This document shows, piece by piece, positions 1-64,000 of a DNA stretch of 64,000 bases. The stretch covers positions 1-64,000 of IMG/VR virus record IMGVR_UViG_3300029374_000001, one strand, 5' to 3'. The notes under the pieces were generated by a model that had not been told where the DNA came from, made no database searches, and saw only the letters and a list, made by a program, of their open reading frames with translations. How positions within the stretch are numbered: the first letter of the stretch is position 1; each line of letters starts with the position of its first letter. The DNA comes from a virus. Position numbers and translations under genes: made by a program.

Positions 1-1
1 A

Positions 2-358
2 TACCCACGGATATTCTCCAGAAGCAATCAGATATTGACAAAGAGCATTGATAAGTCTATCTTCTCCTCCAGAATTATATCTGGCTGTAAATTTACGACC
101 ACCAATAACTTGAGCTTTGTGTTCATCCTCTCCATAGAGGTGCGTGTGACATTTAACAATGCTCCATTTTCCACAATCATTCAAGATCTTGGTCATCATT
201 TTATTCAATTTGGTTCGTTTGTATAAACGATCTCCGTCTTCTAATGGTAATTCACCATATTCTTTGACAGCAAGATAGTTGCATTCATCCCAATGATAAA
301 ACAATGTTTCAAGAAAATTTGACTCTTTTACTTTTTCATATAAATGCTTACACTCCAT
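2..358 (-). CDS. hypothetical protein, 5' part only; the gene runs off the window start. Begins MECKHLYEKVKESNF
   Basis: Open minus-strand frame from the ATG at 358 (GAGGAG Shine-Dalgarno 8 nt upstream, in-frame stop just upstream) to the window edge with no stops. Not in the ORF track because it has no stop codon inside the window. Confidence 0.5.
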   Translation of the reverse strand, partial: MECKHLYEKVKESNFLETLFYHWDECNYLAVKEYGELPLEDGDRLYKRTKLNKMMTKILNDCGKWSIVKCHTHLYGEDEHKAQVIGGRKFTARYNSGGEDRLINALCQYLIASGEYPWV

Positions 359-359
359 G

Positions 360-683
360 TCATTTCTCCTCTATGAATACTTCACCAATTGGATTGTCTT
401 CCAATATAGGAAGCCGATCATCATTATCTTCTGCCAGTTCAATAGGAGTCAATCCTCTCTTGGTAATTTTCATGGTATGATGGTGTTGGCAATTGGGGCA
501 TACCACTTCCCAATCGACCGTTTGATCCACCATACTGGTAATCCATCCAGAAGACGATAATGTAAAAGCCTTATAATCAGACTTCAATAACATCATCGGC
601 TTCTTACAGATGGGGCAAGTTCCGAATTGGTTGAATGTGACCGCATCAACCAACTTTTTCGCTTTCTCTTTCATACCAATCAC
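360..683 (-). CDS. small zinc-ribbon protein (CPICKK...CPNCQHHH)
   Basis: 107-aa ORF with two CxxC pairs, tightly packed between neighbouring genes. Confidence 0.5.
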   Translation of the reverse strand: MIGMKEKAKKLVDAVTFNQFGTCPICKKPMMLLKSDYKAFTLSSSGWITSMVDQTVDWEVVCPNCQHHHTMKITKRGLTPIELAEDNDDRLPILEDNPIGEVFIEEK

Positions 684-943
684 TTCCCTATAGTAGATTC
701 GGTATATTTGATGGTTCTGATATCCCCCTCAATCAATACTCTAGAATCTGGATATCTGATATCTTCTCTGGATCTTAAAATATCGGTATATGTCTTTTGA
801 GATCCTCGAACAGTAACCCTGCCAAATACAGGAGCCACATTGCCTCTTGATTTTTCCAAATCAATCAGCTTGTCCTGTTGTGTCTGAGAAAATACAAAAA
901 CTCTGTAATAGATATTATTCTTACTCATAGTAAATAAGTCCAC
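680..943 (-). CDS. hypothetical protein
   Basis: 87-aa ORF in an operon-like array. It overlaps the start of the downstream gene by 4 nt and its own 5' end overlaps the beta-fragment gene. Confidence 0.4.
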   Translation of the reverse strand: MDLFTMSKNNIYYRVFVFSQTQQDKLIDLEKSRGNVAPVFGRVTVRGSQKTYTDILRSREDIRYPDSRVLIEGDIRTIKYTESTIGK

Positions 944-2717
944 TTCCTTCCAATGAACGACCCGTTAATGAATCAACATGTTTCTTTAACACTTGATCAT
1001 TTGACTCTACAATCTCTGAGAGAGATTTATTAATATTTTCAACCATCTTTTCAGACTGTTTAGCTACAGCCATGTCATCTTGCGATGTTTCGTTACCTAA
1101 TACATTTCGTTTGAATTCCATAGCTTCTACTAATCCTCTGGTCTTAGTATATTCATCAGATAATTTACCCAATTCTGTATACCAAGTCAAAGGTTCATCT
1201 GCTGCAGAAAAGTATCCATTATTATTTATATGTGCAAACGGTACAAGTGAACCGCTGGCTCCTGGATCGGACGCTGAGGAAGCATCTGGATCCAATATGC
1301 CCATTGTTGAAATATTTAGCAGTCTCATTTGTTCAGGGAATGACTTAGAGTTATTTCCAATACCACTGATTCCCTTATAAGTAAACTTAGTGGCTAGTAC
1401 AGAGTCCATATCATTGACAATATTTCTGAAGTTGACCAATTGCGATTTGGATACTTCTGAAATAATGTAATCTGGTTTAGTATAGATAACCTTCTTAACA
1501 GCTCGTATATCTACTCTCTTTCCAATAGAACAGAGCCGATAGATACCGGTCGATAATTTATTCCCATAGATGGCAGCAATATATTCTGCACATCTGAGCT
1601 TCTTGGTATAAATATCTTTGTTATCTTTCAGTCTAAGCAATCCATATTCACATATCATCCATAAGAGAACTCTATAGATATCTTTCTTGTATTCCCAGGG
1701 TAAATGAAGTTGCTCTTGGATATTGATATCCAGAATTCCCTCCATAGACTCCAATACCGAATATCCTTTTTCCAACTTATTAGCAGAACTAAAACGCCCT
1801 CCTAATTTTGTTGTCCAAAATGCTTTGGTATAGAGATCTTGTACAATGCAATCATTATCAATCGATGTTAATATCGTATACAAAATATGTTGCACTACAG
1901 GATTTCGATCAATAAAGATCTTAGGAATCGTAATATAGATATCTTTCTCTCTATTACCAGAATATTTCATCTGTGCGCTATTAAAAGAATAATGATTTTC
2001 ATCAGCCAGATTTTCATATCCAATATAAATATAGCTAGACAACTGTAATATATCTAATGCATTGGTCAATCCATATTTAGCAAAGAGATACATAATGGTC
2101 GGTACTGTTTTGCTAAATACATTACAGTCATATTGAGTTAAGACGTGGCATTCATCATTCGTATCATAAACCGGATAATCATGCTTATAGATTCGTATTG
2201 GATTCTTGTTGGTCTTAAACGTTACTGAATGGGTCTTCTGATTTTTAGCAGACATGTTGTTGTATGTAGACGCATCGACGATCTGATACATAGGAGAGTA
2301 ATAATTTCCATTGATATAGAAATAGAACTTATTAACTATCCTGGGTATTTCGATCAATACATCACAATCCGCTTCTTCCTCTTTGACTTTGATATGATAA
2401 TGTACTACTAAGAGTTTCAAATCAGAATCTTTCAAATCGATATAGTTATATCGATTGTCATCTTCCCCTCTTTTGGTAGAACGACTGGTGCGTCTGGAAG
2501 CATCATAATAATTCCGTAATGTCTCTTGGATTTTGATATAGTCATTGATAACTGTAAACCCTTTGACTTGAATACTGAATATTCCATTGGTCTGACAAGA
2601 CATAATAATCTTTTCAACCTGATCTATGATGGCTTCATCGGAACGTTGAAACAGATCACTATTGAATTTATCAATATGATTATCAATATACTTATGGATA
2701 AACTCATACTGGTCCAT
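921..2717 (-). CDS. multisubunit RNA polymerase beta subunit, N-terminal fragment (split beta)
   Basis: The C-terminal region KGISGIGNNSKSFPEQMRLLNISTMGILDPDASSASDPGASGSLVPFAHINNNGYF aligns with the E. coli RpoB region RRISALGPGG...[33 protein letters not shown] (fork loop). The protein ends just after this point. The following beta residues ([20 protein letters not shown]) are encoded at the start of the 6590..8980 gene. Confidence 0.75.
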   Translation of the reverse strand: MDQYEFIHKYIDNHIDKFNSDLFQRSDEAIIDQVEKIIMSCQTNGIFSIQVKGFTVINDYIKIQETLRNYYDASRRTSRSTKRGEDDNRYNYIDLKDSDLKLLVVHYHIKVKEEEADCDVLIEIPRIVNKFYFYINGNYYSPMYQIVDASTYNNMSAKNQKTHSVTFKTNKNPIRIYKHDYPVYDTNDECHVLTQYDCNVFSKTVPTIMYLFAKYGLTNALDILQLSSYIYIGYENLADENHYSFNSAQMKYSGNREKDIYITIPKIFIDRNPVVQHILYTILTSIDNDCIVQDLYTKAFWTTKLGGRFSSANKLEKGYSVLESMEGILDINIQEQLHLPWEYKKDIYRVLLWMICEYGLLRLKDNKDIYTKKLRCAEYIAAIYGNKLSTGIYRLCSIGKRVDIRAVKKVIYTKPDYIISEVSKSQLVNFRNIVNDMDSVLATKFTYKGISGIGNNSKSFPEQMRLLNISTMGILDPDASSASDPGASGSLVPFAHINNNGYFSAADEPLTWYTELGKLSDEYTKTRGLVEAMEFKRNVLGNETSQDDMAVAKQSEKMVENINKSLSEIVESNDQVLKKHVDSLTGRSLEGSGLIYYE

Positions 2718-2718
2718 A

Positions 2719-3366
2719 TTAGGTCTCCTCTGTCAGAACTGTTCTAAATTCTTTACCCATCGGATTAAGAGCTCCTTCTTTATCTCTAATCACCAATTCT
2801 GCTTCAATATCAAAAGATTTCAAAACTCTCTTAATCTTAAGAAATGATATAGCATGTGTAGCTGGGTTCTTTAATGATCTGAGATCATTATTGAAATCTG
2901 ACGTAGAAGGAAATTTATCTTTATATGCATCGGCATCAATATGCTTTGCATTAATAGCCTCTTTTACAATCTTAAGTTCTGGTAAGTCATATTCATTCGA
3001 TGGTAATGTTAACGCATTATTCAGTGTACTGAGTCCAATACTCTGTTCCGATTTCAATGCATCAATCATTTTAATATGATCTGCAAAATTTTTGATATTC
3101 TTAGAACTAAAATCTATAATCTTAGATGAAGAATATTCTGATTTCTCTTCTTCTGTTGCTGGTTCTGTATAAATAATGGCTGCTTTATTTGCAAATGCGG
3201 ATGGTACATCTGGTCTATATCGACTATAGATTGGATATACATAGTCTCCTTTTTCGAGGCAAATATCATCCATCAATTGATCTTTATCATACATTCTTTG
3301 CAGTTCGTCTTCTGTGACGATCGTCATTGTCTTTCGATTAATGACAACTTTCTTTGCAACGTACAT
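2719..3366 (-). CDS. hypothetical protein
   Basis: 215-aa ORF, co-directional and tightly packed. Confidence 0.5.
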   Translation of the reverse strand: MYVAKKVVINRKTMTIVTEDELQRMYDKDQLMDDICLEKGDYVYPIYSRYRPDVPSAFANKAAIIYTEPATEEEKSEYSSSKIIDFSSKNIKNFADHIKMIDALKSEQSIGLSTLNNALTLPSNEYDLPELKIVKEAINAKHIDADAYKDKFPSTSDFNNDLRSLKNPATHAISFLKIKRVLKSFDIEAELVIRDKEGALNPMGKEFRTVLTEET

Positions 3367-3393
3367 TGCATGACTCCTTTAGGTTAAAAAAGA

Positions 3394-3417
3394 AGAAGGA
3401 GCGTAATGCTCCTCCTT
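3394..3417 (-). terminator. hairpin GAAGGAGCgtaatGCTCCTcCTTC followed in minus sense by a T-run (ttcttttttaacc)
   Basis: Inverted repeat plus T-run downstream of the 3450..4106 gene. Confidence 0.5.
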
Positions 3418-3449
3418 CCCATCTTATATATGCTTAGGAGGTTGGATAA

Positions 3450-4106
3450 TTAAGCAACTTTGTCTTTCTTTTTCTTTTCTACAGACTCATCATCTTTGAT
3501 ATGCTGTTTCAGAAGTTCAGAAGGAGTTACATTAATGGAAACTTTTCCATTTTCAACAGAACCTTCCATCTTGAAATAATCTTTCAATTCCAAAACAGGA
3601 TCAATATTCACATTCTCATTATACCATTTCTTCAGAGAACGGATAGTTGTTAATGTGATATGAGTCATATAGTCAATTCCGTTTTCTACTGGACGGAACT
3701 GAATGCGGAACTTGTAAAATGCTGTGCTTGCCAGATCCGGAACCACAACAGGATCATTAAACTCAGCAATTTTTGCATTTTCCGGAATATCTTTTTCATT
3801 AAATGTATATTTCAATGTATAGGAATCGCTGTCATCATTCTTCTGCTTAGATACAATAGCAGCAAACACAATAGGAGCTGTTTTATTCTTTTCGGCGGCA
3901 CCAATGCAATTCATATAATCCCCGTTGCGGATTACAATAGCATGAGGTACCCCATCATCTTCAGCTTTGACTTTTCCCAAATAAGCGGCAGTGGCTTCGA
4001 ATAAGAACTTATAGATATACGTTGTATACCCTGCCGGCCAATTAATACCATCATCAATCAAATCTTTTGTTAAGATTGAGTTCAGTGTGGTTTCTTCAAA
4101 TTTCAT
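3450..4106 (-). CDS. hypothetical protein
   Basis: 218-aa ORF with GGAGG-type RBS context. Confidence 0.5.
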   Translation of the reverse strand: MKFEETTLNSILTKDLIDDGINWPAGYTTYIYKFLFEATAAYLGKVKAEDDGVPHAIVIRNGDYMNCIGAAEKNKTAPIVFAAIVSKQKNDDSDSYTLKYTFNEKDIPENAKIAEFNDPVVVPDLASTAFYKFRIQFRPVENGIDYMTHITLTTIRSLKKWYNENVNIDPVLELKDYFKMEGSVENGKVSINVTPSELLKQHIKDDESVEKKKKDKVA

Positions 4107-4208
4107 GTCAATTCCTCCTATAAATAACTATATTGAACGGATGGGTACAAATTACCCATCTCGTTAATATATTATGTAATTATATTTGTGTTTGTGTAAC
4201 TTTTGATT

Positions 4209-6578
4209 TCAATTTCCAGACAAGTTTTGTAAGTAAGCATAGGCTGTCTGAGGATTCATGATCATACATTTTGACTTACCCTGCATGATCATTTTATTTA
4301 CCTTTTCTACTTTAGAAGAAGTAAACCCATCGTAGGGAACAATTAAGAACATAGTATTTTTAGTTACAGATTTATCTCCATCTGCACTAAATCCATGAGA
4401 GTTAAACTCTTGCTCTAATTGCTTATCCCTGACTCCACTAAAACGAACTTCTGGTAATGCCTGCTTCTGTCCATATGTCTGAATAACATTGGGCATTGAT
4501 AGGATCGTTTCCATATCTTCTTTCATAATTGTACTCCTTTCATATACAATAGATTCTGCTATAGTTCTACCCATTCCAGGAATATTATAGATCATATCAA
4601 ACAAATCTTTAGCATTGGCTTTTACAATTCTTTCTAAACGAATATGTTGTAAGATCTTTTCCCATCTGGACTGGGAGACTCCATTGAATCCAATAGCTCC
4701 TACGATTTGATAATCATAGATAGATTTCGTTTTGAGATCTTGTATTCTGGACATTAACTTTCGTCCATTGACTTCTCCCAGCAGTTCTATGGCTTTGTTT
4801 TCTTGTATATGTAAGAAGCTTGTTAAATTGGTAACTTGTAATTTTGTTAATTGCGCTCTCCCAAAGTCCTTAACTCCGAGCTTTTTGAGCATGCCCGAAA
4901 CACGTGCCAGCACTTTTTCTGGACAATACGGGTTAGTACACCATGCACTGTCTCCAGACTCTGAAAACGTGATTTCTTGCCCACAAGATGGACAATATTC
5001 TGGAAATGGAATAGGAGGTTGTTCTCTATCCATTCTTGCATTATAAGAGATATCTGGTTTAGTCAGATAACAGATCACATCGTTATTATACTTAATATTG
5101 ACGATTGATCCTTCTCTTAATCCTAATTCCATAAATCGTTTATAGGAATGAACAGTAGTCTTATCATGAGTGGTTCCAAAGAACTCTACAGGAGCAAAAT
5201 ATCCGATAGGAGTGATTCGTCCATCCTGTCCTACAGAGAACTCATACTTCATGAAATAAGTATTCTTGGCTTTTGCATTAAACTTAATGGCAATTGACCA
5301 TTTATCTACGCTGTTCTTTCTTCCTAAGATTTGTTTCATATTAGGATCGGTATAAGAGACAACTACCCCATCATAAGCAAAGTTCATAGAAGTTCTCATA
5401 TATTCTGCTTCTTCTGTAAATTGCTTAATCTGATCCACCAATTCATAATAATTTCCACGTATTAGTACATATCGCATTTCTACACCAGACGAATAATATT
5501 GATTCATCCAGTCTATTTCTTGTGCAACAGATTCAAACTGTATACCAGATGTTTTAATAGGAACCAATGTAATAAAATCTCTATACATGGTCGCATTGGC
5601 ATTGGCTAATAAACCAGATACAGCCACTCTAGGATTCTTATACTTAATTCCAAACATCTGCTCTAATTTCATCAAATTAGAATATGTAATAATAGCCTCA
5701 AACTTCATCCCAAATTTCAGATTAGGATCCATTCCTTTGGCTCTGATAAACTTCTTGCCTCCAAAGATACCCGTATAATCAGTAGCTTGCTGATTAGCCG
5801 TATCCCCTCGACTATTGGCAAATACAATGGTATCTCCTTGTATTTCTGCTTCTACAGATACACCATCATATTTTAATTCCAAAATCATTTCTGGTTTAGC
5901 CAATCCTGTTCTCTGATAAGCAGATTGTTCTGCATATGGATAAGTTGGTGTTAAGAAGTCTCTATCAAATGCAATAACCGATTCATCATCCTCTTTGACT
6001 CCAGAATTAATAGCATCATACATACTGACAAACTTACACTTGTCTAATGTCCCAATTAATTCTGGATAAGATGGTGTGGTATCTCTAACCAGTTTATTAG
6101 CTACTGTATGATCAGAAGTATCTACTATAAAATCTTCTTCTCGTACAGGATATTTATTAAATAAAATATTAGCTGCATATGTCTGTTTGTCTTTGGGAAT
6201 AGTAATCATAGCATCAATTCCCATAGAGTTGTTCTCTGCAATATTTCGCAAATCTTTTGTATTTAGTTTCAAATTGTTTGTTGGTGGCGCTCCAACAGGC
6301 GCATTTCCTCCTGTCAGCTTATTGTACTTGACCACCACCAAATCATAGATTCCATCTTCTAATGGTAGAATATCCATATCTGTATTATTGTACAGAATAT
6401 TGGATATCACCAATATTTCTCTAATAGTTTCTAAATCATTGGAATACATTGTTCCATTTAGGAATTCACTACATATCTGATTAATTGCGACAATATCTGG
6501 GCTGGTAAGAATATTCTTACCAGCCTCAAGATTAACCAGGATTTCATGAATTCGCAACTCATCTTTTGAATTGCTCAT
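4209..6578 (-). CDS. ligA: NAD-dependent DNA ligase (LigA family)
   Basis: Adenylation motif ELKYDGVSVEAE (compare LigA KLDGLAV). C4 zinc finger CPSCGQEITFSESGDSAWCTNPYCPEKV (compare LigA CPVCGS...CTNPLCPAQ). Size 789 aa. Confidence 0.85.
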   Translation of the reverse strand: MSNSKDELRIHEILVNLEAGKNILTSPDIVAINQICSEFLNGTMYSNDLETIREILVISNILYNNTDMDILPLEDGIYDLVVVKYNKLTGGNAPVGAPPTNNLKLNTKDLRNIAENNSMGIDAMITIPKDKQTYAANILFNKYPVREEDFIVDTSDHTVANKLVRDTTPSYPELIGTLDKCKFVSMYDAINSGVKEDDESVIAFDRDFLTPTYPYAEQSAYQRTGLAKPEMILELKYDGVSVEAEIQGDTIVFANSRGDTANQQATDYTGIFGGKKFIRAKGMDPNLKFGMKFEAIITYSNLMKLEQMFGIKYKNPRVAVSGLLANANATMYRDFITLVPIKTSGIQFESVAQEIDWMNQYYSSGVEMRYVLIRGNYYELVDQIKQFTEEAEYMRTSMNFAYDGVVVSYTDPNMKQILGRKNSVDKWSIAIKFNAKAKNTYFMKYEFSVGQDGRITPIGYFAPVEFFGTTHDKTTVHSYKRFMELGLREGSIVNIKYNNDVICYLTKPDISYNARMDREQPPIPFPEYCPSCGQEITFSESGDSAWCTNPYCPEKVLARVSGMLKKLGVKDFGRAQLTKLQVTNLTSFLHIQENKAIELLGEVNGRKLMSRIQDLKTKSIYDYQIVGAIGFNGVSQSRWEKILQHIRLERIVKANAKDLFDMIYNIPGMGRTIAESIVYERSTIMKEDMETILSMPNVIQTYGQKQALPEVRFSGVRDKQLEQEFNSHGFSADGDKSVTKNTMFLIVPYDGFTSSKVEKVNKMIMQGKSKCMIMNPQTAYAYLQNLSGN

Positions 6579-6589
6579 AGTTGTTCTCC

Positions 6590-8980
6590 TTAGAATTTAT
6601 GTACAGCATCGACGAGCATAGCTGTTTGTAATTTTCTAAAATCTGTTGTATTCTTAACAAGAGTCATTAATTGTTTATCTGTTTTGGCTTTTTGCATTAA
6701 ATCAAACATCTTGTCGAAAATTTTAGCTTGATCATCAGATGACTTAGTCTTATTATACTTATAATATCTTTTTGTAAGTTCATTTAGAGCATCTACATAG
6801 CCATTATAAGTAACATAAAACGGTACCTGCCGAATCGCATCCGTTTTTATTTTATCAGTGGGAGATTCATATCTATGAATAGCATCAATCATAATCCCAC
6901 TGGGCGTATGCTTTTCTTCTTTTTCAAAGACTAAACGCAATCCTAAACATTTGAGATAGGCATTGGCAATCTCTACATTCCTGGATTTTGCGTTTTCATC
7001 CAATACAATATTCCGATCAAATGGATCTCCTATTAATAGTTGTTCCATTAATCGTCTGGCTGTTGGAGAAGTAGACAGCATCATAAATGCTTCTACTGTA
7101 AATTGGCATTCTGGAAGCTGCATCAATTCGCTGGCTTCCATATTTCCTATTCGTACTGGAGTCTTCGGAATAGGAGATATATGCATCTTGCTGGCTTTGG
7201 TTTTTGTATTCTCTCCTCGTATATTGGTAGATGCCAATGATACAGCAGAGAAATGTTCTTTAGCCAGCTGTTTTAATTTGTAGATATATTTCTTACCTAC
7301 AATCATGGGTCTTCTGTTTTTGACCATTCTAACTTGTCCATTAGATCCGACTTGAGGCACATACAAATGTTCTTCTTGGATCCATGGAAAAGCATCATAC
7401 ACTTCTTTCAATCGATCTATGGTCATGATATTCTTCATAGGAACGATAACCAGACTAATACTACCCTGGTTAATCATCGATTCCATATAGAATCGTCTTT
7501 CTTCCATAGTTGATTTGTTCATTAAGTCTTTCCAATCATCGGCTTCTTCTGGATTAATAATATGGATATAAGTGTAGACTGTTTCTTCCATCATAGGAAT
7601 CAATGCATCTACATTTGCTGTATATCCCATTCCAGAGTTATTATCTTGCTCTTTAGCCGTATAAAACAGTTGACCGATATGCTCTAAGATCTTAGCCGCA
7701 ATATAAGTCAATTCTGTCTCAAAAGACTGTCCAGGGTTCAAACGGTTGATGATGGTCGAACTGTTATAAATCGCATCTACCGCATGATATTCCCCGTTTC
7801 TCAGATAATGCGGCATTTGATTGTCTGGTAAAATAGCCGAGACAACACCTTTGCCGCCATATCTATCTGTGATCTTATCACCTACGTTCAAAACTTTATT
7901 TGAACGAGTGATAATTCTCATAACGACATTATTGAATACTTTGTCTTTGATATATGGAATATTGTTAGCTGTATCTTTACACTTGGTATATTCTTTTTGT
8001 AAGTCATACGACATCGTTACCTTTGGATGACTCTTCATAAAGCGGTCTACTGTAGTATACAACTTAACACAATAATCCATATTCTTATCATAATATTCCT
8101 TTAACTGCTGGTAATACATATCCTGCAGTTTTTCAGGATTATTACAATAAATATCGATATCTACAACTTCTCCTTCCGAAATATAAGGAGTGTCGGATAC
8201 CATTAACGTTTTCAGTCTGTCTTTAGACTGAGAATATAAAGCTTCATCGTCTTTACGTTCTCTGCGAATAGCACAGAGAATGTTATTATTGATATATTCT
8301 CCAATATTTGGGAATGCTTTATAGTATTCATCAGACCCATATAGATTCAATGGAATATCATTTTCATTGATAATGATTTCCACTTCATTGAATATGGGAG
8401 CTGTAAATTTCTTAGCAGCTGTTTGTGATAAGACAATAGGATCTTCTGTAGTCAGTCCAAGTGCCATATAAATGGTGGTTAGATTGACTCCATCTTTCTT
8501 GTTATTATACTTATCAAAAGATGCACTTTTAACCAATGGAGTTCCTTTAGCGATGAACTCTCCTGGTTTAGAGTTATCTAAGAATTCACTATTGATATTG
8601 AACCCATAGAGTTCTGTATGATATTCGTATTCTGTTCTCATCATAGAGTGAAGAATATTATTATCAATATCATGTAATAGAATACAGTATTTCTTTCCAT
8701 TCTTATGGATCTTATCAATAACTGTATAGTTCGCGTCTGCTGTAATAAAATTAGATGACAGGGTACCGAATTGGTTCTCATACCCTGTCATAATAATCGG
8801 AACTTCCGATTCACATAATTGAATAGATTGCTCTTTCTGAATTCCCTGCATAACTTTTCTGGAACCAGAATTTGTTTCATTAAAGGGTTGCAATAACCCT
8901 TTTCCTAATGTGTATTCTCTAGACGGTAAGTTTTGTTCAATTTCATTTGCTATACCTTGTAAGTCCAGACTATTCGCCAT
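6590..8980 (-). CDS. multisubunit RNA polymerase beta subunit, C-terminal fragment (catalytic half)
   Basis: GDKITDRYGGKGVVSAI matches RpoB GDKMAGRHGNKGVISKI. The N-terminus LLQPFNETNSGSRKVMQGIQKEQSIQL matches RpoB [25 protein letters not shown]. The C-terminus YIYKLKQL...VRIGNMEASELMQL matches RpoB YMYMLKLNHL...QRFGEMEVWAL. Confidence 0.9.
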   Translation of the reverse strand: MANSLDLQGIANEIEQNLPSREYTLGKGLLQPFNETNSGSRKVMQGIQKEQSIQLCESEVPIIMTGYENQFGTLSSNFITADANYTVIDKIHKNGKKYCILLHDIDNNILHSMMRTEYEYHTELYGFNINSEFLDNSKPGEFIAKGTPLVKSASFDKYNNKKDGVNLTTIYMALGLTTEDPIVLSQTAAKKFTAPIFNEVEIIINENDIPLNLYGSDEYYKAFPNIGEYINNNILCAIRRERKDDEALYSQSKDRLKTLMVSDTPYISEGEVVDIDIYCNNPEKLQDMYYQQLKEYYDKNMDYCVKLYTTVDRFMKSHPKVTMSYDLQKEYTKCKDTANNIPYIKDKVFNNVVMRIITRSNKVLNVGDKITDRYGGKGVVSAILPDNQMPHYLRNGEYHAVDAIYNSSTIINRLNPGQSFETELTYIAAKILEHIGQLFYTAKEQDNNSGMGYTANVDALIPMMEETVYTYIHIINPEEADDWKDLMNKSTMEERRFYMESMINQGSISLVIVPMKNIMTIDRLKEVYDAFPWIQEEHLYVPQVGSNGQVRMVKNRRPMIVGKKYIYKLKQLAKEHFSAVSLASTNIRGENTKTKASKMHISPIPKTPVRIGNMEASELMQLPECQFTVEAFMMLSTSPTARRLMEQLLIGDPFDRNIVLDENAKSRNVEIANAYLKCLGLRLVFEKEEKHTPSGIMIDAIHRYESPTDKIKTDAIRQVPFYVTYNGYVDALNELTKRYYKYNKTKSSDDQAKIFDKMFDLMQKAKTDKQLMTLVKNTTDFRKLQTAMLVDAVHKF

Positions 8981-9047
8981 CGTATTTAACTCTCCTTAAA
9001 CTTAAATACATTTTGAACTACTCCTAAATATAATATATGTCTTAATC

Positions 9048-10301
9048 TTACTTTGCGGCATTAAGTCTGGCCATCATATCATTATTCATCTTAGCACTGA
9101 AATCAGCAGAACCTGTTCCAATTAATTGAGGAATCTTAAACAATTCTTCAGAATATGCATTCATAAACATATCATAGAACTCTGGTTTCTGCATCTTATC
9201 TTTGAAGTTACCCATAGAGAACTTCATATCTTTGTGCTCATCTATATACAAACCAATTCCTGCTCCATGAACTCTACCACGTTCCTGCATGAATAAGAAT
9301 GCGGATAATACAGGATCAAATCCAGTATTCTGATTAAAAAGTAAAGTGGTCTTCTGGTTCGCTCTTGCAGAGCGAGATTTTACCAATGTTACATCAACTA
9401 ATGACCCAGGAACTTTAAACTTCTCATCCGATTTCAATTTGGTTACATCGTCCAATCGAATGATAGTATTTGCCAAGTAGATAATTGTCTTACCTCTTGG
9501 AAGAGTTTCGCCTTGTTTCAAATATGCCAATGCTGTTTTCTTATGCATCATTGGATTGATAGATACATCATCCAAAATATGGTTAACAGCAATCAGAATG
9601 ATATTGGCAGCTTTCAGCATCTGGATAATTCCTCTGAAAACCTGAGTAATAACTTTAGCTCCTGCTGTTGTAGACATACCACCAGATAACTCATCTTGTT
9701 CTAATACATTTTCCGGCATCAAAAGAGCAATAGAATCTAAAATATATACGGTGGGTTCAAACATCATGATTGGATTACCAAAAGTATCCAATTTTCCCGT
9801 ATCATACATAAATTCATCTTTATGATCCATCTTCAAATTATAAATCATCTTAATTCGTTTATAGAAGTTTTCTGCTGTTATTCCAGAATCTCTGATGATA
9901 TATCTTTTCTTTAATTCGTCTCCATGATATCCTGTTAAAAGTTCTCGTCTTTGCCATGTCATAGAGAGCGTTTCAGAAGAATCTTCAAATACCATTGCTT
10001 TAGGAAATGGTCTAACAATATTAGCCGCTATCTGTTCACAGAATGTGGACTTACCACATCCAGAACGACCAATAACCATAATAAACGAACCATTAGAAAC
10101 GCCTGTGGAATAATATTGCTGATGGATATTTTTCTCATCATTATCAACGGTTTGAATATATCCATTCATAAAATCAAAATTAGGAAACCCAGTAGGAAAT
10201 CCTACATCAGTGGTAGCTTCTGATGCCATCTGTAAATCTTTGTCTTTAGATACTTCTTCCCTAAACATTGTGGATAGTAATGACATATTTATTCCTCCCA
10301 T
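9048..10301 (-). CDS. UvsX/RecA-family recombinase
   Basis: Walker A VIGRSGCGKSTF (T4 UvsX has ILAGPSKSFKS). YILDSIALL resembles UvsX FIDSLGNL. AKVITQVFRGIIQMLKAANIILIAVNHI resembles UvsX AKTMKSLFRIV...NIPCIAINHT. The N-terminal GFPTGFPNFD element is also DnaB-like, so a DnaB-type helicase is not fully excluded. Confidence 0.65.
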   Translation of the reverse strand: MGGINMSLLSTMFREEVSKDKDLQMASEATTDVGFPTGFPNFDFMNGYIQTVDNDEKNIHQQYYSTGVSNGSFIMVIGRSGCGKSTFCEQIAANIVRPFPKAMVFEDSSETLSMTWQRRELLTGYHGDELKKRYIIRDSGITAENFYKRIKMIYNLKMDHKDEFMYDTGKLDTFGNPIMMFEPTVYILDSIALLMPENVLEQDELSGGMSTTAGAKVITQVFRGIIQMLKAANIILIAVNHILDDVSINPMMHKKTALAYLKQGETLPRGKTIIYLANTIIRLDDVTKLKSDEKFKVPGSLVDVTLVKSRSARANQKTTLLFNQNTGFDPVLSAFLFMQERGRVHGAGIGLYIDEHKDMKFSMGNFKDKMQKPEFYDMFMNAYSEELFKIPQLIGTGSADFSAKMNNDMMARLNAAK

Positions 10302-10383
10302 GAAATAAATGAATTTAGCCTATATTAATAAGTTTCAATGGTTTTAAGAATCTATCAAATAAAAAGTAAACGCATAAAGCGCA

Positions 10384-10406
10384 GGGAGAGCCCTTATAGC
10401 TCTCCC
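10384..10406 (-). terminator. hairpin GGGAGAGC-n7-GCTCTCCC with a downstream T-rich tract in minus sense
   Basis: Perfect 8-bp inverted repeat immediately downstream of the stop of 10394..10633. Confidence 0.45.
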
Positions 10407-10633
10407 TTATGTTTTTCTAGTACGTTATAATAATTAATACACTCTATAGTGTCTAATAAATCGGCACGAAGGTTTCCTATATTTTCGTAAATCGCTTGAC
10501 GATCTTTTTCAATTTGTTCACGATTTTCATCAGTTATCTTAATTGCATTTATAAACTCAAGATGGTCTTTAAGACGATTTATATCTGCCCTTATCGCTTC
10601 GAAATCTTTATATAGTTCTTGTTTTGACTTCAT
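10394..10633 (-). CDS. hypothetical small coiled-coil protein
   Basis: 79-aa ORF. Confidence 0.45.
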   Translation of the reverse strand: MKSKQELYKDFEAIRADINRLKDHLEFINAIKITDENREQIEKDRQAIYENIGNLRADLLDTIECINYYNVLEKHKGEL

Positions 10634-10648
10634 TCTTTTATCTCCTTC

Positions 10649-10957
10649 TTAAACAATATCGTCCATATAAATAGAACAACTACGAAGATATTCCATACGC
10701 TCAATAATATTGCCTTGAATAGTATGAATCTCAACTACACGTCTCATATCTTTCAAATCATCATCAATGGAATGACGTAATTTATGATGATTACTATGCT
10801 GTACAATCATGTCTAACTCTTCATGTAACGCATCAAATTGAGTACGTAGTTCATTGAGTTCTGCTTTATATTTTGAATAAGCAATATGAGGTTTTTCATT
10901 TTCCTCATAATTCTTATAATGTATAGTAGCATTCAAATTTCCTGAATTCTTAATCAT
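10649..10957 (-). CDS. hypothetical protein
   Basis: 102-aa ORF. Confidence 0.45.
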   Translation of the reverse strand: MIKNSGNLNATIHYKNYEENEKPHIAYSKYKAELNELRTQFDALHEELDMIVQHSNHHKLRHSIDDDLKDMRRVVEIHTIQGNIIERMEYLRSCSIYMDDIV

Positions 10958-10975
10958 AGTTCTACTCCTCTATGG

Positions 10976-11374
10976 TTATTTCCCTTTCTTGCTATTACAA
11001 TAACAATAATTCCTAAATAGTTCAGTCAAATATACCATCCTTTTCAAATCACATACTGCTTCTAATATCTTTGTGTCTTTAGACCCCCAAATTCTGTCAC
11101 TATACAAAATATCGTTAATCTTATCCTCTATAATATTCAGATTATAATCGACTGTAAATATGTGAATAATTTCCATTCTATAAGATGCAGTATTATACCC
11201 ACTAATAAAAAGCAATGAATCAAGTGTAGTCTCTATTTGTTTACAATATGATGGAAAAAATGTAAATACTTCCGGAATATTTACCGTTACTTTATCATTA
11301 CATTGCTTCATATCAGAAACATAATTTGTTATCGCGTCTATAAATTCGCTATTAATTCTCATAACTCTATTCAT
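10976..11374 (-). CDS. hypothetical protein
   Basis: 132-aa ORF. Confidence 0.45.
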   Translation of the reverse strand: MNRVMRINSEFIDAITNYVSDMKQCNDKVTVNIPEVFTFFPSYCKQIETTLDSLLFISGYNTASYRMEIIHIFTVDYNLNIIEDKINDILYSDRIWGSKDTKILEAVCDLKRMVYLTELFRNYCYCNSKKGK

Positions 11375-11380
11375 TTTTTT

Positions 11381-11791
11381 TTAGTCCTCCTCTTCAATTT
11401 CTGCATTAATTTTGCAGCTATTAATGAACTCAATATAACTTCTTTTAATATGTATCATATGTGCTTTGATTCCATCATCCAAATCACTGAAATACTTATT
11501 AAATAACAAAGTGCCAATACTGTCCCACATCTTTTCAATTATATCTATATGTATTTGAGGATGATATACAAATCCTGGCATATTGCTTGTACCATCGAAA
11601 ATCATCGAGCTTTTCATAAATTCGACTTCACGACGAATATCATAGAAAGTGGTTCTACAATAAGTATTAAATACTCCTTTTTTCTGCAAATCGGTAATTA
11701 TTAAATTTATATATTTTTCAACATTATTAAAAAACCGAATAGCTTCTGCTCTGACATCATAGGAAAATTCAACCACGTTTCTTGGTTTCAT
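11381..11791 (-). CDS. hypothetical protein
   Basis: 136-aa ORF. Confidence 0.45.
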   Translation of the reverse strand: MKPRNVVEFSYDVRAEAIRFFNNVEKYINLIITDLQKKGVFNTYCRTTFYDIRREVEFMKSSMIFDGTSNMPGFVYHPQIHIDIIEKMWDSIGTLLFNKYFSDLDDGIKAHMIHIKRSYIEFINSCKINAEIEEED

Positions 11792-11792
11792 T

Positions 11793-12278
11793 TTATTTTA
11801 CTTCCTTAAAAACAACCTTATTCACGTCATTACTAAATTGAATGCGAAGAGCTTTATCTTTATGGCCACCTCTTTTCTTTTTACTCTCCTTTCTAATTTC
11901 AAAACTGGGATCATTCCACATACAATAGTAATAATTTTCAATCTTACGTATAAATACGAAAATCTCATTAATAGCATCGATAGTAAATTTTAAAGATCGA
12001 TCATTATCGGCCAACATATCAGCGTCTGCTATAAGATACCCCATTGGCGTTTTGATTTTATCCATCGTTTCGACAAATACTCTACTATGAATATATTTAC
12101 TATTACATAGTATCGATAGCTGATATAAATAAGATTTGATTTCTTTACAATTTCGATATACTCTTACATATTTTATTGGATTGATCATTATATAAGACAG
12201 TTTCTTGTTAATATTATTCATATGAGAATTAAAATATTTTCTAAAACTTTTATTAATTTTTACAATATTTGATTTCAT
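11793..12278 (-). CDS. hypothetical protein
   Basis: 161-aa ORF. Confidence 0.45.
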   Translation of the reverse strand: MKSNIVKINKSFRKYFNSHMNNINKKLSYIMINPIKYVRVYRNCKEIKSYLYQLSILCNSKYIHSRVFVETMDKIKTPMGYLIADADMLADNDRSLKFTIDAINEIFVFIRKIENYYYCMWNDPSFEIRKESKKKRGGHKDKALRIQFSNDVNKVVFKEVK

Positions 12279-12303
12279 AATATCTACTCCTTTTAAGTAT
12301 ACC

Positions 12304-12322
12304 CTCTGGTATCATAGAAAAT
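12304..12322 (-). promoter_or_regulatory. conserved 19-mer CTCTGGTATCATAGAAAAT (gene sense TTTTCTATGATACCAGAG), about 37 nt upstream of the ATG of 11793..12278. Candidate phage-RNAP promoter.
   Basis: Identical 19-mer at 28264..28282 in the same position relative to a start codon. Variants at 17571..17590, 29296..29310, 33892..33913 and 40288..40310. Confidence 0.4.
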
Positions 12323-12387
12323 ATATCAACAAATTTACTTCATCTTTATAATATATAATTTTAAAATATTTAGATTACAAAAGATAC

Positions 12388-12413
12388 CCAGAAGCTCATA
12401 TGAGCTTCTGGGA
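12388..12413 (-). terminator. hairpin CCCAGAAGCTCatatGAGCTTCTGGG followed in minus sense by tatcttttgtaatc
   Basis: 11-bp perfect inverted repeat downstream of the 12426..14786 gene. Confidence 0.55.
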
Positions 12414-12425
12414 TTTATATTACAT

Positions 12426-14786
12426 TTACATACCACCTTCATCAGAAGATGCGTGCTGAGATAAAGCAATTCGAGAATTATCCAAAATACGTTTAATCTT
12501 ATCCTGTGGGAAGAGCGAACCAACCATATCCATCTTTAATTGCCTGGTAAACTCTGTTAACAAGTTAGGATCATTCTGTTCACTTACATAAGCGGATGCT
12601 ATGGCAGTAGCCATTGAGTTAACTGCATCTACAATCTGTCCGGTATTAACTGCATTCAGATAAATCGGAGGAGGTAATAATACTTCCAACTCATCTACAT
12701 TATCTGTATCCATATTGAATTCATAATTGTAGATCTTAGTTACAATACGACTAAATATCTTCTGTGTAATGCCTTGTCTATTGTTGATCTTCTGTAAGAA
12801 CTTGGTATTAGTCATAGTCAGATGGGTTGCATAGTCTACCTGTTGCCTGGCATTGACCACTTCAAATGGAACATCGGTAGCATTAACAGCCATCTCTTCC
12901 AGCATATTCATCAATTCTGTTTTGATTTCTGTTTGCTGTCCAGGAATGACTTCAAAATCTACTGGAGAATCTCCAGATGCAGATCTTGGAATAACGATAT
13001 CATTAAAACGTCCGATCATATTCAGTACGTTAGACATAGATTCTATCTGTCTGATACCGAAATTAGAACGTTGAATTTGATTGATAACGTTCATCAGTGT
13101 TCCGGCGATATTTGTATCTACTGTTTGTCTTACATAGTATACTCTTTTATCAAATCCTCTAGTAATAGACTGTAATGTGTTAGAGATATACAAGGAAGAA
13201 AATAGTTTAGCTGGGAATAAAGATCTAAATAAGCCAGATATACCACGTTTAGTTTCTTTATCAAATTCAAAATAGCAATGTTCAATATCTTCTGGAGGAA
13301 TAAAGCTAACTGTAATCTTAGCTATCTTACCAGTAGCATCTACAGAAGCATTGTATTTCAGAATAGAATATATTTCTTTAGAAAGATCTTGGTTGGTATT
13401 GACAAACTTAGCATCAATCTTCTTAGAAATTGCATCAGCAATATTTTTAATAGCTGTATATTCAGAAGACGCATTTCTGTGGAAATCATACGTTCCTTTA
13501 TATGCGCCACTTGGACGTATACCGCCTATAGTAGAAGAATATGTGGTTTGTTCTAAGGCCATCTTTTTATCGCATTCTATATAGAAGTATCCTAAACAAA
13601 TATTGTCTATATACAATGGCTTAACCATTTCATGATCTAAAACTTTGACTACACATCCTGGAATCTTTATCTTACCAATTTTATTGGTATTGGGTTGATT
13701 GATATCATTAGTCAGAGTAACTCCATTGGCTGCCATAGAATTTCTATCATTTGTAGCTTTGGTGTACTCATTTGTGCCTTTATCTATAGTGCCGGAGATA
13801 TTACTGTCTGCTTTTTCATTAAAAAATAAAGAACCGTTTTCATTGAAGACTTTATATGTCTTCATACGATCTAAGATAGCGGATTTGATAATACGGCTGG
13901 TATTGAATTCAATCTTCAAATCGCCACATGCTTCTTTGATCAGTTGATTATTCAGATCAGCAGCCTTCTGTTCTGCTCTATTTCTTTCAGACATATTATC
14001 TACAGGCATAGTGGCTTCTTGAATGATATCAGAAATATCTATTTCAGAAGTTCTGTCTTTTACATAATCATTGACTGCTGATTCTATAAAAGCTTCCTGT
14101 GCAACATGTCCTGCCACATCAGCATTCGTATTACCCATTCCGTTGTATTGAGCTCTTATTAATGTCTCTATCGCTCTCTTATACGGGACTATGTATACAA
14201 ACGCCTCTCCGTATTTATCAGCAGGCCTATACACATCTTCATCCAGCAGTTTAGAGAGGTCATATTTCTCTTTTAACGTCTTGATATTGTTTGCAATACT
14301 AGAATCATCTGATGAATTCTGTGTTACAGATCGAATAACAATAGATTCTTTATTGAAATGATCAGCAGATAATACATGCTCTCTACGAGTGTCTAATGCA
14401 TCTTGTAATTTAGGCATGTATTTACAAACCATATCAATTTCTCTGTCTATATCTCTAACCAATGTATTCTGCGTATAGATAGCCAATACATTGTTCATAT
14501 TGTTTCTATCAGATAACGATTGGTTAATATTATTCAGTAAATCATAATTATTTCCACCATTAGAAGGATTGATATTATATGCCTTCTGATATAGAATGGA
14601 TATATTAGATTCCCCAGTATTTGCTATATTGTTATTAGATATTTTCTCTATGGCTGAATTGACTCTATCTTTAAGAGAACGTATCTGTTGGGAAGATACA
14701 TTATCATTATAGTACACGTCAGAGTATAATACATCCCTTGAGTCTTTCACTTTTTTCTCAAGTGAAGACATTCTTTCATCTGCCAT
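12426..14786 (-). CDS. hypothetical large protein (786 aa), possibly structural
   Basis: Long uninterrupted ORF. No RNAP beta-prime NADFDGD motif or other catalytic motif recognised. Confidence 0.55.
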   Translation of the reverse strand: MADERMSSLEKKVKDSRDVLYSDVYYNDNVSSQQIRSLKDRVNSAIEKISNNNIANTGESNISILYQKAYNINPSNGGNNYDLLNNINQSLSDRNNMNNVLAIYTQNTLVRDIDREIDMVCKYMPKLQDALDTRREHVLSADHFNKESIVIRSVTQNSSDDSSIANNIKTLKEKYDLSKLLDEDVYRPADKYGEAFVYIVPYKRAIETLIRAQYNGMGNTNADVAGHVAQEAFIESAVNDYVKDRTSEIDISDIIQEATMPVDNMSERNRAEQKAADLNNQLIKEACGDLKIEFNTSRIIKSAILDRMKTYKVFNENGSLFFNEKADSNISGTIDKGTNEYTKATNDRNSMAANGVTLTNDINQPNTNKIGKIKIPGCVVKVLDHEMVKPLYIDNICLGYFYIECDKKMALEQTTYSSTIGGIRPSGAYKGTYDFHRNASSEYTAIKNIADAISKKIDAKFVNTNQDLSKEIYSILKYNASVDATGKIAKITVSFIPPEDIEHCYFEFDKETKRGISGLFRSLFPAKLFSSLYISNTLQSITRGFDKRVYYVRQTVDTNIAGTLMNVINQIQRSNFGIRQIESMSNVLNMIGRFNDIVIPRSASGDSPVDFEVIPGQQTEIKTELMNMLEEMAVNATDVPFEVVNARQQVDYATHLTMTNTKFLQKINNRQGITQKIFSRIVTKIYNYEFNMDTDNVDELEVLLPPPIYLNAVNTGQIVDAVNSMATAIASAYVSEQNDPNLLTEFTRQLKMDMVGSLFPQDKIKRILDNSRIALSQHASSDEGGM

Positions 14787-14863
14787 TATATCACTCCTTC
14801 AAAAAATAAAATATAGTTCCAGTTCTTACTCAAATGTTTACAGAGTAAGAACTGGATTATTTA

Positions 14864-15550
14864 TCATAGTCTTAAGATACGATATATATTGAAGAGATCA
14901 TCTTTCTTCTTATGAATGATGATATTGATCAGATAATTTCTATATCTGTCTTCATAGATATCCATATCTACTACTTCTGATTTCTTAGCATTAATAAACG
15001 TAGGAGCAATAAACAGCAACCTTTGATCATAATAGATATGCTGTATTCCATCGGTTGCTTTAGCAGACAATGCTCGATTAAATTCTAAGATAGATTTTAT
15101 ATCTTTATACTCTGCTATTTTCTTAGAATGAGAAATCTCATTCATAATAGACTTATATAATTTAATATAATCTTTAAAATCATAACAGAGTCTGTATTCA
15201 TCTTTACACCACATATTTAACAGCTGGTCGTTTATGCCATTATACTTTGTCTTAGTTGCATAAATCTCATAGGGTTCAAACTTGCTAGTATAAGAAAACT
15301 TCTCTAAAGCAATCAGATCTTTGTTCATGATAGCTATATTTGGAAAGTCTTCTGATAGCTCAATCTTTACAGGTTCTTTGAATGTTTTCAGAATATTAGC
15401 ATCTACAAAACTTTGTGCAAATCCAATCACAGTTTTTGTAATTTGAGAATAAACCACAACGTTGGCTTTCATCTCTTTACCTATATTGATTAACTTGAGT
15501 ATATCTTCTGGAGATACTTTATATTTAATAATAGACGGAATATCATCCAT
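14864..15550 (-). CDS. hypothetical protein (228 aa) directly downstream of DNA polymerase part 1
   Basis: ORF. The size and position are compatible with a T4 gp45-like sliding clamp, but no sequence evidence supports that. Confidence 0.45.
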   Translation of the reverse strand: MDDIPSIIKYKVSPEDILKLINIGKEMKANVVVYSQITKTVIGFAQSFVDANILKTFKEPVKIELSEDFPNIAIMNKDLIALEKFSYTSKFEPYEIYATKTKYNGINDQLLNMWCKDEYRLCYDFKDYIKLYKSIMNEISHSKKIAEYKDIKSILEFNRALSAKATDGIQHIYYDQRLLFIAPTFINAKKSEVVDMDIYEDRYRNYLINIIIHKKKDDLFNIYRILRL

Positions 15551-15552
15551 AA

Positions 15553-17538
15553 TTATACAAGTCTCCTTTTAAACTTAATATCCAATTCATTCTTTTGTTC
15601 TTCTGACAAATTAGAGTGATCCAAAACAACCATACCATCAATACCATAATTTGTTTCATCAATTCTCATAGCATTGGTCAATGGTTTTTGATTATTGGTA
15701 TTATATTGTGGATCATAAGGTAAGATTTCATTCTTAACTGGATAGAATGGAATCTCTATAGTATTGAAATATTCTAAGATATCTCCATACATCTCTTTGA
15801 AATTAGCCAAATGAAACCATCTATGCATACATTCCAATGGATTGTCTGAAGTCAAATCTTCTATGAATTGACCAGATCTGGTATACATTGGGTTATTGAT
15901 TGCATTTTCGTTTTCATAAATTGTACTTGGAATCTGAATATATCCAATCAATGTATTCGGAGCCATATTATATTCTTGCTGAATAGATGGATACAGTCTT
16001 GTAAAGTCAAAATCAACTGCATTGGATGCTCTCATAATAGGTCTACCATTGATATTATCTTTAATAGAGTCTGCCACCTTAGTTGGTTCTGCTACAAAAG
16101 CTCCTTCATAGGATTTGACATTGCTATGGTCTTTGTACTTGTTGTTATTATTTCCCAATACAAAGTCTCCAAAACCTTTAAACATAATAGAGGCTCGATT
16201 GGTTAAATAGACTGTCTGTCTATGAACTTTTCTATACTGTGTTCCATTTAATAATGCTTTATTAAAGATATACGGAATATCTTCAGATTTGAACTCTATA
16301 CAATACTGTACGATAACGTCCATCATATTATATTTAACAAACGTTCGATAATCGTTATAAGGTAAGTCTTGGATATTGACCGCAATATCATGATAATCCA
16401 ATTTTCTGACACCAGCTACTTCATCTCCTATAGAATCCAAACTATACGATCTGAATTTAGCTCTGCCTTTACGTCTGGAAGCAAACTGAATCAATTGGTC
16501 TAAATATACTGAATAGGAAGTAATGTCTGCATAATCTCCCTTTTCAGCAAATTCCGTAGCAACAGCTCTTTGATCGATATTATAGTTACAACGCTTATAT
16601 TTTGCTGGAATATTCTGAGGACAAATGATTTCTTTTGGATCCACTCCCAGTCTTTTAATTCTATCAATAATAAATGGAATATCGAATGCCATGTTCCATG
16701 CCAAGACAAAATCCGGTTGTTCATGATTAATATATCCAAATAAATCATTCAGCATAACCAATTCATCATCATACATTAGGACTCTTGTTTTCAGATTCTG
16801 TAATTGGTAATACTCAACCTTATCTTGCCCACCCAAAGTATCGGTTAAAAGCTTCATAAATTCTTGATTAAACGAATCGTTATCAAACGAGTCTATAAAT
16901 GGTTGAATCAATGGATTAATATCTGATTGATTCAATAAGAATGTGGTTAATTCTTTTTTATCATGATCCAAATAAGATACTGCATTGATTGGACAGTTGC
17001 CATCTGTTGGAAATGGTGTATCCGATAACTTATTATCAACTTCGATATCCAGATAAGCTCTTGTAATAGGAGTCTCCGTGTTCTTATATTGCTCAGCAAA
17101 TCTCATTCTATAGAAATCTGTAATAGGAATATCAGATTCAAATACTCTTGTGTTTTGCTGGAAATATGCATTGGTCGCTCTGCGGTCTATTTTAATCTGC
17201 TTATTATAATAATCCAATTCTCCTATCGATTGTGCAATAGATTTAGTTAAGCTATTATATTTACATATCACTTGTTTTAGATGATCTTTAGTTTCAAAGA
17301 ACTTTCTATAGCTCGGGGTTTCTACTTCATCTTTTAACACATAATAAAAATATTCGGGTTCTTCGATAAAGGTAATTCCTTTTTGCTTGGTTATATTGTC
17401 TTTATATAAAATCGTCATAAAATCTTTGGAGTAAGATCCTGTCTCTTCATCTCGTCTTCCATATCTATATACAGTATCCATAACAACTAAATCAGAGCCT
17501 AATGGATACTTTGGAATTAATTTAGGAAAATTTGACAT
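15553..17538 (-). CDS. family-B DNA polymerase, part 1 (3'-5' exonuclease domain plus palm motif A)
   Basis: Exo I AYLDIEVD. Exo II LAWNMAFDIPFIIDRI. Exo III YNMMDVIVQY. YEGAFVAEP corresponds to YxGGxVxEP. Motif A is AVDFDFTRLYPSIQQ. The protein ends about 130 aa after motif A. Motifs B and C are absent here and found in 34749..37352. Confidence 0.85.
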   Translation of the reverse strand: MSNFPKLIPKYPLGSDLVVMDTVYRYGRRDEETGSYSKDFMTILYKDNITKQKGITFIEEPEYFYYVLKDEVETPSYRKFFETKDHLKQVICKYNSLTKSIAQSIGELDYYNKQIKIDRRATNAYFQQNTRVFESDIPITDFYRMRFAEQYKNTETPITRAYLDIEVDNKLSDTPFPTDGNCPINAVSYLDHDKKELTTFLLNQSDINPLIQPFIDSFDNDSFNQEFMKLLTDTLGGQDKVEYYQLQNLKTRVLMYDDELVMLNDLFGYINHEQPDFVLAWNMAFDIPFIIDRIKRLGVDPKEIICPQNIPAKYKRCNYNIDQRAVATEFAEKGDYADITSYSVYLDQLIQFASRRKGRAKFRSYSLDSIGDEVAGVRKLDYHDIAVNIQDLPYNDYRTFVKYNMMDVIVQYCIEFKSEDIPYIFNKALLNGTQYRKVHRQTVYLTNRASIMFKGFGDFVLGNNNNKYKDHSNVKSYEGAFVAEPTKVADSIKDNINGRPIMRASNAVDFDFTRLYPSIQQEYNMAPNTLIGYIQIPSTIYENENAINNPMYTRSGQFIEDLTSDNPLECMHRWFHLANFKEMYGDILEYFNTIEIPFYPVKNEILPYDPQYNTNNQKPLTNAMRIDETNYGIDGMVVLDHSNLSEEQKNELDIKFKRRLV

Positions 17539-17644
17539 ACTATTCTAAACTCCTTTCAAATGTTATTACATTGTATCATATAGATTTATTTGCTATATTC
17601 TCAACACATCAGTAATTTGAACTATATTGAAGGAGGAATTACCC

Positions 17645-18553
17645 GTGGATAAAAACGAAGACCTTATGGACTTCGGGCAATCTTTGTTCGAAGTAGATAC
17701 CCAGTCTGCCACTGTCCCCGTAGAAGTTGAAGACAAACCAAAACGAGGCAGACCTAAAAAGAAGCCAGTAGAAGAAGGACCTTCTGTACGTAATAGAAGT
17801 CCATTAAATTCTGACATGACTTATTTAGAAACATATAATGCACCCGCTCAAATGATGGCTGGTGTTATTGCACAAATAGATGATCTTGGCAACAAAATTA
17901 CAGCAGATCTGAATAGTGTGCGTTCTTCTCGTACACTTAAGAATAAATACTTATATATCTCCAATCTCTCCGGCGCTTTAACCGGTATTATGTCCAGCAA
18001 GATTAGTGCTATCAGAGAACTTAGAGGTATGGTAACTGATTCTAATAATTTTGAATTGAAAAAGCAGAATCAGCTTAAAATTGACGAAAGAGATTCTGAT
18101 GATAAGATTGTCATGGATATGTACAATGCTTATCTGAATGCTCCTGTTGGCAAATTACAGACTGGTCCTATGAGTCCTGTATCGGCTGGTTATATCAACA
18201 GTAATACAGATGGCGTAAATATTACTCATAATGACAATGGAGCCTATGCTATGTCTTCTGAACCTGGATACGATGCTTACTTACAGAATCTAAGTCCAGA
18301 ACAGAAAGCAATGGTCAATGAAAAGAATCCATATATTGAAACTGTTTTGGTTTACAATCAATCCGACCAATCAAAATGGTTTGAAGTTATTGATACTAGA
18401 ACAGGTATGCAAGTTCCTGGTATTCCTGTACCGCCCGATTTTGTCAGAGACGGATGCAATGTCAATATTAGAGCTGGTATAGCTCGTAATGCCAATTTAA
18501 ATCAAACTTTTAAATTAAAAGTTGTTGGTGTAGGACAGTCTGATGAATTCTAA
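17645..18553 (+). CDS. hypothetical protein with an AT-hook (KRGRPKKKP)
   Basis: The ORF track starts at a TTG at 17627. A GTG at 17645 has AAGGAGG 8 nt upstream and is the more plausible start. Confidence 0.5.
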   Translation: MDKNEDLMDFGQSLFEVDTQSATVPVEVEDKPKRGRPKKKPVEEGPSVRNRSPLNSDMTYLETYNAPAQMMAGVIAQIDDLGNKITADLNSVRSSRTLKNKYLYISNLSGALTGIMSSKISAIRELRGMVTDSNNFELKKQNQLKIDERDSDDKIVMDMYNAYLNAPVGKLQTGPMSPVSAGYINSNTDGVNITHNDNGAYAMSSEPGYDAYLQNLSPEQKAMVNEKNPYIETVLVYNQSDQSKWFEVIDTRTGMQVPGIPVPPDFVRDGCNVNIRAGIARNANLNQTFKLKVVGVGQSDEF

Positions 18554-18592
18554 TTCATCAATATAATATATAACAAAAAATAAATTTATGGA

Positions 18593-18626
18593 AATATTCT
18601 ATACTCTATATAGAGTATAGAATATT
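18593..18626. repeat. 34-bp perfect palindrome AATATTCTATACTCTATA|TAGAGTATAGAATATT inside a 745-bp ORF-free region
   Basis: Read directly. No ORF on either strand between 18554 and 19298. Confidence 0.7.
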
Positions 18627-19298
18627 ATCCTATGGTATACATCATAGTAAGAGAAGTATTGACCGATTTATCCTATTTGATATATAAACTATCTCTCTGG
18701 AAGGTTAATCAAACTTTTATCCTATTAAATAGGTTATGATCAATTTAAATATGAGCTGGATGAGAGCATCATATTTATGGATGAATTTTATAAATTTTTC
18801 CATAAAACACACCGCCCTTCCTGGACGCACGTATTCAATACTTCTCTTTGGTTATGAAAGACATCAGATGGTATCTCTGTTTATATAGTCCATATACAGT
18901 GCTACCTATCATAAATCGCCTCGAATTCGTTTTCTCCCTTATGTATTATAGATACAATACAATCAATTTACACAAAAGCTCTATAAGAACTTTGTACTTA
19001 TCGATCGTTTTAAGGAATTTGGACAACATGATTTAATTATCCTTTCCAGGCTTGATATTTCTGATGTCTTTCACATTTCTATAATATATCTTTTAAAATA
19101 TATTAGATTACAAATTGTATTAAAAATAAAATTTATATAAAACATTATAGTAGAAATGAAAAGTTAATGAATCTCCCAATGCCAACTCATTAACCGCAGA
19201 TTTCTAAATTTATTTACTTCCCATGATATAAATGATCTCTACCTGTATTGGGTAGAGATCATTTATATTGACACTTTATTAAATGGAGGTATATAACG

Positions 19299-20408
19299 AT
19301 GATTATACAAGAATCTATGGTTTATAAGAAACCAGCAACAATAGCCAAAATAGAAGCTGCCATTAAGAAATTCAAAGATAAATATGATGAAACTAAAGTC
19401 AATACATTAGAAGGATTACAGCGACTGGATAATGATTCAAAGTTTAAAAACCAATATCGCAAAGATATTCGAGCTTTAGGAAAAGTTATTATCAATAATA
19501 TAGAAAAAGAGTTTAATTTACAGATTAGATTTAATTTCCAATATAGTCCTACTGTCAATATGTGGACAACTTTTCAAATCATGGATACAAATAAAGTTAA
19601 TATTGATAACTTTGATAGTATTGTTAAGACGTCTAAGGACGGGCGCATTAAATTTACTAAGTTAGGAATTATGGAATGTGATATCATATTTACTGCTGGA
19701 ATGGTAAACAATAAACTCTTTAGTGCAAAAGAGATTACGGCCGCTTTGTTACATGAAGTAGGTCATGTCTTTGCCTATCCATTTATCAAGTTAGCATATT
19801 CCATTAAAGCATTAGAGACGTTTGTAGATATAGAATCTATTCGAGATGCTAAAGAAAAGTACAATGCTCGTAATGGGTTTATTAAATTCTTAACCAGATT
19901 CTATGGACAATATAAGTTAAGCGATAGCATCATAGATGATTTTAATAAAGAACATGAAAAATTTGCAGATCACTTTTCTGCTCATTATGGCTATGCCGAT
20001 GAATTATCTGGTGCACTGATTAATATAGATAAAGCTGTAGGAAATATAAAAAAGAAAGATGAACAATCTTCTGAATTCCATAAACTCTTCAGAGATATCG
20101 GAAATTTGATTTTATATGGATTATTTCATAATACTAGATATCCTGACTTAGAAGAACGTATTACTTATACAACCAAAGAACTAAGAAAAGAAATTATGGA
20201 GAATGATAAATTATCTGATAAAGATAAGAAAGCGTTACAAGCTAAGTTAAACCGTATTGATGATAAGATGAATAAATTATATGGTAAAAAGAGTGGAGAC
20301 TCATATTATACCAGATATAGAAATGAAAAATACATGAAGAATTATCAAACTGGCTTAGACTTAGACAATCCAATTCATAAAACATTCGATGACTTTACTG
20401 GGAAGTAA
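19299..20408 (+). CDS. putative zinc metallopeptidase (HExxH: ALLHEVGHVF)
   Basis: 369-aa ORF with strong GGAGG RBS. HEVGH motif followed by a downstream E/D. Family not determinable by eye. Confidence 0.5.
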   Translation: MIIQESMVYKKPATIAKIEAAIKKFKDKYDETKVNTLEGLQRLDNDSKFKNQYRKDIRALGKVIINNIEKEFNLQIRFNFQYSPTVNMWTTFQIMDTNKVNIDNFDSIVKTSKDGRIKFTKLGIMECDIIFTAGMVNNKLFSAKEITAALLHEVGHVFAYPFIKLAYSIKALETFVDIESIRDAKEKYNARNGFIKFLTRFYGQYKLSDSIIDDFNKEHEKFADHFSAHYGYADELSGALINIDKAVGNIKKKDEQSSEFHKLFRDIGNLILYGLFHNTRYPDLEERITYTTKELRKEIMENDKLSDKDKKALQAKLNRIDDKMNKLYGKKSGDSYYTRYRNEKYMKNYQTGLDLDNPIHKTFDDFTGK

Positions 20409-20564
20409 TCTGAACATCATATTGATACATAGGGCGAAACTATGTATCTCATATAAAAGATATATTATTAATGCGGGCTTTTAATATATCTGATTCTTAC
20501 TCCATGCTTTCTCATTGCTCACATTGCCGTCTGGGCCTTGAGTAAAGTCCTCCTAAAATATAAT

Positions 20565-20592
20565 ATACCAAGAGTCATATGACTCTTGGTAT
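20565..20592. terminator. bidirectional terminator ATACCAAGAGTCatatGACTCTTGGTAT between convergent genes
   Basis: 12-bp perfect stem with AT-rich flanks on both sides. Confidence 0.6.
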
Positions 20593-20602
20593 ATTATATT
20601 GC

Positions 20603-21787
20603 TTATTTATTGGCCGCATATACAACCATAGCAAAGAACATCAGCAATGCTCGGTTATAATCATTCTTAGATGCTAATCTTGTTTTCTTTTTTCTATATA
20701 AAGCAGATGTCATTAACCATTTTTCTAATTGGTTTCTCATTTCAATGATATTCTCATCTTTAGAGTTTGGTTTTGCTGTAATGGAGAATGTAATAAAGCT
20801 CATAGAGACTACATTCTTATCGGGAGTCTGAATAAAGTATGTATAAATTAAAGTAGAAATAATCTTACGTATTAAAACTAAGTTCTGCTTATCATTCAGA
20901 ATAGTTTCAATAATAGACTTCAATTCTTCTGTTTTTACGGTCTTATTGGAACACATCTTACAGATCTTATAATCTGCTCCTGAGGCTACTATATATTGCA
21001 TCGTCTTCTGAATACATTTTTCAGCCTTAAAAGAGTCAGAATCTGCTAAATGATACGTTCCTCCTAATTCTTGAGGATTTTCATTATCTGAATTGAATGT
21101 AATATAATCTTTATTCTCATACGCTTTATAATATGCTCGAGCTATATTGATCATAAAAGAACGAATACGCCCATGAAGCTGTCCGATTAAATAGACAACG
21201 TCATCGTCTTCAAAATCTCTAAAACGTGTGGCATACGTATTAATCATTGTTTTACATAAGTACACAATAGAGTTAAAGATATTCCCAGTAGATTTTAATA
21301 CAAACTTATTATTCAGACTATTGTTGATAACATACTGCATGACATAGTCTTGTGGCAATAGCTTTGGAAATGACATGTAATGAATAGATGGATAAAACTT
21401 TCCTGAGAAAGATAAATAGGCCATAGATAATTCTAAGTTCTTCGTATCTTTCTTCATAAAGAAATATCTACATATACAAATCATCAATATAGTCAACTCA
21501 TCTTTAGCTGCTCTGGGGTTAAAATTTGCTTTATTACCATAATATGTATTTAGTATTGCAGTTTTTACAGCTGGTATAGATATATCGACAGCTTTAAACA
21601 TCTTTTCTATATCATCAGCGCCATAATAAATTCTATCCAATGGCATAGTATCAAATAGAGACTTGTTTCTATCTGTAATAAACTCCGCCACACATTGTTT
21701 ATATCGGTTCAGATTCTTCTGTATATTCTTCTCTATTGTCGGATAGATCATTGTCTTAATGGCCGCTTTATTCTTAGTCGTATTCAT
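20603..21787 (-). CDS. hypothetical protein (394 aa)
   Basis: ORF. Confidence 0.5.
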   Translation of the reverse strand: MNTTKNKAAIKTMIYPTIEKNIQKNLNRYKQCVAEFITDRNKSLFDTMPLDRIYYGADDIEKMFKAVDISIPAVKTAILNTYYGNKANFNPRAAKDELTILMICICRYFFMKKDTKNLELSMAYLSFSGKFYPSIHYMSFPKLLPQDYVMQYVINNSLNNKFVLKSTGNIFNSIVYLCKTMINTYATRFRDFEDDDVVYLIGQLHGRIRSFMINIARAYYKAYENKDYITFNSDNENPQELGGTYHLADSDSFKAEKCIQKTMQYIVASGADYKICKMCSNKTVKTEELKSIIETILNDKQNLVLIRKIISTLIYTYFIQTPDKNVVSMSFITFSITAKPNSKDENIIEMRNQLEKWLMTSALYRKKKTRLASKNDYNRALLMFFAMVVYAANK

Positions 21788-21864
21788 AGGAATTGAACTC
21801 CTTTCTATATTATATAGAAGTTGAAAAGAACAAAAAAGAAACCTGGGAATATACAGAGTTTCTT

Positions 21865-22059
21865 TTATTCTTCAAATTTACTTAAGAAGTATTCCAATAT
21901 TTTATCAATCAATAATTTAAATCGTTTGATATTTTGAGATTCTACTTTCATATTGAGTATACGAAGTATAATCCATCTGTCTTCAAATGGTAATTCTTTG
22001 ACCAACTTAACAATCTCTTTTATTTTAGCATATCGCTCTATCTGCTCCTTTTCTTCCAT
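21865..22059 (-). CDS. hypothetical small protein
   Basis: 64-aa ORF. Confidence 0.35.
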   Translation of the reverse strand: MEEKEQIERYAKIKEIVKLVKELPFEDRWIILRILNMKVESQNIKRFKLLIDKILEYFLSKFEE

Positions 22060-22123
22060 TTAACCACCTCTTCCTGTATAAATATCTCTATACTCAGAAT
22101 TATAATATATAATTATAAAAAAT

Positions 22124-22149
22124 AAAAGAGACTCATATGAGTCTCTTTT
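22124..22149 (-). terminator. AAAAGAGACTCatatGAGTCTCTTTT
   Basis: A-run, 9-bp stem, T-run. Downstream of the adhesin gene. Confidence 0.6.
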
Positions 22150-22161
22150 ATTTATGATGCA

Positions 22162-24252
22162 TTAAGCATTTACTCTTACACGTTCAATGGTTGGTGTACC
22201 ATTTTTGTTCTGAGAAATCACATCAATACGGAAACGAGCAATTTCTGGTTCGAATTCGTTTAGCATTCTTTCCGGAACTTCATATCCCATCTGAAGAGCT
22301 CTATAGATAATAGCGCCGAATTCATAACGAGTCATAACTCTATCTCCCTTGAATTCTCCATCAAGATAGCCTTTGATAATATCGTTGCCTGCCAGCGTAG
22401 CAATATATTCATAGGCCCAATGATTTTTCGGAACATCTGGGAAGATTTTGATCTTGCCTGTATCGATAGCATCTCCAATAACCAACTGTTTGATAACGCT
22501 TCTAAGATTTTCTACTTCAGCACGAAGATCTTTAATCTCTTTTGCCATAGCAATCTTAGAACCATTGACGTGGTTTCCTCCACCAATCTTAAGACTTACG
22601 CCCGCATTGATTGCATTTTCTCCACCACCGAAAGAAGCTCCCAAAGAAACCATGGTATCCTCGTTCGGACGATAGAATGCACCAAGCGCTGTTGCATTAG
22701 CATTCTTATAATGACCATATCCTACAGCAATATCCAACTTGCTGTCTGGATCAAAGTCTAACGGATGAAGAGCTGCCAAAGCGGCTGCATTCGCACCAAC
22801 CTTATTAATACGTCTATCCAGTTTACCCATCCGACCATTAATATTCGTAATATTATTGCGAACGTCATGGATATCCTGATGGATATTATGAATATCGTTG
22901 TTGATATTGGTGATACTGTCTTTGTTCTGCTTAATAGCAGCATCCAATTTCTGATCTGCTTCTACCAAACTTGTAGAACCTTTGATATAGGTTGTAGAAG
23001 AATACTGACTGGATAAATTGGTAGGATCTGTAGCTCCTATCGTATTGGTGATATTCAAATCTGCAGCTTTACGAGCATCCTGTTCTTTCTTCAGATCAGA
23101 AGCTTTAGCTACATCTTTGATTACCACATCACCAAGCTTAGTACCAGAGTAGTTATCTTTAACTTCCAGAGTTACCTTGTTATCAGTAGAGATATCATAT
23201 TCTCCAGGCTGCACAGAGTTGTCTTTCATCTTACCTTTAAGATTGACTTTGGAGCCATCTTTCTTTTGCAAAGTAATGGTACCATCATCATTGATTGATC
23301 CATCAACAATGTTGTTACCATGAACAACTTCTGCTAAAGACCTAAGCTGCGCTACATTGACAGCATCATCAGAACTTGTGCCAGCGGCTACATTAACGAT
23401 CTGACGCTTATAGCGATCATTACCTATGCTGACTGCTCCGGATGTGGACTCCCATACTGACCATCCGGAATGTTTTGGATTAATACTCATGGTTGCAGGA
23501 TCCCAACCGAGAACACCTTTATCAATATTGGCTTTTGATTCTTTGCCCAATGCAATACCACCTTTAACATTAGTGGTTGAGAACTTGCCAATTGCTATAG
23601 CATCGTCAGCATATGTTTCTCCACCGATACCAATTACATAATCTCCTCTAACAGTCCATGCATTAATACCAACAGAATATTTCCCATAAACATTGGTGGT
23701 AGTACTGCCAATTCCTAATGAATCGCCACCATATACTCGAGTTTCTCCACCGATGGCAGTACTACCACCTGCAAGCGCCATTGCCTGTGTACCGATAGCT
23801 ACAGCATGATACCCATGTGCTTTTGCCAAATTACCAAACGCAACAGCATCCTGACCAATGGCTTCGGCATTAACACCCATTGCAACGGCTTCGCCATCAC
23901 CATGACTCTTAGCTGTACATCCAGAACCCACAGCAACAGAAATCCAATTTCTGCTGTTGTCTTCATTGGTACCATCAACTTCATTATGGTTGCCTATAGC
24001 AATAGCGTCAAAACCTTTAACTTTGTTGTACACACCTACAGACAGTCCCATAGATGCATTTTCCATTTCCGATTCTCTTCCGATCATAGTACTCCATTCG
24101 GAATTTTTCATTTTGAGTTTATTCCCAATAACAGTATATTCGGTACTACTTGTGACAGTATTATTAGCACCTTTCTCAATATTTACTGCATACGTTACTG
24201 ATGTTACGCATAATGCGCACATCGTAGTTAATAAAATCTTTTTGTTTCTCAT
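22162..24252 (-). CDS. trimeric autotransporter adhesin (YadA-like head, neck and beta-barrel anchor) with a C-terminal SLH domain. Negativicutes-type architecture.
   Basis: Signal peptide MRNKKILLTTMCALCVTSVTYA with AAGGAGA upstream (the ORF-track Met at 24285 is probably too early). Head repeats AVAIGTQAMALAGGSTAIGGET. Neck DAVNVAQL. Anchor AALAALHPLDFDP...GYGHYKNANATALGAFYRPNEDTMVSLGASFG. The C-terminal FPDVPKNHWAYEYIATLAGNDIIKGYLDGEFKGDRVMTRYEFGAIIYRAL is an SLH consensus. Confidence 0.8.
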   Translation of the reverse strand: MRNKKILLTTMCALCVTSVTYAVNIEKGANNTVTSSTEYTVIGNKLKMKNSEWSTMIGRESEMENASMGLSVGVYNKVKGFDAIAIGNHNEVDGTNEDNSRNWISVAVGSGCTAKSHGDGEAVAMGVNAEAIGQDAVAFGNLAKAHGYHAVAIGTQAMALAGGSTAIGGETRVYGGDSLGIGSTTTNVYGKYSVGINAWTVRGDYVIGIGGETYADDAIAIGKFSTTNVKGGIALGKESKANIDKGVLGWDPATMSINPKHSGWSVWESTSGAVSIGNDRYKRQIVNVAAGTSSDDAVNVAQLRSLAEVVHGNNIVDGSINDDGTITLQKKDGSKVNLKGKMKDNSVQPGEYDISTDNKVTLEVKDNYSGTKLGDVVIKDVAKASDLKKEQDARKAADLNITNTIGATDPTNLSSQYSSTTYIKGSTSLVEADQKLDAAIKQNKDSITNINNDIHNIHQDIHDVRNNITNINGRMGKLDRRINKVGANAAALAALHPLDFDPDSKLDIAVGYGHYKNANATALGAFYRPNEDTMVSLGASFGGGENAINAGVSLKIGGGNHVNGSKIAMAKEIKDLRAEVENLRSVIKQLVIGDAIDTGKIKIFPDVPKNHWAYEYIATLAGNDIIKGYLDGEFKGDRVMTRYEFGAIIYRALQMGYEVPERMLNEFEPEIARFRIDVISQNKNGTPTIERVRVNA

Positions 24253-24352
24253 TCTAATCTCTCCTTTTAAAAATAACGAATACATATATTATATATGCTG
24301 GCACTTATATAATATATAATTTCAGAAAAAATAGATTGCAAAAAAAAAATAA

Positions 24353-24382
24353 TATCTGGAGATGCTATATAGCATCTCCAGA
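24353..24382 (-). terminator. ATCTGGAGATGCtatataGCATCTCCAGAT followed in minus sense by T10
   Basis: 12-bp stem plus T-run downstream of the topoisomerase gene. Confidence 0.6.
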
Positions 24383-24386
24383 TTCA

Positions 24387-26789
24387 TTATGCTCGTATAA
24401 TAGAAACAGAAGCTACACCAGACGAATCTGTTATCTTTTCTCCCTGAGAAATAGAAGATCCATTGGGAATTTGGATAATCGGATATACTTTAGAATTTCT
24501 ATGTGTAGTAATAGCCAAAGAATCCGTTTCATTACATACTCCAATATATTTAATAGAGTCCGTCTTACTCAATTTAATGATAACGTCTCCTGCTCTGGCT
24601 CTGGTTCCTCTATTGATAGAATCTAAACCAATCTTATTAACTCTTCCAGATTCTGTAACTACAATCACATGTGTTGAGTTAGGAATAATACAACACATCC
24701 CATCAATAGCATACTTGGAAGATTTCATTCCAATAACCCCTTTGGTGGTTCTGGATAATAAAGGAATATCGGAAGCCCATATCCGCAATACTTTGTTATG
24801 AGCATAAATCAGAATCTCATTAGCAGATCCTGCCACTAACAAATCTGCAATCGTATCTCCTTCATTCAGCTTCGCATACATCAAACCAGATAATGGAATA
24901 TTAAATAGCTCAGAGATATTCATTCTCTTTGCTAATCCTTGTCTGGTAATAGTGATAATACTACCTTCCATATTCTCTGCTTTATAAGACCGATCAATGG
25001 TATCCAGCATAGACTCTGGAATAACAGCAGATATACCTTCTCCAGAATATTTCTTAACAGCAATACGCATATCAATTCCATTAGAGTTCTTAGCGGCAAA
25101 TGGAATCTTATGTACAGGAATCTTGTATACTTTGGCTAAAGAACCAAACAGTAACAAAGAATCTGTATTGTTTGCTGTCAATACAAATCTAGCCTTATCA
25201 TTTCGTAAGCTTAATGATTTATCGGATACATCAATCTTCTTAATAAACCCAGATTCTGTAATAACAACTTTAAATATTCCTTCTGGAATTCCTTCTGCTT
25301 CAGATGCAGAAACAATTCTGCTTCTTCTTGGACAACCATATTTCTTATTAATAGCAATCAGTTCTTCTTTGATAATACCGGTTAACTTTTCCGGATGAAT
25401 ACTCCAATCCAAATATTGTCTGGCTTTAGCATCTAAGTCATTATATTCTGTAATATAATCATTCAGATATCCTACAGATAATTTCTTCAGATTGATATTC
25501 AGAATAAACTTAGCTTGTAATGGAGTAATATCTTTTACTGTCTTCAGCATAAAGTTAATTAACTCTTCATCATCTCTGGTTTTCTGTTTACGTATCTTAT
25601 CAATAATCTGATCAATCTTACCAGACTTTAAGATCTTGATGTAGAAATCCAATTCATGCATACGAGTCTTACACTCTTTTAACTTGGCATTAAACATTCT
25701 GGCTTTACGTTCAATACGGAAGTTAATAAAGTTCTGTAAGTATTGTTTATAACTCCAAATAACCGGATTGTTATTATACACAACTTCAAAGTTTACAGAT
25801 TTGGTCGCTTCCAATCGAGTATGCTTATACAGAATATCTCTAACATAATGAGGATCTGTATCTTTCTTCAATACAATATAAACTTCAAAGTTAGACTTCA
25901 TTGCTTTCTTATGAAGATCTGTAGTGGTATTATTATAGATATCGATAACCTGTGGAAGAATATTCTTTTCTTTCAGATCTTCTATCTTATTCTTGATATC
26001 TTCAAAATATACCATATGAGGCAACGCTTTAACAATCAGAGCTGGTTTATTCTGGAATTCCCCAATATCAATTTTAGCTCTAACTTTAAATCGTCCTTTA
26101 CCGGTTCTGGATATTGTTGCAAAATCTGCTTCAATAATATCACAACCCTGAGGATCATCTGGTAATAAAATGATCTCATCATTGGGATGATCAATCAGAT
26201 GAATGGTTGCATCAATAACTTCTGATATATTATGAGGAGGAATGTTTGATGTCATTCCTACCGCAATACCAAAACTACCGTTGATTAAAAGATTCGGAAC
26301 TTTAGATGGAAAGTATAATGGTTCCATGACTGTGTTATCATAATTCCAGTCCCAATCTGTAGAAGAATATGTTTCTGTCATATCCCCAATAATACATTCT
26401 ACAGCATAAGGGGTTAATGCTGCTTCTGTATAACGAGAAGCAGCTGCGCTATCCCCCCAAATATTACCAAAAGATCCTTTTGGTTTAATTAATGGCATAT
26501 AAGATTCAAACCAGTTGGTCATACCTTTCATTGCTCCGTAAATACCGGAATCAGAATGTGGATGAAATCTCTGCATAACGATTCCGACTATAGATGCCGA
26601 TTTAACGGTTGTACCCGTTCTGGTTTGTTTCAAATATTCATACATAGTATATAAAATTTTTCTTACTACTGGCTTTAATCCATCTACCGCATGTGGAATC
26701 GCTCGTTCTCTACATACGGCTTCTGCATAGGTTTTCAAATCTTGATTAGCTTGTGTGACTATGTTTTCATCAATTATTCTTTCAGCCAA
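24387..26789 (-). CDS. type II topoisomerase A subunit (GyrA/ParC-like)
   Basis: AIPHAVDGLKPVVRKILYTM (GyrA has DGLKPVHRRVLYAM). HPHSDSGIYGAMKGM. Active-site ASRYTEAAL. PNLLINGSFGIAVGMTSNIPPHN. Confidence 0.9.
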   Translation of the reverse strand: MAERIIDENIVTQANQDLKTYAEAVCRERAIPHAVDGLKPVVRKILYTMYEYLKQTRTGTTVKSASIVGIVMQRFHPHSDSGIYGAMKGMTNWFESYMPLIKPKGSFGNIWGDSAAASRYTEAALTPYAVECIIGDMTETYSSTDWDWNYDNTVMEPLYFPSKVPNLLINGSFGIAVGMTSNIPPHNISEVIDATIHLIDHPNDEIILLPDDPQGCDIIEADFATISRTGKGRFKVRAKIDIGEFQNKPALIVKALPHMVYFEDIKNKIEDLKEKNILPQVIDIYNNTTTDLHKKAMKSNFEVYIVLKKDTDPHYVRDILYKHTRLEATKSVNFEVVYNNNPVIWSYKQYLQNFINFRIERKARMFNAKLKECKTRMHELDFYIKILKSGKIDQIIDKIRKQKTRDDEELINFMLKTVKDITPLQAKFILNINLKKLSVGYLNDYITEYNDLDAKARQYLDWSIHPEKLTGIIKEELIAINKKYGCPRRSRIVSASEAEGIPEGIFKVVITESGFIKKIDVSDKSLSLRNDKARFVLTANNTDSLLLFGSLAKVYKIPVHKIPFAAKNSNGIDMRIAVKKYSGEGISAVIPESMLDTIDRSYKAENMEGSIITITRQGLAKRMNISELFNIPLSGLMYAKLNEGDTIADLLVAGSANEILIYAHNKVLRIWASDIPLLSRTTKGVIGMKSSKYAIDGMCCIIPNSTHVIVVTESGRVNKIGLDSINRGTRARAGDVIIKLSKTDSIKYIGVCNETDSLAITTHRNSKVYPIIQIPNGSSISQGEKITDSSGVASVSIIRA

Positions 26790-26850
26790 TTTAAAATCCT
26801 CCTTTTATTTTTACTCATGTCTATAATATATACTTGAGTATTAAATTGGC

Positions 26851-27429
26851 TTAATTTCCTGTGGAACCAAATCCACCTTTTCTGGTTTCTTTTGCATTAT
26901 CTTCTTCTACTGTATAATAAGAAAGAATAATTCCCTGTGCTACCTTATTACCAGGTTTAATCATAACAGTAATTCCATCAATGGATGGGTCTGTAGCTCT
27001 GACAGATAAAATCTTATAATCTTCATCATATTCATATTTCTTAGGAGAATGTACCTTAGGATATGTTCTAAGAGCTAAGATAATATCTCCTTCATTAGAT
27101 TCATTATTATAATAATCTTTATCGATAATTCCTACAGAATTAGCTAAGAAGTAGCCATATTTAGTAGAACTGGAACGCTGTACAATCTGCAAGAAGTTTT
27201 CAGGATTCAAATCAATCTTAATACCAGTAGGTACCATGGTTGGTTCCATGCCATTGATATATGTATAGATAGGAGTTACAAAATCGTATCCTGCTGCATA
27301 TTTAGTGGATCTTTTAGGAAGTTGTATACGATCATAAGAAGCTTTAATTTCTTCTTCAGACATCGCATCATTATAGAATTTCTTAATATCTTTTCTAAAT
27401 GCTTCAAAACTAACCTTTTCAAATTTCAT
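26851..27429 (-). CDS. dut: dUTP pyrophosphatase
   Basis: Motifs AAGYDF, GIIDKDYY and the C-terminal RKGGFGSTG. Confidence 0.85.
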   Translation of the reverse strand: MKFEKVSFEAFRKDIKKFYNDAMSEEEIKASYDRIQLPKRSTKYAAGYDFVTPIYTYINGMEPTMVPTGIKIDLNPENFLQIVQRSSSTKYGYFLANSVGIIDKDYYNNESNEGDIILALRTYPKVHSPKKYEYDEDYKILSVRATDPSIDGITVMIKPGNKVAQGIILSYYTVEEDNAKETRKGGFGSTGN

Positions 27430-27531
27430 AGTAATCTCTCCTTTATAAAAATAAAAATTACTGTAATGTCTCAGCGAATGTTAAATCATAAAAAATAAAC
27501 CCAGGATTCTTCGGTATCCTGGGACGAATCG

Positions 27532-27855
27532 TTAGATACCGAATGCTCGGCATCCAATGATTCTACCGTCTGGATCCCTTACGGGATCGCTCGGCACAAC
27601 CAAGTCCGTTCTGTCTGGTAATGCAGACTTAACGAACGCAGATACAATATAAATTATATCTGGGTCATATTCAGGTAAGCCTTCGGGTTCACCAAATACA
27701 ACCTTGATTGTAGGGATATCATCGATATCCCCAACGGTTTCATTTCTCTGGGAAAGTCTAATGAGTTTCCCAGATGCTTTATATATGGAAATAACTTGAT
27801 TGTTTTCTCCATATACTGTGACATCATGCGGCGTCATGTTTATAATTGATTTCAT
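27532..27855 (-). CDS. hypothetical protein. Its GC content is clearly above the local average.
   Basis: 107-aa ORF. Confidence 0.45.
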   Translation of the reverse strand: MKSIINMTPHDVTVYGENNQVISIYKASGKLIRLSQRNETVGDIDDIPTIKVVFGEPEGLPEYDPDIIYIVSAFVKSALPDRTDLVVPSDPVRDPDGRIIGCRAFGI

Positions 27856-27865
27856 AGTCTTCTCC

Positions 27866-28234
27866 TCACTTCTCTCTGGAATTAACTCTACAGAAATTCT
27901 TAAATGTTCGTATCTTTATAAAGATATTATCAACTTCACAACCAAACTCACATATATTCTCTCTTATAATTCTATCATAAAAGAGATCCTTTATGGACTT
28001 ATCTATAAAATCCATAGATTCGCATATAGTATCTAATGATACACATGCGTCATTAGTTTTACATTCATGAATAGTATATAATGCCAGTTTTATTTGACGA
28101 TATATACTCTGAAAATTCTTTCTGTCTTTGAACAATTTGTGTTCAAAGATATGCTCCAAACTGGAGTGTGTACTATCCATAAATACAGATAGTACCTCTT
28201 CATTTTTCTTAAAATCAAAATCAATAACTCTCAT
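27866..28234 (-). CDS. hypothetical protein
   Basis: 122-aa ORF. Confidence 0.45.
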   Translation of the reverse strand: MRVIDFDFKKNEEVLSVFMDSTHSSLEHIFEHKLFKDRKNFQSIYRQIKLALYTIHECKTNDACVSLDTICESMDFIDKSIKDLFYDRIIRENICEFGCEVDNIFIKIRTFKNFCRVNSREK

Positions 28235-28263
28235 AATATAATCCCCCTTTTGACTACTATAAT

Positions 28264-28282
28264 CTCTGGTATCATAGAAAAT
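28264..28282 (-). promoter_or_regulatory. second identical copy of the 19-mer CTCTGGTATCATAGAAAAT, about 37 nt upstream of the ATG of 27866..28234
   Basis: Identical to 12304..12322. The same intergenic region also has the terminator-like hairpin CCAGAGCattataGCTCTGG (28359..28378) followed by a T-run in gene sense. Confidence 0.4.
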
Positions 28283-28385
28283 TTGATACCATTGTATCTC
28301 TTCATCTCTATATTATATAATTTATAAAAGATTAGATTACAAAAAAGAAAATCCAGAGCATTATAGCTCTGGATTACACAATATA

Positions 28386-28829
28386 CTACTTATCATTATT
28401 TATCTTTTTAGGGCTAGATACAACAAGTGTATTTTTAGATTTGGATGCTGTAATATAACAAAAATCTCTAAATTTAATTGTATTTGCACAAATTATTCGT
28501 AAATCGTCAATAATTGATTTTATGTAATCTTCTTTGGAAAGTCTAATGCTATTGGTATAAAGAATATTTCTAGCTAACTCTTCTATACGATCTAATAGTT
28601 TTTCTAAAGTTTTAATATGAATAAGTTTACCATTATTATCAGCAATAAAAGTTCCCAGCATCTCCCAATAATCAGACATCTGGGCGAAGTAAAGATCTAT
28701 AGATGTATAATCTGGTAAATTTGACAACTTTGCGTCTTCAAAGCGACGAGACATATTTACATCTACCTTTGTAAGATAATTAACTGTTTCTCCTAAAAAC
28801 GGTTCATCAACTTGTATTGTATTTTTCAT
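28386..28829 (-). CDS. hypothetical protein, weak paralogue of 29343..29705
   Basis: 147-aa ORF. Shares IHIKT(L/F)E...FR(D/N)(F/H)C with 29343..29705. Confidence 0.45.
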   Translation of the reverse strand: MKNTIQVDEPFLGETVNYLTKVDVNMSRRFEDAKLSNLPDYTSIDLYFAQMSDYWEMLGTFIADNNGKLIHIKTLEKLLDRIEELARNILYTNSIRLSKEDYIKSIIDDLRIICANTIKFRDFCYITASKSKNTLVVSSPKKINNDK

Positions 28830-28852
28830 AAGAATTATCTCCTTCTCACATT

Positions 28853-29212
28853 TTATACTTCTACACCAAAATCAGTATACAATACAATCTTAATAAATGC
28901 TTTAGCCACATCGTTTAGCATTCTGAATTGTTTCATATATACATACTGATCTTCTCCATTATATGATACGAGAGAATCACATACAAAACGAACTCCTCCA
29001 TATCTCTCTATATCTTCTTTAGACAATGTTTTTAAGTCGTCTATTTCTAATACCATATCCGGATTAGACTCTAAATCTTTCAGCATATTAGTGAAAGTTT
29101 CTTTTTCCATTTCATTTGTATTATCTTTGGCTAAGTCTTCATTATTTTCATCAATAACCAAATACGTTTTTCCATCTTCTTGATATGTGTAAAAATCGTT
29201 TAATTCCAACAT
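28853..29212 (-). CDS. hypothetical acidic protein
   Basis: 119-aa ORF preceded by the duplicated 60-nt leader. Confidence 0.45.
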   Translation of the reverse strand: MLELNDFYTYQEDGKTYLVIDENNEDLAKDNTNEMEKETFTNMLKDLESNPDMVLEIDDLKTLSKEDIERYGGVRFVCDSLVSYNGEDQYVYMKQFRMLNDVAKAFIKIVLYTDFGVEV

Positions 29213-29270
29213 AATATCTTCTCCTTTTTATAAAATATAAATGAACTTCTCATACTTATAATATATAATT
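29211..29270 (-). promoter_or_regulatory. 60-nt leader/promoter module ending AAAAGGAGAAGATATTATG. The same module is present at 50586..50644.
   Basis: 59 of 60 nt identical between the two copies, with one small indel. Confidence 0.5.
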
Positions 29271-29313
29271 GACTGTAAAATTAGAAATTATATTATAGTA
29301 TCATATAAAAAAT

Positions 29314-29339
29314 AAAGTGGGAGTTTAAACTCCCACTTT
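29314..29339 (-). terminator. AAAGTGGGAGTttaaACTCCCACTTT followed in minus sense by a T-run
   Basis: Inverted repeat plus T-run downstream of 29343..29705. Confidence 0.55.
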
Positions 29340-29342
29340 ATT

Positions 29343-29705
29343 TTAATTCTCAGATACAATAAGACAATGATTTCTAAACGTAATAGTGCTTCTATGAAGT
29401 CGGCTTGTAAAATCGTGTATAGCATGGATTCCAGCATTCTGATCAATAGTCATGATTAAACTATCAATGTCGAGTAAAATATATTCAAAAGTTTTAATAT
29501 GAATTTGTACGGGCCTACGATAAGTCATATCTTTTAACAAATTGATATTCTCTAAAAGTTCAATAAAAAATGCTCCCAGATTTTGGTCACTACCACCAGC
29601 AATAATTGCGCTTGATATTTCTTTTATAGTGCTTTCACTTTCTTGAATATAATCTTTAAGCGTCTCTAAAAATTCTCCATCATCAATTTCAATTACATTT
29701 TTCAT
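29343..29705 (-). CDS. hypothetical protein
   Basis: 120-aa ORF. Confidence 0.45.
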   Translation of the reverse strand: MKNVIEIDDGEFLETLKDYIQESESTIKEISSAIIAGGSDQNLGAFFIELLENINLLKDMTYRRPVQIHIKTFEYILLDIDSLIMTIDQNAGIHAIHDFTSRLHRSTITFRNHCLIVSEN

Positions 29706-29825
29706 TTTGTCGTCCTCCTTTTAAAGAACAAATACAATAGGATATTATAATTAATATCCAAACTCAATTATATAGTATATAATCAAAAAATATAATATCT
29801 TCAGAGTCATATGCCTCTGGAGATA

Positions 29826-31445
29826 TTACTTTGACTTCTTTTTCTTTTTAGGTTCAGGAATAGGTAATTCCATACAAACCGCGTTAGAGTTGGATATAAA
29901 TCGTCTATTGGCTTTGGATTGCAATGCTTCATAATAATTCTCATTCAGGATAGTATCATCCTTGTCCCATGTTCTGGTAGTATAGTTAAATTTACTATTA
30001 GAAAATACTTCTTCTGTCATAGATGTCGCATACTTTTCAAAGATTTCTTTCTTTGCTTTATAGCATCCTTTGACTGCATCAAAGCCTACATCTACAAAAT
30101 CTATATACGTCGTATCTTTGTCTCTGGTTCTGCCTAAAGATTGTCTAGCTATGACTTTAGATTTAAATACTTCTCCTAAGACCATAGTCATCTTTAATCC
30201 TTTAATATCAATAGCGGCTCCACAAGATTTAGTTGTAGATAAAATAATCATCTTATCCAACTGTTGTTCTTTTTCTATCTTGTTAGTAATTAGAGTGGTA
30301 TAGATTCCTACTTGATCTTTGAGTTCGGGATAATTTTCTATAATCCAATCGTATACAGTCTGTATAGCTCGATTGGTACCAATATAGATCAACGTTTTTC
30401 CTGTTCTGAAGATCATTTCCATAGCTATGGTCAAGATCTTATAGAACTGCTCATTCTTAATCAAATATGAACAGTATCTATTTCGATCAAATCCATATCG
30501 ATTGGTACAATATCGCTCTTGCCCTGGAGTAGGATAAGTATTGTATAATACAGAGATATATCTGGTTCGAGGATCTCTATCTTTATCAAACAGATCTATC
30601 TTAGGTACATTTAAGAAAGTTTCTTGATATATTCTGTCTTCTTCTCTATCTGAACGAAATGGTGTAGCGGTCAGATAGAGTGTCTTATATGTATTGGTAA
30701 AGAAATCAATCTTCCAAATATTATCAAAATCCAAATGAGCCTCATCATAGATCTTAATACCTACTCTAATCTTCTCAAATAAATCTCCTACCTTATCCCA
30801 TCCATAATTAGATGCATAAGAATGAAGAGTTTGATGAGAAGCCAAGAAGTATTTTACTTTAGAGATATTGACCATATTATTCAATATCATAGCAATACTG
30901 CCACTTCCTACAATAGGATAGATTTCTGTAGGAGAACAATCAGTATATTCCATAATACGATCTCTCCACTGTTCAATCCATCCCAAAGAAGAAGTGATCA
31001 TAATAGATCTCATTCCCATCATAGCAGAGCAGCATATTGTTACATATGTTTTACCTGCTCCTGTATTTAGGTTGACTCCTAATTGAGAATATGGTTTGGT
31101 CTCTTGATGCATTCCTTCTCCCAAGATAAATTGTATAGCTTCTCGCTGTACATCGTCTCTTGGTTTATAGCTCAATCGGAATGGGATATTGGTATCATAT
31201 GGGTCTACATTTGGACTGTATTCACATTCTGTTTTAAACAATCTTTCTAAAGAAGAAATATCCATTCCTCTGGGTAAAGTTAATATATGATTTTCTTCAT
31301 CATACATAATTGCTTTATAGGTACCTGCTGCAGGATCCAGTTTATCTGGCACCTGAAAGAACGTTTCCAGGTCTGTTTGGGAACCCTGAATATAGCCAAA
31401 CACTTTTATACACGTTCTAAAGGCTACTATACGGACCCCACTCAT
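29826..31445 (-). CDS. SF2 DEAH-box DNA helicase (UvsW-like)
   Basis: Walker A NTGAGKTY. Motif II KIYDEAHLDF. Motif VI ARQSLGRTRD. Confidence 0.75.
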   Translation of the reverse strand: MSGVRIVAFRTCIKVFGYIQGSQTDLETFFQVPDKLDPAAGTYKAIMYDEENHILTLPRGMDISSLERLFKTECEYSPNVDPYDTNIPFRLSYKPRDDVQREAIQFILGEGMHQETKPYSQLGVNLNTGAGKTYVTICCSAMMGMRSIMITSSLGWIEQWRDRIMEYTDCSPTEIYPIVGSGSIAMILNNMVNISKVKYFLASHQTLHSYASNYGWDKVGDLFEKIRVGIKIYDEAHLDFDNIWKIDFFTNTYKTLYLTATPFRSDREEDRIYQETFLNVPKIDLFDKDRDPRTRYISVLYNTYPTPGQERYCTNRYGFDRNRYCSYLIKNEQFYKILTIAMEMIFRTGKTLIYIGTNRAIQTVYDWIIENYPELKDQVGIYTTLITNKIEKEQQLDKMIILSTTKSCGAAIDIKGLKMTMVLGEVFKSKVIARQSLGRTRDKDTTYIDFVDVGFDAVKGCYKAKKEIFEKYATSMTEEVFSNSKFNYTTRTWDKDDTILNENYYEALQSKANRRFISNSNAVCMELPIPEPKKKKKSK

Positions 31446-31738
31446 AATTTAGCTCCTAAGCCCAATATTTGAAAATAGATATTATTCAGATACCAAACAA
31501 ACTGATCATCTTTGATAGTCTCTGGCATAAAGTTAATATAAATTAATAACTCTCTTATCAAATATACAATAGGTCCAGTAGCTGCCCACAATACAAAAAT
31601 CTTTAAAGCAAGCATACACAAGAACCATAGTGTGCCGGTACTCTTTATTGGGTACCATATGATAATCTTACCAACGAACACAATAGTCAGCATAACAATG
31701 ATACACTGAATAATAGACATTGATAAATTTTCTATCAT
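31442..31738 (-). CDS. small integral membrane protein (2-3 predicted TM helices)
   Basis: Hydrophobic stretches IIQCIIVMLTIVFVG and LWFLCMLALKIFVLWAATGPIVYLI. Its stop overlaps the helicase ATG (ATGA). Confidence 0.5.
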   Translation of the reverse strand: MIENLSMSIIQCIIVMLTIVFVGKIIIWYPIKSTGTLWFLCMLALKIFVLWAATGPIVYLIRELLIYINFMPETIKDDQFVWYLNNIYFQILGLGAKL

Positions 31739-31749
31739 AGATATGCCTC

Positions 31750-33861
31750 CTATTCTTTAGGAACCTCAAATACAGCATCAATTAATTCTCTCTTCTTAGG
31801 AGCTTTAACATGATTGGATAAGAAGTCTTGTGGCCTTTCCATAAAGAACAAATCCATCAAAGATGGCTGTGTCTTTTCAAAAGACAATGGATAACATAAT
31901 GCATCATTCAATTTCTGATAAATCAGAGAATTGATAATGCTGGGATTATCTTTCAAAGCTTGATCCAATGTTAAGATCTGATATTCTTCTCCAGGATTCT
32001 CCCATTCTGGTAAGCGCAATCTAGTTCTTGTAGAACGAATCTGATTCATCAGAATAACTTCCAGATGAACCGATTGAATAGTCAACTTACCTTTGATAAT
32101 GAGTTGAACCAATCTCTGTAGAAGAGAGTCTTTGTCGTAGTCAATCTCTCCTATACTACTCTTCTTATTGATCAGCTTCTCAATATCTTTCAGATTCTTA
32201 CCAATATCATTATTCAATATCTGGATGAAGAAGATATTCATCATACTGTCTTCATCGACCAGATCTTTCAGATATACTAAATATTGATCATCTTCTGTTA
32301 GTTCTGCTTTTGTAGTCAGATATGTATTAAACTCTTCCGTCAAATACATTTCTGTATCTTCTGCAGATTTAATAGTGTACCGATCGCCTTTTTTATCCAC
32401 CAATATGAATTCCGTAATATATTTATCCAATGAAGTCTTCTGATCTTCCATACTATCTACATAAGAATCATCAGAATCTGAATAAATAGTGTTGGTGTCT
32501 ATAAGAATATATGCTCCGTGCGTATCTTCTTTTGGAGATATAGAGTTTACATCAATTTCAAAATACTTATCAAATGGAGCAGCCCAATTGAATTTTTCTA
32601 TCACCGTTTCCAACAAGTGCTTTGCTGATAACTGCTTCTGTGTTAGCTGTGCAGATAGTATTTCAGAAGCTAATTTACCAGGGCGAATGTTCCGATTGAT
32701 ATAAGCTAACTCTCCATAACATCTTCTGCATATCCCATGCCCATGCGCTGCACTAGCACAAGTCATAGGAGAATATAAATAAATTGTTTTGCCTATCAGA
32801 TACGTATCTTTCTTAGCGTTAATTAAGTAATCCATTCCATCTGGATCTAGTTTATAATATCGTCCATCTAACATGGATAAGAACTTTTTGTTTTCTACTA
32901 AGATTGTTTGGAAATTGGATGTATTGCAACAATAGTCCATATCCTGGTTTAACATGGTATCCATATTATTGACACCAATAATACGAGCAAATGTACCCGA
33001 CTTGCCAGTATTCTTTTTTGTTTGAATCTGAGCGACTCTGGAAGATGCAGAATCTACAAACTGAGCAGCTACTGTATCCAATCCACCCATAATATAAGAC
33101 TTATCGATAACGTATGGATGAACTCCACCCTGTCCATTTGGTTTAGAACCAATATTAATTGCGAATTCTTTATACTGTCGTTTATTGATACCTTCCCCAG
33201 TCATAAAAGAATTCTTCATACAATGATCATGTCCTAAATACTTCTCAGATTCTTCAATAATTTCTATGCTATCTTCTGCTTTCTTTAATCCATCGTCTTT
33301 AACATCTTCTATCTTCGAATCCGATACAGATGTGTGGATTAATTCGTTAAACTCTTTCACCCTAGACATTAAGTCTATGGTGTCTTTTAAGTTGATTGTA
33401 TTGGATATATACATGGAAAAGAGATCAATATCTTTGAACTTATATAACGTATCATCTAAGATATTATTCAATTCTGTTGGAGATACGATTCTTTTGATCT
33501 TATCAATATAATGATCTAAATAATCTTTAATGGCATTTTGTGTCATAGCCTCAGGGAAGAACAACGCCTCTCCGCTGATAGGCTGGTTAGACCGTACAAC
33601 AATATACCACATCATAATATTAAAATATAAATCGAAAACTGATAACTGTATTATTCCATCATTTACCAGTTCTACATCAATCATAAAATTTTGTACTTCT
33701 TCTAATTCTATCCCATCTTTCATCAGATTTAATATTCCCTCATAATAATCTGACCAATTTGATGAGTTAATTTCGGATGTTTTAATATGACAACGTCCAT
33801 GAGTTGCCAAACTTGCAAACATGTAATAATTTTGTAAGTTTGATAATTGCGGATTAGACAT
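31750..33861 (-). CDS. multisubunit RNA polymerase beta-prime subunit, C-terminal fragment (bridge helix and trigger loop)
   Basis: [39 protein letters not shown] resembles RpoC [84 protein letters not shown] resembles RpoC [46 protein letters not shown]. No NADFDGD motif, so the N-terminal half is encoded elsewhere. Confidence 0.85.
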   Translation of the reverse strand: [703 protein letters not shown]

Positions 33862-34057
33862 CAGATTTTCTCTCCTATCATATTTTTACACATTTTCTAT
33901 GATACGTCCCTCGTAAAATCTTGTCAGTTATTTCATTTCATCTTCTTAAACTCCTTTTCTATAATTCGTTTACTTTCTGAGAACTCTTAATAAAAAGTTC
34001 CATTCTAAATCAATCTCGATTATATAATATATATTTGAATAAAAATATAAAAAGAGA

Positions 34058-34083
34058 GGTAGAGACTCATATGAGTCTCTACC
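34058..34083. terminator. GGTAGAGACTCatatGAGTCTCTACC with A/T-rich flanks
   Basis: 11-bp perfect stem. Confidence 0.5.
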
Positions 34084-34185
34084 AAAAGTCATAGCATATC
34101 AAAAGATTGTTTAAAAGATAAGAAGAACACAGCTGTGTGAAAACCAGTGTTCAAATAAAATCAAATAGAATATAAAATAAACATA

Positions 34186-34605
34186 TTAAGACGTAAAGTT
34201 CGTCTTGGAATAATATCTCGGATTGGTTTTAAGAATAGCCTTCTGGGCTTTGATAACATCACGTTTAACGTTGTTGCCATAACGGCGTACAATGTTAGCA
34301 ATAGCCTGCTTCTTAAGCATATGAGCTTTCTTCAAACGTTTCCAGTCAGCAGAATTAGACTCTTTGGCTTTCTGCATAGCAGCCAGCGTAATACGTCTAT
34401 TATAATCGTCAGTTCTGGAAAGACGGACGATTGTACGACGATTAACTGCTCCGCCTTCAACAAGAGCTTTAACTTCTGCGCTTTCCAAATACTGTACACG
34501 TTCTTCATCATCCATATGATTAACAAGATCAACAAACATTGATTCCAAGAGAGCGCCCATATCCTGGACTCCATCTCTCTCATTTTCATTATCGAGGAAT
34601 GACAC
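34186..34605 (-). CDS. hypothetical protein
   Basis: 139-aa ORF. Confidence 0.45.
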   Translation of the reverse strand: MSFLDNENERDGVQDMGALLESMFVDLVNHMDDEERVQYLESAEVKALVEGGAVNRRTIVRLSRTDDYNRRITLAAMQKAKESNSADWKRLKKAHMLKKQAIANIVRRYGNNVKRDVIKAQKAILKTNPRYYSKTNFTS

Positions 34606-34748
34606 AGTATTTCACCTCCATTAGTGTTTTCAACATTCTTAATACATGACCACAATAAAATGTAGTTTAAATAAATGTTCTTATAATTGAATTAAAAAAT
34701 GATTTATTATAACACACTCCAATACATAGAGAAGAAAGGAGATATATA

Positions 34749-35179
34749 ATGAAACCTAGTCAAAGTATTGCTTTTCAAGATTATAAAGATACAATGAGAA
34801 GAAACATCAGATATTTATTTCCTCAATTAAGTAGTGACGAGTTGGAACGAGCTATAGAATATTCCATAAATAAGAGAATTATAAACTCAGCTTGTCAACT
34901 GAATGACACATATAAGAATGCTGTATATAATACTAATATGTTAGAATTAACAGAGTATATCATGCATGATCGACCAATACTGACATCCTTCGGATGTCTA
35001 TTTCATAGGCATGGAGATATAGATAATCCATTATACATGATGATACAAGAATTTGCAGATAGACGTAACAGATTTAAGAAAGAAATGCTAAAGCATAAAA
35101 AAGGTAGTGAGCAATATAAACATTTTGACTTAGCTCAAGCCGTCGCTAAGGTGGATGTCAATGCTGAAACAAACGCATT
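34749..35179 (+). CDS. family-B DNA polymerase part 2, exon 1. Ends in the first half of motif B, ...AKVDVNA(F)
   Basis: AAGGAGAT RBS then ATG. The C-terminal RRNRFKKEMLKHKKGSEQYKHFDLAQAVAKVDVNAETNAF corresponds to the pre-motif-B region. K-VDV-NA corresponds to K-xxx-NS of KxxxNSxYG. The frame is closed by a TAA at 35181, which lies inside the intron. Confidence 0.75.
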
Positions 35180-35605
35180 CTAATGCGTTTGGGATAGGCC
35201 TCTTTATAAAGTAATTTATAGAGAGAATCCTGGTGAATTGCTGGAAACCGGTAAAGATCTGATAACTACAATATATTTTTAATATATGAATGTGACGAAA
35301 GTCAGAAACAATATCAGATATAACCTAAGCTGAAATAAAAGAGTAGTATATATGAAATTCTTACTTATTTAAAAGAATATATATATTATTTGCTAAGGGT
35401 ATAATAAGAAAATCCGCAATCAGCAGCGAAGCTTCTATATATTATAGAAGAACGTTCAACGACTATTATGTAGAGTACAAGCGTATTCGAAGTGCCAGGC
35501 TCCAATATAATATTGGATGAAGATATAGTCTGTCCATGTATGAGAGTACATGAAGTTCATAAGAGAACTGGGTAGATGTAGCGAATCTATTCGAACACAT
35601 GAGAT
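35180..35605 (+). ncRNA. group I self-splicing intron with no ORF. Boundaries are accurate to only a few nucleotides.
   Basis: Core elements readable in the sequence: P-like GAATTGCTGGAAACCGG, Q-like AATCCGCAATCAGCAGC, R-like GTTCAACGACTAT, S-like GAAGATATAGTCTGTCC (consensus AAGAUAUAGUCC). A P1-type hairpin AACGCATTctAATGCGTT spans the exon1/intron junction. Splicing restores KVDVNA(F/I)YGAMGQ, matching T4 KIKINSLYGALGN. Confidence 0.8.
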
Positions 35606-37352
35606 CTACGGCGCTATGGGGCAACCATCTTCTATATTTTATAACTTTGAAGTGGCAGCTTCCATTACCAGACAAGGAAGAGCTTCTATTGCAGCATCTA
35701 TTATGCTCTTTGAGTCTTTCTTAGCTAACAATATTAAATTTGGATCTTTGAACGAAGTGATTATGTTCATTGATCATATTGTATTAATGAAACCAACTAG
35801 ACAATATGAAGACCATCGAATCTTAGATAGAGATGTCTCTATCCAAGAAGTCTTTGATAAACTAATGAGTTCTTGTGGATATCGATGGAAACCAGATCAT
35901 ACAGAAGCCAATATTATCTGGAAAATTTTACATCAATTATCCCAATTTCATTTAAACAGACTCTATTATAAAAATAATATCTATGCTTTCTTTAATAATA
36001 CCGCACCCAAAGACTTCTTATTGGAGTTATTATATTCTTTGGATTCTCCATTTATCGATCCCAATTCTCCACCACCAATGATTAAGGCTAATTTGGATGT
36101 ATTGGTAGATATGGTCAAAGAGTATATTTATTATCCATATCAGATCATCGATAAAATAGAACGAGTAGAAACATTGTATCGTCAAATCGATTTAGTAACC
36201 GATACAGATTCTTGTATTATTTGTTTAAATCCATGGTATGAATATGTAGCCAATCTAACCAAAGATCTGGATATCGATCTGAAACATTATGAATTGGATA
36301 TAATTGGATTGTTGAATAAAGAAAATCCCAATGATGCATCTGATTTGAAAGAAGAAAGTAAAACAGAATATATCTACGATTTTAGAAATAAAGAAATTTT
36401 GGAAAGAAAACGATTAGTAGATCCATTTAAAATTATTCCAGAAGACGCTATGAGATATAGCATCATCAATATACTGGCATATATCATTAGTAAGCTATTA
36501 CGAGATTACTTCGATCGTATAAGCATTAAGAATAATGTAACTAATGATGCTCATAATTTTTGTTTGATGAATATGAAGAACGAATTCTTATTCTTACGGA
36601 TGTTATTGTCCGATGCTAAGAAGCATTATGCGTCTATTGTAGAACTTCAGGAAGGTCATAAAGTTCCCTTAGATAAGCAATTAGATATTAAAGGATTACA
36701 GATTGATAAGTCTGTTGTACCAGAATCTACTAAAGAAGCTCTTGGAAATATTTTACATGAAGATGTATTACGACCAAATTATATTGATCAAATGAAGATC
36801 ATCAATAAATTGGCTGTTCTGGAAAAGACCATCTATGATGATATCTATAATGGCGGATTGAAATACTATAGTCCTAAAAAGCTTAAACCATTTGTTACAT
36901 ATAAGAATCCAATGAGTACACAGCAGGTTAAAGCTTCTATTGTTTATAACTTATTTAGAGATGAAGATGAGGCATATATCAATATTGATGAAAATAATTC
37001 TGTATTGATTATTGGAGTTAATATTGATGCTCATTCATTAGAATCTTGTAAACTAAAAGAATCGGATCCTGAGAAATATGAAATCATGAGAAAGATTATT
37101 TATGAGAATCCAGTAATTGAAGTTTCTCAGAATAAAATTGCTGTGAAGATATTCAATGATAATCTAGCTCTAAATAGTCGAAAAATTACTAGTATAGCTA
37201 TTCCTAGAGATAGTCAAACACCTAAATGGATACTAGAGTTTATTGATTATGCCAGCATAGTTAAAGATAATATCGGTACCTTCCCATTGAAGAGTATTGG
37301 TATTACTAAGCTAGATACGAACAGTGCGTACAGTGGCATTATCAATCTATAA
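35606..37352 (+). CDS. family-B DNA polymerase part 2, exon 2 (motif B second half, motif C, KKxY, thumb)
   Basis: YGAMGQPSSIFYNFEVAASITRQGR resembles T4 [25 protein letters not shown]. Motif C is YRQIDLVTDTDSCI. AKKHYASIV corresponds to KKRY. The ORF-track start at 35550 is an internal Met within intron and exon sequence. Confidence 0.8.
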
Positions 37353-37361
37353 GGAGAAAAT

Positions 37362-37916
37362 ATGTTTACAAATAATGAAAAAGAAATTTTAAGAACAATA
37401 ATCAAAGATTGTAAGAAAGCTAATATTTCAAGATCTGCTATATTTGAATTTCTAAAATGGTATTTGTTTGTCGATTATACTTGTAATAATATAGATAGTT
37501 TTATTATGCGGTTCCATAAGTTGTCTTCTATAGATTTCAGTATATTCAATACTGATATTCTTAGAACAATAGCTGTTCATGTATCTCAATTCTTTATAAA
37601 TTCTTATATAATAGCAAATGCTATGGAATCTATTCTGAAAATAGGTGAACCAATATCAACAAAGCAAGTAATAAATACATATCATGAATTCATTGATAAA
37701 ATTAATCATAATCAGAAGATTCCAGTTATTGCTATAATTCACAATAAGCCTACAAATCAGCATACATATATAGTATTAAATAATATATCCGATGATTGCG
37801 ATTCTATTGAAGATTTGGATCTTTCTGACAACGCATTATCTTTTACTATCAATTTTATCAAAGATCATTATAACGATATTCAATCTAAGATAGACGAAAT
37901 ACAAAAAGCATATTAA
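37362..37916 (+). CDS. hypothetical protein
   Basis: 184-aa ORF with RBS AAGGAGAA. Confidence 0.5.
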   Translation: MFTNNEKEILRTIIKDCKKANISRSAIFEFLKWYLFVDYTCNNIDSFIMRFHKLSSIDFSIFNTDILRTIAVHVSQFFINSYIIANAMESILKIGEPISTKQVINTYHEFIDKINHNQKIPVIAIIHNKPTNQHTYIVLNNISDDCDSIEDLDLSDNALSFTINFIKDHYNDIQSKIDEIQKAY

Positions 37917-37928
37917 TTTGTATCATTA

Positions 37929-37960
37929 TAATCCATAGACTCATATGAGTCTATGGATTA
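37929..37960. terminator. TAATCCATAGACTCatatGAGTCTATGGATTA, followed by T8 on plus and convergent with the minus gene
   Basis: 14-bp perfect stem. Confidence 0.6.
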
Positions 37961-37975
37961 TATGTGTAATTTTTT

Positions 37976-38410
37976 TTAATGATTATCTTTTTTATTTTTA
38001 ATTTCTTCTAAAAGTTTACGAGCACGTTCTCTAGCCTTAGGTAAATTCTTATTAATGAAATCATCATACTTTTTAATTTTGGGATCATTTTGCAATCCTT
38101 GACGTACTCTATCATGCCCACTTTTGAAATGAGATACAATTCGATTATACTCCGTATCATCATGCCGACGGGTTTTATCGTTTGTATGTTTCTCAGAGTT
38201 ATGTTTCGCTTCGTCTTCTATTTTACGAACGTTCCGATTAAAAATAGATCTTGCATTATCTTTAAGAGTAGACTCATCAGCTTCCATATATACATTACAT
38301 TCATCTTCTAATGAATATTCATTAGATTCTAACATACTTTCTAATTCATCACATGCATTATTATATCCTTCTATATAAGCTTGTTCTAAATCTTCTTTTG
38401 TATATAACAT
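37976..38410 (-). CDS. hypothetical basic protein carrying the shared module LESNEYSLEDECNVYME
   Basis: 144-aa ORF. Nucleotides 38284..38332 are near-identical to 40510..40558. Confidence 0.45.
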   Translation of the reverse strand: MLYTKEDLEQAYIEGYNNACDELESMLESNEYSLEDECNVYMEADESTLKDNARSIFNRNVRKIEDEAKHNSEKHTNDKTRRHDDTEYNRIVSHFKSGHDRVRQGLQNDPKIKKYDDFINKNLPKARERARKLLEEIKNKKDNH

Positions 38411-38604
38411 AGTTTAATATACCTCCTATAATATGATGATTATTATGATGTATAAAAAAAAAGAATAATCAAATAATCCATAATATTTTATTAAAAAAGA
38501 ATATTTATTGTTAAAATGGAATCTATCTTTTTTTCAATTATATATTATATAGGTGTAATAACCATAATAAATTTACATTTATTTTTAAAAGGAGGATAAT
38601 TATT

Positions 38605-39024
38605 ATGGATAATAAAACACTTATTACAAAACTCTTGGCAGACAAAACGGTTCAGCAAGGATTAGAAGTATTTATCAAAGCCAAATCATTATTTAATTTG
38701 CTTGATATAGAAATTAATCCATTTGATCGATATGTAAAAAAATATATACATATCGATTCGCTAACCAATGGTTTGAATGAAAATCAGATATTTAATCTGA
38801 AAAACAGAATATTTGAATTTATTATTAATCATCGAGACGATAAAAAGGATATTGAATTGAATGCGATAGCAGGAGATAATAATAACTTTATTCTTGAAGG
38901 AGAAAATAAGAAATTCTACGTATTCTACAACATTGGGTCAGAGCCAAGAGTAACAGTAACCAGCAGTAAAACGGATGCATTTGAAATTATGCGGAAAAAA
39001 CCATCTTTACTGATAGGTTACTAA
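38605..39024 (+). CDS. hypothetical protein
   Basis: 139-aa ORF with AAAGGAGG RBS, followed by the terminator GAAGGGTAtaTACCCTTC plus T-run (39033..39050). Confidence 0.5.
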   Translation: MDNKTLITKLLADKTVQQGLEVFIKAKSLFNLLDIEINPFDRYVKKYIHIDSLTNGLNENQIFNLKNRIFEFIINHRDDKKDIELNAIAGDNNNFILEGENKKFYVFYNIGSEPRVTVTSSKTDAFEIMRKKPSLLIGY

Positions 39025-39070
39025 AAATAAAAGAAGGGTATATACCCTTCTTTTATTTTTTATAAAAAAT

Positions 39071-39100
39071 ATATCCAGAGGTTATATAACCTCTGGATAT
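39071..39100 (-). terminator. ATATCCAGAGGTTAtaTAACCTCTGGATAT followed by a T-run in minus sense
   Basis: 14-bp stem downstream of 39113..40234. Confidence 0.55.
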
Positions 39101-39112
39101 ATAATAAACACA

Positions 39113-40234
39113 TTATACTATAGTAATATCTACACTTTCATCGTGACTCTTTACAGCATATGCAGCTCTACGTTTCAGACCTTTAAGAGTTGCACCAAGA
39201 GCAGACTTATATACACTCATAAGAGTAGATGCGATAGCCTGTCCAACGGTTGCTACAGCGCTATGAATAATGGTCAACCCAGAACTAATGTATTTAAAAA
39301 GAACACTCAGAGTCTTATTAATTCCAGCTTTAATATTCTTCTGTCCTTCTTTTTTAATTCCAAGAAGTTCTTTAGTTTTCTTTTCAACGACTTTCTGGAT
39401 TTCATTTACATTCTTAAGATCCCAACTATGAAGTTTCATAACGCCATCATAGGCTTTATCAAGATTCTTCAAAAGATCATTAGAATAAATCTCTTTGAAA
39501 TTCTTTTCGGATGGAGCAATCGTTTTCTTTTCAATGAGTTTTTCTTTTAACTCAGAGATAAAGTTCTTTCCATCCAACCCCGGGAAGAAACGCTCATAAA
39601 CCAGTTGTCTAATATCATCAGAACCAATATTCTGTTTAACAATATCCATCACATCAGAAATTGCCTGGTTATTTGAATTGTTGCTAGCAGTTTTAAATGC
39701 CGCTTTAGCAGTAGCTTTAGCTTCGTCAGGAATAGAATCTTTCGGAATCGAATTCAAAATCTGTTCAACAATAGCCGGGGTAATTTTAACACCCTTTGGA
39801 ACGTCAGGAATATTTGCAATAAGTTTTGCAACATTTGCTGCGTTAAGGCCATTATATTCGATTTTTTCGTTTTCCATTTTCTTAGCATTAGTATGATTCT
39901 TAACGAATTCACCAATAGTTTTGAAAGCTTTAGCGGCGGCCATTGTTAATTTGCGACGAAGCATCATGAAGAATGCTTTAACTTTTGCCAAAACTTTTTT
40001 AATCAGTTCAAGAATCCAGTTGAAGAACTGCTTAATACGTTTCCAAATAGCATCAAATGCATCGCCAATAACATTTTCCTGCTGAACGCTCAGTTCACCA
40101 TATTCGATGCCTTCTTCAAGAGCAATCAGATTATGTGTGGATTCAACAACCATAGCCATAGCACCATCAGTACCTTCATAGCTGAAGTCCGGTTCTACAG
40201 CTTCTACGAATGATCTAATTTCATCATCGTACAT
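39113..40234 (-). CDS. hypothetical alpha-helical, Lys/Ala-rich protein (373 aa), possibly an internal virion or scaffold protein
   Basis: ORF and composition only. Confidence 0.45.
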   Translation of the reverse strand: MYDDEIRSFVEAVEPDFSYEGTDGAMAMVVESTHNLIALEEGIEYGELSVQQENVIGDAFDAIWKRIKQFFNWILELIKKVLAKVKAFFMMLRRKLTMAAAKAFKTIGEFVKNHTNAKKMENEKIEYNGLNAANVAKLIANIPDVPKGVKITPAIVEQILNSIPKDSIPDEAKATAKAAFKTASNNSNNQAISDVMDIVKQNIGSDDIRQLVYERFFPGLDGKNFISELKEKLIEKKTIAPSEKNFKEIYSNDLLKNLDKAYDGVMKLHSWDLKNVNEIQKVVEKKTKELLGIKKEGQKNIKAGINKTLSVLFKYISSGLTIIHSAVATVGQAIASTLMSVYKSALGATLKGLKRRAAYAVKSHDESVDITIV

Positions 40235-40447
40235 GTTAACTTTCCTCCAATCATTTTAGTATTCTTCATATAGAAGAAATTTAGAGAATTTTTAGTATAT
40301 TCATAGAATATACCAGAATAAAATAGTTAGATCTATAAATAGATCAAATTATATTATACTAATTACTCACTCAGATTGGGGATGAATGAATATCTTCGTA
40401 AATAATTATCTAATATACTTAAGTGTTATCTATATAAATTAAGATTC

Positions 40448-41194
40448 TTAATCTTTACTTGGTTGCAATAAAGCTTGTTCTAATGCTGTATAATCTTCTT
40501 CATTAGATTCCATATACATATTACATTCATCTTCTAATGAGTATTCATTAGACTCTACACCAAAGAATAATTTCTTGGCCATCTGTTTGAGTCCATGACC
40601 AGAAATGCTAGCATCGACTAATTTAAGTTTTACACCAGCTCTTTTGCATATTTTATCAAATGTAGTCAATTCGGATTTAATACCAGTCTGTTTAGCAAAA
40701 GAAGTAGCTATAGGTTTCTCCCAAGAAAATGGGTCTTTCTTAAACATACCACCATGCTGAGCGTAAGGAGATGGAATTACTTTATCGCCTCCAAATGTAG
40801 CTTTAGCTACAGATGCACTAGGGCATTGTAAGAATACAACATCCGCATTCTTTTCTCTATCATACCAATCTTTATCTACGACAAGAATTTTCTTTTTCTT
40901 ATCATATTCTATAGAACGAATATGATTATAATCTACCCATCTAAATAATGCATCTGCTGGTGTATCGGCACTATATACAGACACAATACGATTATACATT
41001 GCCAATGGAATTATAAAACCAGGACCAACAATAGAAATACCATGAATAAGAGTACCCCAGCTTCTAGCCGAAACAATAGCATATTGTTTCTTATTATCTC
41101 CAGATTCTAAATAATAATCGCAATCATTTTCTAAAGAATATTCTAACAATCCGCGTTGATTTTCATCTTCTAATCTAAATTCTAAATCTTCCAT
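40448..41194 (-). CDS. hypothetical protein carrying the shared module ESNEYSLEDECNMYME at its C-terminus
   Basis: 248-aa ORF. Confidence 0.45.
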   Translation of the reverse strand: MEDLEFRLEDENQRGLLEYSLENDCDYYLESGDNKKQYAIVSARSWGTLIHGISIVGPGFIIPLAMYNRIVSVYSADTPADALFRWVDYNHIRSIEYDKKKKILVVDKDWYDREKNADVVFLQCPSASVAKATFGGDKVIPSPYAQHGGMFKKDPFSWEKPIATSFAKQTGIKSELTTFDKICKRAGVKLKLVDASISGHGLKQMAKKLFFGVESNEYSLEDECNMYMESNEEDYTALEQALLQPSKD

Positions 41195-41211
41195 AATAAT
41201 TGACCCTTATA

Positions 41212-42063
41212 TTAACTATACTTCTGGCAGAATTTATCTATCTGATTTTCCACAAATCTACCAAGAGGAACAACAATTGTTTCATAAGATTCTGTCACCA
41301 TAGTAACAGATTTTTTATCTTCAGATAAAGTAATGCTCTTATAAATGGGAGAGAAGTCATTGCAGATCTGATAGAAGCTATAAGACTCTTTAATCAACAA
41401 GTCTACTACATCCTGATTCATAACAGGAGCTACAGCTTCAAATCCTTCTTTAACAATCTGCTGATTACCTTTAGAAGTAATCATATGATCTAAAGAATCT
41501 CCTTCAAATCCAGCAGATTCAGAAATAATGCGATTGGTATACGCATTATCATAAGATGGATAATAGACTCTATCATAAGTAACAATTCTTAAATTAGTTA
41601 CATTGGACTGCCCATTAACAATCTTGATAGAACCTAGGCTTCTTAATGAATAGGATGGCTTCTGTCCAGCTTTCAAATCTTCATTAAACGCTCTGCCGAG
41701 TTCGTTATTAGTTCCTCTGACATGAGCTTTAACATAATCTCCATCCATCCATAACTTAGTATACCAGACTTGCTCCAAAGTGGGGTCTACTTTCTGCTGT
41801 CTGGCTAAGTTCATATCCAACGGATGACCAGCTTCTCCTTTAAAGTTGCCAGTGCTTACCAATTCTCTGATACGATCAGAGTAAATTTCTTTACGCAAAT
41901 CTGCTTCTGTATAATAACGTCTGTTTCTATTTAATTTCATTGCCTGTTGTAGTGTACATTCAGCAACCAAGAAGCCATTATCATTACGAATTACGTCGCA
42001 AGAGACGCAATCTGCAACCCCTTCGTTGATAATATATGCTACAGGTTTATCTGATATTGGCAT
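41212..42063 (-). CDS. hypothetical protein. Possibly a prohead protease or core protein, judged by position next to an acidic scaffold-like protein only.
   Basis: 283-aa ORF. No catalytic motif confirmed. Confidence 0.4.
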   Translation of the reverse strand: MPISDKPVAYIINEGVADCVSCDVIRNDNGFLVAECTLQQAMKLNRNRRYYTEADLRKEIYSDRIRELVSTGNFKGEAGHPLDMNLARQQKVDPTLEQVWYTKLWMDGDYVKAHVRGTNNELGRAFNEDLKAGQKPSYSLRSLGSIKIVNGQSNVTNLRIVTYDRVYYPSYDNAYTNRIISESAGFEGDSLDHMITSKGNQQIVKEGFEAVAPVMNQDVVDLLIKESYSFYQICNDFSPIYKSITLSEDKKSVTMVTESYETIVVPLGRFVENQIDKFCQKYS

Positions 42064-42130
42064 AAGATATAACCTCCTTTATGTATTAGCAATTATAATT
42101 ATGTTTCAGTAGTAAAACTGTCAGAAGATA

Positions 42131-42156
42131 AGAAGAGATCTATATAGATCTCTTCT
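42131..42156. terminator. AGAAGAGATCTAtaTAGATCTCTTCT
   Basis: 12-bp perfect palindrome followed by tatttctttttt on the plus strand. Confidence 0.4.
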
Positions 42157-42177
42157 ATATTTCTTTTTTATAATAAA

Positions 42178-43446
42178 TTAGTTCTTAGCCATAGCTGCCT
42201 TATTTACATCCTGAGCCAGATCAAACATCTTTTCTTCTTCTCTTCCAACATTCAGGGAATCCTGAGAATTAAACGAGCCAGAAGGTTCATCTACATTCTT
42301 ATCCATTCCTTTCAGGAATCCTTTAGAACGTTCAGTTTCTGCATTGATATCAGAGCCTTCAAAATCATTAAACATTTCTACATCGTCCAGATCATCAGTA
42401 CCCATAGCATCAAACAGATCTTCTACCGCTCCATCAGAAGACATATCTTTACCTTTAACGTCTTCATTGGATACTTCCACACTATCTTCCAGTTCTTCAA
42501 AAGTTTCTTCCAAGCTGGCATTCAAATCTTCATCTTCAAACATATTTAAGTCTCCTTCTTCATGGGATTCAATTATTCCGGGTCTAGTTCCATCTGTTAA
42601 AGGAACAACAGGCCCTGCAGGCTCATTAGCCGGTGCATTGCTGCTGGTCAGATCGACCGTAGTATGTTTTTCTGGTGTATTATCAAACATATCGGGTTCT
42701 ACATCATCCAGATCAGTATCATCGTCGATGTCATCTTCAATATCGATATTGGGAGGAAGAACGGCATCATCATTATGATCTAAGCTGGCACCCTGTTTAG
42801 GATCAGCATCAGTCAAAATAGACCCAGGCACGTTATCTGTACCGGTATCATTATCTTCTGTCGGATTCATTTTAAATATAGGAGCATCCGATTTTACACC
42901 ATCATCTCCTAAGATTTCTCCATCCGTATCTACATCTTTGTCTACCAATTCTGTAGTATGGGGAGCTGTATGAGGAACATGAGCATCTCCACATTCACAA
43001 GGAGCATGATGACAGAATTCACATACTTTACCAGTATTTTCATCATTCAAAGAAAACGGAATATCTCCTACATCTTCATTAATTACTTTATCTACGTAAT
43101 CATAAATAGAAGCCCCTTCTTTGAGATCTTTAATATCATCTTTAGTTACAAGAGCATTGGCACTAACATCCTGCTCCAATTCTTGAATCTCTTTATCCTG
43201 TTCTGCTTCTCTGGCATCTACATCTACTGGGTCATAATCTCCCGGTTCTTTGCCAGCATCAATATCTTCAATATCTTTATCAGAAATCAGAACGTTATCT
43301 GTAATTCCAATAACAGCATCAAGAGCCTGATCATCTACTTCAGTAGAAGCTTCAAAGTCTACATCAGCATCTTCTTCGGCTGATTTATCTAAGACTACAT
43401 CGATAGCATCTTGTGCAGCTTCCATAATAGAATCAAAATCTACCAT
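42178..43446 (-). CDS. highly acidic Asp/Glu-rich protein (422 aa) with a Cys/His cluster CEFCHHAPCECGDAHVPH. Scaffold or internal-protein-like.
   Basis: ORF. Composition is extremely acidic. Confidence 0.5.
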   Translation of the reverse strand: MVDFDSIMEAAQDAIDVVLDKSAEEDADVDFEASTEVDDQALDAVIGITDNVLISDKDIEDIDAGKEPGDYDPVDVDAREAEQDKEIQELEQDVSANALVTKDDIKDLKEGASIYDYVDKVINEDVGDIPFSLNDENTGKVCEFCHHAPCECGDAHVPHTAPHTTELVDKDVDTDGEILGDDGVKSDAPIFKMNPTEDNDTGTDNVPGSILTDADPKQGASLDHNDDAVLPPNIDIEDDIDDDTDLDDVEPDMFDNTPEKHTTVDLTSSNAPANEPAGPVVPLTDGTRPGIIESHEEGDLNMFEDEDLNASLEETFEELEDSVEVSNEDVKGKDMSSDGAVEDLFDAMGTDDLDDVEMFNDFEGSDINAETERSKGFLKGMDKNVDEPSGSFNSQDSLNVGREEEKMFDLAQDVNKAAMAKN

Positions 43447-43467
43447 TATATTATAATCCTCCTTCGA

Positions 43468-43668
43468 TTAATCTCCCAATTTTTCAAGTAAAACGGGATC
43501 TGTTATTTCTGTAGGAAATAAATTATCTAATTGTTCTTCCAAATAAGAACCATTATAAATATCTTCGTCTATAGCGAGATCTTCCACCATGGACACAGAT
43601 ATTTCAACATGATCTTCTTCATTCATGGTTTCATTAATGAGATCGACAAAACCATCCTTTAGATCCAT
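43468..43668 (-). CDS. small acidic protein
   Basis: 66-aa ORF. Confidence 0.35.
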   Translation of the reverse strand: MDLKDGFVDLINETMNEEDHVEISVSMVEDLAIDEDIYNGSYLEEQLDNLFPTEITDPVLLEKLGD

Positions 43669-43729
43669 CTCTCTATCTCCTTTCTATAGTCAAATAGATT
43701 TAATTATATGTTTATAATAAGCATTTTAA

Positions 43730-45250
43730 TTAGTCGGAAGGCTTATCTGTACAAGTTAAGCACCCTTTAGGACAGGAACGGAGAGATAAATTACCAGGAG
43801 ACCCATTAGATTTCTGAGATGATGGATCTTCCATAGAATTATTTGATGATGATGTACTAGGAAGATTGTTGATTGTCTGCTGTAGAATATAGATCAGCAT
43901 AGGAATTGCATAATATAATTCTTTACAAGGTTTGAAATCAATATTATTGATATCTGCAATCATTGTATATGTAATAGGCAATCCGGCAAAGTAATTATAA
44001 ATAATCTTATAGTACTTCTTATAATTAGGAAGCTTAGCCAATATATCTTGACAAGAGCATCCACATGGACAAGAAGAACTCTTAGGATCTTCGTTAGAAT
44101 ACCCTGGTAAGAGATTAATCATATCTGTATCAAATAACGGAATCTTCTCTAATAATGGAGAACCAAATGGAGATCCATCATCATCTCTATATGTAATCAT
44201 ATAGTATGGTTCAATACGATGTGTTAAGAGAGACATTGGATCTTGTACCAACATACCATAGCCATCATAATAACAAACTGTTGTATTGAGCGGATCTTCT
44301 AATAATCTAAAGATTGTTTTATTATAATCAATATGTAAATACATCGGCGGTAATGCTGGCTGAGATACATGGATATAGGGTACTCTGGATACTGAGAAGA
44401 TCTTATGTCTAATTAAGAACTCTATCAAGTACGGATCATAGAAAAAATAATCCCAGAATCCATATTTAAATACAAATGTCTGTGTAGATTGCTGGAAGAA
44501 CAATTCCACATAGGCTTGTTTCAACATCTCTATCAATTGGTTATACGAATTCATTAGGTTAAATGTATTCATATCAACCAATACATTATTATTGGATCCT
44601 GAAGAGGATGTATTCGGACCTGTACCAGATTTACCAATATTATCTGCCATATATTGGTATTCGTTGATTACTTGCGGATTGATATTTTCCCCAATAGATT
44701 CTAACTTATAAGAGATCTTATAAAAATTAGAACCATTTGGGAATGTATCTATATTGACAGAAGTAACGCGGAAGAGTACTTCTCTTCCAGATTTATTGAT
44801 ATAATCAATAGAGAAATAAGAATGCTGATAAGGAATAAATGTATTCGGAGGTAAATAAGCTTCTCCTTCTATTGGATCGGCTTCTGCGCCCCATTCTCCC
44901 ATATCAATGGATAATTCCATATTCTGAATGCCATAGAGAATAACTCCATTGATTTTATCAAATCTAAATCCGGATGCTGGTCCTATGAAATTATATGCAT
45001 TATCAATTACTTCATCTAATGTGGTATGTTCTTTATTGATATTATAGAACGTAACCTTAGTCATAGATAAATTATTGAAAAAATAAAACGGGTTATCTGT
45101 AATACGATTAATACTGGAATTGGTAAGAGACTCTACAATATTTGTTCTCTGATTCCCATTATTGGAAATAGAAGTTGCTGCAATGGTAGAGTTGTTTGTT
45201 ATTCTTGGTTGCGAGGGGTTAAGAATAGTTTGTTTGCTAAAAGAACCCAT
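43730..45250 (-). CDS. hypothetical protein (506 aa), Asn/Ser-rich N-terminus, probably structural
   Basis: ORF. Confidence 0.5.
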   Translation of the reverse strand: MGSFSKQTILNPSQPRITNNSTIAATSISNNGNQRTNIVESLTNSSINRITDNPFYFFNNLSMTKVTFYNINKEHTTLDEVIDNAYNFIGPASGFRFDKINGVILYGIQNMELSIDMGEWGAEADPIEGEAYLPPNTFIPYQHSYFSIDYINKSGREVLFRVTSVNIDTFPNGSNFYKISYKLESIGENINPQVINEYQYMADNIGKSGTGPNTSSSGSNNNVLVDMNTFNLMNSYNQLIEMLKQAYVELFFQQSTQTFVFKYGFWDYFFYDPYLIEFLIRHKIFSVSRVPYIHVSQPALPPMYLHIDYNKTIFRLLEDPLNTTVCYYDGYGMLVQDPMSLLTHRIEPYYMITYRDDDGSPFGSPLLEKIPLFDTDMINLLPGYSNEDPKSSSCPCGCSCQDILAKLPNYKKYYKIIYNYFAGLPITYTMIADINNIDFKPCKELYYAIPMLIYILQQTINNLPSTSSSNNSMEDPSSQKSNGSPGNLSLRSCPKGCLTCTDKPSD

Positions 45251-45317
45251 AGTTATATCACCTTCTTTTCATATTATAAGAATGTTTTACAATATGCTTA
45301 TTAGGGAGACAAAAAAT

Positions 45318-45343
45318 AAACTAGAGCTATATAGCTCTAGTTT
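45318..45343. terminator. AAACTAGAGCTAtaTAGCTCTAGTTT
   Basis: A-run, stem and T-run, bidirectional. Confidence 0.5.
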
Positions 45344-45353
45344 ATTATAATAA

Positions 45354-45989
45354 TTAAGGTTTGTCTTCTGGATGGATTATTTTGATATTTATTGGTTTGG
45401 CATCTTTAAACATTTTCCCATAATCAGGAGGATAGGGGATATAGTTTGCATTTTTTGTAGTATCTATTTTGACTGTATCATTTTCTTCTTCGTCATCGTT
45501 TAGATATTCTTCTCCCCATGTATTTAGTATACAATCACGATATTCCTCATCTGAGTGTTGCCAATCAATATGAAAATCGATAGAACCTTTTTCTTTATAG
45601 ATATGACCAGCATTTTCAGGAATTCCTTCATCGGCAAACCATATTTCAATTTCTCTATCTTGATATTTCTTAAATAGTTCTTTAAAGATAGGAATCGGAA
45701 TATTCCATGCAGTATCAAACTGCATTATATTATCATCGATACGTTCAAAACCACATGAATTCCACTTTGTACCCCAATATGTATTGGACCATACAAACCA
45801 ATCAGTACATCCTGTACTTATAAAGCAATGCATTATATTTGCAAAATAATTTAAAACCATTTTTGTACTCGGAGGATTTTCGTCAAACCTATTTGCTACA
45901 TATTTTTCAACCAAATCATAAATATTGTTATATCGTATTATATCTATAGAAGTGCGACTATTTCGAATTTCTTTATAAATTAAGTCCAT
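45354..45989 (-). CDS. hypothetical protein (211 aa). It may be the distal part of a gene that starts at 46178 and is interrupted by an in-frame TAA.
   Basis: ORF. There is no good RBS at 45989, whereas the ATG at 46178 has AGGAGA 8 nt upstream. Confidence 0.45.
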   Translation of the reverse strand: MDLIYKEIRNSRTSIDIIRYNNIYDLVEKYVANRFDENPPSTKMVLNYFANIMHCFISTGCTDWFVWSNTYWGTKWNSCGFERIDDNIMQFDTAWNIPIPIFKELFKKYQDREIEIWFADEGIPENAGHIYKEKGSIDFHIDWQHSDEEYRDCILNTWGEEYLNDDEEENDTVKIDTTKNANYIPYPPDYGKMFKDAKPINIKIIHPEDKP

Positions 45990-46070
45990 TATATTACTAT
46001 CATTAAAGATTGATGTACTTACTATTTCGGCTTTTCTTTCTTCTGAATCGAAAGGAACATCGATTGCTGT

Positions 46071-46178
46071 TTACTTAATACATTCTGGCATAGGAATGAA
46101 TTCATTAAAATCAAAACATTCTGGATATATCCTCCCGATATCTTTCATAATGATTCTATTACGTACATGATTTGGCAT
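46071..46178 (-). pseudogene. 35-codon ORF with a strong RBS, in frame with 45354..45989 and separated from it by a single TAA. A nonsense-interrupted gene or readthrough candidate.
   Basis: Frame continuity checked: 46178 minus 45989 is 189 nt. The stretch 45990..46070 is open in the same frame. Confidence 0.3.
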
Positions 46179-46194
46179 AAAATTTCTCCTGAAG

Positions 46195-47229
46195 TTAAAA
46201 TACATCTAATGACTTATTTGGATAAGAAAAATTGTGAACATTTGAATTTCTTAATAAAATTGCATCTATAAACGAATCATAATTTAGAACGGTTATATTA
46301 AATTCCATATCTTTTGAATAATGTGGTTCTTCTCCAGACGCTTCATCGCATTCTGGTGGAATGAATTTAATAGTAGCGGATCCATCTTCATTTCGTACAA
46401 TTCCAGAACCATTAGTTCCCAACAGAATTTCTTTAAAAATTCTTAATATATACGATTTGTAAATATGGGCGGTTAATTCTGCAATTTCTTTGACTATAGT
46501 AAATTGAATGATATCCATATATTTATGATAATTCGAATAACCTATATTGTACGCCAATATATTATAAACAATTCTCACAAGTTCACTATATGGTGGAAAA
46601 TTTATATAATTAAATCGGCGATCATTATCTGATTTAATTATATCATTCCAATGCACCGGTTGTTCACAAAAGTTTTGATTTAACGCACGAATTACACATG
46701 ATGCAAATCTTATTATGTCGCCTCTTGTACGTGTTACTTTTTGATATACCTGCATGATATGAGAATAATCATATACAAAACACTCATTCTCATATTTCAT
46801 AACACTAGACGGATCTGTTTCTGCTCCTCTTACAGAGTGCAGCACAGTACATAAACATTCTGTTGATTCGATATCATCCGGAAATTCGAGTTTAAGACGC
46901 ATATATCCGGGCTTAAATTCGATATTACGATGTAAGATACAATGATAATGATTTGTCGATGTGTATACATCTATTTCAGAAATTGCAGGTCTATTATATT
47001 TAATAGTACTCTGAGATACCATATATTCGTTAGCATTTGGTTTATCCAATATAATATCGCCCGCAGTTTTGGTACCATTATTATCCTCATAATTCATATG
47101 TAATTTGATTAAGGCCTCATCTTCAATACGAATTCCACCTATTTTTATCAATACCGAAAATAAACTGCCTTCTAATTCAGAAATAATCATTTCTATTCTC
47201 TCCTTGTATATAAAAATAAAAATCTCCAA
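46195..47229 (-). CDS. hypothetical protein (344 aa)
   Basis: ORF. Confidence 0.5.
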   Translation of the reverse strand: MEIFIFIYKERIEMIISELEGSLFSVLIKIGGIRIEDEALIKLHMNYEDNNGTKTAGDIILDKPNANEYMVSQSTIKYNRPAISEIDVYTSTNHYHCILHRNIEFKPGYMRLKLEFPDDIESTECLCTVLHSVRGAETDPSSVMKYENECFVYDYSHIMQVYQKVTRTRGDIIRFASCVIRALNQNFCEQPVHWNDIIKSDNDRRFNYINFPPYSELVRIVYNILAYNIGYSNYHKYMDIIQFTIVKEIAELTAHIYKSYILRIFKEILLGTNGSGIVRNEDGSATIKFIPPECDEASGEEPHYSKDMEFNITVLNYDSFIDAILLRNSNVHNFSYPNKSLDVF

Positions 47230-47248
47230 GAGTCATATGACTCTTGGA
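47223..47248 (-). terminator. TCTCCAAGAGTCatatGACTCTTGGAG(G)
   Basis: 11-bp stem with the CATATG centre. Confidence 0.5.
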
Positions 47249-47337
47249 GGTCTTATATAGCGAAAAATCTTTAGAAATTTCATGTGATATATAGATCAAA
47301 ATCCTGTCTTGGTATATTTTGGTTTTATACGATAATA

Positions 47338-47766
47338 TTAATAGAGACAGGTATATTCTCTACCGTTCTTAGATGTTCTTTTACCAATACGGCAAGTAAA
47401 CGGTTCGTCAATGACTTTACCTTCTAACTGATTTCTAATGGTAGACGAACCAGTATTGACATAGCTGTCTTCTCCATTTCCATCAACAAATTTCAAAGTC
47501 ATATATTCTTTATCATCACCCTGTTTGGACTTACGTATTCTTACTTCTGTTACGGTAATCTCTTGATCAAGAATATCATTCACATAATATTTCTTTCTAT
47601 TTTCTCTTTCTTCTGGACCATCATTCGGTGATCCATCTTTGTTAGCTAATTCTGAAAAAGACTTAGCTTTAACTGATGTTGTATCAGATGTCTCTACTTT
47701 TGTTTCATTTTCAGTTTGTTTGAAGTTGTTGTTTGATCCATTGTTATGAAATCTAAAATCTGCCAT
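47338..47766 (-). CDS. hypothetical protein
   Basis: 142-aa ORF. Confidence 0.45.
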   Translation of the reverse strand: MADFRFHNNGSNNNFKQTENETKVETSDTTSVKAKSFSELANKDGSPNDGPEERENRKKYYVNDILDQEITVTEVRIRKSKQGDDKEYMTLKFVDGNGEDSYVNTGSSTIRNQLEGKVIDEPFTCRIGKRTSKNGREYTCLY

Positions 47767-47858
47767 TTAGAATTCCATCCTTTCTTTGTGTGTGATAAAT
47801 ATACGTAGACTAAAAATGATTTGATCTAATACATCAGTGTTATAATATATATTGGAAA

Positions 47859-48263
47859 TTATTTTTCCATCATATCCATATCTAATATTTTACCAATAGT
47901 AAATATAGATATAAGAATCCGACGGAATTCAATAGATAACGGTTGTAATGCATCCCATTTTGAATACATATCCAATAATTTATAATAATATTGCTTGAAT
48001 ACAGGAGTATATATAGAAATTTTATCTGAATCCTTACCATATATTTTAAAATAGTTCTTTTTAAGGAATCGTTCCCATATATCCAAAATAATTAAGGACT
48101 CACTTTTATTAATTTGAAGCGTAGTCATTTCATTAGATTCAGATACGGTGGATTCCTCAAGTTTGTTAAGAATTTCTTTAATATTCTCTATTTCATCTTG
48201 AATAATATGCAATTCACTGACTTCAATATGAACGTAGTTATTACCATTCCATTCATCATACAT
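47859..48263 (-). CDS. hypothetical protein
   Basis: 134-aa ORF. Confidence 0.45.
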   Translation of the reverse strand: MYDEWNGNNYVHIEVSELHIIQDEIENIKEILNKLEESTVSESNEMTTLQINKSESLIILDIWERFLKKNYFKIYGKDSDKISIYTPVFKQYYYKLLDMYSKWDALQPLSIEFRRILISIFTIGKILDMDMMEK

Positions 48264-48396
48264 TTTCTTTTACCTCTTTCTTAGTTTTTGTAATCTTATC
48301 TTGTTCTTCTATATATTCTTGTTCTAATTTATCATATTCTTTTTTGACTTTTGGGTTCTTTAGCATTTCATCTCTAACTTCATCATACTTTTTCAT
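48256..48396 (-). CDS. small Lys/Glu-rich protein (start moved to MKKYDEV, which has AAAAGGA upstream)
   Basis: The ORF-track start at 48447 overlaps the upstream gene by 65 nt. The internal ATG has an RBS. Confidence 0.35.
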   Translation of the reverse strand: MKKYDEVRDEMLKNPKVKKEYDKLEQEYIEEQDKITKTKKEVKENV

Positions 48397-49144
48397 TTTG
48401 GTTTTCCTTTTCAAATTTAACAGTGATTTTATATAGTGGAGTATCATCTATCGAATATACTAATATAGAATCTTTATCAAAATTAACACGACAAAACGGA
48501 TGCCGATGCAATTGTGAAGTAGATCGATCGGCCATATCTTTGCAAGCTGAAGTCAACCGTTTATAATTGAGATTACGATACTTAAATAAGAATGTATTGG
48601 CCGTAATGATAGATTTATTGCTATAATCAGATATTATCATCTTCGTAGCAGGACTATCTAAGAATGAGTTAGACAACTCTCCAGTCTCTCTATATACAAT
48701 ATTGACATATAGCATAGATGCATATCTAACCATATTATCAATATCATTTATATAAATATTAGCGTTGAAATATTTATGCAAGAGATATTCTATGATGCAC
48801 TTTGCACTCAATTCCATATCTGATTCAAAATCGGTACACAGTGCCAATGTGGGAACTTTTTGCAATACTACACAATAATTTAAAAATAATATATCATCGC
48901 ATATATAATTATATAGATATATAGGAAATTCGTAATATGCTCTACTATATTTATAAATATCACTGTTCCATACTTCCATTAATTCGCTTATGAATGGCAT
49001 AGGCGTCTCATCATTGACCATATCAGGTTTTATAAAATACTTTTTAAACTCATCTAAACTATCGACTTTTTCAAATTTCAAATGCTTTTCGTAAACTGGA
49101 ATAAGCTTCTCATAGCAATCTTGAATGAGTTGATCTTCGTACAT
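48383..49144 (-). CDS. hypothetical protein (253 aa)
   Basis: ORF. Confidence 0.5.
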   Translation of the reverse strand: MYEDQLIQDCYEKLIPVYEKHLKFEKVDSLDEFKKYFIKPDMVNDETPMPFISELMEVWNSDIYKYSRAYYEFPIYLYNYICDDILFLNYCVVLQKVPTLALCTDFESDMELSAKCIIEYLLHKYFNANIYINDIDNMVRYASMLYVNIVYRETGELSNSFLDSPATKMIISDYSNKSIITANTFLFKYRNLNYKRLTSACKDMADRSTSQLHRHPFCRVNFDKDSILVYSIDDTPLYKITVKFEKENQNEKV

Positions 49145-49175
49145 AATATACTCCTCCTTTTATTTTGTTTCCCCT

Positions 49176-49643
49176 TTATAAAGAATCTTTCTTAGCAGAA
49201 ATATTTAAAATACTGCCAATAGCGTATAATTTTGTAACTATATCGGTCATTCCGTTTTCAAACGCAGAACGTTTATCAAAATTTGGAGTTGGTTTATGAT
49301 GAATACGCAACTTTTTACATAAATCAATTAATGTATAAAACTCATTAACAAATGGCGCGGTATAAATAATATAGCGATTTTCTTTTGTTTTAAAATATTC
49401 GTTCTCTGTTATTTCTGTCACAAATCCAGTCATTACTTTTAATGATGTTATCAAACGATTAGATGTCTCTGATTCTAAATACTCAACTTGTAATGATAAG
49501 ATTGTTGTAATATCTTCTATCTTTTTACAAATCATATTCATTTCTTCTGGTGAAATCAGTATATAATTTATATCCACCGAGTATGATTCTTCTGATTTAT
49601 TATCACTTTTTAGCCATCCGATTATTGAATTTATAATTTTCAT
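49176..49643 (-). CDS. hypothetical protein, tandem paralogue of 49640..50068
   Basis: Shared motifs YIIY(T/K)(A/V)PF and IG(S/C)IL(N/D)I. Confidence 0.5.
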   Translation of the reverse strand: MKIINSIIGWLKSDNKSEESYSVDINYILISPEEMNMICKKIEDITTILSLQVEYLESETSNRLITSLKVMTGFVTEITENEYFKTKENRYIIYTAPFVNEFYTLIDLCKKLRIHHKPTPNFDKRSAFENGMTDIVTKLYAIGSILNISAKKDSL

Positions 49644-50068
49644 TTGTCCTCCTTTTTAAATTGGTCACACATTGGTATATCTAAAATACATCCAATAATA
49701 TATAAATAACCAATAACGCGTATGATATCGTACTGGAATTCTGCTTTGATCTTAATATCATCAATTGTATAATGATTATAAAATGAACTTTTAAAAGCAT
49801 TTGATAAACGATGATACGATTCGATGAACGGTACTTTATAAATAATATACTGATTATCTTCTGTTCTAAAATCTTGAGAATCAAGAATTATACTCATATA
49901 TCTATTCCATATTTTCAGATACATAACAATATCATTAGATGCTTGAGCAGAAAAATAAGATGAATACCTTGCGGCAATTCTGGTAATGTTATCGATACTA
50001 TTTGAAAGAGATAGTAGTCTTCCTACCCTTTCGGGTGGAATAATAATACTGTTTTCTAAATCACTCAT
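49640..50068 (-). CDS. hypothetical protein, tandem paralogue of 49176..49643
   Basis: As above. 4-nt overlap ATGA. Confidence 0.5.
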   Translation of the reverse strand: MSDLENSIIIPPERVGRLLSLSNSIDNITRIAARYSSYFSAQASNDIVMYLKIWNRYMSIILDSQDFRTEDNQYIIYKVPFIESYHRLSNAFKSSFYNHYTIDDIKIKAEFQYDIIRVIGYLYIIGCILDIPMCDQFKKEDK

Positions 50069-50095
50069 ACTTATCTTTCCTCCTTTAAAAATAAT

Positions 50096-50587
50096 TTATA
50101 TTTTATTACGTTGTATATTTTCACTCAAATTTCGTAATCTGGCATGTATTAATTCAGAATTCATATTCGATCTTACTGATTTCTGAAATATAATATAAAT
50201 TTCTCTCATAGTAGATGGGAAATCGTCTTCAAAAATATACCCATATTCGTTCATTCGATCTGCATAATAATCTAGTATTTTATCCTTATACATATCATAC
50301 AATTTAGCATATTTCAATATTGCAAATAAGACTCCTATACTAATAATAAATTTATCATACTTATTCATAGTATAATCAAAAGAATAACCGTCATCGCTTA
50401 GTTCTATCGATTCTATAGTATCCATAAACGATTGAATGGTCTCAACATGATCTAACGGTTTTTTATTATCTACTAAATCCAATAAAAAATCCATTTTATG
50501 AACAATAAGATCACCAGTAATGGTCAAGATCGAACGTTTTAATACATAATATCTATACTTCTCGTTAATTAACCACAATAATTTCAT
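50096..50587 (-). CDS. hypothetical protein, preceded by the second copy of the 60-nt leader (50586..50644)
   Basis: 163-aa ORF. Confidence 0.45.
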   Translation of the reverse strand: MKLLWLINEKYRYYVLKRSILTITGDLIVHKMDFLLDLVDNKKPLDHVETIQSFMDTIESIELSDDGYSFDYTMNKYDKFIISIGVLFAILKYAKLYDMYKDKILDYYADRMNEYGYIFEDDFPSTMREIYIIFQKSVRSNMNSELIHARLRNLSENIQRNKI

Positions 50588-50670
50588 AATATCTTCTCCT
50601 TTTGTAAAATATAAATGAACTTCTCATACTTATAATATATAATTAAAAAAAAATAAAAGTCAATAGAATA

Positions 50671-50696
50671 TCCCATAGAGCCTATGCTCTATGGGA
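50671..50696 (-). terminator. TCCCATAGAGCctatGCTCTATGGGA
   Basis: 11-bp stem preceded by an A-run on the plus strand. Confidence 0.5.
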
Positions 50697-50703
50697 GTTC
50701 GTA

Positions 50704-51114
50704 TTATTTCTTAAGTAAGTAAATAACTTTATCTGTAAGTTTGCTCATATAGCATACTCCAGTTCTATCTTTATCTTCTACATCTCCTAAACGAATATAT
50801 CCAATCTGATTACCTAATATAACTTTAGCTTTTAAGCCTGTTTTAACACTAGGCAGTATAGATATATTGAAGGGTGCTGTAAATTTGCTCTTAGGGAAAT
50901 GTATAGATCCCAAAGACTCAGTTTTAGGTAACTTTAGATCATCTAATTCTGATAAAAGTTTCTTATACTTATTTTTAAGCTCTACATAATCTTGTAAAAG
51001 ACTATCATACTTTAATCCTTTAGATTCTGCAATAGATCTTGAATTCATAAAAGTATTAAACTCTTTCTGAGTATATCCACCCAATATAGAGATAATCCAA
51101 TTTAAAATAAACAT
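50704..51114 (-). CDS. hypothetical protein
   Basis: 136-aa ORF. Confidence 0.45.
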   Translation of the reverse strand: MFILNWIISILGGYTQKEFNTFMNSRSIAESKGLKYDSLLQDYVELKNKYKKLLSELDDLKLPKTESLGSIHFPKSKFTAPFNISILPSVKTGLKAKVILGNQIGYIRLGDVEDKDRTGVCYMSKLTDKVIYLLKK

Positions 51115-51144
51115 TGATAAACTTTCCTTTCTATAAATATGTAA

Positions 51145-52251
51145 TTATACACCTATAGCCAACCAAGAGAAACCAGAGAACCAGGGATCTGAATTTGCAG
51201 CTGGTATTTGTTTAAATACATTAAATCCATTTGTATTTAAATCCCATATTTGAAGTACATTATCATGAAGATTTGCATTCTCATTATTATTTTGGGTATC
51301 GTGGTTTAAGTCTTGTAAATACACATTAAAACATACGCTATTAAATTGTTTGGGAAAAGTAAACCACTGAGATATACCTTCATTACCATTACCTCCCAAA
51401 TTATCTCTACCCCATTGGAATAATAATCCGCTAGGCAATCTCTGATATCCTCTCTCGGCTAAACTGCAATCTGTAAATCCAGAAGCCGCAATTTCGCTCT
51501 TTAAGACATAATCTATTTGAGCAGGATCGCTAGCAAATACTGGAATCCACGTATCTACTGCATTATGCTGACCCCTCCAATTAAAATTAGTCCATTCTGT
51601 CTGGTTTTGTATCTTATCCCAATAGCTCCAACCATCATGTTGGTTGTCTAGCCTGCGATGATAAATGTTATTATCACCAATACAAATGAACTGATCTTTT
51701 TGACCTGTTTCTCCTGTTACGCCTTCTGTTCCCGTTTGCCAACCCGTCCAGTCTTGTCCTGTTTCTTTTATATCTAGAATATCAAAGTCACCATAAAAAT
51801 GAACGTTATCTTCTAGTGTATTAAGCTCATTCATATTATTAATTTTTCTTAAGATTAATCTACTAGCCGCAACACTAGTATCCGCAGATATACTATTAGC
51901 AATTTTATTGATCGTATTCTGCGTTCCGTTAGCTTTAGTGACAGTAATAACACCATTTCCATCTCCGGCGACTGTCTTAACTAAATTCTGTGTAGCTGTA
52001 GCAATAGCTTGTGGTAGTTGTGTTTGTAAATCAGTAATCCCTTTCATAGCATAATATAATTGAGGTTTGGGTACATATCCATTATTGTCTAAGGACGCTA
52101 ACCCGTTGGGTTTGCCTCTATACTCATTTAATTCGTTTTTATAAGATTCTCTCCAATCTACAATATTCTTAGTATCAGTTTGATAATGAACAATTTCTTC
52201 TTTGCTACCATTGGTAACAGTCATAATCATACTTCTCCAATTATCAGGCAT
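51145..52251 (-). CDS. putative tail fibre / receptor-binding protein (Trp/Gly/Asn-rich C-terminal domain)
   Basis: 368-aa ORF. Assigned by composition and position in the structural block only. Confidence 0.35.
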   Translation of the reverse strand: MPDNWRSMIMTVTNGSKEEIVHYQTDTKNIVDWRESYKNELNEYRGKPNGLASLDNNGYVPKPQLYYAMKGITDLQTQLPQAIATATQNLVKTVAGDGNGVITVTKANGTQNTINKIANSISADTSVAASRLILRKINNMNELNTLEDNVHFYGDFDILDIKETGQDWTGWQTGTEGVTGETGQKDQFICIGDNNIYHRRLDNQHDGWSYWDKIQNQTEWTNFNWRGQHNAVDTWIPVFASDPAQIDYVLKSEIAASGFTDCSLAERGYQRLPSGLLFQWGRDNLGGNGNEGISQWFTFPKQFNSVCFNVYLQDLNHDTQNNNENANLHDNVLQIWDLNTNGFNVFKQIPAANSDPWFSGFSWLAIGV

Positions 52252-52329
52252 ATTGTTAAACCTTCTTTCTATATATTCTATTTAGATAATTTTCCAGATT
52301 ATTAGAATGTTAAACTCACAAAAGTATAT

Positions 52330-52351
52330 GGGTAGTCTATATAGACTACCC
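52330..52351. terminator. GGGTAGTCTAtaTAGACTACCC
   Basis: 10-bp perfect stem. Confidence 0.45.
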
Positions 52352-52364
52352 AGTTTATCATAGA

Positions 52365-53057
52365 TTATATTTCAAATTGATCAGCATACGTTGCCAGTTC
52401 GCCTCTATAGTTTTTAGTCAATACACATTCTTTAGCCCATTTCTTTTCACACATATATTTTATATATTTTTCAAAGGCTCCATTGGTGTTCTTGGTGTCT
52501 CTTTGTGCACTATGACCGGCCAATATAACTTTACAGTCATCATGAATTCTAGTCAATATTAATTTAAGACTGGATAGATCGCCATTCTGTGCTTCATCAA
52601 CAATAACTACAGATTTTTCTATATTTGTTCCTCTTAATCCAATATCTGTACACAATATAAATGATTGATTATTTCTTCCATAGTCTACATCCTCTGGACG
52701 TAAACCTAAGTCTTCGCATATATCGTAGAATGGTCTGAAGTATATACTCTCCTTTTCTAATTCTGACCCAGGCAAGAATCCTAACTTTAGAGAACGTAAG
52801 TCAGGAATTCGTATATAATAGACATGATTCATACATCCTTGTCTGAGCATTTCTAATGCTGCCATAATTCCAATATACGTTTTACCAGTTCCAGCAGGAC
52901 TGTTGATGCCAATAAACTTTAGATTCTTATCCATAATAGAATGATAATATTCTTTTTGATATACATCCAATTTAGAATAAGCTCTTCCTAAGATTTTGTC
53001 ATCCACATAAAAAGCTCCACCACTGTCTTTGCTACTGCCAGAATGTCTGTTATTCAT
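52365..53057 (-). CDS. phoH: PhoH-family ATPase
   Basis: Walker A SPAGTGKTY. VVIVDEAQN. The start is probably MNNRHSG (AGGAAGAG upstream) rather than the ORF-track Met at 53219. Confidence 0.8.
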   Translation of the reverse strand: MNNRHSGSSKDSGGAFYVDDKILGRAYSKLDVYQKEYYHSIMDKNLKFIGINSPAGTGKTYIGIMAALEMLRQGCMNHVYYIRIPDLRSLKLGFLPGSELEKESIYFRPFYDICEDLGLRPEDVDYGRNNQSFILCTDIGLRGTNIEKSVVIVDEAQNGDLSSLKLILTRIHDDCKVILAGHSAQRDTKNTNGAFEKYIKYMCEKKWAKECVLTKNYRGELATYADQFEI

Positions 53058-53248
53058 TATAATACCAGCTCTCTTCCTATATAGAATTAAGTATTGTAAG
53101 AGGAATACTTTACTATATTGTTTATCAATCAAAACATGCATAGAATCTATAGATTTGAAGGTTTTTATAAAAATAAAAAGAACTAATAGTACAATTATAC
53201 CATAAGTATCTTTTATCAAATATCAAAATATATAAAATGATAATAGAG

Positions 53249-53276
53249 TCTCCATAGACCATATGGTCTATGGAGA
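53249..53276 (-). terminator. TCTCCATAGACCatatGGTCTATGGAGA
   Basis: 12-bp stem. Confidence 0.5.
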
Positions 53277-53284
53277 ATTTTATA

Positions 53285-54049
53285 TTATACAATAATACTA
53301 TCCCAAATTGACTGCAATTCTGTTTTAGATAATTCTACGAAATCATCCTTATTCAGTTTCTTGTCTAATTCTGTATTGACCTGTGCTTTGGTATAATAAT
53401 TGGTAGCCTGATTTGTTGATACGACGGCAACCTTATTATCTACATACAACTTAATTCCCTTAGACTTAACGGGGTTATCAGAATTCTCTGTTGGATCATT
53501 ATCAAAGGTTAACTTATCTTGTTTGCCTGATATATCTTGATGTGTAGTCAAATAATTTTTATCATTAGTTAACTGAGATACTTTGGTAGGAATATCAGAT
53601 TTATCCGCCTTATTAGTATTTACTACGGCAATTTTATCGTCCACATATTTCTTAATTCCTTTAGACTTTACAGGATTATCGGAACTATCTGTAGGATCAT
53701 TATCGAACGTTAATTTATCCTGTTTACCAGAGATATCCTGATGAGTAGTTAAGAATCCAGCATCATTTGTCAATTGAGATGTTTTTGTTAAAATCTCAGA
53801 ACGATTGGCTTTATCAGAAATAGCAGCTGTTACATAAGTCTTTGTAGCATAATTGGTTAAATCAACTGTACCACTGGTTACTGTATCATCTACATACTTC
53901 TTGATGCCTTTGGATGTAACAGGATTTGTTGAGTTATCTGTAGGAGCCTCATCAAACGTTAATTTATTCTGCTTTGTATTAGCCAAATTGCCAATATTTC
54001 TAATTAAATCTTTAAGTCGTTCTTCGCCTATAAAATGTTGTTCTGCCAT
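53285..54049 (-). CDS. tail-fibre-like protein with 3 FDxxPTxxSxNPVxSKGI repeats. Paralogue of 54077..55393.
   Basis: Repeats FDEAPTDNSTNPVTSKGIKKYV, FDNDPTDSSDNPVKSKGIKKYV and FDNDPTENSDNPVKSKGIKLYV. C-terminus ELQSIWDSIIV. Confidence 0.55.
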   Translation of the reverse strand: MAEQHFIGEERLKDLIRNIGNLANTKQNKLTFDEAPTDNSTNPVTSKGIKKYVDDTVTSGTVDLTNYATKTYVTAAISDKANRSEILTKTSQLTNDAGFLTTHQDISGKQDKLTFDNDPTDSSDNPVKSKGIKKYVDDKIAVVNTNKADKSDIPTKVSQLTNDKNYLTTHQDISGKQDKLTFDNDPTENSDNPVKSKGIKLYVDNKVAVVSTNQATNYYTKAQVNTELDKKLNKDDFVELSKTELQSIWDSIIV

Positions 54050-54076
54050 AATATATTCCTTCTTCCTTTATTGTTT

Positions 54077-55393
54077 TTAACTAATAATGCTGTTCCAAAT
54101 AGATTCAAATTCTGATTTAGTCATCTCTTTAAATTCTCCAACCTGTACAGCTGCTATTTTACTATCTACTTCTGATTTATTATAATAATTAGAAATATTA
54201 ATAGCTTTCTTAGTATCGTCAATAGCTTTCCATACGCCACCAGAATATACAGGATTGCCAGAATCTTTAGTCGGATTTTCATCAAAAGTTAGTTTATCTT
54301 GTTTAGTAGCTATAGCTGCTGGCAAATCTGCTGTTTTCATATAGACACTTAATTCAGACTTATCTGCTTTAGCTTGTAATGCATTATAAATGCCTTTAGA
54401 CTTAACAGGATTATCTGATGTGGCACTAGGAGCATCATCCATTGCGCCAAATAAACTTAAATTATTAATAGCCGTAGTAATCGATGAATCTACATAAGAC
54501 TTAATTCCCTTAGACTTTACAGGATTATCAGAAGCAGCCGTAGGGGCTTCATCATATGTTAATTTGTCTTGTTTCAGAGTCAGCTTATTATTTACTTCTG
54601 TAGTCTTAGCATATTCTGCCAATTTAGCATCTACATCTGCTGGCTTAACATATTTCTTAAATTCATTAAAAATACCTTTAGACTTAACTGGATTATTTGA
54701 TAGGTCAGTAGGAACTTCATCAAAAGTCAATACGTCCTGTTTACCAGAAATATCTTGATGACTTGTTAAGAAACCCACATCATTGGTAAATTCAGATAAC
54801 TTTGTATGTAAGTCAGTCTTCTTAGCATAATCTTTAAATGTATTAAAGATACCTTTAGACTTAACAGGATTATCAGAATTCTCTGTGGGAGCATTATCAA
54901 AGGTCAACTTATCTTGTTTATTCTGTACTGCTGTAGATAATGCTGTCGTTGTTACCAGATTAGTTAATTCAGATTTATCTGCTTTAGTCTTAATTGCATT
55001 ATATACTCCACCGGATGTTACAGGATGCAATGAATTCTCTGTAGGAAGACTATCAAAGGTCAATATATCCTGTTTCAAAGCCAATGCAGATGTAACAGAA
55101 GAGTTCATAGCATAAGGAGTTAAAGCAGAAGTCAGTTCAGACTGTTTAACACAATTGGTCAATGCGTCATATACTCCATCAGATGTAATCAAGTTATTTG
55201 ATCCATCTGTAGGAGTACTATCTATACCGATAGTATTCATTTTACCATTTAATCTGGTATCTACTTCTGATTTATTATAATACTTATCTGCTAAATCTAC
55301 CACTTGAGAAGTTTCTGTTTCCGGATGTATTCCAGCAACCGTATTGTCTTTTAATCTGGTTTTTAATAATGCTTTCTTTTTTTTCATAGCCAT
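54077..55393 (-). CDS. tail-fibre-like protein with 7 FDxxPTxxSxNPVxSxGI repeats
   Basis: Seven repeats about 45 aa apart. C-terminus EFESIWNSIIS, paralogous to 53285..54049. Confidence 0.55.
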   Translation of the reverse strand: MAMKKKKALLKTRLKDNTVAGIHPETETSQVVDLADKYYNKSEVDTRLNGKMNTIGIDSTPTDGSNNLITSDGVYDALTNCVKQSELTSALTPYAMNSSVTSALALKQDILTFDSLPTENSLHPVTSGGVYNAIKTKADKSELTNLVTTTALSTAVQNKQDKLTFDNAPTENSDNPVKSKGIFNTFKDYAKKTDLHTKLSEFTNDVGFLTSHQDISGKQDVLTFDEVPTDLSNNPVKSKGIFNEFKKYVKPADVDAKLAEYAKTTEVNNKLTLKQDKLTYDEAPTAASDNPVKSKGIKSYVDSSITTAINNLSLFGAMDDAPSATSDNPVKSKGIYNALQAKADKSELSVYMKTADLPAAIATKQDKLTFDENPTKDSGNPVYSGGVWKAIDDTKKAINISNYYNKSEVDSKIAAVQVGEFKEMTKSEFESIWNSIIS

Positions 55394-55407
55394 TATTAAA
55401 TCTCCTT

Positions 55408-58245
55408 TTACTTCGTTTCAATCGTGATATAATCTAAATAATATCCTGGTTTAGGATCTATAGAAACGGTCAATTCTTTATTTCTCATTGTCTGATACTT
55501 AGTAGGAGAAATCTTAACATCATACCCATACAACGTAGATATTGCTCCTTCTACTTGAGACATCTCTACTGTACAAATATCAGCAGAAGCAGCTCCTGCA
55601 TCAATTGTAATATTTTCATTTAATTCTGTAATTGCATTGCCAACGATAGAATGTTTAACTCCATCTGCTCCAGTATAGTACAGTTTACCAGGAATATATC
55701 CAAGATCTCCTATTAGCAATACTTTCAGAGATCTCTTATATCCGACAGTAAATTCAATCTTACCATCCTTATTTGTTCTGGTAATGCCTTCTGTAACTAC
55801 TTTGATATATTGATGTACTGTGGGAAGTACAGTAACTTTATATCGTACTGTTTCGTTCAATGAAGCATAGATAATAATATCATGAGATACATCTATTTCT
55901 GTAATATTCAAAGTACCCTTATTAAATCCAGGTTTAACTTCTGTAATCTCTGCTTTAATATGAGGATATCTAGATGTAACGATAAATGAGTCTTCATGAT
56001 CTTCAACGATTCCATTGGCTTTATAATGATGAACCACAATCTTCTGGGTATCAGAATGAGCAATATTGACAGTATATTCTGCATAGGTTGCAGGAGTAGC
56101 GGTAATATATAAAATAGATCCAACAACTGCTTTAGATATATTCGGAGTTCCAGGGAAATGTGCATATGTTAATCCAGGTTTTGTAACCACTCTGACTTTT
56201 ATCAATGCATTTTCTGGAGCATCAAAAGAATCTTCATATGCTTTTCCATTCATATAGACAATAATCTTTTGATTAGTATACTTAGCAATATTAACTCTAT
56301 ACTTCTTAACTCCTTCAAATCTAGAAGCAATAGAATTCTCTTTATGCTCTGGAATATATCCATTATAATCTCTGGAGATTGTATCTAACATTCGAGGAAT
56401 AAAGTCTGTATTGATATCGTAGTAATGAGGAAATTTATCTTCAATGATATTATCAGAATCAATCAGTCTATTCATACCTTCGGGAATCTTCAGCATTGTA
56501 TTGATTCTAAGATCAGCAAATAGATAAGAGTTAACCATCTTTTCTGACTTAATAAGAACTTCTGCATCCCAATCTTTACAATACAGACGTCTCTTATCTA
56601 CATTATAGAAGTCCCACAGTGTTGTATATCCTTTAGGAGGTTTAAAGCTAAACGTTGTTTCTCCAAAGTTAAATTTACCAGCAGCTCTGCCAGTAAACGC
56701 ACCTTCATCATGAATAAAGAAATACGCATATTCTGTTCTACCATCTATTGATTTATTTACATCGACTGTAAATGGATTTCTGGGAGTAGATTTTGTAGGA
56801 AATTTTAATTTAGTAAAGTCTATTCCATCAATAATAACTTTCATTATATTATTGGCTAAGTCTAAGCATACGCCAATAACACTTCCCTGTTCAGGAGATA
56901 CAGAAGTTTCTATGTCTTCTAATACAAATAAATTATTAGCATTAGAATTCTGTAAGCCATCATTAATAATATGATACTGGAAATATCCAGCAGAATCTAA
57001 TAATCCGGTTTGAATAAATGGAGTTCCTCTATACAAATTCATTCGTATAGATTCTGTCATAATCGTTCCAGGATTAATCGCATTCATATATGTCGGAGAT
57101 ACAGCAGGATCTCTGGGTATAGAAGTAATACCCATAGACATCGGAATGCCTACTGTCTTTGGTTTTAATTGAGATTCTTTGACTGTATATTCAAAATAAA
57201 TCTTTTCTGTCTTAGGAATAGGATAATTGATATAAATATTAGATCCTACTAAATGAGAATTTGTATCTCCATAATCTGTAGTAGCTACAATACCCTCAGA
57301 AGCAGGCATCTTATATAACGTCTTATTGATAATATCTACTGTAGTAGAATCAGACACCAAAGAAATATTCTTGGCGATAGGATCTAATTCATTTTCTACA
57401 TGTACATCAGCATCTATATCTTTAGATAATAATTCAAAATTATCTCCAGTTATTGTTACCGTACATGGTTCATCCTTTGTGCCTATTTCTACAGGATCCA
57501 TTTCATGAGTAGCATACTTAGCATAATAAGCAGAATATAAAGATGTATACCCAGGAACAGGATGCTTTAATCCTGTCTCTCCAAAGTTACAATATCCTTT
57601 GATATGCTTTCTACCTTCTATGAACTCTATTCCAGATCTAAAGTTATTATCATCCGTAATTTGTTTGTAATAAATATCACTCCATATACAGAACCGCAAT
57701 CCTGTTTCTGTTTTCATATTAAACGGAGGATGGAATGAATAAAATGGCTTATTATAAGCAGGTTTTTCTGAGTCTGTAGTATAATTGACAAAGAATGTAA
57801 TCGTATTAGTTTTCAGATTTACTCCTACACCAATCGTGTCCATAATACCAGGTTTTCTACAGCCTACTTTTTCTTGTCCATCAGCATCTGTATAACTTCC
57901 ATCTATATATTGATGATATTCTACAGGAGCCCCATCATGATTAGACATGATGTCATACTTCGGATTCGATATATCATAATAAATTGACCCAACTGAGAAA
58001 GTTCCAGCTAATATTCCTGTAGAGATCTGTTTGCTTACACCTACATAAAGAGGAATATGCCTAAAATCGGCTATAGGATAATAATCCTGCACAGTGAACT
58101 CAAACATAGTCTTGTCTTTGATGGGTATATTACAAATCAGAAAGAATGGTTTATCCGAATCAAACTTGAGTCTGTCTCTGGATAACACATCATCATCTGC
58201 TACATAGCTGTTTATATCGTATGCACTCATATAAACACTCTTCAC
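55408..58245 (-). CDS. large structural protein (945 aa), possibly tail fibre or baseplate
   Basis: Long ORF in the structural block. No enzymatic motif recognised. Confidence 0.45.
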   Translation of the reverse strand: MKSVYMSAYDINSYVADDDVLSRDRLKFDSDKPFFLICNIPIKDKTMFEFTVQDYYPIADFRHIPLYVGVSKQISTGILAGTFSVGSIYYDISNPKYDIMSNHDGAPVEYHQYIDGSYTDADGQEKVGCRKPGIMDTIGVGVNLKTNTITFFVNYTTDSEKPAYNKPFYSFHPPFNMKTETGLRFCIWSDIYYKQITDDNNFRSGIEFIEGRKHIKGYCNFGETGLKHPVPGYTSLYSAYYAKYATHEMDPVEIGTKDEPCTVTITGDNFELLSKDIDADVHVENELDPIAKNISLVSDSTTVDIINKTLYKMPASEGIVATTDYGDTNSHLVGSNIYINYPIPKTEKIYFEYTVKESQLKPKTVGIPMSMGITSIPRDPAVSPTYMNAINPGTIMTESIRMNLYRGTPFIQTGLLDSAGYFQYHIINDGLQNSNANNLFVLEDIETSVSPEQGSVIGVCLDLANNIMKVIIDGIDFTKLKFPTKSTPRNPFTVDVNKSIDGRTEYAYFFIHDEGAFTGRAAGKFNFGETTFSFKPPKGYTTLWDFYNVDKRRLYCKDWDAEVLIKSEKMVNSYLFADLRINTMLKIPEGMNRLIDSDNIIEDKFPHYYDINTDFIPRMLDTISRDYNGYIPEHKENSIASRFEGVKKYRVNIAKYTNQKIIVYMNGKAYEDSFDAPENALIKVRVVTKPGLTYAHFPGTPNISKAVVGSILYITATPATYAEYTVNIAHSDTQKIVVHHYKANGIVEDHEDSFIVTSRYPHIKAEITEVKPGFNKGTLNITEIDVSHDIIIYASLNETVRYKVTVLPTVHQYIKVVTEGITRTNKDGKIEFTVGYKRSLKVLLIGDLGYIPGKLYYTGADGVKHSIVGNAITELNENITIDAGAASADICTVEMSQVEGAISTLYGYDVKISPTKYQTMRNKELTVSIDPKPGYYLDYITIETK

Positions 58246-58336
58246 GTTAGCTTAACCTCCTTTTTAAGAATTTATTATAATGTTTTATAAGGCATTCTCT
58301 ATCGGGATATCCCGATAGAGAAGCTTATTTGAAGTT

Positions 58337-58927
58337 TTACTGGTTACTGTAGAATATAGCATTTCCTCGTAAGGTGTCTCCACCACTACGCCAAGCGTCA
58401 CCATCCTGAAGAACGGCAAGATCCCATCTTGTAATTCCATCAGCAGGTTGTGGATCAGACCATACAGCATATGGCTCATGAGGAGCAATATCATCTTCGT
58501 TGTTTGCTGCTTCACCATGAGTCATAACTCTGTTCTTATCTATAGTTAAGTCTAAAGCATGAGCTGCTTCGGCAATCAACATAGACATCGATTCAATCTG
58601 CGCTTCTGTAGGAGGACATGGTCCCAGATCATAAGTACCATCTTCATAACATACTGCATCGTATGCTGCACAAAGAGAGATAGACAATGATCCAGAATTT
58701 CTTCTATATGTAGAAGATACAGGAGAGAACAAATCCCCAGTATAAACGATGGTACCATCTCCTAAAATACAGAAATGGTAATCATCAAATGTAGCATCAT
58801 ATCCACCAGCTGTCCAATGAAGATAGATTTTAACATCTCTTCCATAGGCTCTGGCATTATCCCAAAGATAATCATAAGCATCAGAAATCAATGATTTCGC
58901 TTCTTCTAAACTTACTACCTGATACAA
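58337..58927 (-). CDS. N-acetylmuramoyl-L-alanine amidase (Amidase_2 / T7-lysozyme-like endolysin)
   Basis: YHFCILGDGTI (T7 lysozyme has YHFIIKRDGTV). NSGSLSISL. PTEAQIESMSMLIAEAAHAL resembles TPAQMQSLRSLLVTLLAKY. HGEAA resembles HHEVAP. GC content is visibly higher than the surroundings. Confidence 0.75.
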   Translation of the reverse strand: MYQVVSLEEAKSLISDAYDYLWDNARAYGRDVKIYLHWTAGGYDATFDDYHFCILGDGTIVYTGDLFSPVSSTYRRNSGSLSISLCAAYDAVCYEDGTYDLGPCPPTEAQIESMSMLIAEAAHALDLTIDKNRVMTHGEAANNEDDIAPHEPYAVWSDPQPADGITRWDLAVLQDGDAWRSGGDTLRGNAIFYSNQ

Positions 58928-58929
58928 AC

Positions 58930-59274
58930 TTATTTCACCTCCAAAATCAAATTATAAAGAGCTTCCTTTAAAGATTGATATGTGGAGAATGTTAAGGTAT
59001 ATACAGCATCATGATCTTCTGTAGAAATAAATCGTATATTAGACTCTTTAGAATAGTTTCTATATAGAGTTGGATTCTCTTCTACAAATAAGATATTAGG
59101 ATACGTAAAGAATATATTAGAAGGAAACGTATTGATCAGATATTGATTGATCGATCGAATAATATCACTCAAATATAAATCATTATATTTTTTGAAGACA
59201 AATTTAATCCATACATATTCGTTTTGTTCATTACGTGCTTCTATATAAAAACACTTCATCTCAGCATTCTCCAC
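58930..59274 (-). CDS. hypothetical protein
   Basis: 114-aa ORF. Confidence 0.45.
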   Translation of the reverse strand: MENAEMKCFYIEARNEQNEYVWIKFVFKKYNDLYLSDIIRSINQYLINTFPSNIFFTYPNILFVEENPTLYRNYSKESNIRFISTEDHDAVYTLTFSTYQSLKEALYNLILEVK

Positions 59275-59285
59275 ATAAACAAGTA

Positions 59286-59783
59286 TTAATTCATATTATT
59301 AATATTTTTTACATGATGCCAGAACTGCGGAGATTTAACAACCATCTGATCCGGAGGAGTTGGAGGAGCGGGGGCATTTTTAGCCGTAATCATTACGGTT
59401 ACTGCATTGATTTTGTATTTATTTTTTACAGAATCAAATGTAGCCCCAGTAACCTGATCGATTTCATATCCAGGTTTAGCCGTAATAGTAATGAATTCGT
59501 TGACTCTTGCTCCTGTAGGATTAACCTCGATTTTATCTGCCGGATATGTAATAGTTGCATGAGGTCCAGCATGCTCGATTTTTACATTCTTAGCATCGCA
59601 CTTATACAATGCACCAGATGCGCTAGCACCAGTAATAGATATGATTGCAAATCCAGGTTTAGGCAGAATTTTAACTTTCTGACCAACCTCTACTGTGGAT
59701 TCTACTCCAGTAGTAACAGGAGTTCCATTAAAAGTAACATCAACAAATGCCGAATCAAAGACAAACGTAACTTTATCAGCCAT
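59286..59783 (-). CDS. single-module beta-sandwich/Ig-like protein with a Pro-rich tail (APAPPTPPD), related to the modules of the giant gene
   Basis: 165-aa ORF. It ends in a Pro-rich segment like 59873..64000 and shares the VTGA/ITGA and KPGY motifs. Confidence 0.5.
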   Translation of the reverse strand: MADKVTFVFDSAFVDVTFNGTPVTTGVESTVEVGQKVKILPKPGFAIISITGASASGALYKCDAKNVKIEHAGPHATITYPADKIEVNPTGARVNEFITITAKPGYEIDQVTGATFDSVKNKYKINAVTVMITAKNAPAPPTPPDQMVVKSPQFWHHVKNINNMN

Positions 59784-59872
59784 CGTATTTTATTCCTTTC
59801 TGAATTAAAATAATTCTGAGCTATTAAGATTATACTCAATAGCTCAGACTGATTTACCATTTATTTTTCTTA

Positions 59873-62800
59873 TTATACTCCATCATAGAATAACGACTTC
59901 AAATACCAAAGAATAGCATTATGTGTCGATCCTGGAGGTGGAGCTGGAGGAGTTGGAATCTCTTCCACTTCTATAGTTACGCTTGCATTCGCAATCTTGT
60001 ATAACTTAGAAGGTTTACTTAATAGTTCAAGTCCTACTTTTTGTTTAAGTCTATATCCGGATTTAGGAATAACGGTAATAGTATCTCCAACGAACATGAG
60101 TGTATCGTTATCCAGAATAACTCGTCCAGAAGTAGCATCGGCAACGTCTACATGATCACCATCAATGATATGAATGGTAGCCGGTGGGAACTTGGCTTCT
60201 GCTTTAACAGTTATATTTGCCGTGGTGGCTTTGTAAATATTACCAGCAACTCGAGTAGCTCCGGTAACAATTATATCATACTTAGCCGCATTAGAAGCCA
60301 ACTTAAAGGATACAATGAAGTTTTCATCTTCATGAACCTTATCGGAGCACGGGAATACCGTAAGCTCTTCAGATGGTACAGAAGTAGTTACCACTTTAAG
60401 CAGATCTATAGAATCGTTGTTAATAGTAACAAATGGAATCAGAACAGCTTCGATCGTAACATTCTCATCCATAATCTTATAGATATTATTAGAAGCATCT
60501 TCTACAACTATACCAGTCAGTGGAAGCTTAAGCTTATATCCGTGTTTCGGAACAATCTTAAGTTTGTTTCCAACGAACTGAGAAGTATCTCCATTATGAA
60601 TAGCGACTCCGGCAGGTACTGTCGTTACATCTATATTTGTATCCCCAATAATATTGATTGTTGCAGGAACTGGTTTGAGTTCAGCACCAACTACGACATT
60701 GGAAGATGAAACTTTATACTTATGCTTATTACCCACGGTTGCTATGAATGTAGCACCTGTAACATTAAGATCATACTTGGGATCAAGCGAAGAATCAAAG
60801 AACGAGATAACAAACTCTTCATTCATATGCAGATGTGTAGAATCTGGGAATGTATTGAGAGTCTGTGCGCCCACTTCGATTTTAAGCAGAGCAGACTTCA
60901 AGTTATTAATAGTAACTGTTGGGTCTTCTTCAACATCGATGAATACTTCACGTTCAACGACCATGAACTTATTTGCTTCGGATGTAGCTTCTAATCCACG
61001 CAATAATGCAGGTTTCATATGCCAATATGATTTTGGAGTAATAGTGATGAATTGCGTTGTACTTACAGATGTATCTCCATCATGTAATTCTCTACCATCA
61101 TCTACGGCCTTAACTGTTACATGTTCTGCATGACCGATATGAATTGTAGCACTCAATACTTTTCGAGAAGCAGATACCGTAATATCAACCGCTCCTGCTT
61201 TATAGCTATATTCTTCTGTATTGGCTGTTGCACCTACTACAGAAATATCATATACAGGTTTCTGTGTAGCTTCATTTACATACTTAACATAGATATCCTG
61301 ATTCTGATGAACTTTATCGGTACACGGGAATACTGTAATACGTCCACCATTTCCTGGTTTGGTATAAACAGCCACAATATCCTGATTATTATTGTTGATA
61401 GTAATAAACGGCACCGGTTCAGCTTCGATAGTAACATCTACTGCTGTAATCTTATAGATACCATTATCTGCGTCTACTACAGTAGCACCTGCCACAGGTT
61501 TAAGTTTGTATTCCCATTTAGGAATAGCAACAATCTTAATCTGACTATCAATGCTTAACGTATTATCATTATTATGAATCGGAGTATTTTCTGGAACCTT
61601 AGTTACTTGAACATGAGTTTCATCGGGAATATGAATAACGACTTTACGAACAGCTTTAACAGTAATTGAATTAGCTGTAGGAGTGTACTGCTCTCCTGTA
61701 GTATGATTTGCACCAACAACAGATATTGTATACTGAGCAGCATCGGCAGGATCTTTGAATGTAACGCTAAACAATTGTCCCTCATGGAGTTTATCATTAC
61801 ATGGGAATGTATTGATTTCCATATCAGGATTAATTGTTTTTATGGTCAGAAGAGCCGTACTTTCATTATCGATGGTTATATATGGCACTTCTGTGCCAGT
61901 TACGACTACAGATGTCGTATTATCAATAACTCTATAAACCTCTATCAGATCGGTTGCTGCTGGATGATCAGGTATACGCTCTGCGCCAGTGACTGTAATT
62001 GTAACAAACCTGTTATTCTTGATAACTTTAAATACTTCTCCAACTGTAAATACATAAGCCGTTGTAATAGGACTATCATATATATTATAGCAACTATGTC
62101 CTACATTATTCGTAGTCAACTCAATCAGTTTATGCTTCGATTTAACCGTTACGTTATCCGCAGTTACTTTATATTTGTTTCCAGATACTAGCGTAGCATT
62201 GGTAGCAATCACATCGTAATAGTTGGCTTTATCTGCGACTTTGAAATCTACAGTAAACTCATCGTCTATATAAAGCTTATCAGAACACGGGAATGTTGTG
62301 ATTTCTTCTACAGGATCGACCGTCTTGATAGCCAGCATCTCTTTAGATAAATTATCGATTGTTATACGTTGTCCTCGAACATTTATGACAACCTCATCTG
62401 CAAATTTATCTACTAGATAATACGCATTAAGCTCATCGGTTCCGACATGTCCAGCATCAACATTTGCTCCTGTTACTGTATATTGTACGTTAGCATTCGT
62501 TTTCTGAATTTTGAAGTAACTGTTAGGATGTGCCGTAGAACCATTGGGCAGTGGCGAATCTGACGAATCGAATAAAGATACATATGATGTACCACCAACT
62601 ATTCTGATCGTAATGTTTCTTTTATAAGCAGAAATATGTACCGTATCTTCTTTTACAGTAAAGATTCCAGGGCTATGCGGTACTGCCCCCTCTACATCTA
62701 AATTGTAGTCGGTACTAGTATATGGAGATCTAAAATCAACACTGATATTAGCGCCCTTACGAACTTTATCAGAGCATGGGAATACTGTAAGTTCTTCTTC

Positions 62801-64000
62801 AGGATCAACTGTTTTAACTATAGTTTTAGTCGGAGTCTCATTCTCTATAGTTACAAAACTTGTACGACCAATTTTAATATTGACTTCTGTATCGGTAATT
62901 TTATATTCATTATCGGTTCCGGTTGTTTCTACTCCTGTCATAGCCACTTCGAACTTATAGGTTGGTTTGAGTACAACAGTAATCTTATCATCTACATTGA
63001 CAGACGTATCTCCATTATGTAGTTCTCTACCATCATCTACAGCTTTGACTGTAACTCCTGCTATTTCTCCAGAGATATTAATCTTGGATGGAGTAAACTT
63101 AGGCACAGCTTTGACTTCAACAGTATCTTCATCTGCAATATATTTATTTCCAGATACTAACGTAGCACCAGTAACAACGATGTTATGTGTGGTTGCATTA
63201 TTAGAGCCTTTATAAAGAATATAGAATGAAGCTGTCTTTCTGATTGTATCGGAATTCGGGAATGTACTAATTGCTGTAGATATATTGTCTGCTGTACAAA
63301 CTGCCAATACATCTGTGGTCTGATTATTGATAGTAACAAACGGATGAAGCTCAACATCAATAACTACATTAGTCGCTTTAACCTTATAACAGTTTTCGTT
63401 AAGAGGATCTGCTTCCAAACCAGTAGTTGTACTTAACTTATAGCCTTCTTCCGGTATAATCTTAAGTATATCCAGTATCTTTACAGTCGTATCTCCATCA
63501 ACTACAGGAGTACTAGACGGATGCTTAGTTACGGTAACATGAGTTGAATTGGGAATATGAACAGTAACCTGTTTCTCTACAGCAATAATACTTACGACAT
63601 TCGATCTAACTTGATAAGTATTCCCAGATACTAAATCAGCACCAGTAATTTCTACATTGCACTTGAGTTCATCATCAGAATTCTTAAATTCAAGAGTGAA
63701 TTGATCGGTAACACGAAGAGTATTATTATTCGGGAAAGTTGTTATTTCCTGAATCGGAGGTCTTACTGTTTTGACTTTGAATATACCAGATGGTAGTACA
63801 TCAATAGAAGCAAACTCGAGTTCTTCCAATTCGATATTTACATTATATCCTGTAATCTTATAAATACCATTATCTGCATCTGCAACTTCCATACCAACAA
63901 TCGTATCATTCTTAAGCTTATATGGATATTTAGGAATAACCTTAAGCTGATTATTGATCTGCTGACTAAAATCGTTGTTATGAATCTGCTCATTTCCAGG
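59873..64000 (-). CDS. giant tandem-repeat protein (at least 8 modules of ~165 aa), 5' end beyond the window. Virion fibre, decoration or adhesin-like.
   Basis: Recurrent motifs TFPNNNT, TFPNSDT, VFPCSDK, TFPCSDK, TFPCNDK, VFPCTDK, TFPDSTH and VFPCSDK spaced about 165 aa apart. VTGATLVSGNKYK and IHNGDTS...KI(V)PK.GYKLK recur. The frame stays open past 63892 to the window end. C-terminal Pro-rich PTPPAPPPGS. Confidence 0.6.
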   Translation of the reverse strand, partial: PGNEQIHNNDFSQQINNQLKVIPKYPYKLKNDTIVGMEVADADNGIYKITGYNVNIELEELEFASIDVLPSGIFKVKTVRPPIQEITTFPNNNTLRVTDQFTLEFKNSDDELKCNVEITGADLVSGNTYQVRSNVVSIIAVEKQVTVHIPNSTHVTVTKHPSSTPVVDGDTTVKILDILKIIPEEGYKLSTTTGLEADPLNENCYKVKATNVVIDVELHPFVTINNQTTDVLAVCTADNISTAISTFPNSDTIRKTASFYILYKGSNNATTHNIVVTGATLVSGNKYIADEDTVEVKAVPKFTPSKINISGEIAGVTVKAVDDGRELHNGDTSVNVDDKITVVLKPTYKFEVAMTGVETTGTDNEYKITDTEVNIKIGRTSFVTIENETPTKTIVKTVDPEEELTVFPCSDKVRKGANISVDFRSPYTSTDYNLDVEGAVPHSPGIFTVKEDTVHISAYKRNITIRIVGGTSYVSLFDSSDSPLPNGSTAHPNSYFKIQKTNANVQYTVTGANVDAGHVGTDELNAYYLVDKFADEVVINVRGQRITIDNLSKEMLAIKTVDPVEEITTFPCSDKLYIDDEFTVDFKVADKANYYDVIATNATLVSGNKYKVTADNVTVKSKHKLIELTTNNVGHSCYNIYDSPITTAYVFTVGEVFKVIKNNRFVTITVTGAERIPDHPAATDLIEVYRVIDNTTSVVVTGTEVPYITIDNESTALLTIKTINPDMEINTFPCNDKLHEGQLFSVTFKDPADAAQYTISVVGANHTTGEQYTPTANSITVKAVRKVVIHIPDETHVQVTKVPENTPIHNNDNTLSIDSQIKIVAIPKWEYKLKPVAGATVVDADNGIYKITAVDVTIEAEPVPFITINNNNQDIVAVYTKPGNGGRITVFPCTDKVHQNQDIYVKYVNEATQKPVYDISVVGATANTEEYSYKAGAVDITVSASRKVLSATIHIGHAEHVTVKAVDDGRELHDGDTSVSTTQFITITPKSYWHMKPALLRGLEATSEANKFMVVEREVFIDVEEDPTVTINNLKSALLKIEVGAQTLNTFPDSTHLHMNEEFVISFFDSSLDPKYDLNVTGATFIATVGNKHKYKVSSSNVVVGAELKPVPATINIIGDTNIDVTTVPAGVAIHNGDTSQFVGNKLKIVPKHGYKLKLPLTGIVVEDASNNIYKIMDENVTIEAVLIPFVTINNDSIDLLKVVTTSVPSEELTVFPCSDKVHEDENFIVSFKLASNAAKYDIIVTGATRVAGNIYKATTANITVKAEAKFPPATIHIIDGDHVDVADATSGRVILDNDTLMFVGDTITVIPKSGYRLKQKVGLELLSKPSKLYKIANASVTIEVEEIPTPPAPPPGSTHNAILWYLKSLFYDGV

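What the first reader, a model, noticed from the sequence alone, without database searches (positions are those of the whole stretch)
35180..35605. ORF-less group I intron interrupting motif B of the DNA polymerase gene
Between NAETNAF* and YGAMGQ lies about 426 nt with no ORF. It contains recognisable P (AATTGCTGGAAACC), Q (AATCCGCAATCAGCAGC), R (GTTCAACGACTA) and S (AAGATATAGTCTGTCC) core elements and a P1-like hairpin at the 5' junction. Splicing recreates a canonical motif B, KVDVNA(F/I)YGAMGQ. The exact junctions are ambiguous by eye: a U at -1 and a terminal G cannot both be satisfied in frame. The insertion sits exactly in a catalytic motif, which is the typical homing position.
Basis: seen in the sequence. 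Interest (0 to 1): 0.65.

Follow-up and report, generated by a model that had tools for sequence, protein, structure and literature searches.

The report
Self-splicing intron in phage DNA polymerase
A 438-base self-splicing group I intron with no gene of its own, of the same type as the classic phage T4 introns, interrupts the active-site motif B of a giant phage's DNA polymerase gene; it is real but an ordinary example of a well-known kind.

Summary
Window 35166-35603 (+) is a 438-nt ORF-less group I intron (Rfam RF00028, 61.3 bits, E 4e-13). It splits motif B (KVDVNA|IYGAMGQ) of the C-terminal "catalytic subunit" gene of a split, divergent family-B DNA polymerase. The host is an uncultivated AR9/PBS1-like jumbo phage.

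They can: exon 1 ends at U35165 (GCU), the intron ends at G35603, and the join is in frame. The predicted 721-aa product has the length and motif of intron-less alleles that are 97-99% identical. One such allele, aligned as DNA, lacks exactly these 438 nt.

Six relatives (44-60% protein identity) carry homologous introns at the same codon boundary. Two of them hold an HNH endonuclease ORF in the P6 loop. All seven have U at -1 and a terminal G. The P1 guide AGGC is nearly invariant, the P10 guide tends to vary with exon 2, and the core helices show many compensatory changes.

A covariance model of the 3' domain also finds the T4 nrdB and td introns and 99 sites in 80 viral-contig loci. So this is a T4 td/nrdB-type (group IA) intron.

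Splicing itself is inferred, not shown. This is a new member of a known kind, of low to moderate interest.

The parts
34749..35165 (+). Exon 1 of the DNA polymerase catalytic-subunit gene (139 codons, ends ...KVDVNA, last codon GCU)
   Evidence: ORF 34749-35183. tblastn to AR9 g152 and PBS1 polymerase, residues 9-139. Intron-less allele L004 is collinear up to this point.
35166..35603 (+). Group I intron, 438 nt, no ORF, T4 td/nrdB type
   Evidence: RF00028 61.3 bits. Exact 438-nt gap against intron-less L004. Model R1 scores 139 bits at 35454-35602. Fold z = -6.5.
35604..37352 (+). Exon 2 (IYGAMGQ... to the stop codon); with exon 1 it gives a 721-aa protein
   Evidence: The spliced protein matches PF00136 at 52.9 bits across the junction and PF20286 at 116.8 bits.
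35181..35183 (+). In-frame TAA five codons into the intron; it ends translation of unspliced RNA
   Evidence: The relatives have TAA or TGA as the first intron codon.
35163..35199 (+). P1: exon GCU (35163-35165) pairs with the internal guide GGC (35197-35199), with the U35165.G35197 wobble at the 5' splice site
   Evidence: All three pairs form in 7 of 7 same-site introns, with one G-C to G.U change.
35170..35191 (+).
   Evidence: Present in the MFE fold. Absent in L005, L007, L009 and L011; L010 and L012 carry other inserts at this place. The C35176U change in L133 keeps a wobble pair.
35192..35195 (+). P10 guide GGAU, pairs with the first exon-2 bases AUCU (35604-35607)
   Evidence: Guide and exon 2 differ together in some relatives: AAAU with AUUU in L005 and L007, CA(A) with UUG in L012. 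Weaker in L009 and L010.
35200..35225 (+). P2 hairpin, 11 bp, GUAA loop
   Evidence: Sequence and MFE fold. The A35209G change in L133 keeps pairing. The relatives have a hairpin at this place with a different sequence.
35229..35233 (+). P3 5' strand CCUGG, pairs with 35495-35499
   Evidence: Five pairs, 1-4 pair types per position, 34 of 35 cells paired across the 7 introns.
35239..35244 (+). P4 5' strand (part of the 'P' element), pairs with 35420-35425 (part of 'Q')
   Evidence: Rfam alignment; pair table.
35249..35416 (+). P5 (35249-35251 with 35414-35416) and its structured peripheral extension: P5a 35257-35264 with 35312-35319, a GAAA-capped hairpin at 35293-35304, and a long AT-rich distal hairpin. 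This is the ~150 nt the Rfam model treats as an insertion.
   Evidence: P5 and P5a show compensatory changes. The segment is alignable across all 7 same-site introns. Most of the differences from L133 fall in the distal hairpin, 35343-35389. Fold.
35426..35455 (+). P6 (G35426.U35455, C35427-G35454) and P6a hairpin 35432-35450; this is the loop that holds the HNH ORF in L009 and L010
35461..35465 (+). P7 5' strand GACUA (in the 'R' element), pairs with UAGUC 35526-35530 (in 'S'); P7 is the expected guanosine-binding helix
   Evidence: Invariant in the 7 introns. It covaries in the wider family (3 of 5 pairs change on both sides, 97.9% of cells paired).
35473..35488 (+). P7.2 hairpin between P7 and the 3' strand of P3, an extra helix shared with the T4 td and nrdB introns; P7.1 is missing here
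   Evidence: 100% of cells paired, 4 of 6 pairs with changes on both sides. Aligned to the T4 td and nrdB P7.2.
35495..35499 (+). P3 3' strand CCAGG
35501..35517 (+). P8 hairpin
35535..35552 (+). P9 hairpin
   Evidence: 4 of 5 pairs with changes on both sides.
35555..35568 (+). P9.1 hairpin GUUC-AUAAGA-GAAC, a signature also present in the T4 nrdB intron
35570..35592 (+). P9.2 hairpin
   Evidence: 3 of 5 pairs with changes on both sides. 100% of cells paired in 99 family members.
35603..35603 (+). Terminal G of the intron (omega-G); the 3' splice site follows it
   Evidence: G in 7 of 7 same-site introns. The T4 td match of model R1 ends on td's terminal G.

Best explanation
Window 35166-35603 is a group I self-splicing intron of the T4 td/nrdB type (group IA) that has no homing-endonuclease gene. 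It sits between the codons for Ala139 and Ile140 of motif B (KxxxN[A/S]xYG) in the gene for the C-terminal catalytic part of a split, divergent family-B DNA polymerase. The host is an AR9/PBS1-like jumbo phage.

Inferred mechanism. After transcription the RNA folds into the P1-P10 architecture. An external guanosine bound in P7 attacks the phosphodiester after U35165, which is held in a U.G wobble with G35197 in P1. Exon 2 is then aligned by P10 (GGAU 35192-35195 with AUCU 35604-35607), and the freed exon-1 3'-OH attacks after the terminal G35603. This joins GCU to AUC and restores KVDVNAIYGAMGQ and a 721-aa polymerase subunit. The TAA at 35181 stops ribosomes on unspliced RNA.

The intron is probably a long-term resident of this site. 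It appears to have been inherited largely vertically in the clade. HNH-endonuclease-bearing versions can home into empty sites, and the endonuclease ORF or the whole intron is repeatedly lost, which would explain the intron-plus and intron-minus alleles among near-identical phages.

Shown here: the sequence and structure match, the exact insertion boundaries, conservation and covariation, and the presence/absence polymorphism. Inferred: catalytic activity, and the evolutionary history.
For: Family match: RF00028 full-length hit at 61.3 bits, E 4e-13.

Boundaries:
- DNA alignment with intron-less contig L004 shows one 438-nt gap.
- The spliced ORF is 721 aa with KVDVNAIYGAMGQ, as in the intron-less proteins P0001 and P0005; about 30 clusters of 721 aa (one of 737 aa) at 97-99% identity are listed.
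- It aligns across motif B to AR9 g152 without a gap.
- The spliced protein reaches PF00136 at 52.9 bits across the junction. Separately, exon 1 gives no match and exon 2 gives 21.8 bits, below the cutoff.

Comparative evidence:
- Six relatives are interrupted at the identical codon boundary.
- All have ...GCT| before the intron and G| as its last base, and all splice in silico to open frames.
- P1 is conserved, P10 covaries in part, and P3, P5, P5a, P7.2, P9 and P9.2 carry compensatory changes.
- In the 3' domain, 93.2% of cells pair against 30-56% when the partner is slid, 18 pairs change on both sides, and 0 of 500 shuffles reach this.

Family:
- Model R1 hits the T4 nrdB intron at 95.6 bits and td at 75.2 bits. 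It finds 99 sites in 80 IMG/VR loci with 96.4% of cells paired.

Independent copy: a second intron-plus allele (L133) differs at 18 positions. None lies in the core helices, and the two changes in the P1 hairpin and P2 keep pairing.

Mobility: L009 and L010 carry ~260-aa HNH_3/NUMOD4 ORFs in the P6 loop. The nearest solved structure is I-HmuI.

History: intron similarity broadly tracks host-protein similarity (L010-L012 74% vs 70%; L005-L007 70.5% vs 68.5%).
Against: No RNA or biochemical data exist, so splicing is inferred from sequence alone.

P1 has only three exon base pairs, and P10 is weak in some relatives (2 bp in L010).

The window's intron lacks P7.1, which most family members have. 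L010 lacks it too.

RF00028 fails to detect five of the seven same-site homologues, so the Rfam score alone is not a robust criterion for this family.

The vertical-inheritance reading rests on seven taxa and simple identity matrices, not on trees.
Confidence: 0.93

Rival explanations
1. A decayed, no longer self-splicing relic of a group I intron. The polymerase catalytic subunit would then be made as two polypeptides (144 aa ending ...NAETNAF, and 600 aa starting at ATG 35550), or the gene would be dead.
For: An in-frame ATG at 35550 gives a 600-aa ORF, which gene callers report (P0011). The polymerase of this phage group is already split into two genes. P7.1 is missing, and P1 has only 3 exon pairs.
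Against: The break would cut motif B between N-A and I-Y-G. All conserved core elements (P3, P4, P6, P7, the R and S elements, the terminal G, the U.G pair) are intact. Differences from the second copy avoid the core and keep pairing. Seven diverged copies keep the structure through compensatory changes, which implies selection on the RNA. ATG 35550 lies inside the P9 stem. In the other introns the called exon-2 ORFs start at various points in or after the intron, not at a conserved site.
Confidence: 0.04
2. An active ribozyme that needs a phage or host protein cofactor (maturase or chaperone) to splice efficiently in vivo.
For: P1 and P10 are short and the peripheral extensions are AT-rich. 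From general knowledge, some group I introns depend on proteins such as CYT-18 or StpA.
Against: No intron ORF or maturase is present. By established knowledge its closest known relatives, T4 td and nrdB, self-splice in vitro. The extensive P5 extension and P7.2, P9.1 and P9.2 are the kind of peripheral elements that stabilise the core.
Confidence: 0.1
3. An assembly or chimera artefact: intron sequence joined into the polymerase gene by misassembly.
For: The window appears to derive from an uncultivated phage: the only close relatives found are metagenome-assembled contigs.
Against: The same intron at the same site occurs in an independent assembly (L133), with 18 differences in the intron. 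The 600-aa ORF cluster stands for 115 member sequences. Homologues sit at the identical site in six other phage lineages from different samples.
Confidence: 0.01

Closest known systems
Phage T4 nrdB and td group I introns (group IA; IA2 in the Michel-Westhof scheme, by my own knowledge)
   Same: Same 3'-domain architecture: P7, (P7.1), P7.2, 3' strand of P3, P8, 3' strand of P7, P9, P9.1, P9.2, then a GAAC...G tail. A model built only from the jumbo-phage introns scores nrdB at 95.6 bits and td at 75.2 bits, and the td match ends on td's terminal G. The nrdB intron shares the AGUUCAUAAGAGAAC P9.1. The endonuclease ORF of the HEG-bearing relatives lies between the P4 3' strand and the R element, as I-TevI does in td. 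The insertion is in a nucleotide-metabolism or replication gene at a conserved motif.
   Different: The host gene is different (a divergent family-B polymerase rather than thymidylate synthase or ribonucleotide reductase). This copy has no ORF. P7.1 is absent in the window. There is a ~160-nt structured P5 extension that td lacks, and an extra hairpin in the P1 loop.
Group I introns in DNA polymerase genes of Bacillus phages SPO1, SP82 and Bastille (I-HmuI, I-BasI) and of T7-like phages
   Same: A self-splicing intron in a phage DNA polymerase gene at a conserved site. The relatives' HNH endonuclease is most similar to I-HmuI (PDB 1U3E, E 3e-5). Literature cited in PMC12908238.
   Different: By my own knowledge those polymerases are family A, so the insertion sites are not homologous. 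The window's copy lacks the endonuclease.
Intron-disrupted genes of AR9-like jumbo phages (AR9; Staphylococcus phages MarsHill, Madawaska, Machias)
   Same: Same phage group: synteny with AR9 g152-g154 and 27% protein identity to AR9 g152. Published work reports introns in RNA polymerase subunits, DNA polymerase subunits, gyrase and terminase of these phages (bioRxiv 10.1101/2020.12.14.422802).
   Different: The AR9 and PBS1 polymerase gene is uninterrupted. The Staphylococcus phage polymerase genes are broken at other positions, downstream of motif B, by short AT-rich gaps that give no Rfam hit. I did not find the motif-B site described in the papers I read.
PhiPA3 RNA-polymerase-gene group I intron with an HNH endonuclease (interference competition between jumbo phages)
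   Same: A group I intron in an essential polymerase gene of a jumbo phage. Homing endonucleases as weapons between co-infecting relatives is the theme of PMC12908238, section 15.
   Different: A different gene and phage lineage. The window's intron has no endonuclease, so at most it would be the protected (immune) allele.

Membership tests
Group I intron (Rfam RF00028) | Match to the family covariance model at or above the curated gathering score | tested here: met
   61.3 bits against a gathering score of 50, E 4.1e-13, model positions 1-253 of 253.
Group I intron (Rfam RF00028) | Conserved core helices P3-P8, including the P3/P7 pseudoknot and the P, Q, R and S elements | tested here: met
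   P3, P4, P5, P6, P7 and P8 are located and pair in 7 homologues, with compensatory changes in P3 and P5. P7 is invariant in these 7 and covaries in the 99-member alignment.
Group I intron (Rfam RF00028) | U at the last exon-1 position, in a U.G wobble with the internal guide (P1) | tested here: met
   U35165.G35197, with U.G in 7 of 7 same-site introns. GCT in all 8 intron-plus alleles, against GCG, GCA or GCT in intron-less alleles.
Group I intron (Rfam RF00028) | G as the last intron nucleotide, and P10 pairing of the guide with exon 2 | tested here: met
   G35603, with G in 7 of 7. P10 is GGAU with AUCU; guide and exon 2 differ together in L005, L007 and L012, and the pairing is weak in L009 and L010.
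Group I intron (Rfam RF00028) | Removal restores an intact, functional reading frame | tested here: met
   A 721-aa product with the same length and motif B as natural intron-less alleles. The PF00136 match is restored across the junction.
Group I intron (Rfam RF00028) | Guanosine-dependent self-splicing (catalytic activity) | not testable with these tools
   Needs in-vitro transcription and splicing, or RNA from infected cells.
Group IA, T4 td/nrdB type (IA2) | Extra helices P7.1 and P7.2 between the 5' strand of P7 and the 3' strand of P3 | tested here: inconclusive
   P7.2 is present (35473-35488) and covaries. P7.1 is absent in the window and in L010 but present in 5 of the 7 homologues.
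Group IA, T4 td/nrdB type (IA2) | Sequence and structure similarity to the type members | tested here: met
   Model R1, built from the same-site introns, scores T4 nrdB at 95.6 bits (E 9e-23) and T4 td at 75.2 bits (E 1e-17), full length. The T4 record annotates both as 'group 1A' introns.
Mobile (homing) group I intron | An intron-encoded homing endonuclease | tested here: not met
   No ORF of endonuclease size in 35166-35603. tblastn with the L009 and L010 endonucleases finds nothing in the 64-kb window (best E 0.2). Homologues at the same site do carry an HNH ORF.
Mobile (homing) group I intron | Presence/absence polymorphism at one site among close relatives | tested here: met
   Intron-less 721-aa alleles at 97-99% identity, alongside intron-plus alleles (the window, L133, and the P0011 cluster of 115 sequences).
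Family B DNA polymerase, divergent jumbo-phage form (PF20286 divDNApol) | Pfam match above the cutoff, and motif B KxxxN[S/A]xYG | tested here: met
   PF20286 at 116.8 bits and PF00136 at 52.9 bits for the spliced protein. KVDVNAIYG aligns with KLLANSFYG of AR9.

The most novel reading that the evidence does not exclude
The ORF-less intron may not be just a passive remnant. It may be kept because it makes the polymerase gene immune to the HNH homing endonucleases carried by the same-site introns of co-infecting relatives. By occupying and splitting the recognition site in motif B, it would act as a resistance allele in interference competition between jumbo phages. This would explain why ORF-less copies persist at one site across a clade that has diverged to 44-60% protein identity, while intron-less alleles coexist at 97-99% identity.
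Probability: 0.25. Interest if true: 0.5.

Novelty: new member of a known kind. Interest (0 to 1): 0.27.

Why it matters
For annotation, gene callers currently split this essential gene into a 144-aa and a 600-aa ORF (the P0011 cluster alone stands for 115 sequences). The correct product is a 721-aa polymerase subunit joined at 35165|35604.

The finding documents an intron insertion hot spot at motif B (N-A|I-Y-G) of the divergent family-B polymerase. It is shared by at least seven lineages of uncultivated AR9-like jumbo phages. Endonuclease-bearing, ORF-less and empty alleles all occur, so this is a compact natural data set for the homing cycle and for competition between phages through introns.

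It also shows that RF00028 misses most members of this abundant td/nrdB-like phage intron family, so intron counts in phage metagenomes based on Rfam alone are underestimates.

None of this changes what is understood about group I introns.

Tried and rejected
- Alternative junctions. A 5' splice site after U35162 or U35158, or inside the 35171-35190 hairpin, either loses a motif-B residue, destroys the N, or has no U.G pair. Placing the 438-nt gap one base to the left (35165-35602) reproduces the intron-less GCG codon but gives C at -1 and A as the last intron base, so I rejected it.
- Near-identical DNA in the phage collection (megablast): none.
- Rfam on AR9, the Staphylococcus phage loci, L004, L005, L007 and L009 at gathering score: nothing. 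At E <= 1 on L005-L012: only L011, at 52.4 bits.
- A second intron in the window. Core-motif matching on both strands and model R1 with filters off found only the known one. The next R1 hit (17023-17176, minus strand, 18 bits) lies inside an uninterrupted 661-aa ORF and has no Rfam support, so I take it as chance.
- A homing-endonuclease gene elsewhere in the window related to those of L009 and L010: none.
- The idea that the ~150 nt the Rfam model skips in P5 is a decayed endonuclease ORF: rejected. The segment is a conserved, covarying P5 extension, and the relatives' ORFs sit in P6.
- Exact look-up of the window's own 600-aa ORF in the assembly index: not on record.
- The window's 5' junction 21-mer in IMG/VR: no match.
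- A co-conversion tract in the flanking exons, from comparing the window, L133 and L004: no clear pattern.

Full report
**1. Observation**

The exon-1 reading frame (ORF 34749-35183) runs five codons past the motif-B residues ...KVDVNA and stops at TAA 35181-35183. The YGAMGQ continuation begins at 35607, in the frame of a 600-aa ORF whose ATG (35550) lies inside the intervening sequence.

Rfam RF00028 (Intron_gpI) matches 35179-35552 on the + strand over the whole model, at 61.3 bits (gathering score 50) and E 4.1e-13. It is the only Rfam family found in the 64 kb. The 438-nt RNA folds much better than shuffled controls (z = -6.5).

**2. The host gene**

Exon 2 matches Pfam PF20286, 'Divergent Family B DNA polymerase'. 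By tblastn both exons match the 'DNA-polymerase catalytic subunit' g152 of Bacillus jumbo phage AR9 and its PBS1-group relatives at about 27% identity. In AR9 the two matches are separated by a single codon. Gene order is also as in AR9: a small gene on the opposite strand, then the C-terminal part of the non-virion RNA polymerase beta' subunit.

The window therefore comes from an uncultivated AR9-like jumbo phage. Closely related contigs are about 258 kb long.

**3. Exact junctions**

They do:
- Exon 1 ends with GCU (U35165).
- The intron is 35166-35603 and ends in G35603.
- Exon 2 starts with AUC at 35604.

The joined ORF is 721 aa and reads ...AKVDVNAIYGAMGQ.... It aligns to AR9 g152 through motif B without a gap (KVDVNAIYG against KLLANSFYG).

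The protein database holds about 30 clusters at 97-99% identity, all of 721 aa except one of 737 aa. The three whose sequences I retrieved read KVDVNAIYGAMGQ (P0001, P0005) or KIDVNGIYGAMGQ (P0030). It also holds a 600-aa cluster (P0011, 115 member sequences) that corresponds to the intron-containing form.

A DNA alignment of the window with one intron-less contig (L004) shows a single gap of exactly 438 nt. The intron-less allele reads GCG ATC. The gap can therefore be drawn one base to the left, but only 35165|35166...35603|35604 gives U(-1) and a terminal G.

The spliced protein reaches PF00136 (DNA_pol_B) at 52.9 bits across the junction. Exon 1 alone gives nothing, and exon 2 alone gives 21.8 bits, below the cutoff.

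**4. Homologous introns at the same site**

Many database homologues are N-terminally truncated ORFs of 540-590 aa. I fetched six of their contigs, with 44-60% protein identity to the window. Every one is interrupted between the same two codons, N-A|I/L-Y-G.

| Locus | Interruption | ORF inside |
|---|---|---|
| L005 | 344 nt | none |
| L007 | 382 nt | none |
| L011 | 354 nt | none |
| L012 | 481 nt | none |
| L009 | 1255 nt | ~260 aa, HNH_3 |
| L010 | 1225 nt | ~260 aa, NUMOD4 |

The nearest solved structure to the L009 ORF is I-HmuI (PDB 1U3E), the SPO1 DNA polymerase intron endonuclease. In both loci the ORF lies in the P6 loop.

All seven introns are preceded by ...GCT and end in G. All splice in silico to open reading frames with an intact motif B.

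A second intron-plus allele close to the window (L133) differs at 18 intron positions. Fourteen lie in the distal P5 hairpin and none in the core helices. The two changes in stems (35176 in the P1 hairpin, 35209 in P2) convert Watson-Crick pairs to wobble pairs.

**5. Structure**

From a segment-wise alignment of the seven introns I placed the helices.

- **P1:** G35163-C35199, C35164-G35198, U35165.G35197. The guide AGGC is nearly invariant, and U.G occurs in 7 of 7.
- **P1 loop hairpin:** L005, L007, L009 and L011 lack it; L010 and L012 carry other inserts there.
- **P10:** guide GGAU (35192-35195) with exon-2 AUCU. Guide and exon 2 differ together in some relatives: AAAU with AUUU in L005 and L007, CA(A) with UUG in L012. 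The pairing is weaker in L009 and L010.
- **Other helices:** P2 35200-35225 (GUAA loop); P3 35229-35233 with 35495-35499 (up to four pair types per position); P4 35239-35244 with 35420-35425; P5 35249-35251 with 35414-35416; P6/P6a 35426-35455; P7 35461-35465 with 35526-35530; P7.2 35473-35488; P8 35501-35517; P9 35535-35552; P9.1 35555-35568; P9.2 35570-35592; terminal G 35603.
- **P5 extension:** about 160 nt (P5a 35257-35264 with 35312-35319, a GAAA hairpin, and a long AT-rich distal hairpin). It is alignable in all seven introns. This is the stretch the Rfam model treats as an insertion. It is not a decayed ORF.

A formal count on the 3' domain (alignment A1, 34 pairs) gives:
- 93.2% of cells paired, against 30-56% when the 3' partners are slid by 1-3 columns;
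- 18 pairs with changes on both sides;
- 0 of 500 shuffles reaching the observed values.

**6. Which kind of group I intron**

A covariance model of the 3' domain (R1), built only from the seven same-site introns, finds:
- in the window, only this intron (139 bits);
- in the T4 genome, the nrdB intron (95.6 bits, E 9e-23) and the td intron (75.2 bits, E 1e-17). Both matches are full length, and the td match ends on the terminal G that I had located independently.

The order of elements is the same as in td and nrdB: P7, (P7.1), GUA, P7.2, GAA plus the 3' strand of P3, P8, GAUAUAGUC, P9, P9.1, P9.2, GAAC...G. The T4 record labels both as group IA introns. Their assignment to subgroup IA2 is my own knowledge (Michel and Westhof 1990).

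The P9.1 19-mer GAAGTTCATAAGAGAACTG occurs in at least 120 stretches of IMG/VR viral contigs. R1 finds 99 sites in the 80 of those loci that I searched, and 96.4% of cells pair in the resulting alignment. That alignment was fitted to the model, so it leans towards the structure.

The window's intron is thus a member of a very common phage intron family. Its only peculiarities are the missing P7.1 (shared with L010), the P1-loop hairpin and a long distal P5 hairpin.

**7. Mechanism and history (inferred)**

The standard two-step guanosine-initiated transesterification would join GCU to AUC. The stop codon just inside the intron (TAA or TGA as the first intron codon in the relatives, five codons in here) would keep ribosomes out of the folding ribozyme.

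Intron similarity broadly tracks host-protein similarity:

| Pair | Intron identity | Host protein identity |
|---|---|---|
| L010-L012 | 74% | 70% |
| L005-L007 | 70.5% | 68.5% |

The endonuclease ORF is present in L010 but absent in its closest relative, L012. This fits long residence at the site with repeated gain or loss of the ORF, and occasional loss or gain of the whole intron. The intron-less alleles at 97-99% identity to the window are an example. The pattern matches the classical homing cycle.

The Ala codon before the intron is GCT in all eight intron-plus alleles. Five independent intron-less alleles have GCG (one), GCA (three) and GCT (one). This is consistent with the need for U at -1, but the sample is small and the sequences are related.

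**8. Comparison with what is known**

Group I introns in phage replication genes, including DNA polymerase genes, are textbook cases: SPO1, SP82, Bastille, T7-like phages and phage G (cited in PMC12908238, and PMC7824862). AR9-like jumbo phages are already described as rich in introns, including in the DNA polymerase subunits of the Staphylococcus phages MarsHill, Madawaska and Machias. The AR9 polymerase gene itself is intact (bioRxiv 10.1101/2020.12.14.422802).

In the Staphylococcus phage loci I examined, the polymerase gene is broken at other positions, and motif B (KILANSYYG) is intact. I did not find the motif-B site described in the papers I read.

**9. Verdict**

This is a new member of a known kind. 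Catalytic activity remains to be shown experimentally. Interest is low to moderate.

The most novel reading the data allow is that the ORF-less intron persists as an immunity allele against the HNH endonucleases of related co-infecting phages. I put this at about 0.25.

Noticed in passing
window 15553-17538 (-): A 661-aa ORF carries the family-B exonuclease domain (PF03104, E 1.6e-11; a DIEVD ExoI-like motif) and a motif-A-like DFTRLYPS. The polymerase is therefore encoded as two separate genes about 17 kb apart on opposite strands, and the intron sits in the C-terminal (motif B/C) gene.
   Followed up: partly
L005, L007, L009, L010, L012 (same-site introns): Rfam RF00028 fails to report five of the seven clearly homologous introns even at E <= 1 (only the window at 61.3 bits and L011 at 52.4 bits). 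Rfam-based intron censuses of phage metagenomes will undercount this family.
   Followed up: yes
L009 1439-2221 and L010 1523-2308: HNH-type homing endonuclease ORFs of ~260 aa (HNH_3 and NUMOD4; 42% identical to each other; nearest solved structure I-HmuI, 1U3E) sit in the P6 loop of the same-site introns of two distant relatives. L012, the closest relative of L010, has none.
   Followed up: partly
L002 3103-3301; L003 3103-3301 and 3528-3774 (Staphylococcus jumbo phages PB50 and AH12): The homologous polymerase gene is broken at other positions, around and downstream of motif C, by AT-rich gaps of 200-250 nt. These give no Rfam hit and only weak hits to my model (E 0.002-0.02). They may be small or atypical introns.
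   Followed up: partly
Codon 139 (window 35163-35165) and homologous codons in L004, L135-L140: The Ala codon before the insertion site is GCT in all 8 intron-plus alleles, but GCG, GCA (three times) or GCT in five intron-less alleles. This fits selection or co-conversion for U at -1.
   Followed up: partly
IMG/VR loci L013-L092: The P9.1 19-mer GAAGTTCATAAGAGAACTG occurs in at least 120 viral-contig stretches, and several contigs carry two to four copies of the intron 3' domain (for example L080, L054, L015). I did not examine the host genes of these introns.
   Followed up: no
window 31750-33861 (-) and 29826-31445 (-): The neighbours are a 703-aa ORF at the position of AR9 g154 (non-virion RNA polymerase beta' C-terminal part; no Pfam hit) and a ResIII/DEAD-type helicase. 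Both appear uninterrupted here, although RNA polymerase genes are often intron-split in this phage group.
   Followed up: no
window 17023-17176 (-): A weak hit of the intron 3'-domain model (18 bits, rough E 0.006) lies inside the uninterrupted 661-aa polymerase N-terminal ORF and has no Rfam support. I take it as a chance match.
   Followed up: yes
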